A DNA stretch of 37,655 nucleotides from Candidatus Omnitrophota bacterium. Lineage in GTDB: Bacteria > Omnitrophota > Gorgyraeia > Duberdicusellales > 4484-171. The stretch covers positions 1-37,655 of the forward strand of contig CP070807.1 of the NCBI GenBank assembly GCA_020343695.1. The letters run 5' to 3'. Each line of letters opens with the position of its first letter. Positions within the stretch are counted from its first letter, which is position 1. This document shows, in pieces, positions 1-37,655 of this stretch. The position numbers were made by a program, and so were the translations under genes. The notes beneath the pieces are model-generated. The model was not told where the DNA came from. It did no database searches and saw only the letters and a list, made by a program, of their open reading frames with translations.

Positions 1-115
1 AGGGACAAAGGGCCTTAAGGTTTCTGCCTGTTCTCTTAAGAGGGATGTAGCTAGAGATTAACTCAGCGATATCAGTCCGTGTCTGAACCTCTTCTATAAA
101 TGTTTGAGGAATCAT
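1..115 (-). CDS. dnaG: DNA primase DnaG, N-terminal fragment (gene runs off the left edge)
   Basis: Minus-strand ATG at 115-113 opens MIPQTFIEEVQTRTDIAELISSYIPLKRTGRNLKALCP. This is the canonical primase N-terminus leading into the CPFH zinc ribbon. It is absent from the ORF track because the window edge truncates it. Confidence 0.65.
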   Translation of the reverse strand, partial: MIPQTFIEEVQTRTDIAELISSYIPLKRTGRNLKALCP

Positions 116-157
116 CTTCTATAAATTCTATAAAAGCAGCGAAAAACAGATAGTTCT

Positions 158-1120
158 TTACTTGCTTTTATGTGTGAATCGCCTGAATCCTGAGAATTCA
201 TAGATCGTAAACTTCTCTTTCTTTTCCAAATGGTCGAGCATGAGATTAACTCCCAAAGTATCTGAAGCAATATGAGAAGCAAAAATGATATTGATGTGCG
301 CTTTTTTACATTTCTTAAAATGCTCTTCAGATTGGTGCATGGCCACGATCGTATCGATTCCCGAAGAGGCGAGTTCATCATAGATGCCTTGAGGACCCTC
401 TGTTCCTCCTGTAAATTCGATATGGATTTTCCGACATCGAGAGGATTTATTCCCAATCACTATCTTAGGTGGATTATTATTCTGAGCTGCATCTTTATAC
501 TCAGGGATACCATAAAGAATATCTACAATTTTTCCCAGCGATGAGGGCTTCTCTCTATCCAACATTCTTCTCATAAACTGGTAGGCGAGATTATCACAAG
601 GAGTATGGATACATAAAAGATTTATTTTGAGCCACCGTGCAATATCGATAGGCCGCAGGTGATTGGCCGCATTTACTTTTCGGGCCACCTCTGCCTTTCG
701 CTGTTCTAACAAACTCTCGGAACAGCTCAAACTCACTCCTTCTTTCGCAAATACATCAACCTGCAAATCCATCACTTCATAAAAATTCGCATATGCTCGA
801 CCTTGAGGGTGATGAGAAATTACCAAATCAATCTTCGAGCCTCGCTCTTTTAACTTATCTACGAGCAGAAGCTCTTGCCCATCAACGTCAATGCCCACAA
901 ACATTGACTTTACATTACTCTCTGGGTTTCCCGCTACAATACGCGTATCGGAGAAAGGATTAAATAACACATCGACATCGAAAAGTTCTTTCTCTTTAGG
1001 GCTCAACTTCTCATATACTGCTCTTTTCTTTTTTAGAATTTGAGCGATTTGCGACTGCGGGCGTATATCTGCTTCAACGCCTTTTTTTACGGATTCTTGA
1101 TAGAGATTCTTTAGCTTCAT
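158..1120 (-). CDS. Nif3/YbgI-family dinuclear metal centre protein
   Basis: 320-aa ORF. Motif layout parallels YbgI/Nif3: DLVISHHP, INLLCIHTPCDN, FTGGTEG, IVAMHQSEEH, ASHIASDTLG. Family call is from recalled motif order only. Confidence 0.55.
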   Translation of the reverse strand: MKLKNLYQESVKKGVEADIRPQSQIAQILKKKRAVYEKLSPKEKELFDVDVLFNPFSDTRIVAGNPESNVKSMFVGIDVDGQELLLVDKLKERGSKIDLVISHHPQGRAYANFYEVMDLQVDVFAKEGVSLSCSESLLEQRKAEVARKVNAANHLRPIDIARWLKINLLCIHTPCDNLAYQFMRRMLDREKPSSLGKIVDILYGIPEYKDAAQNNNPPKIVIGNKSSRCRKIHIEFTGGTEGPQGIYDELASSGIDTIVAMHQSEEHFKKCKKAHINIIFASHIASDTLGVNLMLDHLEKKEKFTIYEFSGFRRFTHKSK

Positions 1121-1691
1121 AATATTTCTTTACCTCCTTGTTTGTTACAATAGCGGGTTCAAACTTATTATAAAAACTCATCCCTGTAAGATACATTTTA
1201 GGAGCGATATTTTTAAACAATTTGAATGATATACTCTTTTCGAAGTGCTCTGGATTCAGGGGAGACAAATAGAGAAAAAAAATCATTGCGCTGGAGAAGA
1301 ACGCATATCTCAATATACCTACACAAAGAGAGACCCGCCTCTCCTGCAATGATATCTCTTTCTTGTGCACAAGAAAGGCAACCATCCTTCTCAAGAGAGA
1401 AAAAATACCTACTATTCCTATAAAGATTAACAGAAAAGATATAGCATCAAGATAGGCCTTATTTAAGATAATAACTTTTTTATTTATCTGTTCGGCCAAA
1501 GAAGGATAGTATTGAAAAGCAAAAAATGAACCAATGGATATGCCTAAGGTCTTAAATATCTCTGCAGTAACACCTTTTGATACAGCGATATAACCTATTC
1601 GTAGTACGAGAAGAAGAAAGAGAAAATCTATAAGACCTACCCTCTTAATAGCTTCCATTAGTTTAATTTGATTAGTATATAACATATTCAT
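1074..1691 (-). CDS. CvpA-family membrane protein
   Basis: 205-aa ORF with about 4 hydrophobic helices. The N-terminus GLIDFLFLLLVLRIGYIAVSKGV..EIFK is typical of the CvpA/colicin V production family, followed by a basic tail. A 47-nt overlap with the downstream ORF makes the boundaries uncertain. Confidence 0.5.
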   Translation of the reverse strand: MNMLYTNQIKLMEAIKRVGLIDFLFLLLVLRIGYIAVSKGVTAEIFKTLGISIGSFFAFQYYPSLAEQINKKVIILNKAYLDAISFLLIFIGIVGIFSLLRRMVAFLVHKKEISLQERRVSLCVGILRYAFFSSAMIFFLYLSPLNPEHFEKSISFKLFKNIAPKMYLTGMSFYNKFEPAIVTNKEVKKYYEAKESLSRIRKKRR

Positions 1692-1838
1692 AATGAAATG
1701 TCAAGAAAACGTTTACAGAAAAACAGGCCCTCCAGAACCCCCTGATGAGCCAATACAGACACAGAGGGTGTGCGCAGAAACACACCCAAAAGAGGGGATT
1801 CGTGTGCTTGTTATCTGCGTTCAGAAGGCGAAAATGTA

Positions 1839-1867
1839 TTGATTTTTCACTATCTTTATGATAATTT
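1839..1867 (+). promoter_or_regulatory. sigma70-like promoter of the nfeD-stomatin operon (TTGATT-17-TGaTAATTT)
   Basis: -35 TTGATT at 1839-1844, a 17-nt spacer ending in TG, and -10 TAATTT at 1862-1867. The ATG at 1873 lies only 6 nt after the -10 and has no Shine-Dalgarno. Confidence 0.4.
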
Positions 1868-1872
1868 AAAGT

Positions 1873-3168
1873 ATGATGAAACCCCGAACTTTGGTATTTT
1901 TTGTCTCAATTATTGTCTGCCTCGGTCTACCTGCCAGTTTCGCCCAAACAAGAATAAAACTCCTAACCATCCAGGAAGATATTATAAATCCGGTAACTTC
2001 TGCCTACATTGAAAGGGGCTTGAAAGCAGCAGAAAACGACAATGCTCTTCTCATCATAAAAATGGATACCCCCGGGGGACTCCTTAAGTCTACAGAAAAA
2101 ATAGTAAAACATATTCTCAACTCCCCCATTCCTGTGGTAACGTACATATATCCAAGGGGAGGTAGAGCTGCCTCAGCAGGAGTATTCATTGGGTATGCCT
2201 CTCATATTCTCGCAATGAGTCCCTCTACCCACATTGGTGCTGCCCATCCTGTAATTGGAGGGGGCAGATGGGGTACGCTCGGTGAAGAAACAAAAAAGAA
2301 AATTGTAAATGATGCCACTGCCTGGGCAAAAAATATTTCTCATACACAAGGCCGGCCTTTCGCTTTCATAAAAGATGCCATCGAAAAAAGTATCTCTATT
2401 ACTGAAAAGGAAGCGATCAAGAGAGGGGTATGCGATCTCGTTGCGGACTCACTCGATGAACTCATTCAAAAAATGGATGGAAGAACCGTAACGACATCTA
2501 CAGGCAAAATAACAATTTCTACGAGAGAGTTTGCTCTCGAAGAAATAAATCTCACCCAGCGGGAAAAATTCTTGAATATTTTAATAGAACCTAACATTGC
2601 CTATTTACTCCTCACCCTGGGCTTTTTGGGATTAATCTTTGAAGTTACTCATCCCGGCTTCGGCTTCCCAGGAATCGCAGGAATTATTTGCCTTATTCTT
2701 GCTTTCTACGCATTCAGCGTCCTTCCCATTAATTATGCTGGGCTTACTTTAATCATCTTGGGCCTACTCTTCTTTGTCGTAGAAGCATTCACTCCAACGT
2801 TTGGAATGTTTACCTTAGGGGGAGTCATTGCTTTTATCTTTGGATCGGTGATGCTCTTTAATCAACGAGAAACAATCAAAGTTTCTTTTGCCGCGATTGT
2901 ACCTGTAGCGCTCTTCTTTTCTGCCTTGAGTATCTTTTTTATTACACGGACTGTCATGATGGCACGAAAGAAATCATTCACTGGTGCTGAGGGCCTCTTG
3001 GGTAAAGTTGGCATTGCCCAAACTGACATTGCAAGAACAGGCAAAGTATTCATCCACGGAGAGATATGGAATGCTACCGCACATGCGAAAATTAAAAAAG
3101 GGCAGGAGGTTATAGTAGAAAAAATTGAAGGGTTAAAATTGATTGTGCAAAAGAAGGAGGAAAAATGA
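1873..3168 (+). CDS. NfeD-family membrane-bound ClpP-class serine protease
   Basis: 431 aa. Signal peptide, then a ClpP-like domain ([18 protein letters not shown]), a block of TM helices, and a C-terminal NfeD OB domain ([12 protein letters not shown]). ATGA overlap with the downstream stomatin gene, which is the classic NfeD-SPFH pair. Confidence 0.85.
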
Positions 3169-3911
3169 TACTGAGATATTTACCGCTCCTAGTCGTGATG
3201 ATTTTCTTCTTCTCGCGATGGTTCCGGATTGTTATGGAGTACGAGAGTTTAGTCCTCTTTTGGTTGGGTAAACTACAATCAAAACCTAAAGGAGGCGGCC
3301 TTAGGATCGTCATCTGGCCTTTCGAGAGGGCAGTAAGGGTTGATTTAAGAACGGTGACGCTCGACGTTCCTCCCCAAGATATCATCACAAAAGATAACGT
3401 ATCAGTAAAATTAAACGCCGTAGTGTACTATCGCGTCATGGATCCTATCAAAGCTATCGTAGAGGTAGAGAATTATGAATTTGCTACCTCGCAAATTTCA
3501 CAGACTACTTTACGAAGTGTAGTCGGACAAGTAGAATTAGATGACCTTTTATCGAACCGCGAGAAAATAAATACCTCTCTACAGGAAATAATTGATAAGC
3601 AAACTGATCCATGGGGAATAAAGGTTTCCGTGGTGGAGATAAAACATGTGGATTTACCTGATGAGATGAGAAGAGCGATGGCTCGCCAGGCAGAAGCGGA
3701 ACGTGAGAGACGGGCAAAAGTCATCGCTGCAGCAGGAGAACAGCAAGCGGCAGGAAAACTAAAGGAGGCTGCTGAGACGATTGCAGCTCATCCAATGGCT
3801 TTACAGATGAGATACCTTCAGACCTTAGTGGAAATATCTTCGGATAAATCAGCAACGATAATCGTGCCTGTGCCAATTGATTTATTTAAAGTATTTATGG
3901 AGAAAAAGTAA
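3165..3911 (+). CDS. SPFH/band-7 (stomatin/slipin-like) protein
   Basis: 248 aa. N-terminal TM helix, band-7 core ([35 protein letters not shown]), and an Ala/Glu-rich coiled coil ([14 protein letters not shown]). Confidence 0.9.
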
Positions 3912-3942
3912 AGCGAAGTTCAGACTTATGGAGCCAAGCAAA

Positions 3943-3963
3943 CATAAGTTGTGCGCTCATTAA
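3943..3963 (+). repeat. 21-nt exact repeat CATAAGTTGTGCGCTCATTAA, copy 1
   Basis: Identical to the reverse complement of 28742-28762. It forms the 3' arm of the hairpin ACTTATG-N12-CATAAGT (3926-3951) and ends 2 nt before the ATG at 3966. Confidence 0.8.
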
Positions 3964-5090
3964 CGATGGAAGAAAAATTTGCGACTGCCCTCAGTGAAAG
4001 AGATGGTGAAGAGGCAATAAAGGAAATCTCTTTGAAAATAAAATCTGTATTTCCAACAGCCATACAGTATATTTTAGTCTTCTTCACCCATCACTATAAT
4101 CCGCTTAATGTCTTAAAAACGATAAACTTCACTCTGAGGCCAAGCATGATCATAGGAATTCAGACACCTTTTCTTGTTTTTGACGAGAGAATAATTGAAA
4201 AAGGAATCGGGGCATGCTGCCTGAATAAAAAAGGCATGGAGATAAAAGAAATTATTCTCAAGAGCGATGAACCACAGCGCATTGAGACATCTCTACATGC
4301 ATCATTCAAAAATGTGGCAGGAGAAAAAAAGTTCCTCTTTTCTTTTCTCACACATCACTTCAATCCTTCAAATTATATACGAGGCGTAGAGCTGGCCCTG
4401 GGCAAAACCTTTCCTCTTTTTGGAGGAGGGTATACACGACAACTTTCTTCCAGAAACTGCCAAGTGATAAGTACAACGGCAAAAGAAGGGATAATAAACA
4501 TTGTAGGGGCGGGGGCAGAGGTCACTACCCTCAAGATAGAGGGATTCGTACCGTTGGGAGAACCGTTGGTAATTAACCGCGTCATCAGTGAAAGCAATAT
4601 CATCATGGAGATAAACAACAAACCAGCAATAGATATTTATAAATATTTCCTTGAAGAAAAGTTTGAAATGTTCAAGAAACACTTCCTTTTTCCCCTCTAT
4701 CCCTTGGGCATAAAAGAAAATGGGACAATTCGCCTTCTCAATGTGACCGGTTACCTAGAAGATGGGTCCCTGGTATGTCTGGGAGAAGTGAAACAAGATT
4801 GCCAAGCGCACATTATGTTTCTTCACCCCCCTCATCTTTTTGCAACATTGGATAAACAAATAAAAGAAATCAAAAAAAAAGGGGGGGGAATTGTGTTGAT
4901 GATAAACTCACTTATACGAAAAAAGATGTTAAAAGACCGGGCTCAAGAAGAATTGCAATCAATAAAGAATGCGCTGGGAGAAGAATTCAAAATAATTGGA
5001 TTTTATTCTGATTACTCTATTTTTCCCAATGCTGAGACAAAAAAAATACATTGGGAAGCAGGTAATATTTTAATGACGGTGTGGAGATGA
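3951..5090 (+). CDS. putative sensory protein (FIST-like), first gene of the HK/RR cluster
   Basis: 379-aa soluble ORF that overlaps the downstream histidine kinase by 10 nt. Size and context fit FIST-domain proteins. Internal repeat of the motif FFTHHYNP / FLTHHFNP. The track start is GTG 3951; the ATG at 3966 is equally plausible. The FIST call is from memory and weak. Confidence 0.4.
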   Translation: MRSLTMEEKFATALSERDGEEAIKEISLKIKSVFPTAIQYILVFFTHHYNPLNVLKTINFTLRPSMIIGIQTPFLVFDERIIEKGIGACCLNKKGMEIKEIILKSDEPQRIETSLHASFKNVAGEKKFLFSFLTHHFNPSNYIRGVELALGKTFPLFGGGYTRQLSSRNCQVISTTAKEGIINIVGAGAEVTTLKIEGFVPLGEPLVINRVISESNIIMEINNKPAIDIYKYFLEEKFEMFKKHFLFPLYPLGIKENGTIRLLNVTGYLEDGSLVCLGEVKQDCQAHIMFLHPPHLFATLDKQIKEIKKKGGGIVLMINSLIRKKMLKDRAQEELQSIKNALGEEFKIIGFYSDYSIFPNAETKKIHWEAGNILMTVWR

Positions 5091-6562
5091 ATATCATAAA
5101 GTCTCTCATCTCTATGGATCCTCTTATTGGGACAGTTGCTTTGCTTCTGCTCGGAATTTTCTTTCTTGCAATCTACACGCTCACAAAAGTAAAAACCATT
5201 GCGATATTGAAGAAAAGCATAAATTATCTCAATCAAACGATCCAAGAATTAGACCACGAAGCAAAATTGATTATCAAAAGCGATGTGGAGTTAAAGCTCT
5301 ACCAAGAAGAGTCAGAAGATAAACTCAACAAACTCACTCTCCTTAAAAATCTTATTCTTTCCTCTCTGCGCATTTTGGACAAAGAACAACTTTTCGCGCA
5401 GATCAATGAAAAAATCATTAATGACTTGGGATTCAAGAGAGGCGCGATTATCAACCTGAATGATCAGGAGGTGAAATTAAATATTGGATTTCAAGAACAG
5501 GAAATGAAGCTCATCCAACGTGCATTTTTAGCCAAAAGGAATATACTGCAAACCACTCCTTTACTCTCTGCAGAACTCGAAACCTACAAAGAGCTAAGTT
5601 CCTCCCTACACCTCCAAGATTTTCTCATTGCTCCTGTTAAAGCACGAGAAAATGTTTATGCGATTTTTATCGTTACTGGACTTCTCATTCCAAGAGAAAT
5701 CAAACGTGCGGAGAAAGAAATATTTGCTATTATCTGCATGTATCTTGGGCAATGCTTAGATAACATCGACTTATTTGAAGAGCTCTATCGCGCCAAAGAC
5801 GATTTGGAGAAAAAGGTTAAGGAAAGAACAAATGAACTCGTCAAAAGCCTACGAGAAATTGAAACGATAAGTAAATTGAAGAGTGATTTTATCTCAAGTG
5901 TCTCCCATGAACTCAGAACACCTCTCACTTCTGTAAAAGGATTTTCGTCTCTCCTCGTAGAAGAAAAATTTGGAAAGTTACCACCTCAAGCCAAAGATCG
6001 ACTAGAAACAATCGATAAAAATGTAAATAAACTTGTTGATATGGTCAATATTCTCTTAGATATCTCACGTATTGAGTCAGGTAAAATTGAGGTAAAAATC
6101 TCCCCTTCCGACATAACCAAACTCATAAAAAGCGTGGTAGACTTCCTCTCTCCCCAAATACAATCAAGGCAACTAAAATTGGCTCTCGATGTTCCTGGGA
6201 GTTTAGCTGTCTATATGGACAAAGATCTCATCGAGAGAGTGCTTATCAATCTTATAAATAACGCAATCAAATTTACCCCTCCAGGCGGGATGATAACTGT
6301 AGGATGCAAGAAAGAAACTCGCAATGCGTTAATCTCTATCTCTGATACAGGGTGCGGAATAGAGAAAAACGATTTAGAAAAAGTATTTCAAGAATTCTTT
6401 CGCGTAGACAACCCTGTCAATCGGCAGCTCCAAGGAAGTGGATTAGGGCTCTCGCTGGTGAAGAGAATCATTGATACACACAAGGAAAAAATTTGGGTGG
6501 AGTCAGAAGCAGGCAAAGGAACGACGTTCCGCTTTACATTAAAGCTGAGTGAAAATGTATAG
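5081..6562 (+). CDS. sensor histidine kinase (TM + coiled-coil/GAF-like + HisKA + HATPase_c)
   Basis: 493 aa. N-terminal TM helix, H-box SHELRTPLTS, N-box NLINNAIKFT, G-boxes DTGCGI and GSGLGLSLV. Ends with a TAG stop. Confidence 0.85.
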   Translation: MEMNIIKSLISMDPLIGTVALLLLGIFFLAIYTLTKVKTIAILKKSINYLNQTIQELDHEAKLIIKSDVELKLYQEESEDKLNKLTLLKNLILSSLRILDKEQLFAQINEKIINDLGFKRGAIINLNDQEVKLNIGFQEQEMKLIQRAFLAKRNILQTTPLLSAELETYKELSSSLHLQDFLIAPVKARENVYAIFIVTGLLIPREIKRAEKEIFAIICMYLGQCLDNIDLFEELYRAKDDLEKKVKERTNELVKSLREIETISKLKSDFISSVSHELRTPLTSVKGFSSLLVEEKFGKLPPQAKDRLETIDKNVNKLVDMVNILLDISRIESGKIEVKISPSDITKLIKSVVDFLSPQIQSRQLKLALDVPGSLAVYMDKDLIERVLINLINNAIKFTPPGGMITVGCKKETRNALISISDTGCGIEKNDLEKVFQEFFRVDNPVNRQLQGSGLGLSLVKRIIDTHKEKIWVESEAGKGTTFRFTLKLSENV

Positions 6563-7484
6563 ATTAAAGATCCTTGTTGTCGACGATGATCCTGACATAT
6601 TGGATCTTCTGGTCGCGACACTGGAAACTTCATTTGAAGTAGTGACCGCATCGACAGGAAAGCAGACGCTGGAGAGAATAAGAGAGACTTCTCCTAATCT
6701 TTTAGTATTAGACTATGCACTTCCGGATATGCAGGGTCCTGAAATTTGCGGAATTTTACGAAAGGATCCTCTCTTTTTACACCTTCCCATTCTTATGCTC
6801 ACCGGTAAAGGCGAGATTGAAAACAAGGTAAAAGGGCTGGAATCAGGAGCAGATGATTACATGTTAAAACCGTTCTCCCCTCAAGAACTTACTGCCCGTA
6901 TAAGAATGCTCATAAGAAGATCTGATGTCCATCTAGACGCCAATCCCCTCACTCGCCTGCCAGGAAATGTCTCTATCAATAAGGAACTTGAGGAAAAAAT
7001 AAAGAGCAATGAGAAATGTGCAGTTCTTTTCATTGATATTGATAACTTTAAAGCCCTCAATGACTACTATGGATTTGAGAGAGGAGATGAAATCATTAAA
7101 AAGACTGCCCACACAATACTGGCTGCTGTCCAAGAAAAAGGTGCTATGGTTGAGTTTATCGGTCATATCGGTGGAGATGACTTCGTTGTGATCACACCGC
7201 CTCAAAACGCTGAGAGCATTGCGAAGGAAATAATAGATCAATTTGATAAAGCTGCTCCTCAATTTTTTAATAGAGAGGATAGAATAAGAGGGTACATCGA
7301 AACGAAAGATAGAGAAGGTCAAATACACCAATTTAAAATCCCCACCATCTCTATTGGGATAATCACAAATTTATATCGAGAGTTTACCCATACAGCCCAC
7401 ATCAGCTCTCTGGGTGCAGAAGCAAAGGCTCTTGCGAAAAAATTCCCCGAGAGCAAATATATATTTGACCGACGAGCCATCTAA
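6549..7484 (+). CDS. response regulator with REC + GGDEF-type (GGDDF) domain
   Basis: 311 aa. REC domain (LVVDDD, LLVLDYALPD, MLKPF) followed by a nucleotidyl-cyclase palm (IDIDNFKALNDYYGF, GGDDFVV). 14-nt overlap with the kinase gene. Confidence 0.85.
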   Translation: MKMYRLKILVVDDDPDILDLLVATLETSFEVVTASTGKQTLERIRETSPNLLVLDYALPDMQGPEICGILRKDPLFLHLPILMLTGKGEIENKVKGLESGADDYMLKPFSPQELTARIRMLIRRSDVHLDANPLTRLPGNVSINKELEEKIKSNEKCAVLFIDIDNFKALNDYYGFERGDEIIKKTAHTILAAVQEKGAMVEFIGHIGGDDFVVITPPQNAESIAKEIIDQFDKAAPQFFNREDRIRGYIETKDREGQIHQFKIPTISIGIITNLYREFTHTAHISSLGAEAKALAKKFPESKYIFDRRAI

Positions 7485-7496
7485 ATAGAAATTCCA

Positions 7497-7525
7497 TTGC
7501 CAGAAAAATAATTCTATGATATAAC
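7497..7525 (+). promoter_or_regulatory. strong sigma70-like promoter (TTGCCA-17-TGaTATAAC)
   Basis: -35 TTGCCA at 7497-7502, a 17-nt spacer with TG at 7517-7518, and -10 TATAAC at 7520-7525. The same TATGATATAAC box recurs at 7738-7748, directly upstream of tRNA-Leu. Confidence 0.5.
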
Positions 7526-7531
7526 TATCAT

Positions 7532-7740
7532 CTTTGACAACCTTTGAGGGTTGCCCGTGATGTAAGCTAAACGCATTAAGGGTTCTTTTCTTCTGCGAAT
7601 CTTTCGGGGTGACCGCGAGCCGAGCTTAGCACCTTTGATAATCTTTTGAGGCGAGCATCAAGAGGGGCAGAGCCCCTATGAAAAGCCACAACTCCGACCA
7701 CTCTACAAAAAAGTTTAGGTGCCTGACAACCTAAATTTAT
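7532..7740 (+). ncRNA. candidate ~200-nt non-coding transcript (repeat element copy A), identity unknown
   Basis: Bounded by the promoter above and a weak AT-rich hairpin, TTTAGGT-N8-ACCTAAA (7714-7735), followed by TTTAT. Contains hairpins CAACC..GGGTTG and GGGGCAGAGCCCC. No credible ORF. Confidence 0.3.
7639..7686 (+). repeat. inverted-repeat core, copy A (partner 8013-8059)
   Basis: TAATCTTTTGAGGCGAGCATCAAGAGGGGCAGAGCCCCTATGAAAAGC matches the reverse complement of 8013-8059 at 41/48 positions with one gap. Confidence 0.8.
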
Positions 7741-7792
7741 GATATAACGCACTTACGACCCTGAGTTGGAAGTGCGAAGCACTGTGGCTTTT

Positions 7793-7876
7793 GCGCGGGT
7801 GGTGGAATGGCATACACGTACGTTTGAGGGGCGTATGGCGAAAGCCGTGCGGGTTCAAGTCCCGCCCCGCGCACCA
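7793..7876 (+). tRNA. tRNA-Leu (anticodon GAG), class II, CCA encoded
   Basis: Hand-folded cloverleaf: acceptor GCGCGGG/CCCGCGC, anticodon stem TACGT/GCGTA with loop TTGAGGG, long variable arm GGC-GAAA-GCC, T arm GCGGG-TTCAAGT-CCCGC, discriminator A, then CCA. Confidence 0.9.
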
Positions 7877-7942
7877 GCTCATCTCGCTCCGCTCGTTTCT
7901 ACGAAGGGGCGTTTACCTCTCAAACAAGTTGTTAATCCTCTT

Positions 7943-7975
7943 GCGTCCCACCTTGCGGTGGGACGCATCTTTTTA
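7943..7975 (+). terminator. Rho-independent terminator downstream of tRNA-Leu
   Basis: Perfect 10-bp GC-rich stem GCGTCCCACC-TTGC-GGTGGGACGC followed by ATCTTTTTAT. Confidence 0.75.
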
Positions 7976-8012
7976 TGGCTTCTTTTACCAAATCTTAGGG
8001 TGGTTCACATGA

Positions 8013-8059
8013 GCTTTCATAGGGACTCTGTCCCTTCTGATGTTCGGCTCAAAAGATTA
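8013..8059 (-). repeat. inverted-repeat core, copy B (partner 7639-7686)
   Basis: The reverse complement reads TAATCTTTTGAGCCGAACATCAGAAGGGACAGAGTCCCTATGAAAGC. Weaker, gapped similarity to copy A continues out to about 8200. Confidence 0.8.
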
Positions 8060-8247
8060 CCACAGAAGAGATATCGCCTCACGGTCATCCCTGTGGTACA
8101 TTCATAGAAGTTCTAACATGAAGCTTACCAAAAAGAAATTCACACTCCGCTCGTCAATCCCCGAAGAAAAGCTGAGAAGCCCTTTGAGGACAAGCGTGGT
8201 TTTCTTTCGATTCGACATCTGAATATCAAGAATGTTTGGCTTTTATG

Positions 8248-8276
8248 TTGTCTGAATTATATGCTGGGTGTATAAT
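8248..8276 (+). promoter_or_regulatory. sigma70-like promoter of the MBL-fold gene (TTGTCT-17-TATAAT)
   Basis: -35 at 8248-8253 and a perfect -10 TATAAT at 8271-8276. The ATG at 8287 follows 10 nt later with no Shine-Dalgarno. Confidence 0.4.
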
Positions 8277-8286
8277 ATGAAAACTT

Positions 8287-9051
8287 ATGGCAAGGATTGT
8301 ATTTTTAGGGACGGCGTCGAGTATTCCTACCAGAACACGAGATAACACTTCTTTCCTTTTGACCCATATGAACAAAACTTTTCTTGTAGACTGTCCGGGT
8401 TCGGTTGTCCACAAATTACTTAAAATAGGGGCTGATTTTAAAAAATTGCGCAATGTAATTATTACTCACCAGCATCCCGATCATATCTACGGAATCATCT
8501 CTCTTGTCCACACTCAATGTTATCTCAATGACAAACTGAACATTTTCTCAAACACATACACTATACGGATAATTAAGAAGCTCGTAAAAATCTTTGGTTT
8601 GGGCAAAAAACCATATCCTGCACTACGCTATATCAACGTATTCACCAAACACTCCTTTTATTCCCAGAAGGGTCTAAGCTTGAAGGCAATACACAATGTC
8701 TACATACAGGGCTCTTTTGGAATAAAATGCACTTTTGGCAAAAAATCCCTCCTCTATACATCGGATACCTCTTTTTCACGTAAAATGTTAAAGGCGGCGG
8801 GAAAAGTAAACTATCTCATCCATGACTGTACTGCATCGTCATTGTATTTTAAAAAACACCCTTCCCTTTACCGAATGCATACGCACGCACTCTCACTTAC
8901 GGAATATCTTAAAGATAAACCAACAATAAAACTTATTCCTATCCACTTTCTCCTTTTGAAAAAAGAAGAAGAAGATAGGATAAAGAAAGAACTTTCACCA
9001 TTGAGAAAGCATCTGGTCTTTGTGAAAGATTTCCAGACCCTAGTCCTTTGA
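8287..9051 (+). CDS. MBL-fold metallo-hydrolase (RNase Z/BN-like N-terminus)
   Basis: 254 aa. The N-terminus IVFLGTASSIPTRTRDNTSFLL..FLVDCPGS and the HxHxDH motif (THQHPDH) resemble RNase Z-type beta-lactamase-fold enzymes. Shorter than canonical RNase Z. Confidence 0.65.
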   Translation: MARIVFLGTASSIPTRTRDNTSFLLTHMNKTFLVDCPGSVVHKLLKIGADFKKLRNVIITHQHPDHIYGIISLVHTQCYLNDKLNIFSNTYTIRIIKKLVKIFGLGKKPYPALRYINVFTKHSFYSQKGLSLKAIHNVYIQGSFGIKCTFGKKSLLYTSDTSFSRKMLKAAGKVNYLIHDCTASSLYFKKHPSLYRMHTHALSLTEYLKDKPTIKLIPIHFLLLKKEEEDRIKKELSPLRKHLVFVKDFQTLVL

Positions 9052-9088
9052 CGTCCGCAGGCGATATATTACCCCCAAAGGTGGCGGA

Positions 9089-9742
9089 CTACTTGCTACT
9101 TTGCTTAGGGCTATCTCTGTGAGCAGTTTTAAGGTGGTAGGTAAGGTAAGAAAGTTGGCAGGATAAATCTACATCTTTCGCTATTATGGTATGGGAAAAA
9201 TTCAATTTCAAGGGTGCAAAGTTCAAGATAGCTCTTATGCCGCACCCAGAGAGCCTGCTGGCAATATCTTCTGCCACTTCTTTGGGAACAGTCACAATGC
9301 CTATCTGAACCTTCTCTCTCTTTAATACTTCTTCCATTTTTTCTAAGGGGTAAATCCCTATCCCCTTATACATTCTATTGGTCTTCTTCTCGTCTACATC
9401 AAAGGCAACTTTAATAAATATTCCTTGATCCCGAAATCCCTTATAAAAGGAGAGAGCTCTTCCTAAGTTGCCAAATCCCACAACAGCCGCATACCAATTT
9501 CTATTGAGTCCTAAAATCTCTTTTATCGCTTCGAGGAGCTGAGCACAGGAGTACCCTACTCCCTTTTTACCAAAATGACCAAAGTATGAAAGATCTTTTC
9601 TCAACTGATGGGGACTTATCTTAAGGAACTCGGCGATAGCACGGGAAGAAACAACATCTTTCTTCTCTTCAAGAAAGTAGAGAAGTGCTCTCAGATAATG
9701 CGACAGGCGTAAGATAGTCTCTTCAGGTATCTTTTTTGCCAT
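9089..9742 (-). CDS. rex: redox-sensing transcriptional repressor Rex
   Basis: 217 aa. Winged-helix N-domain (SSRAIAEFLKISPHQLRKDLSYFGHFGKKGVGY) and Rossmann GxGxxG (VVGFGNLGRAL). Ends with a TAG stop. Confidence 0.9.
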   Translation of the reverse strand: MAKKIPEETILRLSHYLRALLYFLEEKKDVVSSRAIAEFLKISPHQLRKDLSYFGHFGKKGVGYSCAQLLEAIKEILGLNRNWYAAVVGFGNLGRALSFYKGFRDQGIFIKVAFDVDEKKTNRMYKGIGIYPLEKMEEVLKREKVQIGIVTVPKEVAEDIASRLSGCGIRAILNFAPLKLNFSHTIIAKDVDLSCQLSYLTYHLKTAHRDSPKQSSK

Positions 9743-9750
9743 GATAATCT

Positions 9751-10473
9751 TTAGGTATCGATTTCTAAATTGCCCCTGAGAAAAACCTCCTCCTCAAAAT
9801 ACACAAGCAACCCTTCGATAAGAGAGCTACTTTTCACATACTCTAAGACTTCATCTACATCTTGCCTCCTCTTGATGCGATTAGAGAGGGCGGTTGCAAA
9901 TCCATCGGCAATAATTGCATCTTTGGCAATAACGGTCACTAAATCTGCTCTTCCTAGATTGAGACTGTGTCCAAAAAACGAAGAGGAAGAAGCAATCCCG
10001 AAAGGAGCACTTTTCTTCTTTATCTTCAATGAGAGACTTTTTAACTTAGATCTTGGGCCTAAATAAACCCCTATTCTTTTATCTTCATCGATCTTTAAAA
10101 AAATATCTCCGCCATTTTCTACAATTACTTCACTCGCATACTGTAAAATCTCCTTTCCCACATAGTGAGCAATTGCTCCTGCCACCGACGAAAAGGGCCC
10201 TATTCCTGAAAGGTGCGAGGAAGAAATCATCTCCTTTACAAGAGGAGGCGCATCTTTATCGTCTTCAATGGGGCAAAGCGCAGTCAAAAAGAGAGGATTC
10301 TTTTTTATGTACCGTTCTATTTCTTCATAGTATTTTTTTAAAATGCTCTGAACAAATTCCTTATCGACTTCTGTATCAGTGGAAATGAGAAGATCGCTTT
10401 CTTTATAGGAAACTTCTAGGCGGGATTGCGAAAGGGTATAGTCTCTGTAAAATCTTTCTTCGTACATATTCAA
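9751..10473 (-). CDS. UPF0280 / ApbE-superfamily protein
   Basis: 240 aa. Motifs GPFSSVAGAIAHYV and VIVENGGDIF, plus GRADLVTVIAKDAIIADGFATAL, as in UPF0280 proteins. 4-nt overlap with upstream hypE. Confidence 0.55.
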   Translation of the reverse strand: MNMYEERFYRDYTLSQSRLEVSYKESDLLISTDTEVDKEFVQSILKKYYEEIERYIKKNPLFLTALCPIEDDKDAPPLVKEMISSSHLSGIGPFSSVAGAIAHYVGKEILQYASEVIVENGGDIFLKIDEDKRIGVYLGPRSKLKSLSLKIKKKSAPFGIASSSSFFGHSLNLGRADLVTVIAKDAIIADGFATALSNRIKRRQDVDEVLEYVKSSSLIEGLLVYFEEEVFLRGNLEIDT

Positions 10474-11453
10474 CAGATACGGGGTAGATTAAAAGAGTGG
10501 GAAAAATCAAGAATTCGTTCTCCTCCTGAAACCGTCTCCATTACTACCCCCTTGAGCCTGGAGTCAACTTCACCAACAATTGCTGCTTGGGGACACTTTT
10601 TTTTAATAAATTTGAGAACATCTCTTGCCGAGGACTTATCCGCTACGATAACCGCTCTTCCCTCACAGGCAAGATAGTAAGGGTCAATTCCTAAAATATC
10701 ACAGGCTGCTTGAACATCCTTCCTCAAAGGAATGTTCTCCTCAAATATTTTTATGCCGCGCTGTGAGCCTAAATATATCTCATTGAATGTGGCGGCAATT
10801 CCCCCGCGCGTGGGATCGCGCATAAAATGGACAGAAGAAAACTCTTTCCACAGCGGAATCAATATATCCTTAAGGCTCTGACAATCACTCTCTATGCGAA
10901 AATCAAATATTTTCTTTCGGCTCAACATCACGCTTATTCCATGCTCTCCAATCGCACCCGTAAGAATTATCTTATCTTTATCTTTTATGTGTTTAAACGA
11001 GGGGCTTTTGTTAGTAATTCTTTTGCCTATCCCTGAGGTGCTGATAAAAATTTTGTCTATCTTACCCTTCTCTACAACCTTAAAATCTCCTCCCACAACT
11101 TCTACCTCTGCCTTGCGTGATGCCTGCCCTATTGATTGTGCGATCCTCTCTAAATCTCTCCTGAAGAAACCTTCTTCAACAATGACCGCAACGCTTAAGT
11201 AGAGAGGGCTGCCTGCGCTCACGCAAATGTCATTTACCGTGCCAAAAATAGAGAGTTTACCTATATCTGAAGAAGGGAAAAAAATGGGCTTTACCGTAAA
11301 GGAATCACAACTGAATACATAGCTGCCAATATGTGCTGCATCGAGGAGCTCTCCCAATGGGGGCCGAGAGATTCTCTTCAGGAAAACCTCATTGATCAGC
11401 TCAAAAGAGGCACGCATTCCTTCGCCGTGTTTTAAGCTTATTCTTTCTCTCAT
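10470..11453 (-). CDS. hypE: hydrogenase maturation protein HypE (carbamoyl dehydratase), PurM/ThiL superfamily
   Basis: 327 aa. ISLKHGEG N-terminus, FGTVNDICVSAG, GGDFKVVEKGKIDKIFISTSGIG, and the diagnostic extreme C-terminus PRIC, whose Cys carries the thiocyanate in HypE. Confidence 0.7.
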   Translation of the reverse strand: MRERISLKHGEGMRASFELINEVFLKRISRPPLGELLDAAHIGSYVFSCDSFTVKPIFFPSSDIGKLSIFGTVNDICVSAGSPLYLSVAVIVEEGFFRRDLERIAQSIGQASRKAEVEVVGGDFKVVEKGKIDKIFISTSGIGKRITNKSPSFKHIKDKDKIILTGAIGEHGISVMLSRKKIFDFRIESDCQSLKDILIPLWKEFSSVHFMRDPTRGGIAATFNEIYLGSQRGIKIFEENIPLRKDVQAACDILGIDPYYLACEGRAVIVADKSSARDVLKFIKKKCPQAAIVGEVDSRLKGVVMETVSGGERILDFSHSFNLPRIC

Positions 11454-11483
11454 CGCTCTATGTGTGGTCTTTTTAATTATGTA

Positions 11484-12122
11484 TTATCGCTGGTACTGCA
11501 ATACAACCACTCTTTTAAAAGAGTGTATATTCTGAAGGTTCACCTCCAATGATTCTCTTTTTTCATAGTCTTTATCTTTAAGAAATTTCTCTACCCAATC
11601 AATTCCAAATCCCAGTTTTGGAGTCTTAAAGTGCATAGGCACCACTATTTGAGGGTTCAGTTTCTGGGTAAGCTCGGTCGCCTCATTGGCACCAATCGTA
11701 AATGTTCCTCCCACAGGCACCAAAGCTATATCAAGGGTACTTAACTGGGAGGGGTCGATATCAAGAGTACCTAAATCTCCGAAGTGAGCAACGCAAAGGT
11801 CATCTACACGAATAATAAAAATTATGTTCTTTCCGCGCTCAGCTCCCTGTTGGTCATCATGAAAAGTAGGAATCCCCTCTAATTCTGCATCGGCTATGGT
11901 AAACTTTCCCGCTCTGTCAACAATTTCTGCCTTCAAAAAGGGTTGGGTATAATTGTGATCCGCGTGCTTATGGGATACTGTGATAATGTCTGGTTCAACT
12001 TCTAAAGGGCCGTATCCAACTGCGCCGGCATAACTTTTTGGCTCATAGGGATCGGTGAGTATCTTTGTTCCCTTTTCTGTTTCCAATAAAAAACAAGAAT
12101 GCCCCATCCATGTTATTTTCAT
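11484..12122 (-). CDS. MBL-fold metal-dependent hydrolase (UPF0173-like)
   Basis: 212 aa. The MKITWMGHSCFLLE..ILTDPY N-terminus and SHKHADH motif are typical of the UPF0173 beta-lactamase-fold family. Confidence 0.7.
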   Translation of the reverse strand: MKITWMGHSCFLLETEKGTKILTDPYEPKSYAGAVGYGPLEVEPDIITVSHKHADHNYTQPFLKAEIVDRAGKFTIADAELEGIPTFHDDQQGAERGKNIIFIIRVDDLCVAHFGDLGTLDIDPSQLSTLDIALVPVGGTFTIGANEATELTQKLNPQIVVPMHFKTPKLGFGIDWVEKFLKDKDYEKRESLEVNLQNIHSFKRVVVLQYQR

Positions 12123-12184
12123 ATTTTACCCCCTTTTTGCACAATCTACCTCAATCTTCGTAAAACTCCTTGTATTACGTAATT

Positions 12185-12212
12185 AGTATATAATCTCTTT
12201 TGAAGAATGCAA
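12185..12212 (-). promoter_or_regulatory. sigma70-like promoter (TTGCAT-16-TATACT) for the MBL-hypE-UPF0280-rex block
   Basis: Minus strand -35 at 12212-12207 and -10 at 12190-12185. This separates the paralog island from the downstream genes. Confidence 0.4.
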
Positions 12213-12289
12213 GAGTGATGAATAAAAGGTCACATCGCACCGAGGGCATCTTGAATTGAAACAAAGGGGCTAAAAGAGGGGGTTTACGA

Positions 12290-12982
12290 TTAAGGCTCAA
12301 AGGCAATTACAGAAACAGTCTGGTTATTCGGTATTGAATAATTGGGGTCATGTGTGGTAAGGACTATTTCGGCCTGCGTCCGTGTCGGTGGCGAATCGCT
12401 TCTAAAAGTTATCCTCGCCGAGCATGAAGCAGGATAGGAACCGGAAGTGCCTGTACATACTACAATGGGATTGCTCGTAAACTGATCACCAGGAAAATAG
12501 ATTGTCTTCACGCACCAGTTTTTTGTAGAGGCACAATCCCAGGTGTTATAATTCATAGGCAACCTCATTATCAGCATATTTTTTGCTTTAACTTTCCCAT
12601 GCACATCAAGGGCATAGTTTGAATCTGGATTGCGTGTGTTAATACCGACATTCTCTATACCCAGGGCAGGGTTAGGATACACATTATTTTCTGAACGGCT
12701 CCATAAGCCGCCTGCTCCTACCCCAACCCAACTGCCGCCATCACCATTACACACATAGACTTTTTTGTTGGTTTTATGATAGAACATATCTCCTTGCTTA
12801 TCGCACCGTAAACCTATATTTATATCATCTCTTGGATAAAGGCGCATCATCTTGTATCTTCCAAGCGCTGAAGGATAAAACGTGGTAAGGGTAATATTCT
12901 GTTCTTGGGCACAGCAGATACCCACAGAGGCCACTAACCCCACAAGAATAATTATTACACTTACCCAGCTATATCGCTTCAT
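12290..12982 (-). CDS. secreted LTT[YF]YP-motif fibre-like protein, type A (paralog 1)
   Basis: 230 aa with SD GAGGAG. Signal peptide ..VASVGICCA|QE, N-motif ITLTTFYPSALGRY, RLYP, C..GDMFY..VYVCNG..SW, VGINTRNPDSNYALDVHGKVKA, a 4-Cys C-domain (NPIVVC), and C-terminus VIAFEP. Confidence 0.8.
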   Translation of the reverse strand: MKRYSWVSVIIILVGLVASVGICCAQEQNITLTTFYPSALGRYKMMRLYPRDDINIGLRCDKQGDMFYHKTNKKVYVCNGDGGSWVGVGAGGLWSRSENNVYPNPALGIENVGINTRNPDSNYALDVHGKVKAKNMLIMRLPMNYNTWDCASTKNWCVKTIYFPGDQFTSNPIVVCTGTSGSYPASCSARITFRSDSPPTRTQAEIVLTTHDPNYSIPNNQTVSVIAFEP

Positions 12983-12993
12983 ACTGTTCTCCT

Positions 12994-13779
12994 CTACTCT
13001 GTCGCCTCAATGGCAATTATCTGAACCCACTTATCACCCACCATTGGAGACGAAACATATCGAGTAGTTCCAATACCTACTGTTACGTTCGTTCTGGTAA
13101 CACTCCTGATAGAACACATTACTCCTCCGTGCGGATTTTGCCTGCAGTGAGGCAGACCCCTGGGGTCAGTATCAAGACGCACTCGTGGCCCGGCATTACA
13201 CATCACAATCGGTGGCCTATCGAATGTTCTGCCAAAAGGTATGGTATAATCACATTGGATGCATTGAGGAGTTTGGTGGCAGAAGCGACCGATTGTACAA
13301 CATGTAGGAAGCCCCCCTAGATGTATTGCGGCAATGTTGTGTGCTTTAAATTTCCCCCCTACATGGAGGGCGTAATCGGGATCTAGAGTACCAATTCCCA
13401 CATAATCTACGCCCAGCGTAGGTTCAGGATAAAGGTCATTACCTGAAAGCGTCCAGTACGAATCTCCTCCCACTTCCTGCCAATTACTTCCGTCATATGC
13501 ATAGATGATATCGTCATCTTCATTGTAGTACATATCTCCTTCGGCTATCTTCCCAGGAGCAAGGTCTGGATCAGTTGCGTGATTAGTAGGAGAAAGCCTA
13601 AGCATTTTAAATTCACCGTAGGGGGCAGGGTAATAGGTAGTCAAAGAAATCTCGCCTTGGCCTTCTTGAGCAAAACACAGGCTACCTGCAACAGCCCACA
13701 GGAGAATGAATCCCAATGCGCAGACGAATTGCACGATATGTTGTACTTTTTTATTGCTCATTCTTTTTCCTACCTTCAT
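12994..13779 (-). CDS. secreted LTT[YF]YP-motif fibre-like protein, type A (paralog 2)
   Basis: 261 aa with SD GAAGGAAAA. Signal peptide ..AGSLCFA|QE, N-motif ISLTTYYPAPYGEF, RLSP, GDMYY..YDGSNW, VGIGTLDPDYALHVGGKFKA, a 10-Cys C-domain (PPIVMC), and C-terminus IIAIEATE. The start could be Met7. Confidence 0.8.
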   Translation of the reverse strand: MKVGKRMSNKKVQHIVQFVCALGFILLWAVAGSLCFAQEGQGEISLTTYYPAPYGEFKMLRLSPTNHATDPDLAPGKIAEGDMYYNEDDDIIYAYDGSNWQEVGGDSYWTLSGNDLYPEPTLGVDYVGIGTLDPDYALHVGGKFKAHNIAAIHLGGLPTCCTIGRFCHQTPQCIQCDYTIPFGRTFDRPPIVMCNAGPRVRLDTDPRGLPHCRQNPHGGVMCSIRSVTRTNVTVGIGTTRYVSSPMVGDKWVQIIAIEATE

Positions 13780-13817
13780 GCGTTTTCCTTCTATTTGTCC
13801 ATTTCTTGAGCGGTAAA

Positions 13818-14528
13818 TTACGGTTCAATCGCAATAATATGGATATCAATATTTCCCCCGATGTTGACGCTTGAAAAATGTTTTTGGGGATGTGAAGTGA
13901 GTGCGACCTCAACCGTGGTTTCTTGCCTGTGTGGATTTGTCGTTACTCTCTCTACTGCGCACCCCAACAATTGTCGACCGCCCCTTCCACCGGAAGCAGC
14001 CAGATTCACTGTGGGCGTACAGAACACCGCTGGATTTGTCATTATCTTAGAAAAGGTTATCGCATAATTGCGGCATATGGTTCTGTTGCAGCCAGCGACG
14101 GTCACCTTTTTTGCCGAAATACTACTCGCCTTCAATTTTCCATCCACGTCTAACTTGTAGCCTGCGGCTGGATTATCTGTTCCTATTCCCACATTCCAAT
14201 TGGTATCCTCCAGATAAAGATCATCTCCTTTAAGCTGCCATAACGAACCTGCTCCCAGAGGTACCCAGGAAGTTCCGTTACATAACAATACTTGATCAAG
14301 ACTTTCACGGTAATACATTGCACCCTCATTAACAGCAGAACAATCTGCATCTGTAGGAGCTTCTGCGTCAGAGATAGGGTGCAGTTTTAATACTTCATAG
14401 ACTCCATAGGGGGCAGGATAGAAAGTGGTAAGGGTGAGTTTATCTGGGTCGCCTTGGGCAAGGCAGATAATAGGCAAAAACCCTAAAAAAACGACAAAAA
14501 TCGCAATCCCTATTTTACACCGTGGCAT
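13818..14528 (-). CDS. secreted LTT[YF]YP-motif fibre-like protein, type A (paralog 3)
   Basis: 236 aa with SD GGGGGGA. Signal peptide ..LPIICLA|QG, N-motif LTLTTFYPAPYGVY, KLHP, C..GAMYY..LLCNGTSW, VGIGTDNPAAGYKLDVDGKLKA, a 4-Cys C-domain (NPAVFC), and C-terminus IIAIEP. Confidence 0.8.
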   Translation of the reverse strand: MPRCKIGIAIFVVFLGFLPIICLAQGDPDKLTLTTFYPAPYGVYEVLKLHPISDAEAPTDADCSAVNEGAMYYRESLDQVLLCNGTSWVPLGAGSLWQLKGDDLYLEDTNWNVGIGTDNPAAGYKLDVDGKLKASSISAKKVTVAGCNRTICRNYAITFSKIMTNPAVFCTPTVNLAASGGRGGRQLLGCAVERVTTNPHRQETTVEVALTSHPQKHFSSVNIGGNIDIHIIAIEP

Positions 14529-14557
14529 TTCATCCCCCCATTTGGCTTAACCATATA

Positions 14558-14586
14558 TATATACCATATATCTGCTTATTTATCAA
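14558..14586 (-). promoter_or_regulatory. candidate internal promoter for the type A genes (TTGATA-17-TATATA)
   Basis: Minus strand -35 at 14586-14581, a 17-nt spacer, and -10 at 14563-14558 lying inside a (TA)5 tract. It sits in the only sizeable gap (210 nt) within the island. Confidence 0.35.
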
Positions 14587-14738
14587 GAGGACATACCACC
14601 TTACCAGAAAATGCTTATATATTATAAGAGAATATTAACCAAATCGCTTTGCAAGAGATATAAAGGGGGATTCTAAGGGTGGGCCTGCTGAGATACGATA
14701 TTGAAGGTATTATTAGAGGGTAAGAAATCAATAAACAA

Positions 14739-15548
14739 TCACTGCAGTTGGGTACAAATTAAACCAATCCGCCTGATTCTTCCGGAAAAATGGTTACAGG
14801 ACCAGGGGCAACCGCCAACAGCATACAGTCTTACTCCTGTGACCACATGGTTGGCAGGACAATCCACATCGGCGCCTACGATGATGTTACCTCCGCTGGT
14901 TCTGCCATTCGATCTAAGAAAACCAGATAACACTTCTTGGCAATCTGGCCCTACTGCTCCTCCTCCCAAATCCTGACACTGGCCAATTTGACCGCCACCG
15001 CCCCCACCTAACGGGACCCAGCTAACACCATTATGATATTTCAATATCTCCTCATCGCCATCGTAATAGAGAGCTCCTTCCACTGAGTGGACAGACGTAG
15101 AGGATGGTCGCAGGCGCAGAACATTAGCGATTTCTAAATCAGTATAGGGTGACCTAGCAAGCTCGACACTCACGCCGCCCTCAACAAGGAGTCCATTTGA
15201 AGGAGCTGTTCTTGCTCCTGCATACCCTGAACCAATGACTGCCCCGCCAGAAACAGCGAGTTTGCCTTGAGGGGTGTTTGTGCCAATTCCCATAGTTCCG
15301 GCAATCCAGACCTCTCCGGGATTGGTGCTGGGATCAGGAGCATCATTGCGGCGAATCCTTGTATCTACAACATTATCTCCTACCCCTAAAGTACCCAACA
15401 CGAGCCGGCGATATACACCTCGAGAAGAAGGATAAAAGGTAGTAAACGTTAAATTCTCCTCCTCACAAAATACTGAGTCAGAAAGAAAACCCACGAAGGC
15501 AGAAGTGCATATCACAATTGCACAACAGTGAAAAAGTAATTTTCTCAT
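14739..15548 (-). CDS. secreted LTT[YF]YP-motif fibre-like protein, type B (paralog 4)
   Basis: 269 aa with SD GGAGG. Signal peptide, then N-motif LTFTTFYPSSRGVY, DAPDPSTNPGEVWIAG, MGIGTNTPQGKLAVSGGAVIGSGYAG, GLLVEG, LRLRP, GALYYDGDEEILKYHNGVSWVPL, a Gly run, and the terminal 4-Cys module CPANHVVTGVRLY..CPWSC..IGLIC. Confidence 0.8.
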   Translation of the reverse strand: MRKLLFHCCAIVICTSAFVGFLSDSVFCEEENLTFTTFYPSSRGVYRRLVLGTLGVGDNVVDTRIRRNDAPDPSTNPGEVWIAGTMGIGTNTPQGKLAVSGGAVIGSGYAGARTAPSNGLLVEGGVSVELARSPYTDLEIANVLRLRPSSTSVHSVEGALYYDGDEEILKYHNGVSWVPLGGGGGGQIGQCQDLGGGAVGPDCQEVLSGFLRSNGRTSGGNIIVGADVDCPANHVVTGVRLYAVGGCPWSCNHFSGRIRRIGLICTQLQ

Positions 15549-15567
15549 CCTTACTGCCTCCTCTAAA

Positions 15568-16407
15568 TCAGTTCTCGAACGGAAAACAATCTATACCAAT
15601 ACGCCGAATGCTGATATAGTCTGAGCCGCACGAACCATCACAGTGATTCTGAGTATAAAATCTTAGTCCTGCCATGACTTCCCCATTTGGACAGCTCAGT
15701 TGCGCACCTACATAGGTTGACTCCCGGCGATTATCTGCTGCTGAAGGCCTCTGGCAGCAAGGGTCACCATCGCTTGCAGGATTTCCAGAGGTATTAGCAC
15801 GCTGCTCAGCTGTAGGGGGTAGTGAGCTTATAGGCACCCATGCTGTCCCATTAAAGTATTTAAAAACATCCTCACCTTCATCATAATACATAGCTCCCCT
15901 CCAAGTCTGAGGAGGTGAAGCAAGAGGCGGTTGTCTCACTGGGGTCAGTCGCACAGTATTATTGACTTCTAAATCAGCGCGAGGGCTTGGTGCAGATGTA
16001 CCAATAGCAAAATTGCCATCAATTAATAATCCCTCTGAGGGAGCTGTCCGAATTCCTGCATACCCTGAACCAATGACCACTCCTCCAGCAACATCTAATT
16101 TATTCTGAGGATTTGTTGTGTCAATTCCCACATTGCCAGCAATCCAGACATCTCCAGGATTGGTGGCGGGGTCTGGTATATCGCTATCGCCTATACCTCC
16201 GCCATCAATGTCTCCTATTCCTAATACGTTTGTGGCAAATCGATTATACACACCGACTGGAGCAGGGTAGTATGTGGTGAGGGAAATTTCTCCTGGTTCC
16301 TGGCTGAAGACTGAAAGAGATGCAAGCATAACCAAAGAAAATGTGAAAATCGACAAAAGATGAAACACTATTCTTCTTCTCATGCTTGCTCTCCCTTTAC
16401 AGTTCAT
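15568..16407 (-). CDS. secreted LTT[YF]YP-motif fibre-like protein, type B (paralog 5)
   Basis: 279 aa, with its ATG overlapping the paralog 6 stop (ATGA). N-motif ISLTTYYPAPVGVY, DIPDPATNPGDVWIAG, VGIDTTNPQNKLDVAGGVVIGSGYAG, a second AIGTSAPSPRADLEV repeat, GAMYYDEGEDVFKYFNGTAWVPI, and the terminal CPNGEVMAGLRFY..CDGSC..IGIDC. Confidence 0.8.
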   Translation of the reverse strand: MNCKGRASMRRRIVFHLLSIFTFSLVMLASLSVFSQEPGEISLTTYYPAPVGVYNRFATNVLGIGDIDGGGIGDSDIPDPATNPGDVWIAGNVGIDTTNPQNKLDVAGGVVIGSGYAGIRTAPSEGLLIDGNFAIGTSAPSPRADLEVNNTVRLTPVRQPPLASPPQTWRGAMYYDEGEDVFKYFNGTAWVPISSLPPTAEQRANTSGNPASDGDPCCQRPSAADNRRESTYVGAQLSCPNGEVMAGLRFYTQNHCDGSCGSDYISIRRIGIDCFPFEN

Positions 16408-17210
16408 TGCACCTCTCTACAAGTCAAACCAATATTATGTATCTCCGGTCCTGAAATGCTGCAGGATGACGGACAGGTATTATCAGTGTATAGCCGTATT
16501 TGAGTGGCCACATACCCTGGAGGACACCACACCTCAGTAGCAAGGTGTAAGCTACCCACTGGACTGCCCTCAACCCAAGGGCTCTTGATATTTGTAGATG
16601 GCCCTAATTGGCCACCCATGCTTATTTCTTTCCAACCTTCATTATCATGGTATTTGATAACATTGTTGGGGCCGTTATAATAAAGACCTCCTCTTACGCC
16701 TTGAGGCTCTGCTTGGGGATCTAAAGGGGGTGGTGTGAATGGCGTTAATTGCAAAGTTTCATCTACTTCCAAATTCGCTCCTGGATTTATCGTTTTAATT
16801 CCAACATTACCCTCAACCAACAACCCATTCCCTGGAGGTGCGTTGGCTCCTGCATACCCTGAACCAATGACCACGCCTCCGGCAACATCTAATTTGTTCT
16901 GAGGTGGGTTATTCTGAGGCTCTTCGATGCCAATTCCCACATTGCCAGTAATCCAGACATCTCCCTGTTGCGCAACTATTTCAGGGTCAGGAGCATCTGA
17001 AGCATCTAATCCCTCTATGGCAGCATTATCACCCACACCTAAGGCACCGGTGAACAACCGGTCATAGACTCCATAAGGGGCAGGATAGTAGGTAGTGAGG
17101 CTAATCGTTCCCCCTTCGTCTTCTTGAGCAAAACAGAGACCAAGAGGGGCAACAAAAATCCCAAGAGAAATCCACAAAATTGTAACTATTCTGTATCTAC
17201 GTCTCCCCAT
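16404..17210 (-). CDS. secreted LTT[YF]YP-motif fibre-like protein, type B (paralog 6)
   Basis: 268 aa with SD AAGGAAG. Signal peptide ..PLGLCFA|QE, N-motif ISLTTYYPAPYGVY, VWITGNVGIGIEEPQNNPPQNKLDVAGGVVIGSGYAG, VGIKTINPGANLEV, GGLYYNGPNNVIKYHDNEGW, and the terminal CPPGYVATQIRLY..CPSSC..IGLTC. Confidence 0.8.
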   Translation of the reverse strand: MGRRRYRIVTILWISLGIFVAPLGLCFAQEDEGGTISLTTYYPAPYGVYDRLFTGALGVGDNAAIEGLDASDAPDPEIVAQQGDVWITGNVGIGIEEPQNNPPQNKLDVAGGVVIGSGYAGANAPPGNGLLVEGNVGIKTINPGANLEVDETLQLTPFTPPPLDPQAEPQGVRGGLYYNGPNNVIKYHDNEGWKEISMGGQLGPSTNIKSPWVEGSPVGSLHLATEVWCPPGYVATQIRLYTDNTCPSSCSISGPEIHNIGLTCREVQ

Positions 17211-17242
17211 ATATTTTCTTCCTTTTCTTTTCCTTTAAATAT

Positions 17243-17271
17243 AGCATATCTGGTGCTATTTTTCAAGTCAA
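17243..17271 (-). promoter_or_regulatory. sigma70-like promoter of the paralog island (TTGACT-17-TATGCT)
   Basis: Minus strand -35 at 17271-17266, a 17-nt spacer, and -10 at 17248-17243. It lies in the 99-nt gap upstream of paralog 6. Confidence 0.45.
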
Positions 17272-17309
17272 TACCGCAGGAAGAGGAAGGGATTCTACTA
17301 CTGAAATGC

Positions 17310-18458
17310 TTAGCTATTTTCTAACCTTTCTCTTGAAATCCCGATATCTACAACAAAAATCTTCCCGCGACACTTTGGTCCTTGACTTAAGAAAAATCCT
17401 TGTTTGGGGGCAATGAAAGTAACAGTGTAATCTGCTCTGATTGCCTCTCCCAACACAACTCCTTGATCAGGTGCAAGTCCTGAAGGAATATCGCAGGAAA
17501 TAATTTTCTTTCCGCTTTTGTTTATCAAAGCAATCACTTCTCTCAAATAGCCGGACACCTCTCCTTTTACGCCAATCCCTAAAATTCCCTCTACAATACA
17601 ATCTTTCTTTTTCACAATGCGCTTGAGTTCGCCGATATTGGTACTGTTGATGCTGTGAATGGGTAGTTCCATCTTTTCTAAGGTATTTTTTTGAAACAAT
17701 GCTTCTTGACCAAGAGGTTTTTCCTCTAGCACGACAACGTCGACATTGTAGCCTTGCCCTTGTAACTTACGCGCGCAACTCAGCACATCAGCACCATTAT
17801 TTCCCCTTCCAGCAACAACCAAAATGTCGGTGCCCAAATGGAGACTATCAATGACCGCAAAAAGATTACTGGAAGCATTCTCAATGAGAATCCTCTCCTC
17901 TAAGCCAAGAACTTTTGCCTTTCTCTCAAGTGCACGTATCCTTTCAACTGAAAGACTCTTTAATGCCAAGCGGGCCTGCTCTTTCACCGCATCAAACTGC
18001 GGCCTCTGCAGGTCCAATACACACGCATCAGCTCTCTTTCGTATCTTCTCTAAAAATGGGTCACTTATTACTGACATCGTTCCTACTATCTTTTTCTTTT
18101 CAAGTAACTGACAGACTATCTGTTTAAATGCAGAAGAAAAAAGTTCCATCTTTCCTAACTCATCGATTACCACATACTCAACTCTTCCTTTGAGGGCCTG
18201 CTGTAATTCTTTTACTGCAACTTCATCAAACTTTCCTACATCTACCCCATATTTTGAAACTCTATGAGGAGATGAAAAACGCATATGAGCAAAGACAGTC
18301 TCTTTCCCGTTTAGTGTTGTTACTTTAAACCCGACTCTTGATCCTTTTTCCTTTATCTCTTCAGTGAAAAAGCCCTCTGCTTTTGGGATGAAATTGAGGA
18401 GTTCTTTAATGAAGGTGGTCTTTCCGCAGGAAGGTTTGCCGGCGATAAAAAGGTGCAT
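17310..18458 (-). CDS. fusion protein: THEP1/NTPase_1-type nucleoside triphosphatase + YjeF_N (NAD(P)HX epimerase) domain
   Basis: 382 aa. The N-half has the P-loop GKPSCGKTT, GFKVTTLNG and Walker B VVIDELGKME, as in THEP1/MJ1559. The C-half has ENASSNL, VVAGRGNNGADV and DIPSGL, as in YjeF N-terminal domains. Confidence 0.7.
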   Translation of the reverse strand: MHLFIAGKPSCGKTTFIKELLNFIPKAEGFFTEEIKEKGSRVGFKVTTLNGKETVFAHMRFSSPHRVSKYGVDVGKFDEVAVKELQQALKGRVEYVVIDELGKMELFSSAFKQIVCQLLEKKKIVGTMSVISDPFLEKIRKRADACVLDLQRPQFDAVKEQARLALKSLSVERIRALERKAKVLGLEERILIENASSNLFAVIDSLHLGTDILVVAGRGNNGADVLSCARKLQGQGYNVDVVVLEEKPLGQEALFQKNTLEKMELPIHSINSTNIGELKRIVKKKDCIVEGILGIGVKGEVSGYLREVIALINKSGKKIISCDIPSGLAPDQGVVLGEAIRADYTVTFIAPKQGFFLSQGPKCRGKIFVVDIGISRERLENS

Positions 18459-18485
18459 TCGTACGCAGAGTTCTTTTAAGGAGAC

Positions 18486-19460
18486 CTAGTGAGGGTCTTT
18501 TCCTTTCTTTTTCTTCTTCTTAAAAAGATCGAGAAATCTGTCTTCATATTCCTTGTATACATTCCAATGGTCAAGCTCATCTTTCAGCTTATTTGCCTTT
18601 GTAATGTCCGTTCTTGCCTCTTTGATGAGATTTTCTATCTTTTCTCTCGCTGATTGCGGGAGTTTGGTGTAGGTAGCTAAATCTTTCTTTATCTTGTCGA
18701 TATCCTCCTCGCTTAAAGGGCCAGTACCTGCAGCTTGTTCCTCTCCTTTGATATGACTTATGAGTTTATCAATCTCTTCTTCAACAAATTTTCCTCTCTC
18801 CTGGAGCGGAGAAAGATTCAACTTCAACTGAAGATGTTCACTCACCACCTTTAATACGTTCGCACACGCCTTGGGGTTTTCTATTTGGACAGTGTAGAAA
18901 GGGATCTCCCCTAAAAGGCAGACACCTTTTATGCCTTTTCTTTTAGCTGTTCCCAAAACAATTCCGTTGAGTCCGCTGATTTGCCCTTTCTTCAAAACTT
19001 TTAATTTAAATTTCTTAAATTCTTGCAATACATCTTCGTGAGTTGCTGCAATCCATACTAAAGAATCGTTCTTATGATCAATGGCCTCTGGTTTGGCAGC
19101 AAAGGTAAAGATAAACTGTACCTTATATTTTTTAAGAAAATCAACGATTGCAAATGCAAGCGTCTCAGCGTATTCTAAAGGAGGCTGTGCTTCTCCCAAA
19201 AAGAGAACCATGTCAGGGCAATTTTCTCCCTTTAAATAATAAAAGAATCCTGCCGGGAGGCTGGGAAGATCGATTTCGCCCTTCTCTACGGTAACCGCTG
19301 CTGGCCGAAAGAATTCCTCTGCCTCCAGTTTCGCAAACATTTTAAACCCCATAGCCTCTCTTAAAAAAAGTACGCTCCTGTAGGCTACTTCTCCCATTCC
19401 TGGCCAAGCGGCAATGAGAATAGGATTTTTTAATTTTGGGGCAACTATTTCTTTAATCAT
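18486..19460 (-). CDS. PAC2-family (proteasome assembly chaperone-like) protein with coiled-coil, Lys-rich tail
   Basis: 324 aa. The N-terminus KNPILIAAWPGMGEVAYRS and overall size resemble PAC2-family proteins. Call is from memory. Confidence 0.5.
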   Translation of the reverse strand: MIKEIVAPKLKNPILIAAWPGMGEVAYRSVLFLREAMGFKMFAKLEAEEFFRPAAVTVEKGEIDLPSLPAGFFYYLKGENCPDMVLFLGEAQPPLEYAETLAFAIVDFLKKYKVQFIFTFAAKPEAIDHKNDSLVWIAATHEDVLQEFKKFKLKVLKKGQISGLNGIVLGTAKRKGIKGVCLLGEIPFYTVQIENPKACANVLKVVSEHLQLKLNLSPLQERGKFVEEEIDKLISHIKGEEQAAGTGPLSEEDIDKIKKDLATYTKLPQSAREKIENLIKEARTDITKANKLKDELDHWNVYKEYEDRFLDLFKKKKKKGKDPH

Positions 19461-19657
19461 CGCAATACTCTACCACACCTTGGATCCAAAAACAACGACT
19501 TGTCGGTTATCTTGACGTTTCTTAGTCTCTCAAGAAACTCTTTGATCCTTTTCTCCTCTCCTACATCTTTGGGAAAATAGTATTTCTTTTTTGTTCCATA
19601 AACCTGCTCTACATAGCCACCAAAACCATGAGGGTATTTGTAGTCTTTTGAATGCGT
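19457..19657 (-). other. rarA: in-frame continuation of rarA after the TAG at 19660-19658 (66 sense codons + TGA)
   Basis: The same frame reads THSKDYKYPHGFGGYVEQVYGTKKKYYFPKDVGEEKRIKEFLERLRNVK.. This corresponds to the conserved RarA/MgsA C-terminus (Y.Y.H....Q.Y.P....YY.P...G.E..I...L). Its terminal TGA overlaps the PAC2 ATG. Confidence 0.7.
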
Positions 19658-20752
19658 CTATAAATGCGAAGGAACCTGCTTTGTTTCTTCTTCCTCTACA
19701 GCTCGCTTTGCTCGGTCAATGGCTAAATACGCAGAGTTGGACTTTGGAGAAGATGCCAAATAGATAGTAGTCTGAGCTAAAATCAAATCTGATTCTGGGG
19801 GGCCTACACATTCTACCGCCTTAAAACAGCTTGTTGCGAGCACAAGGCAAAAAGGATGAGCATTCCCAATATCTTCAGAAGCAAGAATTACGAGACGCCG
19901 GGCAATAAAACGAGGGTCTTCCCCGCCCTTAATCATTTTCGCAAGCCAGTAGAGAGCGCTGTCGACATCGCTTCCCCTCACTGATTTTATAAATGCCGAA
20001 ATCGTATCATAATGGTACCGTCTGTCTCTGTCGTAAAAAATATTTTTCTGAATACTCTCCTGGGCGGTGTCCAGATTAAATACTATCTTTCTATCTCTGG
20101 AAACAGGGGTACTAAATGCACCTATTTCTAAGGCACCGAGGGCCTTGCGAGCGTCTCCGCTGGAGGCAACAGCAATATATTCCAGTGCCTTATTGGTAAT
20201 CTGAATATCCACATTACCTAAGCCTAACTCCTTATCTTTTAAAGCTCTTTTTAAAATGAACATAATCTCTTGGGTCTGCAGAGGCTTAAATTCCCCTACT
20301 ATAGAACGGGAAATAAGAGACGGGATAAGGTAGTAATAAGGGGTATATATGGTGGCGCCAATCAGATTGATGCCTGCGCGTTCAGTGTCAGGAATTAAAG
20401 ACTCCTGTTGGAGTTTATTAAATCTGTGGATTTCATCAATGAAAATAACTGTCTTTTTTCCATCCTGCGCGAGACGCTTGCGTGCTTCAATAATAATTTT
20501 TTTGACCTCTGCGACAGATGAGAAAGCTGCATTAAGGTAGTGAAATTCTGCCTCGAGGCTCTTTGCAACAATGAGTCCTAACGTGGTCTTGCCAGTTCCC
20601 GCAGCTCCAAAAAAGATCAAAGAAGGCACTTTCCCAGATACGATTGCTCTGCGCAATAACTTTCCCTCTCCTAAAATATGCTTTTGACCGACAAACTCTT
20701 CTAACTTTTGGGGCCTTACTCTTACTGCTAATGGGGTATCTGGGGTGACCAT
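19658..20752 (-). CDS. rarA: replication-associated recombination protein A (RarA/MgsA), ORF as terminated by TAG
   Basis: 364 aa. Walker A GAAGTGKTT, Walker B VIFIDEIHRFNK, SGDARKALGALE, RGSDVDSALYWLA. It stops right after VPSHL, where homologues continue. Confidence 0.85.
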   Translation of the reverse strand: MVTPDTPLAVRVRPQKLEEFVGQKHILGEGKLLRRAIVSGKVPSLIFFGAAGTGKTTLGLIVAKSLEAEFHYLNAAFSSVAEVKKIIIEARKRLAQDGKKTVIFIDEIHRFNKLQQESLIPDTERAGINLIGATIYTPYYYLIPSLISRSIVGEFKPLQTQEIMFILKRALKDKELGLGNVDIQITNKALEYIAVASSGDARKALGALEIGAFSTPVSRDRKIVFNLDTAQESIQKNIFYDRDRRYHYDTISAFIKSVRGSDVDSALYWLAKMIKGGEDPRFIARRLVILASEDIGNAHPFCLVLATSCFKAVECVGPPESDLILAQTTIYLASSPKSNSAYLAIDRAKRAVEEEETKQVPSHL

Positions 20753-20766
20753 ATCACCGATAAACT

Positions 20767-20928
20767 AAAAAACCCTGCCTCCAGTCCGTCACAGGCCGGC
20801 TGCTATCAGTCCTTTTCCCATACAGGTGGGCGCCGCATCCTTCTTGCCTCGGCAAGAAGGAGATTTGGCTCCCGTGTTGATGATGTTGGCTGTAGCACTT
20901 TACCTGTCGACGGGACAGGCAGGGTTCT
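20767..20928 (-). ncRNA. ~160-nt rod-shaped structured RNA with 6S-RNA-like architecture
   Basis: - Closing stem: AACCCUGCCU/AGGCAGGGUU plus GUCC-C-GUC-G-ACAGG/CCUGU-GAC-GGAC.
- Second helix: GCUACAGCC/GG-A-CUG-A-UAGC.
- Central bubble of about 14/15 nt.
- Terminal helix GGGAGCC/GGCGCCC, capped by the perfect hairpin UCCUUCUUGC-CGAG-GCAAGAAGGA.
- A U6 tract follows directly after the closing stem. Confidence 0.5.
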
Positions 20929-20934
20929 ATTTTT

Positions 20935-20963
20935 ATTATAGCATGCTCTTATCTCTAATTCAA
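20935..20963 (-). promoter_or_regulatory. sigma70 promoter of the structured RNA (TTGAAT-17-TATAAT)
   Basis: Minus strand -35 at 20963-20958, an exact 17-nt spacer, and a perfect -10 TATAAT at 20940-20935, 8 nt upstream of the first base of the closing stem. Confidence 0.55.
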
Positions 20964-21092
20964 GGGTGCAGTCCCTACTGCATTGTATCTGTGTGGAATT
21001 TTTTTTCAATCGTCCTATATCTATTTGCATCGAATAAAAATTGCTCTCATGACAAAGATAGATTCAGCCTCAAGGAAGTATCTTTCGTAATC

Positions 21093-23078
21093 CTAGCGTA
21101 AGATCATCCCTTCCTCATCCTTCAATTTCTTCCGGATCGCATTATGAAGGCAATCTACCTCTTCGGAGGTTAATGTTTTCTTCTGGGACTGATAGAATAT
21201 TCGCAAGGTGAAGGCAAAAGAATCAGAAGGTATGTCTTTACCTTTATACACATCAATAATCTGTAAATCTAGGAGGTATTCTCCTGCTTGTGTCTTAATA
21301 ATCTGACGCGCTTCTTTAAAACTCCGCGATTTGTGAAAGGCGATACTGATATCACGCCAGATAACAGGGTAGGAACTAAAGGGCTCATACAGCTTTTCTT
21401 TTTGTGCACTTTTAAGAAGTGTGATGTCAAGCGCTGAGAAAAAAATATCCTCTTTGAGATCAAACGCTTTTCTTACATTCTCATCTAACTTACCTAAAAA
21501 ACCGACTTCCTTTCCCTGGATAATAATTTTTAAGGCGTTGGTAAAATTGCCCACGCTCTGCTCTCGGAATTCAAAATTCTCTATATGAAAATACCCCAGG
21601 ATGTGCTCTAGCACACCTTTAAGGTAAAATATACTCTCGGGAGCGCCGCTGGCACCTAAACTGAGCTTTGGGAGTTCACTAAAGTGGTCTTTCTCCTTAC
21701 AATACACATTAGCAATTTCAAAAAAGAACAGATTCTTTTGATTACGATTTAAATTGTATCGTATGCCCTTCATCATCCCCAAGAGAAGGCTGGGACGTAA
21801 TACGTTCTCTTGTGCGCGTAGGGGGTTCAAAATTTTTACCCAATTATGCTCTCCTAAATCCGCAAAGTCTTTCTCTGCTTCGATGCTGTAGGTGATGACT
21901 TCTTTCAATCCCAGCATTGCCAGCAGCGACCTTAATTCTTTCTTAAACTCATACAGAGCGGCTGCGCGCACTTCAGAGTTCAAAAAAGGTAGCCTGGCGA
22001 TAATCTTCTCATACCCCAAGAGGCGTACGACCTCTTCATAGACATCAACCTCTCTCTGAATATCAAAACGAAAAAGAGGCGGATGAAGAACAGTTTTTTC
22101 TTTTGAAAACTTTCCTATCTTAAACCCCAGGCTTCGCAACGCCTTTTTCACCTGAGTCTTCGAAAAATCTACTCCCAGATAGGAGTTCAGCTTAGGCAAA
22201 CTCACCGTAATCTTTTTCTTCTTAAGGAGAGGCTTTCTTCCCGCCCTTCTGTACCCAGCAAAGGCGGCCCTTGCTTCTCTTGCAATCAATTTATGCGCTT
22301 CATAGGAAGCATACTCTATGTAATCGGGATTCACCCTTCTCTCAAAACGATACGATGACTCTGTATCAACACCTACACGCCTGCGTGACCGCCTCACTGT
22401 GAGAGGAGAAAAGATTGCCGCTTCTAAAAAAATGTTTTTTGTGTTCTCATCCACTTCGGTATTCTTTGCTCCCATCACCCCTGCGATAGCAATCACTTTC
22501 TTCTCATCGGCAATAACTAAATTTTCTCTCTCAAGCTGTCTCTCTTTAGCATCAATGCCTATAAATACTTCTCCTTTTTTTGCTCTCCTTATATAAATAT
22601 TTCCTTCAAGTTTATCTTCATCAAATGCATGGAGAGGATTTCCCCACTTGAGCATGCAATAATTGGTAATATCGACAATATTATTTATCGAGTTAATGCC
22701 CGAGCGCAACAGGCGTTCTTTAAGCCAGTGCTGGCTTGTGGTCACCTTCACATTCTTTATGCTCCTTCCTATATAAAACGGGCAATCTCCTAAATCTTCG
22801 ATAACAATGTTCCGTTCTCCCAAGACGGGTCTTCTTATAACTGTGGGGTATGTAACTTTTATTTTCTTTCCCATACATGCAGCAATTTCCCGTGCGATTC
22901 CTACCATGGAAAGCCAATCGTACCTATTCGAGGTTACTTCGATATCGAAAATCCAATCTTGCGCCTGCCTCTGGAAACACTCCACCTCCATTCCCGCCAT
23001 TGTCAGAAGCCTTGCTAACTGTTGAGCAGAAACATCCACCCTTAAAAACTCTTTGATAAAATTTAAACTAAACCTCAT
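21093..23078 (-). CDS. pheT: phenylalanine--tRNA ligase beta subunit (short form)
   Basis: 661 aa. The N-terminus MRFSLNFIKEFL..QLARLLTMAGMEVE, the B3/4 and B5 regions, and the C-terminal FDX-ACB-like domain. About 130 aa shorter than typical bacterial PheT. Confidence 0.9.
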   Translation of the reverse strand: MRFSLNFIKEFLRVDVSAQQLARLLTMAGMEVECFQRQAQDWIFDIEVTSNRYDWLSMVGIAREIAACMGKKIKVTYPTVIRRPVLGERNIVIEDLGDCPFYIGRSIKNVKVTTSQHWLKERLLRSGINSINNIVDITNYCMLKWGNPLHAFDEDKLEGNIYIRRAKKGEVFIGIDAKERQLERENLVIADEKKVIAIAGVMGAKNTEVDENTKNIFLEAAIFSPLTVRRSRRRVGVDTESSYRFERRVNPDYIEYASYEAHKLIAREARAAFAGYRRAGRKPLLKKKKITVSLPKLNSYLGVDFSKTQVKKALRSLGFKIGKFSKEKTVLHPPLFRFDIQREVDVYEEVVRLLGYEKIIARLPFLNSEVRAAALYEFKKELRSLLAMLGLKEVITYSIEAEKDFADLGEHNWVKILNPLRAQENVLRPSLLLGMMKGIRYNLNRNQKNLFFFEIANVYCKEKDHFSELPKLSLGASGAPESIFYLKGVLEHILGYFHIENFEFREQSVGNFTNALKIIIQGKEVGFLGKLDENVRKAFDLKEDIFFSALDITLLKSAQKEKLYEPFSSYPVIWRDISIAFHKSRSFKEARQIIKTQAGEYLLDLQIIDVYKGKDIPSDSFAFTLRIFYQSQKKTLTSEEVDCLHNAIRKKLKDEEGMILR

Positions 23079-23088
23079 ATGTGCCTGT

Positions 23089-24168
23089 TTAAAATTGTTC
23101 TAAAAATCTTGTATCATTCTCATAAAAGAGACGGATATCATCGATTCCGTATTTAAGCATCGCGATTCTATCTACTCCCATCCCAAAGGCAAACCCTCTG
23201 TATTTGCTAAAATCTATTCCACACATCGCAAGGACCTTGGGATGGATCATCCCACACCCCAAAATCTCAAGCCATCCTTTGCCTTTGCATACACTACACT
23301 TACGTTGCTGCTGGCCCGAAACTTTAAGTTTATTATCCGACTTCTTACGGCTGTGACCCCTGCAGATAATACACGAGATATCTACCTCTGCTGAAGGTTC
23401 TGTGAACGGGAAAAAGTGCGGCCGAAAACGCAAATGGACATCTGGCGAAAAAAATGAACGAGCAAAGTAAAGGAGCACCCCTTTTAAGTGAGAAAAATTT
23501 ATATCTTCTCCTACGGCAAAGCCCTCTATTTGATGAAACATAAAAGAATGCGATGCATCTACCTCATCAGGCCGATACACTCTTCCAGGAGAAATCACTG
23601 CCAATGGAGGGCGTCTTTGGCGCATCACGCGTATCTGCGAAGGGGAGGTATGACTCCTTAAAAGGTGTCTGGTCCTATTCTTTCCTTTGTTATGCGTCTC
23701 AAGGTCAAGATAAAAGGTGTCAAACACGTCTCGGGAAGGATGCTCTAAAGGAATGTTGAGAGCAGCAAAGTTGTGCCACTCATCCTCCACCTCTTTACCC
23801 TCGATGACAACAAATCCCAGGTTTTCAAAAATAGAACAAATTTTTTCATTTACCGTACTCAAGATGTGGCAACGACCTCTTTGAAGGGGAGTTGAGGGAA
23901 AAGTTAAATCTACTCTCTGCTCTTTGTGATCAATCCTCTTTAGCTTCTCTTCTAAGAGAGAAGTTATTTTTACCTTTAGAGAATTCAGTCTTCTGCCCCA
24001 CATCCCTCTCTCTTCGCCAGCCAAGGTAGGGAGCTGAGTAAATAGCCGATTAAGCTGTGATTTTCTACCCAAATATTTTACCTTCAAGCACTCTACTTCT
24101 TTGAAGGTAACTACCCTTTGATACTCGGCGTTGAACTCCTCTTCTAAATTTTTTAGTTTCTCTTCCAT
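23089..24168 (-). CDS. pheS: phenylalanine--tRNA ligase alpha subunit
   Basis: 359 aa. N-terminal coiled coil, HP..D.FDTFY, class II motifs (FRPHFFPFTEPSAEVD, GCGMIHP, GFAFGMGVDRIAM). Confidence 0.92.
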   Translation of the reverse strand: MEEKLKNLEEEFNAEYQRVVTFKEVECLKVKYLGRKSQLNRLFTQLPTLAGEERGMWGRRLNSLKVKITSLLEEKLKRIDHKEQRVDLTFPSTPLQRGRCHILSTVNEKICSIFENLGFVVIEGKEVEDEWHNFAALNIPLEHPSRDVFDTFYLDLETHNKGKNRTRHLLRSHTSPSQIRVMRQRRPPLAVISPGRVYRPDEVDASHSFMFHQIEGFAVGEDINFSHLKGVLLYFARSFFSPDVHLRFRPHFFPFTEPSAEVDISCIICRGHSRKKSDNKLKVSGQQQRKCSVCKGKGWLEILGCGMIHPKVLAMCGIDFSKYRGFAFGMGVDRIAMLKYGIDDIRLFYENDTRFLEQF

Positions 24169-24206
24169 TTTTCTGCCTACGAATATTTATACACCAATAT
24201 CATCCG

Positions 24207-24752
24207 TCAGCGTCTCCATATTTTTATAAGATAAACAATCATCAATGTCAAACAGATTATAAAAAATACTATTGCCAGTCTAATTTTGAAAGGCTTAATC
24301 ACCTCGTTCTTGGCAAACCCTTCTTGCACAACATCTATCTTGTATGCATGCACATCGTGCCCATTGTGAAGAGGGCAGTTCCTGGAAAATTTCCCCGAAA
24401 TCTTAACGTAATCTCCTTGAGTCTTATAGCTTCCCCACCATCGTACCTTGCCCAACGAATCTACATCGGGTACAAAAACCCCTATATTGTGCCCCTCAGA
24501 GGAAATATTTATCCACGTCCCGCTCTGCTCTTTGAGCGGTTCGCCAATAAGCTCTCCCTCTATCGTAACAGTTCCTCCATCGAATCTCTCAGGATAGTCC
24601 AGTATCTCTTCGATGGAAGTAACTTGTCCATATAGAGAGGGGTTACTCAACAGCAAAAACATTACCCCGCAGAGAACAAAAGGCAGAGGATATAGGGCGG
24701 AGAACAGATTTTTTTCATTCTTACTTCTGATATCCATCTTCATTTTCTCCAT
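24207..24752 (-). CDS. hypothetical membrane-anchored protein (N- and C-terminal TM helices, beta-rich middle)
   Basis: 181-aa ORF that overlaps the trkH stop by 13 nt. I recognise no family motif. Confidence 0.45.
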   Translation of the reverse strand: MEKMKMDIRSKNEKNLFSALYPLPFVLCGVMFLLLSNPSLYGQVTSIEEILDYPERFDGGTVTIEGELIGEPLKEQSGTWINISSEGHNIGVFVPDVDSLGKVRWWGSYKTQGDYVKISGKFSRNCPLHNGHDVHAYKIDVVQEGFAKNEVIKPFKIRLAIVFFIICLTLMIVYLIKIWRR

Positions 24753-26224
24753 AACGATACAATAAAGCCTAAAGAGACAAAGATGGAAAGAAACTCAAGT
24801 CTTCCCACCCACATCTGAAAGATATACATCAGCTTCAGCCCTAAAGGAGCTGCCGGATTCGTAATCCCCACTGATAACCCCACATTCGCTGTTGCTGATA
24901 CTGACTCGAACAATGAAAGCAGAGGATGATATCCAAAAATCATGCCTACAATTGCTCCTCCTATGTAGGTAAGCAAAAACAGGGTAAAGTAAATGTAGGC
25001 CTCCTTTACTCTTTTATCTGAGAGAATTAAATCTTGTAAGTGGTGGAATCTCTCTTTATACACGGCTCTAAACGGCATCATCCATCTCTTAATCTCAGTA
25101 AAAAATGTTTTAAAGATAATTCCTATTCGCATCAACTTTATCGCTCCTGTGGTGGAACACACACCTCCCCCTATCATCATTGCAAAGATTATAGGCAACA
25201 ACGCCAAAGTAGAGAATGTGCTTAATTCTCCTCCGCTCAAATTTGTAAATCCGCAGCCAGAGTGAGCGGAGATTAATTGATAAAACCCTTTACGGAACAT
25301 GGTGGTATGAGGTAACCCTTTGAGAGCAAAGTAGAGTAATAAGAGGAGCGAAAAGAAGGTAAAAAGAAATGTGCGTACTTCAAAATTTCTTGCAATTTCT
25401 CTTCTGTTCTTATTCCATATCCAAAAGTGGAGATTAAAGTTTATCGCACCTAACATCATAAAAACGAGCGTGGCAATTTCTAAGGGTAAACAATGATAAT
25501 ACGCAATATTTTGTGCCTGAGGAGCGAATCCACCTGTATCAAAAGAGGCAAAAAATAACCATAGACCGTGGTAGAGAGACTTCTCCAAGGGCAGGCCTTT
25601 GGAACGAAGAATTACAGAATAGGTAATCAGCCCCAGAATTAAATAGAGAAAGCTTACCTTCCAGATGAAACGTGCCGTGGCAATCACATTGGGCAAAATC
25701 TTCTCCTGTCGTGCTTCCCCAATATAAAATCCTAAGGCGACGGATCTGGCTCTGGTGAGAATCGAAAGGCTTGCTAAAATTATGCCTTGGCCTCCGATAA
25801 ACATTGTTAGATGCCGCCACATATTATGGGCGAAGGAGAGATGGTCTAAATCTTGGACGAGAATAAGGCCTGTGGTTGCAAAACCACTCATTGCTTCAAA
25901 CCAGGCATCGACAAATGTAGAAAAATGCGATGAAAGGTAGAGGGGAATTGCACCCAATAGCGAGAATACAATCCAACCACAGCTTACTGTAAAAAACGCA
26001 TGGACCCAACTCACCTCTTTGCGTAACGGAAAGAAGATACACAAAACTAATCCCGCTGATGTGGTGATTAAAAACCCGATGAAAAAATCAAAAAAAGGAG
26101 AAATTTCTTTACGAACAATAGCGACAAAGAGAGGAATAAGCATAAACCCTGCAAGACCCAAGAGGAGCCTTCCAAGGATATTGAAGATTGTGGAAAAATC
26201 TCTTTTATCAGGAGATATGACCAT
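24740..26224 (-). CDS. trkH: TrkH/KtrB-family potassium uptake membrane subunit
   Basis: 494 aa, polytopic (10 or more TM helices), with repeated pore-loop-like segments (GFATTGL, FDTGGF, HSGCGF, ATANVGLS), as in TrkH. Confidence 0.85.
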   Translation of the reverse strand: MVISPDKRDFSTIFNILGRLLLGLAGFMLIPLFVAIVRKEISPFFDFFIGFLITTSAGLVLCIFFPLRKEVSWVHAFFTVSCGWIVFSLLGAIPLYLSSHFSTFVDAWFEAMSGFATTGLILVQDLDHLSFAHNMWRHLTMFIGGQGIILASLSILTRARSVALGFYIGEARQEKILPNVIATARFIWKVSFLYLILGLITYSVILRSKGLPLEKSLYHGLWLFFASFDTGGFAPQAQNIAYYHCLPLEIATLVFMMLGAINFNLHFWIWNKNRREIARNFEVRTFLFTFFSLLLLLYFALKGLPHTTMFRKGFYQLISAHSGCGFTNLSGGELSTFSTLALLPIIFAMMIGGGVCSTTGAIKLMRIGIIFKTFFTEIKRWMMPFRAVYKERFHHLQDLILSDKRVKEAYIYFTLFLLTYIGGAIVGMIFGYHPLLSLFESVSATANVGLSVGITNPAAPLGLKLMYIFQMWVGRLEFLSIFVSLGFIVSLWRK

Positions 26225-26290
26225 TTTTCTTATCTACGATTTTGGCTCTTCTGCAGATAGCTCTGATATCTTATATAGTATCGTCTGCGA

Positions 26291-26377
26291 TTAGAAGAGA
26301 AGGGAGAGAAGAAAACCTATCCCTACAATTAAAAGGCAGAAAAGAATTTCTACAACTATCCCCCCAAACGTCTTCAT
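26291..26377 (-). CDS. candidate 28-aa single-TM micro-protein between trkA and trkH
   Basis: AGGAGG sits 9 nt upstream of the ATG at 26377. The ORF reads MKTFGGIVVEILFCLLIVGIGFLLSLLF and ends in TAA. It is too short for the ORF track. Confidence 0.3.
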   Translation of the reverse strand: MKTFGGIVVEILFCLLIVGIGFLLSLLF

Positions 26378-26479
26378 CTCTCAAAGCCTCCTTACGAGAG
26401 CAGTGGCACAAGAACCGTCACATAATACCTCTCTTGCGTACATTGGTACTGTAGTGGTGCAATGAGTAATGTGTTCTTG

Positions 26480-27145
26480 TTATATTTTCCCAATAAGAGC
26501 TTTGATTAAGTCCTTTTCTACATCAATGAACGTGGCGGCAATCACTTCGTCGTCAGGATAGATCTCTGTAGAACCAGAGGGAATAATAATGTCCGGCCCT
26601 CTCAATATAGAAACAAGAACAGAGTTAGGTGGAAGCTGAATGTCTTTTAGGGTTTTGCCTACTACAGGAGAACCCTGAGGTATATCTACTCGCACAATTG
26701 AGAGTCTACCTTTCTTTATGCTTAAAAGATTCATTACGTCACTGAACGAAGCCTCTTCTTCTACGATACGGGCAATTATCGATGTAGAATCAACAGGATT
26801 GTCTACTTCCATATGCTTATAAAGCGCAAGGTGCTTAGGGTCATTGACTCGAGCCACTGTTCGCTTCACCCCAAAGATATCTTTGGCTAAATTACATATA
26901 ATAATGTTATCTTCATCACGTGAGGTAGCGCTCACACAGACAGAGGCTTTCTCTATTTTCGCCTCCTTTAAAATATCGGGGTAGGTCGCATCTCCCCAGA
27001 TGACAAGAAAACCTTTAAGCTCCCTTGCCAACCTGTTACACAACCCTTCATCTTTATCAATAAGGCACACTTGGTGTTTGTCCTCTCTTAACTTCTTCGC
27101 CAATACTAAGCCTAATCTTCCTGCCCCGGCAATTACGATATACAT
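26480..27145 (-). CDS. trkA: Trk system NAD-binding subunit (TrkA_N + TrkA_C)
   Basis: 221 aa. Rossmann IAGAGRLG and a C-terminal RCK_C-like domain (VVGKTLKDIQLP). Confidence 0.8.
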   Translation of the reverse strand: MYIVIAGAGRLGLVLAKKLREDKHQVCLIDKDEGLCNRLARELKGFLVIWGDATYPDILKEAKIEKASVCVSATSRDEDNIIICNLAKDIFGVKRTVARVNDPKHLALYKHMEVDNPVDSTSIIARIVEEEASFSDVMNLLSIKKGRLSIVRVDIPQGSPVVGKTLKDIQLPPNSVLVSILRGPDIIIPSGSTEIYPDDEVIAATFIDVEKDLIKALIGKI

Positions 27146-27528
27146 TTTTTTAACACCTCAACAATTAAATAGGTACGATTCACAATGGTTAAGCCTTCCT
27201 CTTGAAATATCTTTTTTTTGACGACATCATTTATCTGCAGAATAACACTTTTTACTCCGTATTTGCGCTTCACCACCTTGCCTACCACAATATTGAGATT
27301 ATCATTGCCAGTGAGAAGAAAGAGTGCATCAGCCTCTTTTACTCCTGCATCTTCTAAGGTGTGCATATCGAGGCCGTCACCCCATATTTTCTTTCCATTG
27401 AAATCATCCCCCAGAAAGTCAAGCTGCTTTAAATTTTTATCCACCATTACTACGTTCTCTGTATGAGCCAGTTCTATGGCGAGTTCTTTTCCGGTTTTTC
27501 CACATCCAACAATAATAATGTACTTCAT
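27133..27528 (-). CDS. TrkA_N-only NAD-binding protein
   Basis: 131 aa. Rossmann VGCGKTG. 13-nt overlap with downstream trkA. Confidence 0.7.
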   Translation of the reverse strand: MKYIIIVGCGKTGKELAIELAHTENVVMVDKNLKQLDFLGDDFNGKKIWGDGLDMHTLEDAGVKEADALFLLTGNDNLNIVVGKVVKRKYGVKSVILQINDVVKKKIFQEEGLTIVNRTYLIVEVLKKCIS

Positions 27529-27558
27529 CCTTCGTTTCCCTCTATGTGACTCCGTGTT

Positions 27559-27903
27559 TTATTTCTTCACTGCCTCAACAATTTTATCAAAAACTCCTGG
27601 ATGTTCTGAAGCAATCTTTGCTAATATATCTCGAGAGAGAATAATATTTTTCTCTTTAAGAACGTGAATGAATTCCCCGTAAGTAAGTCCTTTTTGTGTA
27701 AGAGCGGCATTGATGCGGCTCACCCACAGAGATCGAAATTCTCTCTTTTTTACCCTCCTATCTCGATAGGCATACACCAAAGACCGTCGTACTGTCTCGA
27801 TAGCTCGACGATAGTGCTTAGAACGCCTGCCCCAGTAACCTTTTGCTAATTGTAATACTTTCTTCTTTCGTCGCCTTGAAGCTGGTGCGTGTTTGGTTTT
27901 CAT
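27559..27903 (-). CDS. rplT: 50S ribosomal protein L20
   Basis: 114 aa. KGYWGRRSK..YAYRDRR..KREFRSLWVSRINAA is a canonical L20 sequence. Confidence 0.95.
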   Translation of the reverse strand: MKTKHAPASRRRKKKVLQLAKGYWGRRSKHYRRAIETVRRSLVYAYRDRRVKKREFRSLWVSRINAALTQKGLTYGEFIHVLKEKNIILSRDILAKIASEHPGVFDKIVEAVKK

Positions 27904-27961
27904 TTGAACTCCTCCTCTTCCTCAGATTGACTGTTGTACTATGCCAGATGCCGTACTCATC

Positions 27962-28162
27962 TTAAAATGCATATGGTAAAGCTCTCTTGGCAAATTGTTT
28001 CTGTCCTGCAGGAATACGTTCTTTCTTCCTCAGGGCTCTTTTGCGTTTTTTGCTCTTTCCGCTTAAAAGATGGCGTCTGCCTGCTTTCGAGCACAGAATT
28101 TTTCCCTTTTTAGTAATTTTGACTCTCTTGGCTAACGCCTTTTTGGTCTTCAGTTTCGGCAT
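27962..28162 (-). CDS. rpmI: 50S ribosomal protein L35
   Basis: MPKLKTKKALAKRVKITKKGKI.. The true start is taken as the ATG at 28162 (SD AAAGGGG), not the track start at 28180. Confidence 0.9.
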   Translation of the reverse strand: MPKLKTKKALAKRVKITKKGKILCSKAGRRHLLSGKSKKRKRALRKKERIPAGQKQFAKRALPYAF

Positions 28163-28218
28163 AGATACCCCTTTCTTCAATGTTCACATATGTAGCGCCT
28201 GCGACTCAAATGACACTT

Positions 28219-28722
28219 TTACTTCGGGCCAAGCGTCATCACTAAGGTTTTTCCTAACATATGCGCTTCTCTGTCTATCTTTCCCACTTTTTCCACATCG
28301 TGAATGAGTCTATCAATGAGCCGCTTACCTATATCTTTGTGGGAAATCTCTCTTCCTCTAAAAAACATTCGTATCCTTACCTTGTGTCCCTTCTCTAAAA
28401 ACTCTCTTACATGCCTTAACTTTACTTCGTAATCATGATTATCTATTCTTGGATTTATTCGTATTTCTTTGAGCTGTGCGTGCCTCTGATGTTTCTTTAC
28501 CTCTCTTTCTCGTTTCTCCTGCTCATAACGGTATTTGGCAAAATCCATTATTCTACACACCGGCGGATTTGCCTGGGGAGCAACTTCCACTAAATCAAAA
28601 TCGAGCTCGTCCGCCTTCTTGAGCGCTAAATCACGAGGAAATATCCCGAGCTGTTCCCCCTCCGGTCCAATGAGCCGTACTGTTTTTGCAAAAATTCTCT
28701 CATTTACTCTTACATATCTCAA
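28219..28722 (-). CDS. infC: translation initiation factor IF-3 (TTG start)
   Basis: 167 aa. RVNERI..VRLIGPEGEQLGI and LVEVAPQANPPVCRIMD. The non-AUG (TTG) start after AAAGGAGG fits infC autoregulation. Confidence 0.9.
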   Translation of the reverse strand: MRYVRVNERIFAKTVRLIGPEGEQLGIFPRDLALKKADELDFDLVEVAPQANPPVCRIMDFAKYRYEQEKREREVKKHQRHAQLKEIRINPRIDNHDYEVKLRHVREFLEKGHKVRIRMFFRGREISHKDIGKRLIDRLIHDVEKVGKIDREAHMLGKTLVMTLGPK

Positions 28723-28741
28723 CTTACCTCAACCTCCTTTT

Positions 28742-28762
28742 TTAATGAGCGCACAACTTATG
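28742..28762 (-). repeat. 21-nt exact repeat CATAAGTTGTGCGCTCATTAA, copy 2
   Basis: The reverse complement of this interval is identical to 3943-3963. It forms the 3' arm of the long-range stem of the thrS-infC intergenic structure and ends 19 nt before the infC TTG. Confidence 0.8.
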
Positions 28763-28849
28763 GCCCAAGAACTGCTTCGCATTTCCGGGATTTAGTCCCC
28801 GAAATTTGTTCCAAATTTCAGGCGAAGCGATAACCAACATAAGTTGCGG
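28749..28849 (-). promoter_or_regulatory. ~100-nt nested-helix leader between thrS and infC (possible L20-type leader)
   Basis: On the minus strand there are three stacked helices:
- CGCAACTTATG/CATAAGTTGTG
- GCTTCGC/GCGAAGC
- ATTTC-GGG/CCC-GAAAT
The structure starts 3 nt after the thrS stop and ends just before the infC SD. Confidence 0.35.
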
Positions 28850-28851
28850 CC

Positions 28852-30564
28852 TCATTTGACTTCCTTTCTCAAAATATCTATAAACTTCTGGGGCTTCATG
28901 CTTCCTAAGTTTTCTCCACCCCGCTTTCTTACAGAAACCTGCGCCTGCTGCTTTTCTTTCTTTCCTACAATCACCAGATACGGCACTTTAAGAAGCTCTT
29001 TCTCTCGTATTTTCTTTTGCAGTGTTTCGTCTCTTAGGTCCGCATCTACCCTCATACCTTCCTCTTGCAAAATCCGTTGCACATCCTGCGCATAACCTTT
29101 GAGGTCGGAAGTAATATTGAGTACACTGACTTGAACAGGAGCCAACCACAAGGGGAATTTACCCGCATAGTGCTCAATGAGCGTGGCAATGAACCTCTCA
29201 AGACTTCCCAGAATAACACGATGAATCATCACAACCCTTGTATCTTTTCCAGAAGAATCTCGGTAAGTCACATCGAACCGTTTAGGAATATTGTAATCTA
29301 ACTGAACGGTCGCACACTGCCATTCTCTGCCTAAAGCATCCTTTAATTTTATATCAATCTTTGGCCCATAAAAAGCGCCTTCTCCTACATTAATGCGATA
29401 TTGAAAATTTTTCTTTCGTAGAACCTCCTCTAAGATTTTTTGAGAATCGTCCCAGTCTTGAACCTCTCCAATGAATTCCTGCGGTCGCGTACTTAATTCA
29501 GCACCAAAATTATCAAAACCAAATACTCGCATTGCTTCCTGTACAAAATCGAGGACTCCTTCTATTTCAGAATAGAGATCTTCTTTTTTGCAGAAAATAT
29601 GAGCGTCGTCCTGCGTGAATCCTCGCACTCGAAGAAGCCCCTGCAGAACCCCACTCTTCTCATAGCGATACACCGTACCTAATTCAAATAACCTGAATGG
29701 CAAATCACGCCAGCTGTGGAGTTGCGATTTGTAGATAAGAATGTGGCCGGGGCAATTCATTGGCTTTAAGACAAATTCCTGGTTCTCCTTTACAATCGGA
29801 TACATGTAATCTTGATAGTACTCTAGATGACCGCTCTTGGCCCATAATTTTTTATCCATAATATGGGGGGTATTGACCATCTGATACCCCCGCTTAAGGT
29901 GCTCTCTTATTTCCCAATCTTCAATGATTCTTCGCAACACCGCTCCCTGTGGCAAATAGAATACCAGGCCTGCTCCGGCTTGATTATAGTAGAAATCAAT
30001 TAAGCCAAGGTCTCTACCCAAAATTCTGTGATCTCTCTTTTTTGCCTCCTCAAGAGTCCCCAGATAGGTATCTAATTCTTTCTTACTAGAGAATGCTGTT
30101 CCATAGATGCGTACAAGCTGAGGGTTCGTCCCTATGCCTCTCCAATAGGCACCGGACGTAGACAAGAGTTTAAAAGACACTACCTTTCCCGTAGAAGCAA
30201 TATGAGGTCCCCTGCAAAGGTCCACAAAATTGTTATGCTTATAAATAGAAACTTTCTCTTGCCCTAACTCTCTGATAAGCTCTATCTTATAGCTTTCCTT
30301 CTGGGTCTGGAAAAAATCAATGGCCTTTTCTGCACTCCACTCCTCGTGGATAAAGGGGTAATCTTTGCGAATTTCTTCTGTCATCAGTTTCTCTATCTTC
30401 GCTAAATCTTCTTCCTTTATCCCCCCAGGAATATCAAAATCATAGTAAAACCCATTCTCAATCGAAGGCCCAATACCCAGCTTTGTCTCTGGATAGAGTC
30501 TTTTTACCGCTGAAGCCATAATGTGGGAACAGGAATGTCGCAAAGCGTCTAAATCCATGCTCAT
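28852..30564 (-). CDS. thrS: threonine--tRNA ligase (lacks N-terminal TGS domain)
   Basis: 570 aa. It starts at the editing-domain HxxxH motif (RHSCSHIMA), followed by the class II catalytic core and the anticodon-binding domain. Confidence 0.95.
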   Translation of the reverse strand: MSMDLDALRHSCSHIMASAVKRLYPETKLGIGPSIENGFYYDFDIPGGIKEEDLAKIEKLMTEEIRKDYPFIHEEWSAEKAIDFFQTQKESYKIELIRELGQEKVSIYKHNNFVDLCRGPHIASTGKVVSFKLLSTSGAYWRGIGTNPQLVRIYGTAFSSKKELDTYLGTLEEAKKRDHRILGRDLGLIDFYYNQAGAGLVFYLPQGAVLRRIIEDWEIREHLKRGYQMVNTPHIMDKKLWAKSGHLEYYQDYMYPIVKENQEFVLKPMNCPGHILIYKSQLHSWRDLPFRLFELGTVYRYEKSGVLQGLLRVRGFTQDDAHIFCKKEDLYSEIEGVLDFVQEAMRVFGFDNFGAELSTRPQEFIGEVQDWDDSQKILEEVLRKKNFQYRINVGEGAFYGPKIDIKLKDALGREWQCATVQLDYNIPKRFDVTYRDSSGKDTRVVMIHRVILGSLERFIATLIEHYAGKFPLWLAPVQVSVLNITSDLKGYAQDVQRILQEEGMRVDADLRDETLQKKIREKELLKVPYLVIVGKKEKQQAQVSVRKRGGENLGSMKPQKFIDILRKEVK

Positions 30565-30608
30565 CTTAAAGAAAGTTACTATTAGTAACCGTTAGTAACT
30601 AAATTCAA

Positions 30609-30680
30609 TGGGCGGTAGAGGATTTGAACCTCTGACCCCCTCGGTGTAAACGAGATGCGCTTCCGCTGCGCCAACCGCCC
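30609..30680 (-). tRNA. tRNA-Val (anticodon UAC), CCA not encoded
   Basis: Hand-folded: acceptor GGGCGGT/ACCGCCC, D arm GCGC-AGCGGAA-GCGC, anticodon stem TCTCG/CGAGG with loop TTTACAC, T arm AGAGG-TTCAAAT-CCTCT, discriminator A. Confidence 0.9.
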
Positions 30681-30735
30681 GCTCTATTACCTTTTACCAG
30701 ATTAGAATTATTTTTCAACAGAATTTTATCTTGAG

Positions 30736-32947
<2,212 letters not shown>

Positions 32948-32951
<4 letters not shown>

Positions 32952-34459
32952 ACAAAGACAAATCTCTTTTTGAATTCACCAATTACCTCTTTAATCTTTA
33001 CCTCATCCTCACCATTAAAATCTCTATTTTCCTCAATCTTTTTTACCAGGTACTCGTGTTGTTTGTGAACAAAATCTAAAAATTCTTTTTCAAATCTCCT
33101 CACATCTTTAAGGGGGATATCATCTAAAAGACCCTTTGTGCCTGCATAGAGAATAAGTGCTTGCTCTCCAAGGTTCTGAGGCTCGTGTTGGGCCTGTTTT
33201 AACGCTTCAACTAAATGCCGGCCCCGCTCAATTTGTAACGTAGTCTCTTTATCTAATTCTGTTCCTAGCTGGGTAAATGCTTCTACTTCTCTAAATTGAG
33301 CCAAGTCCAGACGAAGCATCCCTGAAACTTTTTTGATTGCTTTGAATTGAGCTGCTCCTCCCACCCGTGAGACACTTAAACCAACATTGATTGCTGGCAT
33401 TACTCCTTGGTGGAATAAATCAGTATCTAGGTAAATCTGTCCATCGGTTATGGAAATTAAGTTCGTGGGGATATATGTTGTAACGTCTTGGGCTTGAGTC
33501 TCAACAACCGGCAGTGCCGTTAAAGACCCTCCTGCGTAGCGCTTGTTGAGTTTACAGGCTCGCTCAAGGAGCCGAGAGTGAGTATAGAAAATATCTCCTG
33601 GGTATGCCTCTCTTCCTGGGGGACGCCTTAAGAGTAATGATAATTCCCGATAACAGGCAGCGTGTTTACTTAAATCATCATACATAACCACAACATCCTC
33701 TCCTTTATCTCGAAAATATTCTGCCATAGAAGTGGCAGCGTAAGGAGCAATGTACTGAAGAGGAGTAGGAGAAGATGCAGAAGCAACAACAACGGTCGTA
33801 TACTCCATACATCCATACTTCTTTAAGGTGTCGGTCATGGTTGCCACAGTAGAGTTTCTCTGTCCAATGGCTACGTAAAAACACAACACGCCTTTACCTT
33901 TCTGGTTGATAATCGTATCGATCAACAGAGCAGTTTTTCCTGTTTGTCTATCCCCGATAATTAACTCTCGCTGGCCTCTGCCAATAGGAATCATTGCGTC
34001 GATTGCTTTTATTCCCGTCTCTAAAGGGGTGTTGACGGGTTCTCTTTGGGCAACACCTGGGGCTTTAACCTCTACGGGTCTAAATTGGCTTTCCTTAATC
34101 TTGGGCCCATCATCTAAGGGATTTCCTAAAGGGTCAACTACCCTTCCCACCAAAGCTTCACCAACAGGTACCTCTAAAACTTTCCCTGTGAGGCGAACCT
34201 CATCTCCTTCTTTTATTAAAGAATCGTCTCCAAAAATACACGCCCCCACGGTTTCCTCTTCCAAATTAAGCACCATTCCGTAGACGTTATGAGGAAAAAT
34301 TAATAATTCGCTCGACAGGGCATCTTTTAATCCATACACTTGTGCAATACCGTCTCCAATACGCAATACCACTCCTATTTTTGCAATGTCGACTTTTTCC
34401 TTAAAAGCCTCTATCTTTTCCTGTATGATACGCGTTAATTGATGCGGATCAATTTTCAC
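32948..34459 (-). CDS. atpA: F1 ATP synthase alpha subunit
   Basis: 503 aa. Walker A GDRQTGKT and YDDLSKHA..YRELSLLLRRPPGREAYPGD. Confidence 0.95.
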
Positions 34460-35001
34460 TGGGATAACACCTCTTTGAGCCTGCCTAAGGCACTACGTAC
34501 AGAAAGGTTTATCTTCAAATCTTCGCTTTCGACAAAAATCTCTGCTCCTGCATAGAGCTTTGAGTCAACTTCTTTTTCTAAGATTAAATCTTTGCCGAAC
34601 ATATCCTTTAACGTTTTTGAAAGAGTTTTTTCTTCGGTATCAGTTAAAGAGAATGCCGTTGTTACTTTAACGGAGAGTTGATTCGCGTACACGTTATAAG
34701 AATCCAAAAATTTCTCGTAGATATCAGAAAAAGCGTTAAATTGATTATCTTCTAAAAGGAGGATGAGAAAATATAGAAATCCGCCGTCAAGGCCAAGAAG
34801 CTCTTTGCATTCAGCAAGAAGGGCCCTCTTTTCTTCTCTCTCAACGTGCGAGGAAAGGAAATAAAAACGCGCCTCTCTATTATCCCATAAAAGGCGCCTC
34901 ATTGTCTCATAATCACCCTTTATCTTCTCTAACAGGCGATTTTTCTGTCCGTAGAGAGCTAAAGCTTGAGCGTATTTAAGAACAATGCTACTGTGCTTCA
35001 T
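34456..35001 (-). CDS. atpH: F1 ATP synthase delta (OSCP) subunit
   Basis: 181 aa. The YAQALAL N-terminus, size and position between b and alpha all fit delta. Confidence 0.75.
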   Translation of the reverse strand: MKHSSIVLKYAQALALYGQKNRLLEKIKGDYETMRRLLWDNREARFYFLSSHVEREEKRALLAECKELLGLDGGFLYFLILLLEDNQFNAFSDIYEKFLDSYNVYANQLSVKVTTAFSLTDTEEKTLSKTLKDMFGKDLILEKEVDSKLYAGAEIFVESEDLKINLSVRSALGRLKEVLSQ

Positions 35002-35470
35002 AGAGTTCTTTTAGGCTTTCCTGTAGTAATTTTGCGTGTTTTTTATGGTCAATCTCTTTTTTCAAGATTTTTTCAGCAATCATAAAAGAAAGTTCCAAAC
35101 TATGCTGCTGCAACTTTTGTTTGCTTTTCTCCAATTGAAATGCAATCTCTTTTTCTGCCTTTTTCTTCATGTAGACAATCTCTTTTTCGGCTTCGACCTT
35201 CTTTTTTCCTCTATACTCTTGGCTGTAAGTATTCGCTTCCTCTTTTATCTGTAACGCTCTTCTTTTTGCCTCTTCTAATTGCTCTTGCGCTTGTTGAGCT
35301 TGATGACCTGTTTCCTTTTTGAGTTTTTCAATTTCTACTAAGTTGTTCTCTACATAGCTTTTTCTTCTCTCTAACATCTGCAGCAGGTGACGGAATACGA
35401 ACCTCTGCAGAAGCAGGAGGAGAATCACAAAAATAACTATTTCTAAAATGAGTGTAAGATTGATGTTCAT
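34988..35470 (-). CDS. atpF: Fo ATP synthase b subunit
   Basis: 160 aa. A single N-terminal TM helix followed by a long charged coiled coil. Confidence 0.8.
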   Translation of the reverse strand: MNINLTLILEIVIFVILLLLLQRFVFRHLLQMLERRKSYVENNLVEIEKLKKETGHQAQQAQEQLEEAKRRALQIKEEANTYSQEYRGKKKVEAEKEIVYMKKKAEKEIAFQLEKSKQKLQQHSLELSFMIAEKILKKEIDHKKHAKLLQESLKELYEAQ

Positions 35471-35471
35471 C

Positions 35472-35807
<336 letters not shown>

Positions 35808-35817
35808 TCAATTGGGT

Positions 35818-36522
35818 CTATGAGTATTGTTGAGCCAAAACGCTTATATAAGAAACAGCTAAGATGGTAAATACAAATGCCTGTATTCCCGCCATAAAAA
35901 ACCCAAGAAATGCTTTAATAGGAAAACCAATAAGCACTGCCGGAAGAATACCCCATGCTTTCAGCAAGGCGCATAGTTGAAAAATCACCGCGACAGCAAT
36001 TCCCCCAGCAAAAATATTGCCAAAAAGACGAAAAGAATGAGAAAGTGTCTTAGAAATCTCAGCAAAAACATTGGAGGCAAATAGCCACCAGTAAGGCTCA
36101 AAATAACTTTTTAGGTACTGCTTAAGTCCTTTTACCTTTATTGCATTTATATGCGCGACCACCAAAACCAAGAGCGCAAGCCCTAGGCACACGTTCAAAT
36201 CTCGTGTAGGACTCAAGAATCCCGGGATTAATCCCAGCCAGTTGCTCACCAAGATAAATAAAAATAACGTTACAATAAATCCTAAAAATAGCCTGCCTCT
36301 TTTCCCCAGGCTCTCTCTCAGAACATCGTCAAACCACTCAAGGAGCACCTCTAATACAAGCTGCTTTCTTGTGGGAATAAACTGTAACTTTCGCTTTAAC
36401 CAGATACATAAAATAAATATAAAAAGGCAAGCGAATATAGTAAATCCTATGGTATCTAAATGGACCGTGAATTCTTTACCGAAAATAATTATTTTTTTTG
36501 CAAGAAAGACTGTCTCTCTCAT
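35818..36522 (-). CDS. atpB: Fo ATP synthase a subunit
   Basis: 234 aa, polytopic. Contains the conserved LSHSFRLFGNIFAG with the stator Arg. Confidence 0.9.
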   Translation of the reverse strand: MRETVFLAKKIIIFGKEFTVHLDTIGFTIFACLFIFILCIWLKRKLQFIPTRKQLVLEVLLEWFDDVLRESLGKRGRLFLGFIVTLFLFILVSNWLGLIPGFLSPTRDLNVCLGLALLVLVVAHINAIKVKGLKQYLKSYFEPYWWLFASNVFAEISKTLSHSFRLFGNIFAGGIAVAVIFQLCALLKAWGILPAVLIGFPIKAFLGFFMAGIQAFVFTILAVSYISVLAQQYS

Positions 36523-36860
36523 GTTTTCTCTATGCCCTCTCCGTAAATGCCTAATCTCACCATGAAGAGGCCTAAGGCTGCCCCAAAAAACATATATAAA
36601 TCTATCCTTATAGAAAGAAAGAGCGCAAGCGCCATCAACAAATATCTAATTATATAACCAAAAAATGAAAAAAACAAAAATTTTTTTTCACCTACAATTG
36701 CTTTTATCTGTCGCTCTAATAAAAGAAAATTAATAATACTTACCACTGTACCTAGTAGGAGCCCCCAGCTGAAAGTGCGTTTTATAAAAAAGCTTAAGAC
36801 AAATCCGATACCAGCATATAGGAGTGCTTTTTTGATAATTTTGTTGCGTAACCCCTTCAT
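36519..36860 (-). CDS. atpI: ATP synthase subunit I (AtpI-like small membrane protein)
   Basis: Small 3-4 TM protein directly upstream of atpB. The start is taken at Met19 (36860), since the track start at 36914 would overlap atpZ by 44 nt. Confidence 0.6.
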   Translation of the reverse strand: MKGLRNKIIKKALLYAGIGFVLSFFIKRTFSWGLLLGTVVSIINFLLLERQIKAIVGEKKFLFFSFFGYIIRYLLMALALFLSIRIDLYMFFGAALGLFMVRLGIYGEGIEKT

Positions 36861-36870
36861 AATAAATTGG

Positions 36871-37083
36871 TTATTCCTTTGTCTTCGTTGTAGTGATTGT
36901 CTTATACACCCCAATAAATCCGCCGATTATCCCCAAGATGAGAAAGAGAACAGTAAAAAATTTTGTGTTCAGGCGCTTATCTAAAAACAAACCGAGGCCG
37001 AGACCACACAGAATAGAAACAACCATAATAAGCCCGAGTTCGGAAATGTAGAATAGGGAGGGAAACCAGTCTTTATTCTTCAT
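36871..37083 (-). CDS. AtpZ/AtpR-type small membrane protein
   Basis: Two TM helices with the GLGLGLFLDKRLNT motif typical of the AtpZ (ATPase_gene1) family. The start is taken at MKNKDW (37083), overlapping the atpC stop by 11 nt. Confidence 0.6.
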   Translation of the reverse strand: MKNKDWFPSLFYISELGLIMVVSILCGLGLGLFLDKRLNTKFFTVLFLILGIIGGFIGVYKTITTTKTKE

Positions 37084-37303
37084 TAATGAGGATTCTGGCC
37101 TGATTATCAATAATTTCAAAAAAACCGCCTTTTATCTCTTTCTTATAAGAAGGGGCGATTATTTGGCCCTCCTTTAATTTACCCATGATCGGAGCATGAT
37201 CGCAAAGTATAGTTAATTGACCTTCTTGGGAAGGTAAAGTCAGAGAATCAGCCTCAATCTCCCACTTTTCCTTCGCGCTGACTATCGTTACCTTAAACTT
37301 CAT
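37073..37303 (-). CDS. atpC: F1 ATP synthase epsilon subunit, beta-sandwich domain only
   Basis: 76 aa. MKFKVTIVS..LTLPSQEGQLTILCDHAPIMGKL matches the epsilon N-domain. The C-terminal helical hairpin is missing. Confidence 0.75.
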   Translation of the reverse strand: MKFKVTIVSAKEKWEIEADSLTLPSQEGQLTILCDHAPIMGKLKEGQIIAPSYKKEIKGGFFEIIDNQARILINEE

Positions 37304-37655
37304 CTGTCTTTACCCGAAGAGAGAATTTCCTCTGCTGCTTTTAAATAATTTTTCTGATGTATGATTGGTCTACCAACTACAAAATAATCAACCTTATTCT
37401 TTAAAGCACTCTTTACTGTTGCTACCCTCTTCTGATCGTCTCTTCCTTTTGTCTTTCGGATTCCAGGAGTAATAGTAAGCAGGCCAAATTTTTCTTTTAT
37501 TTTCTTTGCCTCCCATACGCTGCACACTACGCCATCTAAGCCGCTCAGCGAGGCAATTTTAGCTAAATTAAAAACTTTTGCCAGAGAAGCTCTTCTGGAA
37601 GTAAGTTCAGTTACTCCGATAATTAAGGGTGGCTTTTTTCTTTTACGAGTGGCTT
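37300..37655 (-). CDS. pyrF: orotidine 5'-phosphate decarboxylase, C-terminal part (gene runs off the right edge)
   Basis: The frame stays open to the window end. It reads ..LIIGVTELTS..GLDGVVCS..TPGIR..DQKRV..VVGRPI, which are canonical PyrF motifs. The track start at 37527 is an internal GTG. Confidence 0.85.
   Translation of the reverse strand, partial: ATRKRKKPPLIIGVTELTSRRASLAKVFNLAKIASLSGLDGVVCSVWEAKKIKEKFGLLTITPGIRKTKGRDDQKRVATVKSALKNKVDYFVVGRPIIHQKNYLKAAEEILSSGKDR

What the first reader, a model, noticed from the sequence alone, without database searches (positions are those of the whole stretch)
12290..17210. Six tandem paralogous secreted proteins sharing an invariant post-signal-peptide LTT[YF]YP motif: candidate undescribed surface-fibre/adhesin system
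Six consecutive minus-strand ORFs (230-279 aa) each have a strong Shine-Dalgarno. Each opens with a classical signal peptide ending ..C[FL]A|Q[EG] (five of six have a Cys near the cleavage site).

Five to ten mostly acidic residues later, all six carry the same motif: [IL][ST][LF]TT[YF]YP[AS]xxGx[YF]. Examples are ISLTTYYPAPYGVY, LTLTTFYPAPYGVY and ITLTTFYPSALGRY. A motif fixed at the mature N-terminus is what one expects of an assembly, anchoring or donor-strand element rather than of an enzyme.

Downstream they contain VGIGTxxPxxKLDVxG and GxMYY-x(8-10)-G..W motifs. I recall these from phage tail-fibre-like and trimeric fibre proteins, but that is recollection, not a search. The proteins end in variable Cys-rich domains.

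Cysteines appear and disappear in pairs between paralogs. The pair flanking GxMYY is present in 12290-12982 and 13818-14528, and both members are absent in 12994-13779. This argues for disulfides, and so for an extracytoplasmic location.

The island has its own promoter (17243-17271). Paralogs 6 and 5 overlap by ATGA. The flanks are housekeeping genes with their own promoters. No pilus, usher, sortase, secretion-ATPase, phage or mobile-element genes are nearby. I cannot place the family in any named group.
Basis: partly seen in the sequence, partly recalled or inferred. Interest (0 to 1): 0.85.

Follow-up and report, generated by a model that had tools for sequence, protein, structure and literature searches.

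The report
Secreted fibre adhesins with TTYYP tag
Six neighbouring genes encode short, secreted, tail-fibre-like proteins that all begin with the same near-invariant "TTYYP" tag; thousands of unannotated proteins of two little-known bacterial phyla carry this tag, and in other genomes one of them sits directly in front of a radical-SAM protein-maturation operon.

Summary
Six minus-strand genes (12290-17210) each encode a signal peptide followed by [IL][ST][LF]TT[YF]YP[AS]xxGx[YF], tail-fibre-type motifs and a Cys-rich variable end.

- **Family.** The motif is the core of a 19-residue module, E-x-[ILV]-T-[LI]-T-T-Y-Y-P-[SA]-P-x-G-x-Y-x-x-L. It always lies at the N-terminus, in at least 4,409 protein clusters.
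- **Distribution.** Named members are almost all Omnitrophota or Elusimicrobiota. There were no hits in 2.9 million viral contigs, and no Pfam, NCBIfam or PADLOC model matches.
- **Closest known relatives.** The stalk is homologous to the Bdellovibrio MAT predator fibres (PDB 8OND, E=1.6e-9). Other family members carry Peptidase_S74 and YadA-head domains, which mark trimeric fibres.
- **Best reading.** These are a tandem repertoire of short MAT-like surface fibres with a lineage-specific conserved base and diversified tips.
- **New lead.** In other genomes a TTYYP gene lies immediately upstream of hxsD, hxsC, hxsB and an HxsA-like gene. That held in 23 of 117 loci found through the motif, and in 4 of 5 testable loci found through HxsD, including Ca. 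Velamenicoccus archaeovorus.

Whether the tag is modified by, or docks to, that system is unproven. I could not check whether this window's genome encodes Hxs.

The parts
16404..17210 (-). Paralog 6 (type B, 268 aa): signal peptide, TISLTTYYPAPYGVY, two GNVGIGT..KLDV stalk motifs, GGLYY..W hairpin and a 4-Cys tip
   Evidence: AF2 model (mean pLDDT 65; stalk region 70-85)
15568..16407 (-). Paralog 5 (type B, 279 aa); its start overlaps the stop of paralog 6 by ATGA
14739..15548 (-). Paralog 4 (type B, 269 aa), motif NLTFTTFYPSSRGVY
13818..14528 (-). Paralog 3 (type A, 236 aa): signal peptide, KLTLTTFYPAPYGVY, Cys-flanked GAMYY..W hairpin, one NVGIGT..KLDV motif and a variable tip ending IIAIEP
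   Evidence: AF2 model (mean pLDDT 61.5; tip below 50)
12994..13779 (-). Paralog 2 (type A, 261 aa); lacks the Cys pair around GDMYY; 8-Cys tip
12290..12982 (-). Paralog 1 (type A, 230 aa), motif NITLTTFYPSALGRY
17064..17098 (-). DNA encoding the core of the TTYYP tag in paralog 6. The equivalent segments in the other five genes are 16246-16280, 15411-15445, 14397-14431, 13609-13643 and 12854-12888.
   Evidence: 6 matches, 0 expected by chance
17238..17271 (-). Promoter-like hexamers upstream of paralog 6 (TTGACT-17-TATGCT and TTGAAA-17-TATATT with TG)
   Evidence: Consensus match only; such sites are not enriched over shuffles in this region.
14529..14738 (-). 210-bp AT-rich gap separating the type B trio from the type A trio. 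The other gaps are 11, 38, 19 and -4 bp. A second transcription start here is possible, but no consensus promoter was called.

Best explanation
The island encodes six paralogous, Sec-exported, disulfide-stabilised short fibres of the MAT / tail-fibre-like kind, most likely trimeric.

**Layout of each protein**
- A cleavable signal peptide.
- The conserved TTYYP module at or within about 5-10 residues of the mature N-terminus.
- A short stalk built from GNVGIGTxxPxxKLDV beta-helix cap motifs and a GxMYY...W hairpin.
- A divergent Cys-rich tip.

**Proposed mechanism (inferred)**
- The invariant N-terminal module is the cell-proximal end. It is recognised by one conserved partner of the Omnitrophota/Elusimicrobiota envelope, either a docking site or a maturation enzyme.
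- That arrangement would let every family member be mounted in the same way.
- The variable tips would bind different ligands on host or prey cells or on particles.
- Tandem duplication, plus reshuffling of stalk modules between types A and B, diversifies the repertoire.

**What is shown and what is inferred**
- Shown: gene structure, motif conservation, family size and taxonomic range, stalk homology to MAT fibres, and absence from viral contigs.
- Inferred: trimerisation, surface exposure, adhesin function and the role of the tag.
For: - **Genes and motif.** establish the six genes, the motif, the signal-peptide features and the even Cys counts.
- **Modularity of the tag.** Searches show the same tag directly after a signal peptide in many Omnitrophota and Elusimicrobia proteins with unrelated C-terminal parts, including complete proteins of 70-114 aa.
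- **Family size.** One search found 4,409 representative clusters at E<=1e-3. The match was always at residues ~1-60, in proteins of 63-619 aa.
- **Taxonomy.** Nearly all are labelled Omnitrophota, Elusimicrobiota or Planctomycetia/Planctomycetales MAGs. In 134 ORFs the motif sits mostly 23-45 residues from the start, and farther where my ORF caller picked an upstream start.
- **Conservation.**, on 375 distinct sequences, gave E 85%, T 91%, P 99%, G 99%, Y 99% and L 74% at positions that were not used to select the sequences.
- **Fibre homology.** In some searches the profiles of both subfamilies hit Bdellovibrio MAT fibres: Bd2133 (8OND) at E=1.6e-9 and 2.9e-6, and Bd3182 (8OJN) at 1.3e-5.
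- **Trimeric-fibre domains in relatives.** One search found Peptidase_S74 in four of ten other TTYYP proteins and YadA_head in one.
- **Published parallel.** (PMC10769870) describes MAT fibres as having a conserved N-terminal end that binds an unknown predator surface element, plus swapped adhesive tips.
- **Not phage or defence.** One search gave 0 viral-contig hits and one search gave no defence-model hits.
Against: - No experimental or structural proof of trimerisation or surface exposure exists. AF2 monomer models are poor (mean pLDDT 61-65), with the tag region and the tips at low confidence. Foldseek found nothing significant.
- The six proteins are 230-279 aa. Bdellovibrio MATs are roughly 600-1,100 aa.
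- The homology to MATs rests on a short repeated cap motif.
- None of the six has an S74 or other recognised tip domain.
- No route across the outer membrane is identified.
- Five of the six lack the family's near-invariant Glu at position -5.
- No close orthologues of the island were found, so conservation of the array itself is untested.
Confidence: 0.58

Rival explanations
1. The TTYYP module is mainly a recognition or modification site for Hxs-type radical-SAM maturases, involving N-terminal processing or a covalent change on Thr or Tyr before export. The six proteins would then be trans-acting clients of an Hxs operon encoded elsewhere in the genome, much as many scattered sulfatases depend on one anaerobic sulfatase maturase. 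This is compatible with the proteins being fibres; it differs only in what the tag is for.
For: - **From the motif side.** In 23 of 117 motif-selected loci from both phyla, the TTYYP gene is followed by HxsD (TIGR03976, 67.5 bits against a cutoff of 50) and HxsB (TIGR03978, 478 bits against 370).
- **From the HxsD side.** In 4 of 5 testable loci a TTYYP gene lies 1-66 bp upstream of HxsD. These include the closed Ca. Velamenicoccus archaeovorus genome, which has two copies.
- **Diverse partners.** The adjacent TTYYP proteins have unrelated C-terminal parts, so the link is to the tag rather than to one tip type.
- **Direction.** A CxxxCxxC ORF lies within 2.5 kb downstream in 21 of 114 loci, against 6 upstream.
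- **Second arrangement.** In Elusimicrobia loci L008 and L042, TTYYP genes are followed directly by an HxsC-like radical-SAM gene with no HxsD.
- **Precedent (PMC13128918).** HxsB, HxsC and HxsD are needed for N-terminal processing and periplasmic accumulation of a signal-peptide-bearing protein.
- **Elusimicrobia members.** They have a conserved extension before the hydrophobic segment and a poor signal-peptidase site (..CWHPGxxGSE|T).
Against: - These operons already contain an obvious cognate substrate: an HxsA3-like His-x-Ser repeat protein downstream of HxsB.
- The TTYYP proteins have no HxS repeats.
- No radical-SAM gene lies in this window.
- I could not show that this genome encodes Hxs at all.
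- One HxsD locus, L123, has no TTYYP gene.
- Adjacency shows functional coupling, not a substrate relationship.
Confidence: 0.25
2. The proteins are envelope defence components rather than adhesins. They could be tail-fibre mimics or periplasmic barriers that work with an HXS-like antiphage system.
For: - The classic HXS system is an antiphage system with a periplasmic effector.
- TTYYP genes are linked to Hxs operons.
- The proteins have tail-fibre-like modules.
Against: - No PADLOC match was found for the six proteins.
- The island and the Hxs-linked loci sit among housekeeping genes in conserved synteny, such as GalT-Gap-MalQ-TTYYP-HxsD in L119, L121 and L122. They are not in mobile defence islands.
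- The very large paralog numbers and swapped adhesin-type tips fit ligand recognition better.
Confidence: 0.08
3. The proteins are subunits of a polymeric pilus-like fibre, with the N-terminal strand ITLTTYY acting as a donor strand.
For: - A conserved beta-strand-like segment lies at the mature N-terminus, with alternating hydrophobic residues.
- Many family members are small, at 70-115 aa.
Against: - No usher, chaperone, sortase or pilus-assembly gene lies near any of the loci inspected.
- No prepilin motif is present.
- Family members carry S74 and YadA-head domains typical of individual trimeric fibres.
- The stalk is homologous to MAT trimers.
Confidence: 0.06
4. The island is a remnant of prophage or tailocin tail-fibre genes.
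For: Weak PHROG matches to tail-fibre families (best E=4e-4, short stretches only).
Against: - All six proteins have signal peptides.
- No phage genes occur in the 37.6-kb window.
- The motif has 0 hits in 2.9 million viral contigs.
- The family is taxon-restricted and chromosomal.
Confidence: 0.03

Closest known systems
MAT (mosaic adhesive trimer) fibre superfamily of Bdellovibrio bacteriovorus (Caulton et al. 2024, PMC10769870; PDB 8OND, 8OJN, 8OL4, 8ON4, 8OML)
   Same: - Multi-paralog repertoire of secreted tail-fibre-like proteins.
- Conserved N-terminal end with swapped variable C-terminal tips.
- Shared GNVGIGTxAPxxKLxV stalk motif (E=1.6e-9).
- S74-terminated and non-S74 members both occur in the wider TTYYP family.
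- Found in lineages with predatory or epibiotic members. One Omnitrophica MAT is already listed in that paper's Table S3.
   Different: - Three to four times shorter (230-279 aa).
- The N-terminal end here is a 19-residue linear tag directly after the signal peptide, and it is restricted to Omnitrophota and Elusimicrobiota. Homology to the Bdellovibrio MAT N-domain was not tested.
- The tips are small Cys-rich domains with no recognised fold.
- Family members are genetically linked to Hxs radical-SAM operons, which has not been reported for MATs.
HXS antiphage system: HxsA, HxsB, HxsC and HxsD (Li et al. 2026, PMC13128918; TIGR03976-03979)
   Same: - In other genomes, TTYYP genes are operon neighbours of bona fide HxsD and HxsB, HxsC-like radical-SAM enzymes and an HxsA3-like repeat protein.
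- HxsA is likewise a signal-peptide protein whose N-terminal processing depends on the radical-SAM enzymes.
   Different: - The six proteins have no His-x-Ser repeats and no peptidoglycan-binding domain.
- No hxs genes lie in this window.
- The gene order is TTYYP-HxsD-(74 aa)-HxsC-HxsB-HxsA3, against HxsD-B-C-A in the classic system.
- The classic system is 99.7% Pseudomonadota and often mobile. Here it sits in conserved housekeeping synteny.
Phage tail fibres and tailspikes with an endosialidase-type intramolecular chaperone (Peptidase_S74, PF13884)
   Same: Same stalk repeat vocabulary. Relatives that share the tag end in S74.
   Different: - Cellular and Sec-exported.
- No phage context.
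- Absent from viral contigs.
- The six window proteins lack S74.
Trimeric autotransporter adhesins (YadA/UspA1 type)
   Same: Fibre adhesins of diderm bacteria. A YadA_head repeat was found in one TTYYP protein.
   Different: Trimeric autotransporters are anchored by a C-terminal beta-barrel. The TTYYP proteins have none, and their conserved end is N-terminal.
Anaerobic sulfatase maturase with its sulfatase substrates (established knowledge, used as an analogy only)
   Same: One radical-SAM/SPASM enzyme acts on many scattered exported paralogs through a short motif just after the signal peptide. This would be the logic if the tag is an Hxs target.
   Different: No evidence yet of any modification in TTYYP proteins. 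The motif chemistry (Thr, Tyr, Pro, Gly) is unrelated to C/SxPxR.

Membership tests
MAT fibre superfamily | Stalk homologous to the solved MAT beta-helix regions | tested here: met
   Profile A6 against PDB hit 8OND (Bd2133) at E=1.6e-9 and 8OJN (Bd3182) at 1.3e-5. Profile A5 hit 8OND at 2.9e-6. The match runs through short repeated cap motifs only.
MAT fibre superfamily | Mosaic build: conserved presentation end and diversified tip | tested here: met
   The N-terminal tag is invariant and the tips are divergent among the six proteins and across the family.
MAT fibre superfamily | Trimeric fibre | not testable with these tools
   Only monomer AF2 was available. Indirect support comes from Peptidase_S74 and YadA_head domains in tag-sharing relatives.
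MAT fibre superfamily | N-terminal domain homologous to that of Bdellovibrio MATs | not tested
No Bdellovibrio record appeared among the 117 motif loci, but that scan was truncated.
MAT fibre superfamily | Typical size of about 600-1,100 aa, with a long projecting stalk | tested here: not met
   The six proteins are 230-279 aa.
MAT fibre superfamily | Exposure on the cell surface | not testable with these tools
   Only signal-peptide heuristics and even Cys counts are available.
HxsA-type substrate of the HXS radical-SAM system | His-Xaa-Ser repeats | tested here: not met
   0-1 HxS triplets per protein. No NCBIfam HxsA model hit.
HxsA-type substrate of the HXS radical-SAM system | Encoded next to hxsB, hxsC and hxsD | tested here: not met
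   No radical-SAM or HxsD gene lies in the 37.6-kb window. The feature is met for other members of the TTYYP family in other genomes.
Phage or prophage tail fibre | Phage structural genes nearby, or the family occurring in viral genomes | tested here: not met
   The flanks are housekeeping genes. The motif gave 0 hits in viral contigs. Only weak, short PHROG matches were found.
Bacterial lipoprotein | Lipobox [LVI][ASTVI][GAS]C at the end of the signal peptide | tested here: not met
   No lipobox in any of the six. The Cys is followed by FAQE, LAQG or CAQE and is not conserved across the family.
Type IV pilin or pseudopilin | Prepilin leader G|F/M-x-x-x-E before the hydrophobic helix | tested here: not met
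   Absent. The conserved motif lies after the hydrophobic segment, not before it.
Chaperone-usher or type V pilin | Adjacent chaperone/usher genes or a lipoprotein-type pilin precursor | tested here: not met
   No such genes lie in the window or in the related loci inspected.

The most novel reading that the evidence does not exclude
The TTYYP module is a previously unrecognised N-terminal sorting or maturation signal. An Hxs-type radical-SAM system (HxsD, HxsC and HxsB, perhaps through its matured His-x-Ser peptide) would process, modify or anchor a whole repertoire of trimeric fibres in Omnitrophota and Elusimicrobiota. That would make it a radical-SAM-dependent surface-protein display system. 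The six genes here would be its trans-acting clients.
Probability: 0.2. Interest if true: 0.9.

Novelty: new variant of a known kind. Interest (0 to 1): 0.72.

Why it matters
**What is known about these phyla.** Omnitrophota and Elusimicrobiota are widespread and almost entirely uncultured. Many are ultra-small and host-dependent or predatory. How they recognise partners is unknown beyond type IV pili and giant ORFs.

**What this family offers.**
- It is very large, at 4,409 or more clusters at 50% identity.
- One near-invariant 19-residue N-terminal tag is fused to swappable adhesin-like tips.
- That makes it a strong candidate for their recognition repertoire.
- It gives a simple sequence handle for finding every member in a genome.

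**Open question it bears on.** The Bdellovibrio MAT work left open what the conserved N-terminal end binds to. Here the tag is genetically tied to a defined operon (Hxs), which makes the question experimentally approachable.

**If the link is enzymatic.** It would extend a radical-SAM protein-maturation system, so far known only as an antiphage device in Proteobacteria, to cell-surface biogenesis in other phyla.

Tried and rejected
- **Family libraries.** Pfam, NCBIfam and PADLOC gave no hits for the six proteins. PHROGs gave only weak, short tail-fibre matches.
- **Full-length homology search.** A profile of all six found only 8 foreign hits. The two subfamilies align poorly, and the word-index search is restrictive.
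- **N-terminal profile in the word-index search.** It returned only proteins of 114 aa or less. This looks like a length filter in the tool, so I took the length distribution instead.
- **AF2 and Foldseek.** Monomer models were of low to moderate confidence, and Foldseek against PDB gave nothing significant. I ran no further search on such models.
- **Looking for HxsD in the window's own genome.** I looked for hits with contig length 1,820,594 in an HxsD search. None appeared in the top 120 of 755. This is not evidence of absence.
- **Contig look-ups.** An exact look-up of a window protein returned nothing on record. Cluster look-up showed only singleton clusters from an NCBI record.
- **Metagenome scan.** A search for orthologues of paralog 6 found one distant relative, at 40% identity over the N-terminal half. 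Synteny of the island could therefore not be surveyed.
- **Literature.**
  - The string TTYYP returned one irrelevant paper.
  - HxsA2, HxsA3, HxsA4 and HxsC4 returned none.
  - Elusimicrobia + Omnitrophica + radical SAM + signal peptide returned none.
  - Two Omnitrophota genome papers do not mention the family.
- **Readings rejected.** Lipoprotein and prepilin readings fail the motif tests. The prophage reading fails on context and on the viral scan.
- **Resemblance not pursued.** The tag loosely resembles the PqqA Glu...Tyr cross-link motif (E-[IV]-T-L-..Y). This is from memory, the spacing differs, and I treat it as a curiosity only.

Full report
**1. Checking the observation**

A degenerate DNA pattern for [LFV]TT[YF]YP[AS]xxGx[YF] matches six times in the 37.6-kb window, once in each ORF. 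None is expected from 100 shuffles. In the six-way alignment TT.YP..G is invariant.

Other details also hold:
- Every start codon is preceded by a purine-rich Shine-Dalgarno-like sequence.
- Genes 6 and 5 overlap by ATGA.
- Intergenic gaps are 19, 210, 38 and 11 bp.
- Each N-terminus has 2-5 K/R residues, a strongly hydrophobic 12-residue stretch and a small-residue cleavage-type site (CFA|QE and similar). The motif begins at residues 33-47.
- No SignalP was available, so the signal peptides are heuristic calls. No canonical lipobox or prepilin motif is present.
After the predicted signal peptide the proteins have 6, 8, 6, 6, 6 and 4 cysteines, all even numbers, which fits disulfides in an exported protein.

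The promoter-like hexamers at 17238-17271 exist. Such sites are no commoner in this region than in shuffled sequence, so they carry little weight.

The six proteins fall into two trios. Type A is genes 1-3 and type B is genes 4-6. They use the same modules in a different order. In type A the GxMYY...W hairpin precedes the single VGIGT motif. In type B it follows two VGIGT motifs.

**2. Genomic context**

Everything else in the window is housekeeping:
- upstream half of the window: NfeD/SPFH, FIST, a histidine kinase with a GGDEF response regulator, and Rex;
- beside the island: an AIR-synthase-like protein, metallo-beta-lactamase-fold proteins, an NTPase-YjeF_N fusion, a PAC2 protein, MgsA and 6S RNA;
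- downstream half of the window: PheST, TrkAH, IF3, ThrRS and the F-type ATPase operon.

There are no phage, pilus, secretion or radical-SAM genes. The record is an NCBI genome with a 1,820,594-base contig and no relatives at 90% identity or above in the collection.

**3. The N-terminal motif defines a large, taxon-restricted family**

Pfam, NCBIfam and PADLOC have no model for these proteins.

*Family size and shape.* A profile of the first ~60 residues retrieves many proteins with the same layout: a signal peptide ending ..A|EE, then ITLTTYYP[AS]P[YF]GxY. Their C-terminal parts are otherwise unrelated, and they include complete proteins of only 70-114 aa. An exhaustive HMMER search of 1.84 billion representative proteins finds 4,409 clusters at E<=1e-3. 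The match is always at residues ~1-60 of proteins 63-619 aa long.

Nearly all are labelled Candidatus Omnitrophota, Elusimicrobiota or uncultured Planctomycetia/Planctomycetales MAGs. There is one TA06 record and one obvious chance hit in a Lacticaseibacillus.

*Conservation.* Across 375 distinct sequences the conserved core is E(85%)-x-[ILV]-T(91%)-[LI]-T-T-Y-Y-P-[SA]-P(99%)-[YF]-G(99%)-[V]-Y(99%)-x-x-L(74%). The alanine-rich positions just before the Glu suggest signal-peptidase cleavage there. The module would then be the extreme N-terminus of the mature protein; this is an inference.

*Other points.* Tandem pairs and triplets occur in several other genomes. The same pattern has no match in 2.9 million viral contigs. 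The window's own proteins are somewhat atypical: only gene 4 keeps the Glu at -5, and gene 3 has Asp there.

From the best partial matches and the CFAQE-type signal ends, the window organism is probably an Omnitrophota member. This is inferred, not shown.

**4. What the rest of the protein is**

Profiles of both subfamilies hit solved structures of the Bdellovibrio bacteriovorus MAT (mosaic adhesive trimer) fibres. Bd2133 (8OND) scores E=1.6e-9 and 2.9e-6, and Bd3182 (8OJN, 8ONB, 8ONC) scores 1.3e-5. Bd2439 and Bd1334 give weaker matches. The hits run through the GNVGIGTxAPxxKLxV motifs of the trimeric beta-helix.

Ten other TTYYP-tagged proteins were scanned against Pfam:
- four end in the Peptidase_S74 intramolecular chaperone of trimeric tail fibres;
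- one has YadA-head repeats;
- one has weak UspA1 and Peptidase_G2 matches;
- one has a Hint/PT-HINT domain.

The MAT paper describes 21 paralogs in one predator, split into S74 and non-S74 groups. [quoted passage not shown] It also reports swapped adhesive tips. Its supplementary table already lists one 713-aa Omnitrophica protein as a MAT.

The window proteins therefore look like very short MAT-like fibres. AF2 monomer models were only moderately confident in the stalk (pLDDT 70-85). They were poor in the tag region and in the Cys-rich tips. Foldseek found nothing significant, as expected for a monomer model of an obligate oligomer. The tips have no detectable relatives outside the six paralogs.

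**5. An unexpected genetic link**

*From the motif side.* I clustered all ORFs in the 117 motif loci. The commonest neighbour of a TTYYP gene is a ~145-aa protein found in 23 loci, followed by a ~485-aa protein in 19 loci and radical-SAM proteins in 16 loci. All lie downstream on the same strand, in both phyla. NCBIfam identifies them as follows:
- HxsD (TIGR03976, 67.5 bits against a cutoff of 50);
- HxsB, a radical-SAM/SPASM maturase (TIGR03978, 478 bits against 370);
- HxsC-like enzymes that score below their cutoffs.

*From the HxsD side.* An HxsD profile retrieved 755 hits. The named ones among the top 120 are mostly Omnitrophota and Elusimicrobia. In 4 of 5 loci where the upstream side could be read, a TTYYP gene lies 1-66 bp upstream of hxsD. 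One of these is the closed genome of Ca. Velamenicoccus archaeovorus (CP019384.1), which has two copies. One Elusimicrobiota locus lacks a TTYYP gene.

*Other observations.* The adjacent TTYYP proteins have quite different C-terminal parts, so the link is with the tag rather than with one tip type. A CxxxCxxC ORF lies within 2.5 kb downstream in 21 of 114 loci, against 6 upstream. In Elusimicrobia loci L008 and L042, one to three TTYYP genes are followed directly by an HxsC-like enzyme with no HxsD.

*The caveat that matters.* These operons also encode a genuine HxsA-type substrate downstream of HxsB. It is a 90-108-aa protein with a Lys-rich N-terminus, a hydrophobic segment and His-x-Ser repeats. 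NF038309 (HxsA3) scores 39 bits against a cutoff of 65, and the repeats are obvious by eye. The radical-SAM enzymes therefore do not need the TTYYP protein as a substrate.

The only experimental work on Hxs (PMC13128918) shows that HxsB, HxsC and HxsD mature a signal-peptide-bearing HxsA. Maturation involves non-canonical N-terminal processing and a +8 Da modification, after which HxsA acts in the periplasm against phage DNA entry. That system is 99.7% Pseudomonadota, with gene order D-B-C-A.

Why a TTYYP gene is kept at the head of the operon in two other phyla is unexplained. It could be a second client of the enzymes. It could be a fibre that docks on the matured His-x-Ser peptide. It could simply be a co-regulated partner.

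I could not determine whether the window's genome has an hxs operon.

**6. Most likely mechanism**

Best supported, at about 0.58: the island encodes six Sec-exported, disulfide-stabilised, probably trimeric short fibres. The common N-terminal module is recognised by one conserved envelope partner, and the divergent tips bind different ligands. This is a MAT-like recognition repertoire expanded by tandem duplication and module shuffling.

The main alternative concerns what the tag is for. It may be a site of Hxs-type radical-SAM processing or modification (about 0.25). That is compatible with the proteins being fibres.

The other rivals rank lower:
- a defence role (about 0.08) is weakened by the housekeeping synteny and the lack of defence-model hits;
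- a donor-strand pilus (about 0.06) is weakened by the absence of assembly genes and the presence of trimeric-fibre domains;
- a prophage remnant (about 0.03) is weakened by the signal peptides and the empty viral scan.

**7. Novelty and verdict**

The fibre body is a new, unusually short variant of a known kind: MAT or tail-fibre-like adhesins. The TTYYP N-terminal module appears undescribed. No Pfam or NCBIfam model covers it. The literature I could search does not mention it. Its association with Hxs operons also appears unreported.

I score interest at 0.72. The family is very large, sharply defined and taxon-restricted, and it lies in lineages where partner recognition is an open problem. 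The Hxs link makes the long-standing question of what holds the conserved end of such fibres testable.

The most novel reading not excluded is radical-SAM-dependent display of a fibre repertoire. I give it a probability of about 0.2.

Noticed in passing
L119 8983-15062 (Ca. Velamenicoccus archaeovorus CP019384.1); also L121, L122, L124, L080, L015, L089, L090 and L099: The operon is conserved as TTYYP protein (1-2 copies), HxsD, a ~74-aa protein, an HxsC-like radical-SAM enzyme, HxsB, an HxsA3-like His-x-Ser repeat protein, and a ~265-aa secreted Cys-rich protein. In Velamenicoccia-type loci it lies in conserved synteny after GalT-GalT-Gap-MalQ.
   Followed up: yes
L119 10380-10604; L121 5402-5623; L122 5380-5604; L124 5043-5282; L125 451-675: A conserved 73-79-aa ORF lies immediately after, and often overlaps, hxsD. 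It ends ..LEWANYLFYLNKTS or similar. NCBIfam gave no hit for the L119 copy, and the gene tables show no Pfam hit for any of the five.
   Followed up: partly
L015, L041, L066, L082, L087, L089, L090, L099, L103 and others (Elusimicrobia): Elusimicrobia TTYYP proteins carry a conserved extension before the hydrophobic segment (ME..xIVIEFxLTRRKAL..LFFLCWHPGxxGSE|TLTLTTYYPAPYGGY). Their signal-peptidase -3/-1 site is poor, which hints at non-canonical N-terminal processing.
   Followed up: partly
L004, L041, L066, L077, L082, L087, L089, L090, L103, L118: A ~129-aa protein (..FPSYFGxNWDALLDCLRSLPEF..) recurs in these loci. In most of them it lies immediately upstream of the Hxs-linked TTYYP gene. 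It has no NCBIfam hit.
   Followed up: no
L008 and L042 (Elusimicrobia): One to three tandem TTYYP genes are followed within ~50-60 bp by a 276-aa HxsC-like radical-SAM gene, then a ~440-480-aa ORF that I did not annotate, then a further HxsC-like gene. No HxsD is present.
   Followed up: partly
P0245 (503 aa, found in the representative search): This TTYYP-tagged protein has Hint/PT-HINT (pretoxin) domains. The tag may therefore also be used on toxin-delivery-type proteins.
   Followed up: no
window 12290-14528 versus 14739-17210: The two paralog trios use the same modules in a different order. The GxMYY..W hairpin comes before the single VGIGT cap in type A and after the two VGIGT caps in type B. 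This points to module shuffling rather than simple duplication.
   Followed up: partly
window 20768-20928 (-): A 6S RNA (RF00013, 51.9 bits against a gathering score of 46.4) lies between the mgsA-like gene and pheT.
   Followed up: no
window 17310-18458 (-) and 18486-19460 (-): Immediately upstream of the island lie a fused NTPase_1 + YjeF_N protein and a PAC2-family (proteasome-assembly-chaperone-like) protein with a Lys-rich tail.
   Followed up: no
window 3951-7484 (+): Three genes with overlapping ends encode a FIST-domain protein, a histidine kinase and a response regulator with a GGDEF domain.
   Followed up: no
L123 (Elusimicrobiota, JGI 3300029288): An HxsD homologue (218 aa) is surrounded by at least seven radical-SAM genes. 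It is preceded by a 402-aa Lys/Glu-rich protein instead of a TTYYP gene, so this is a different Hxs-like arrangement.
   Followed up: no
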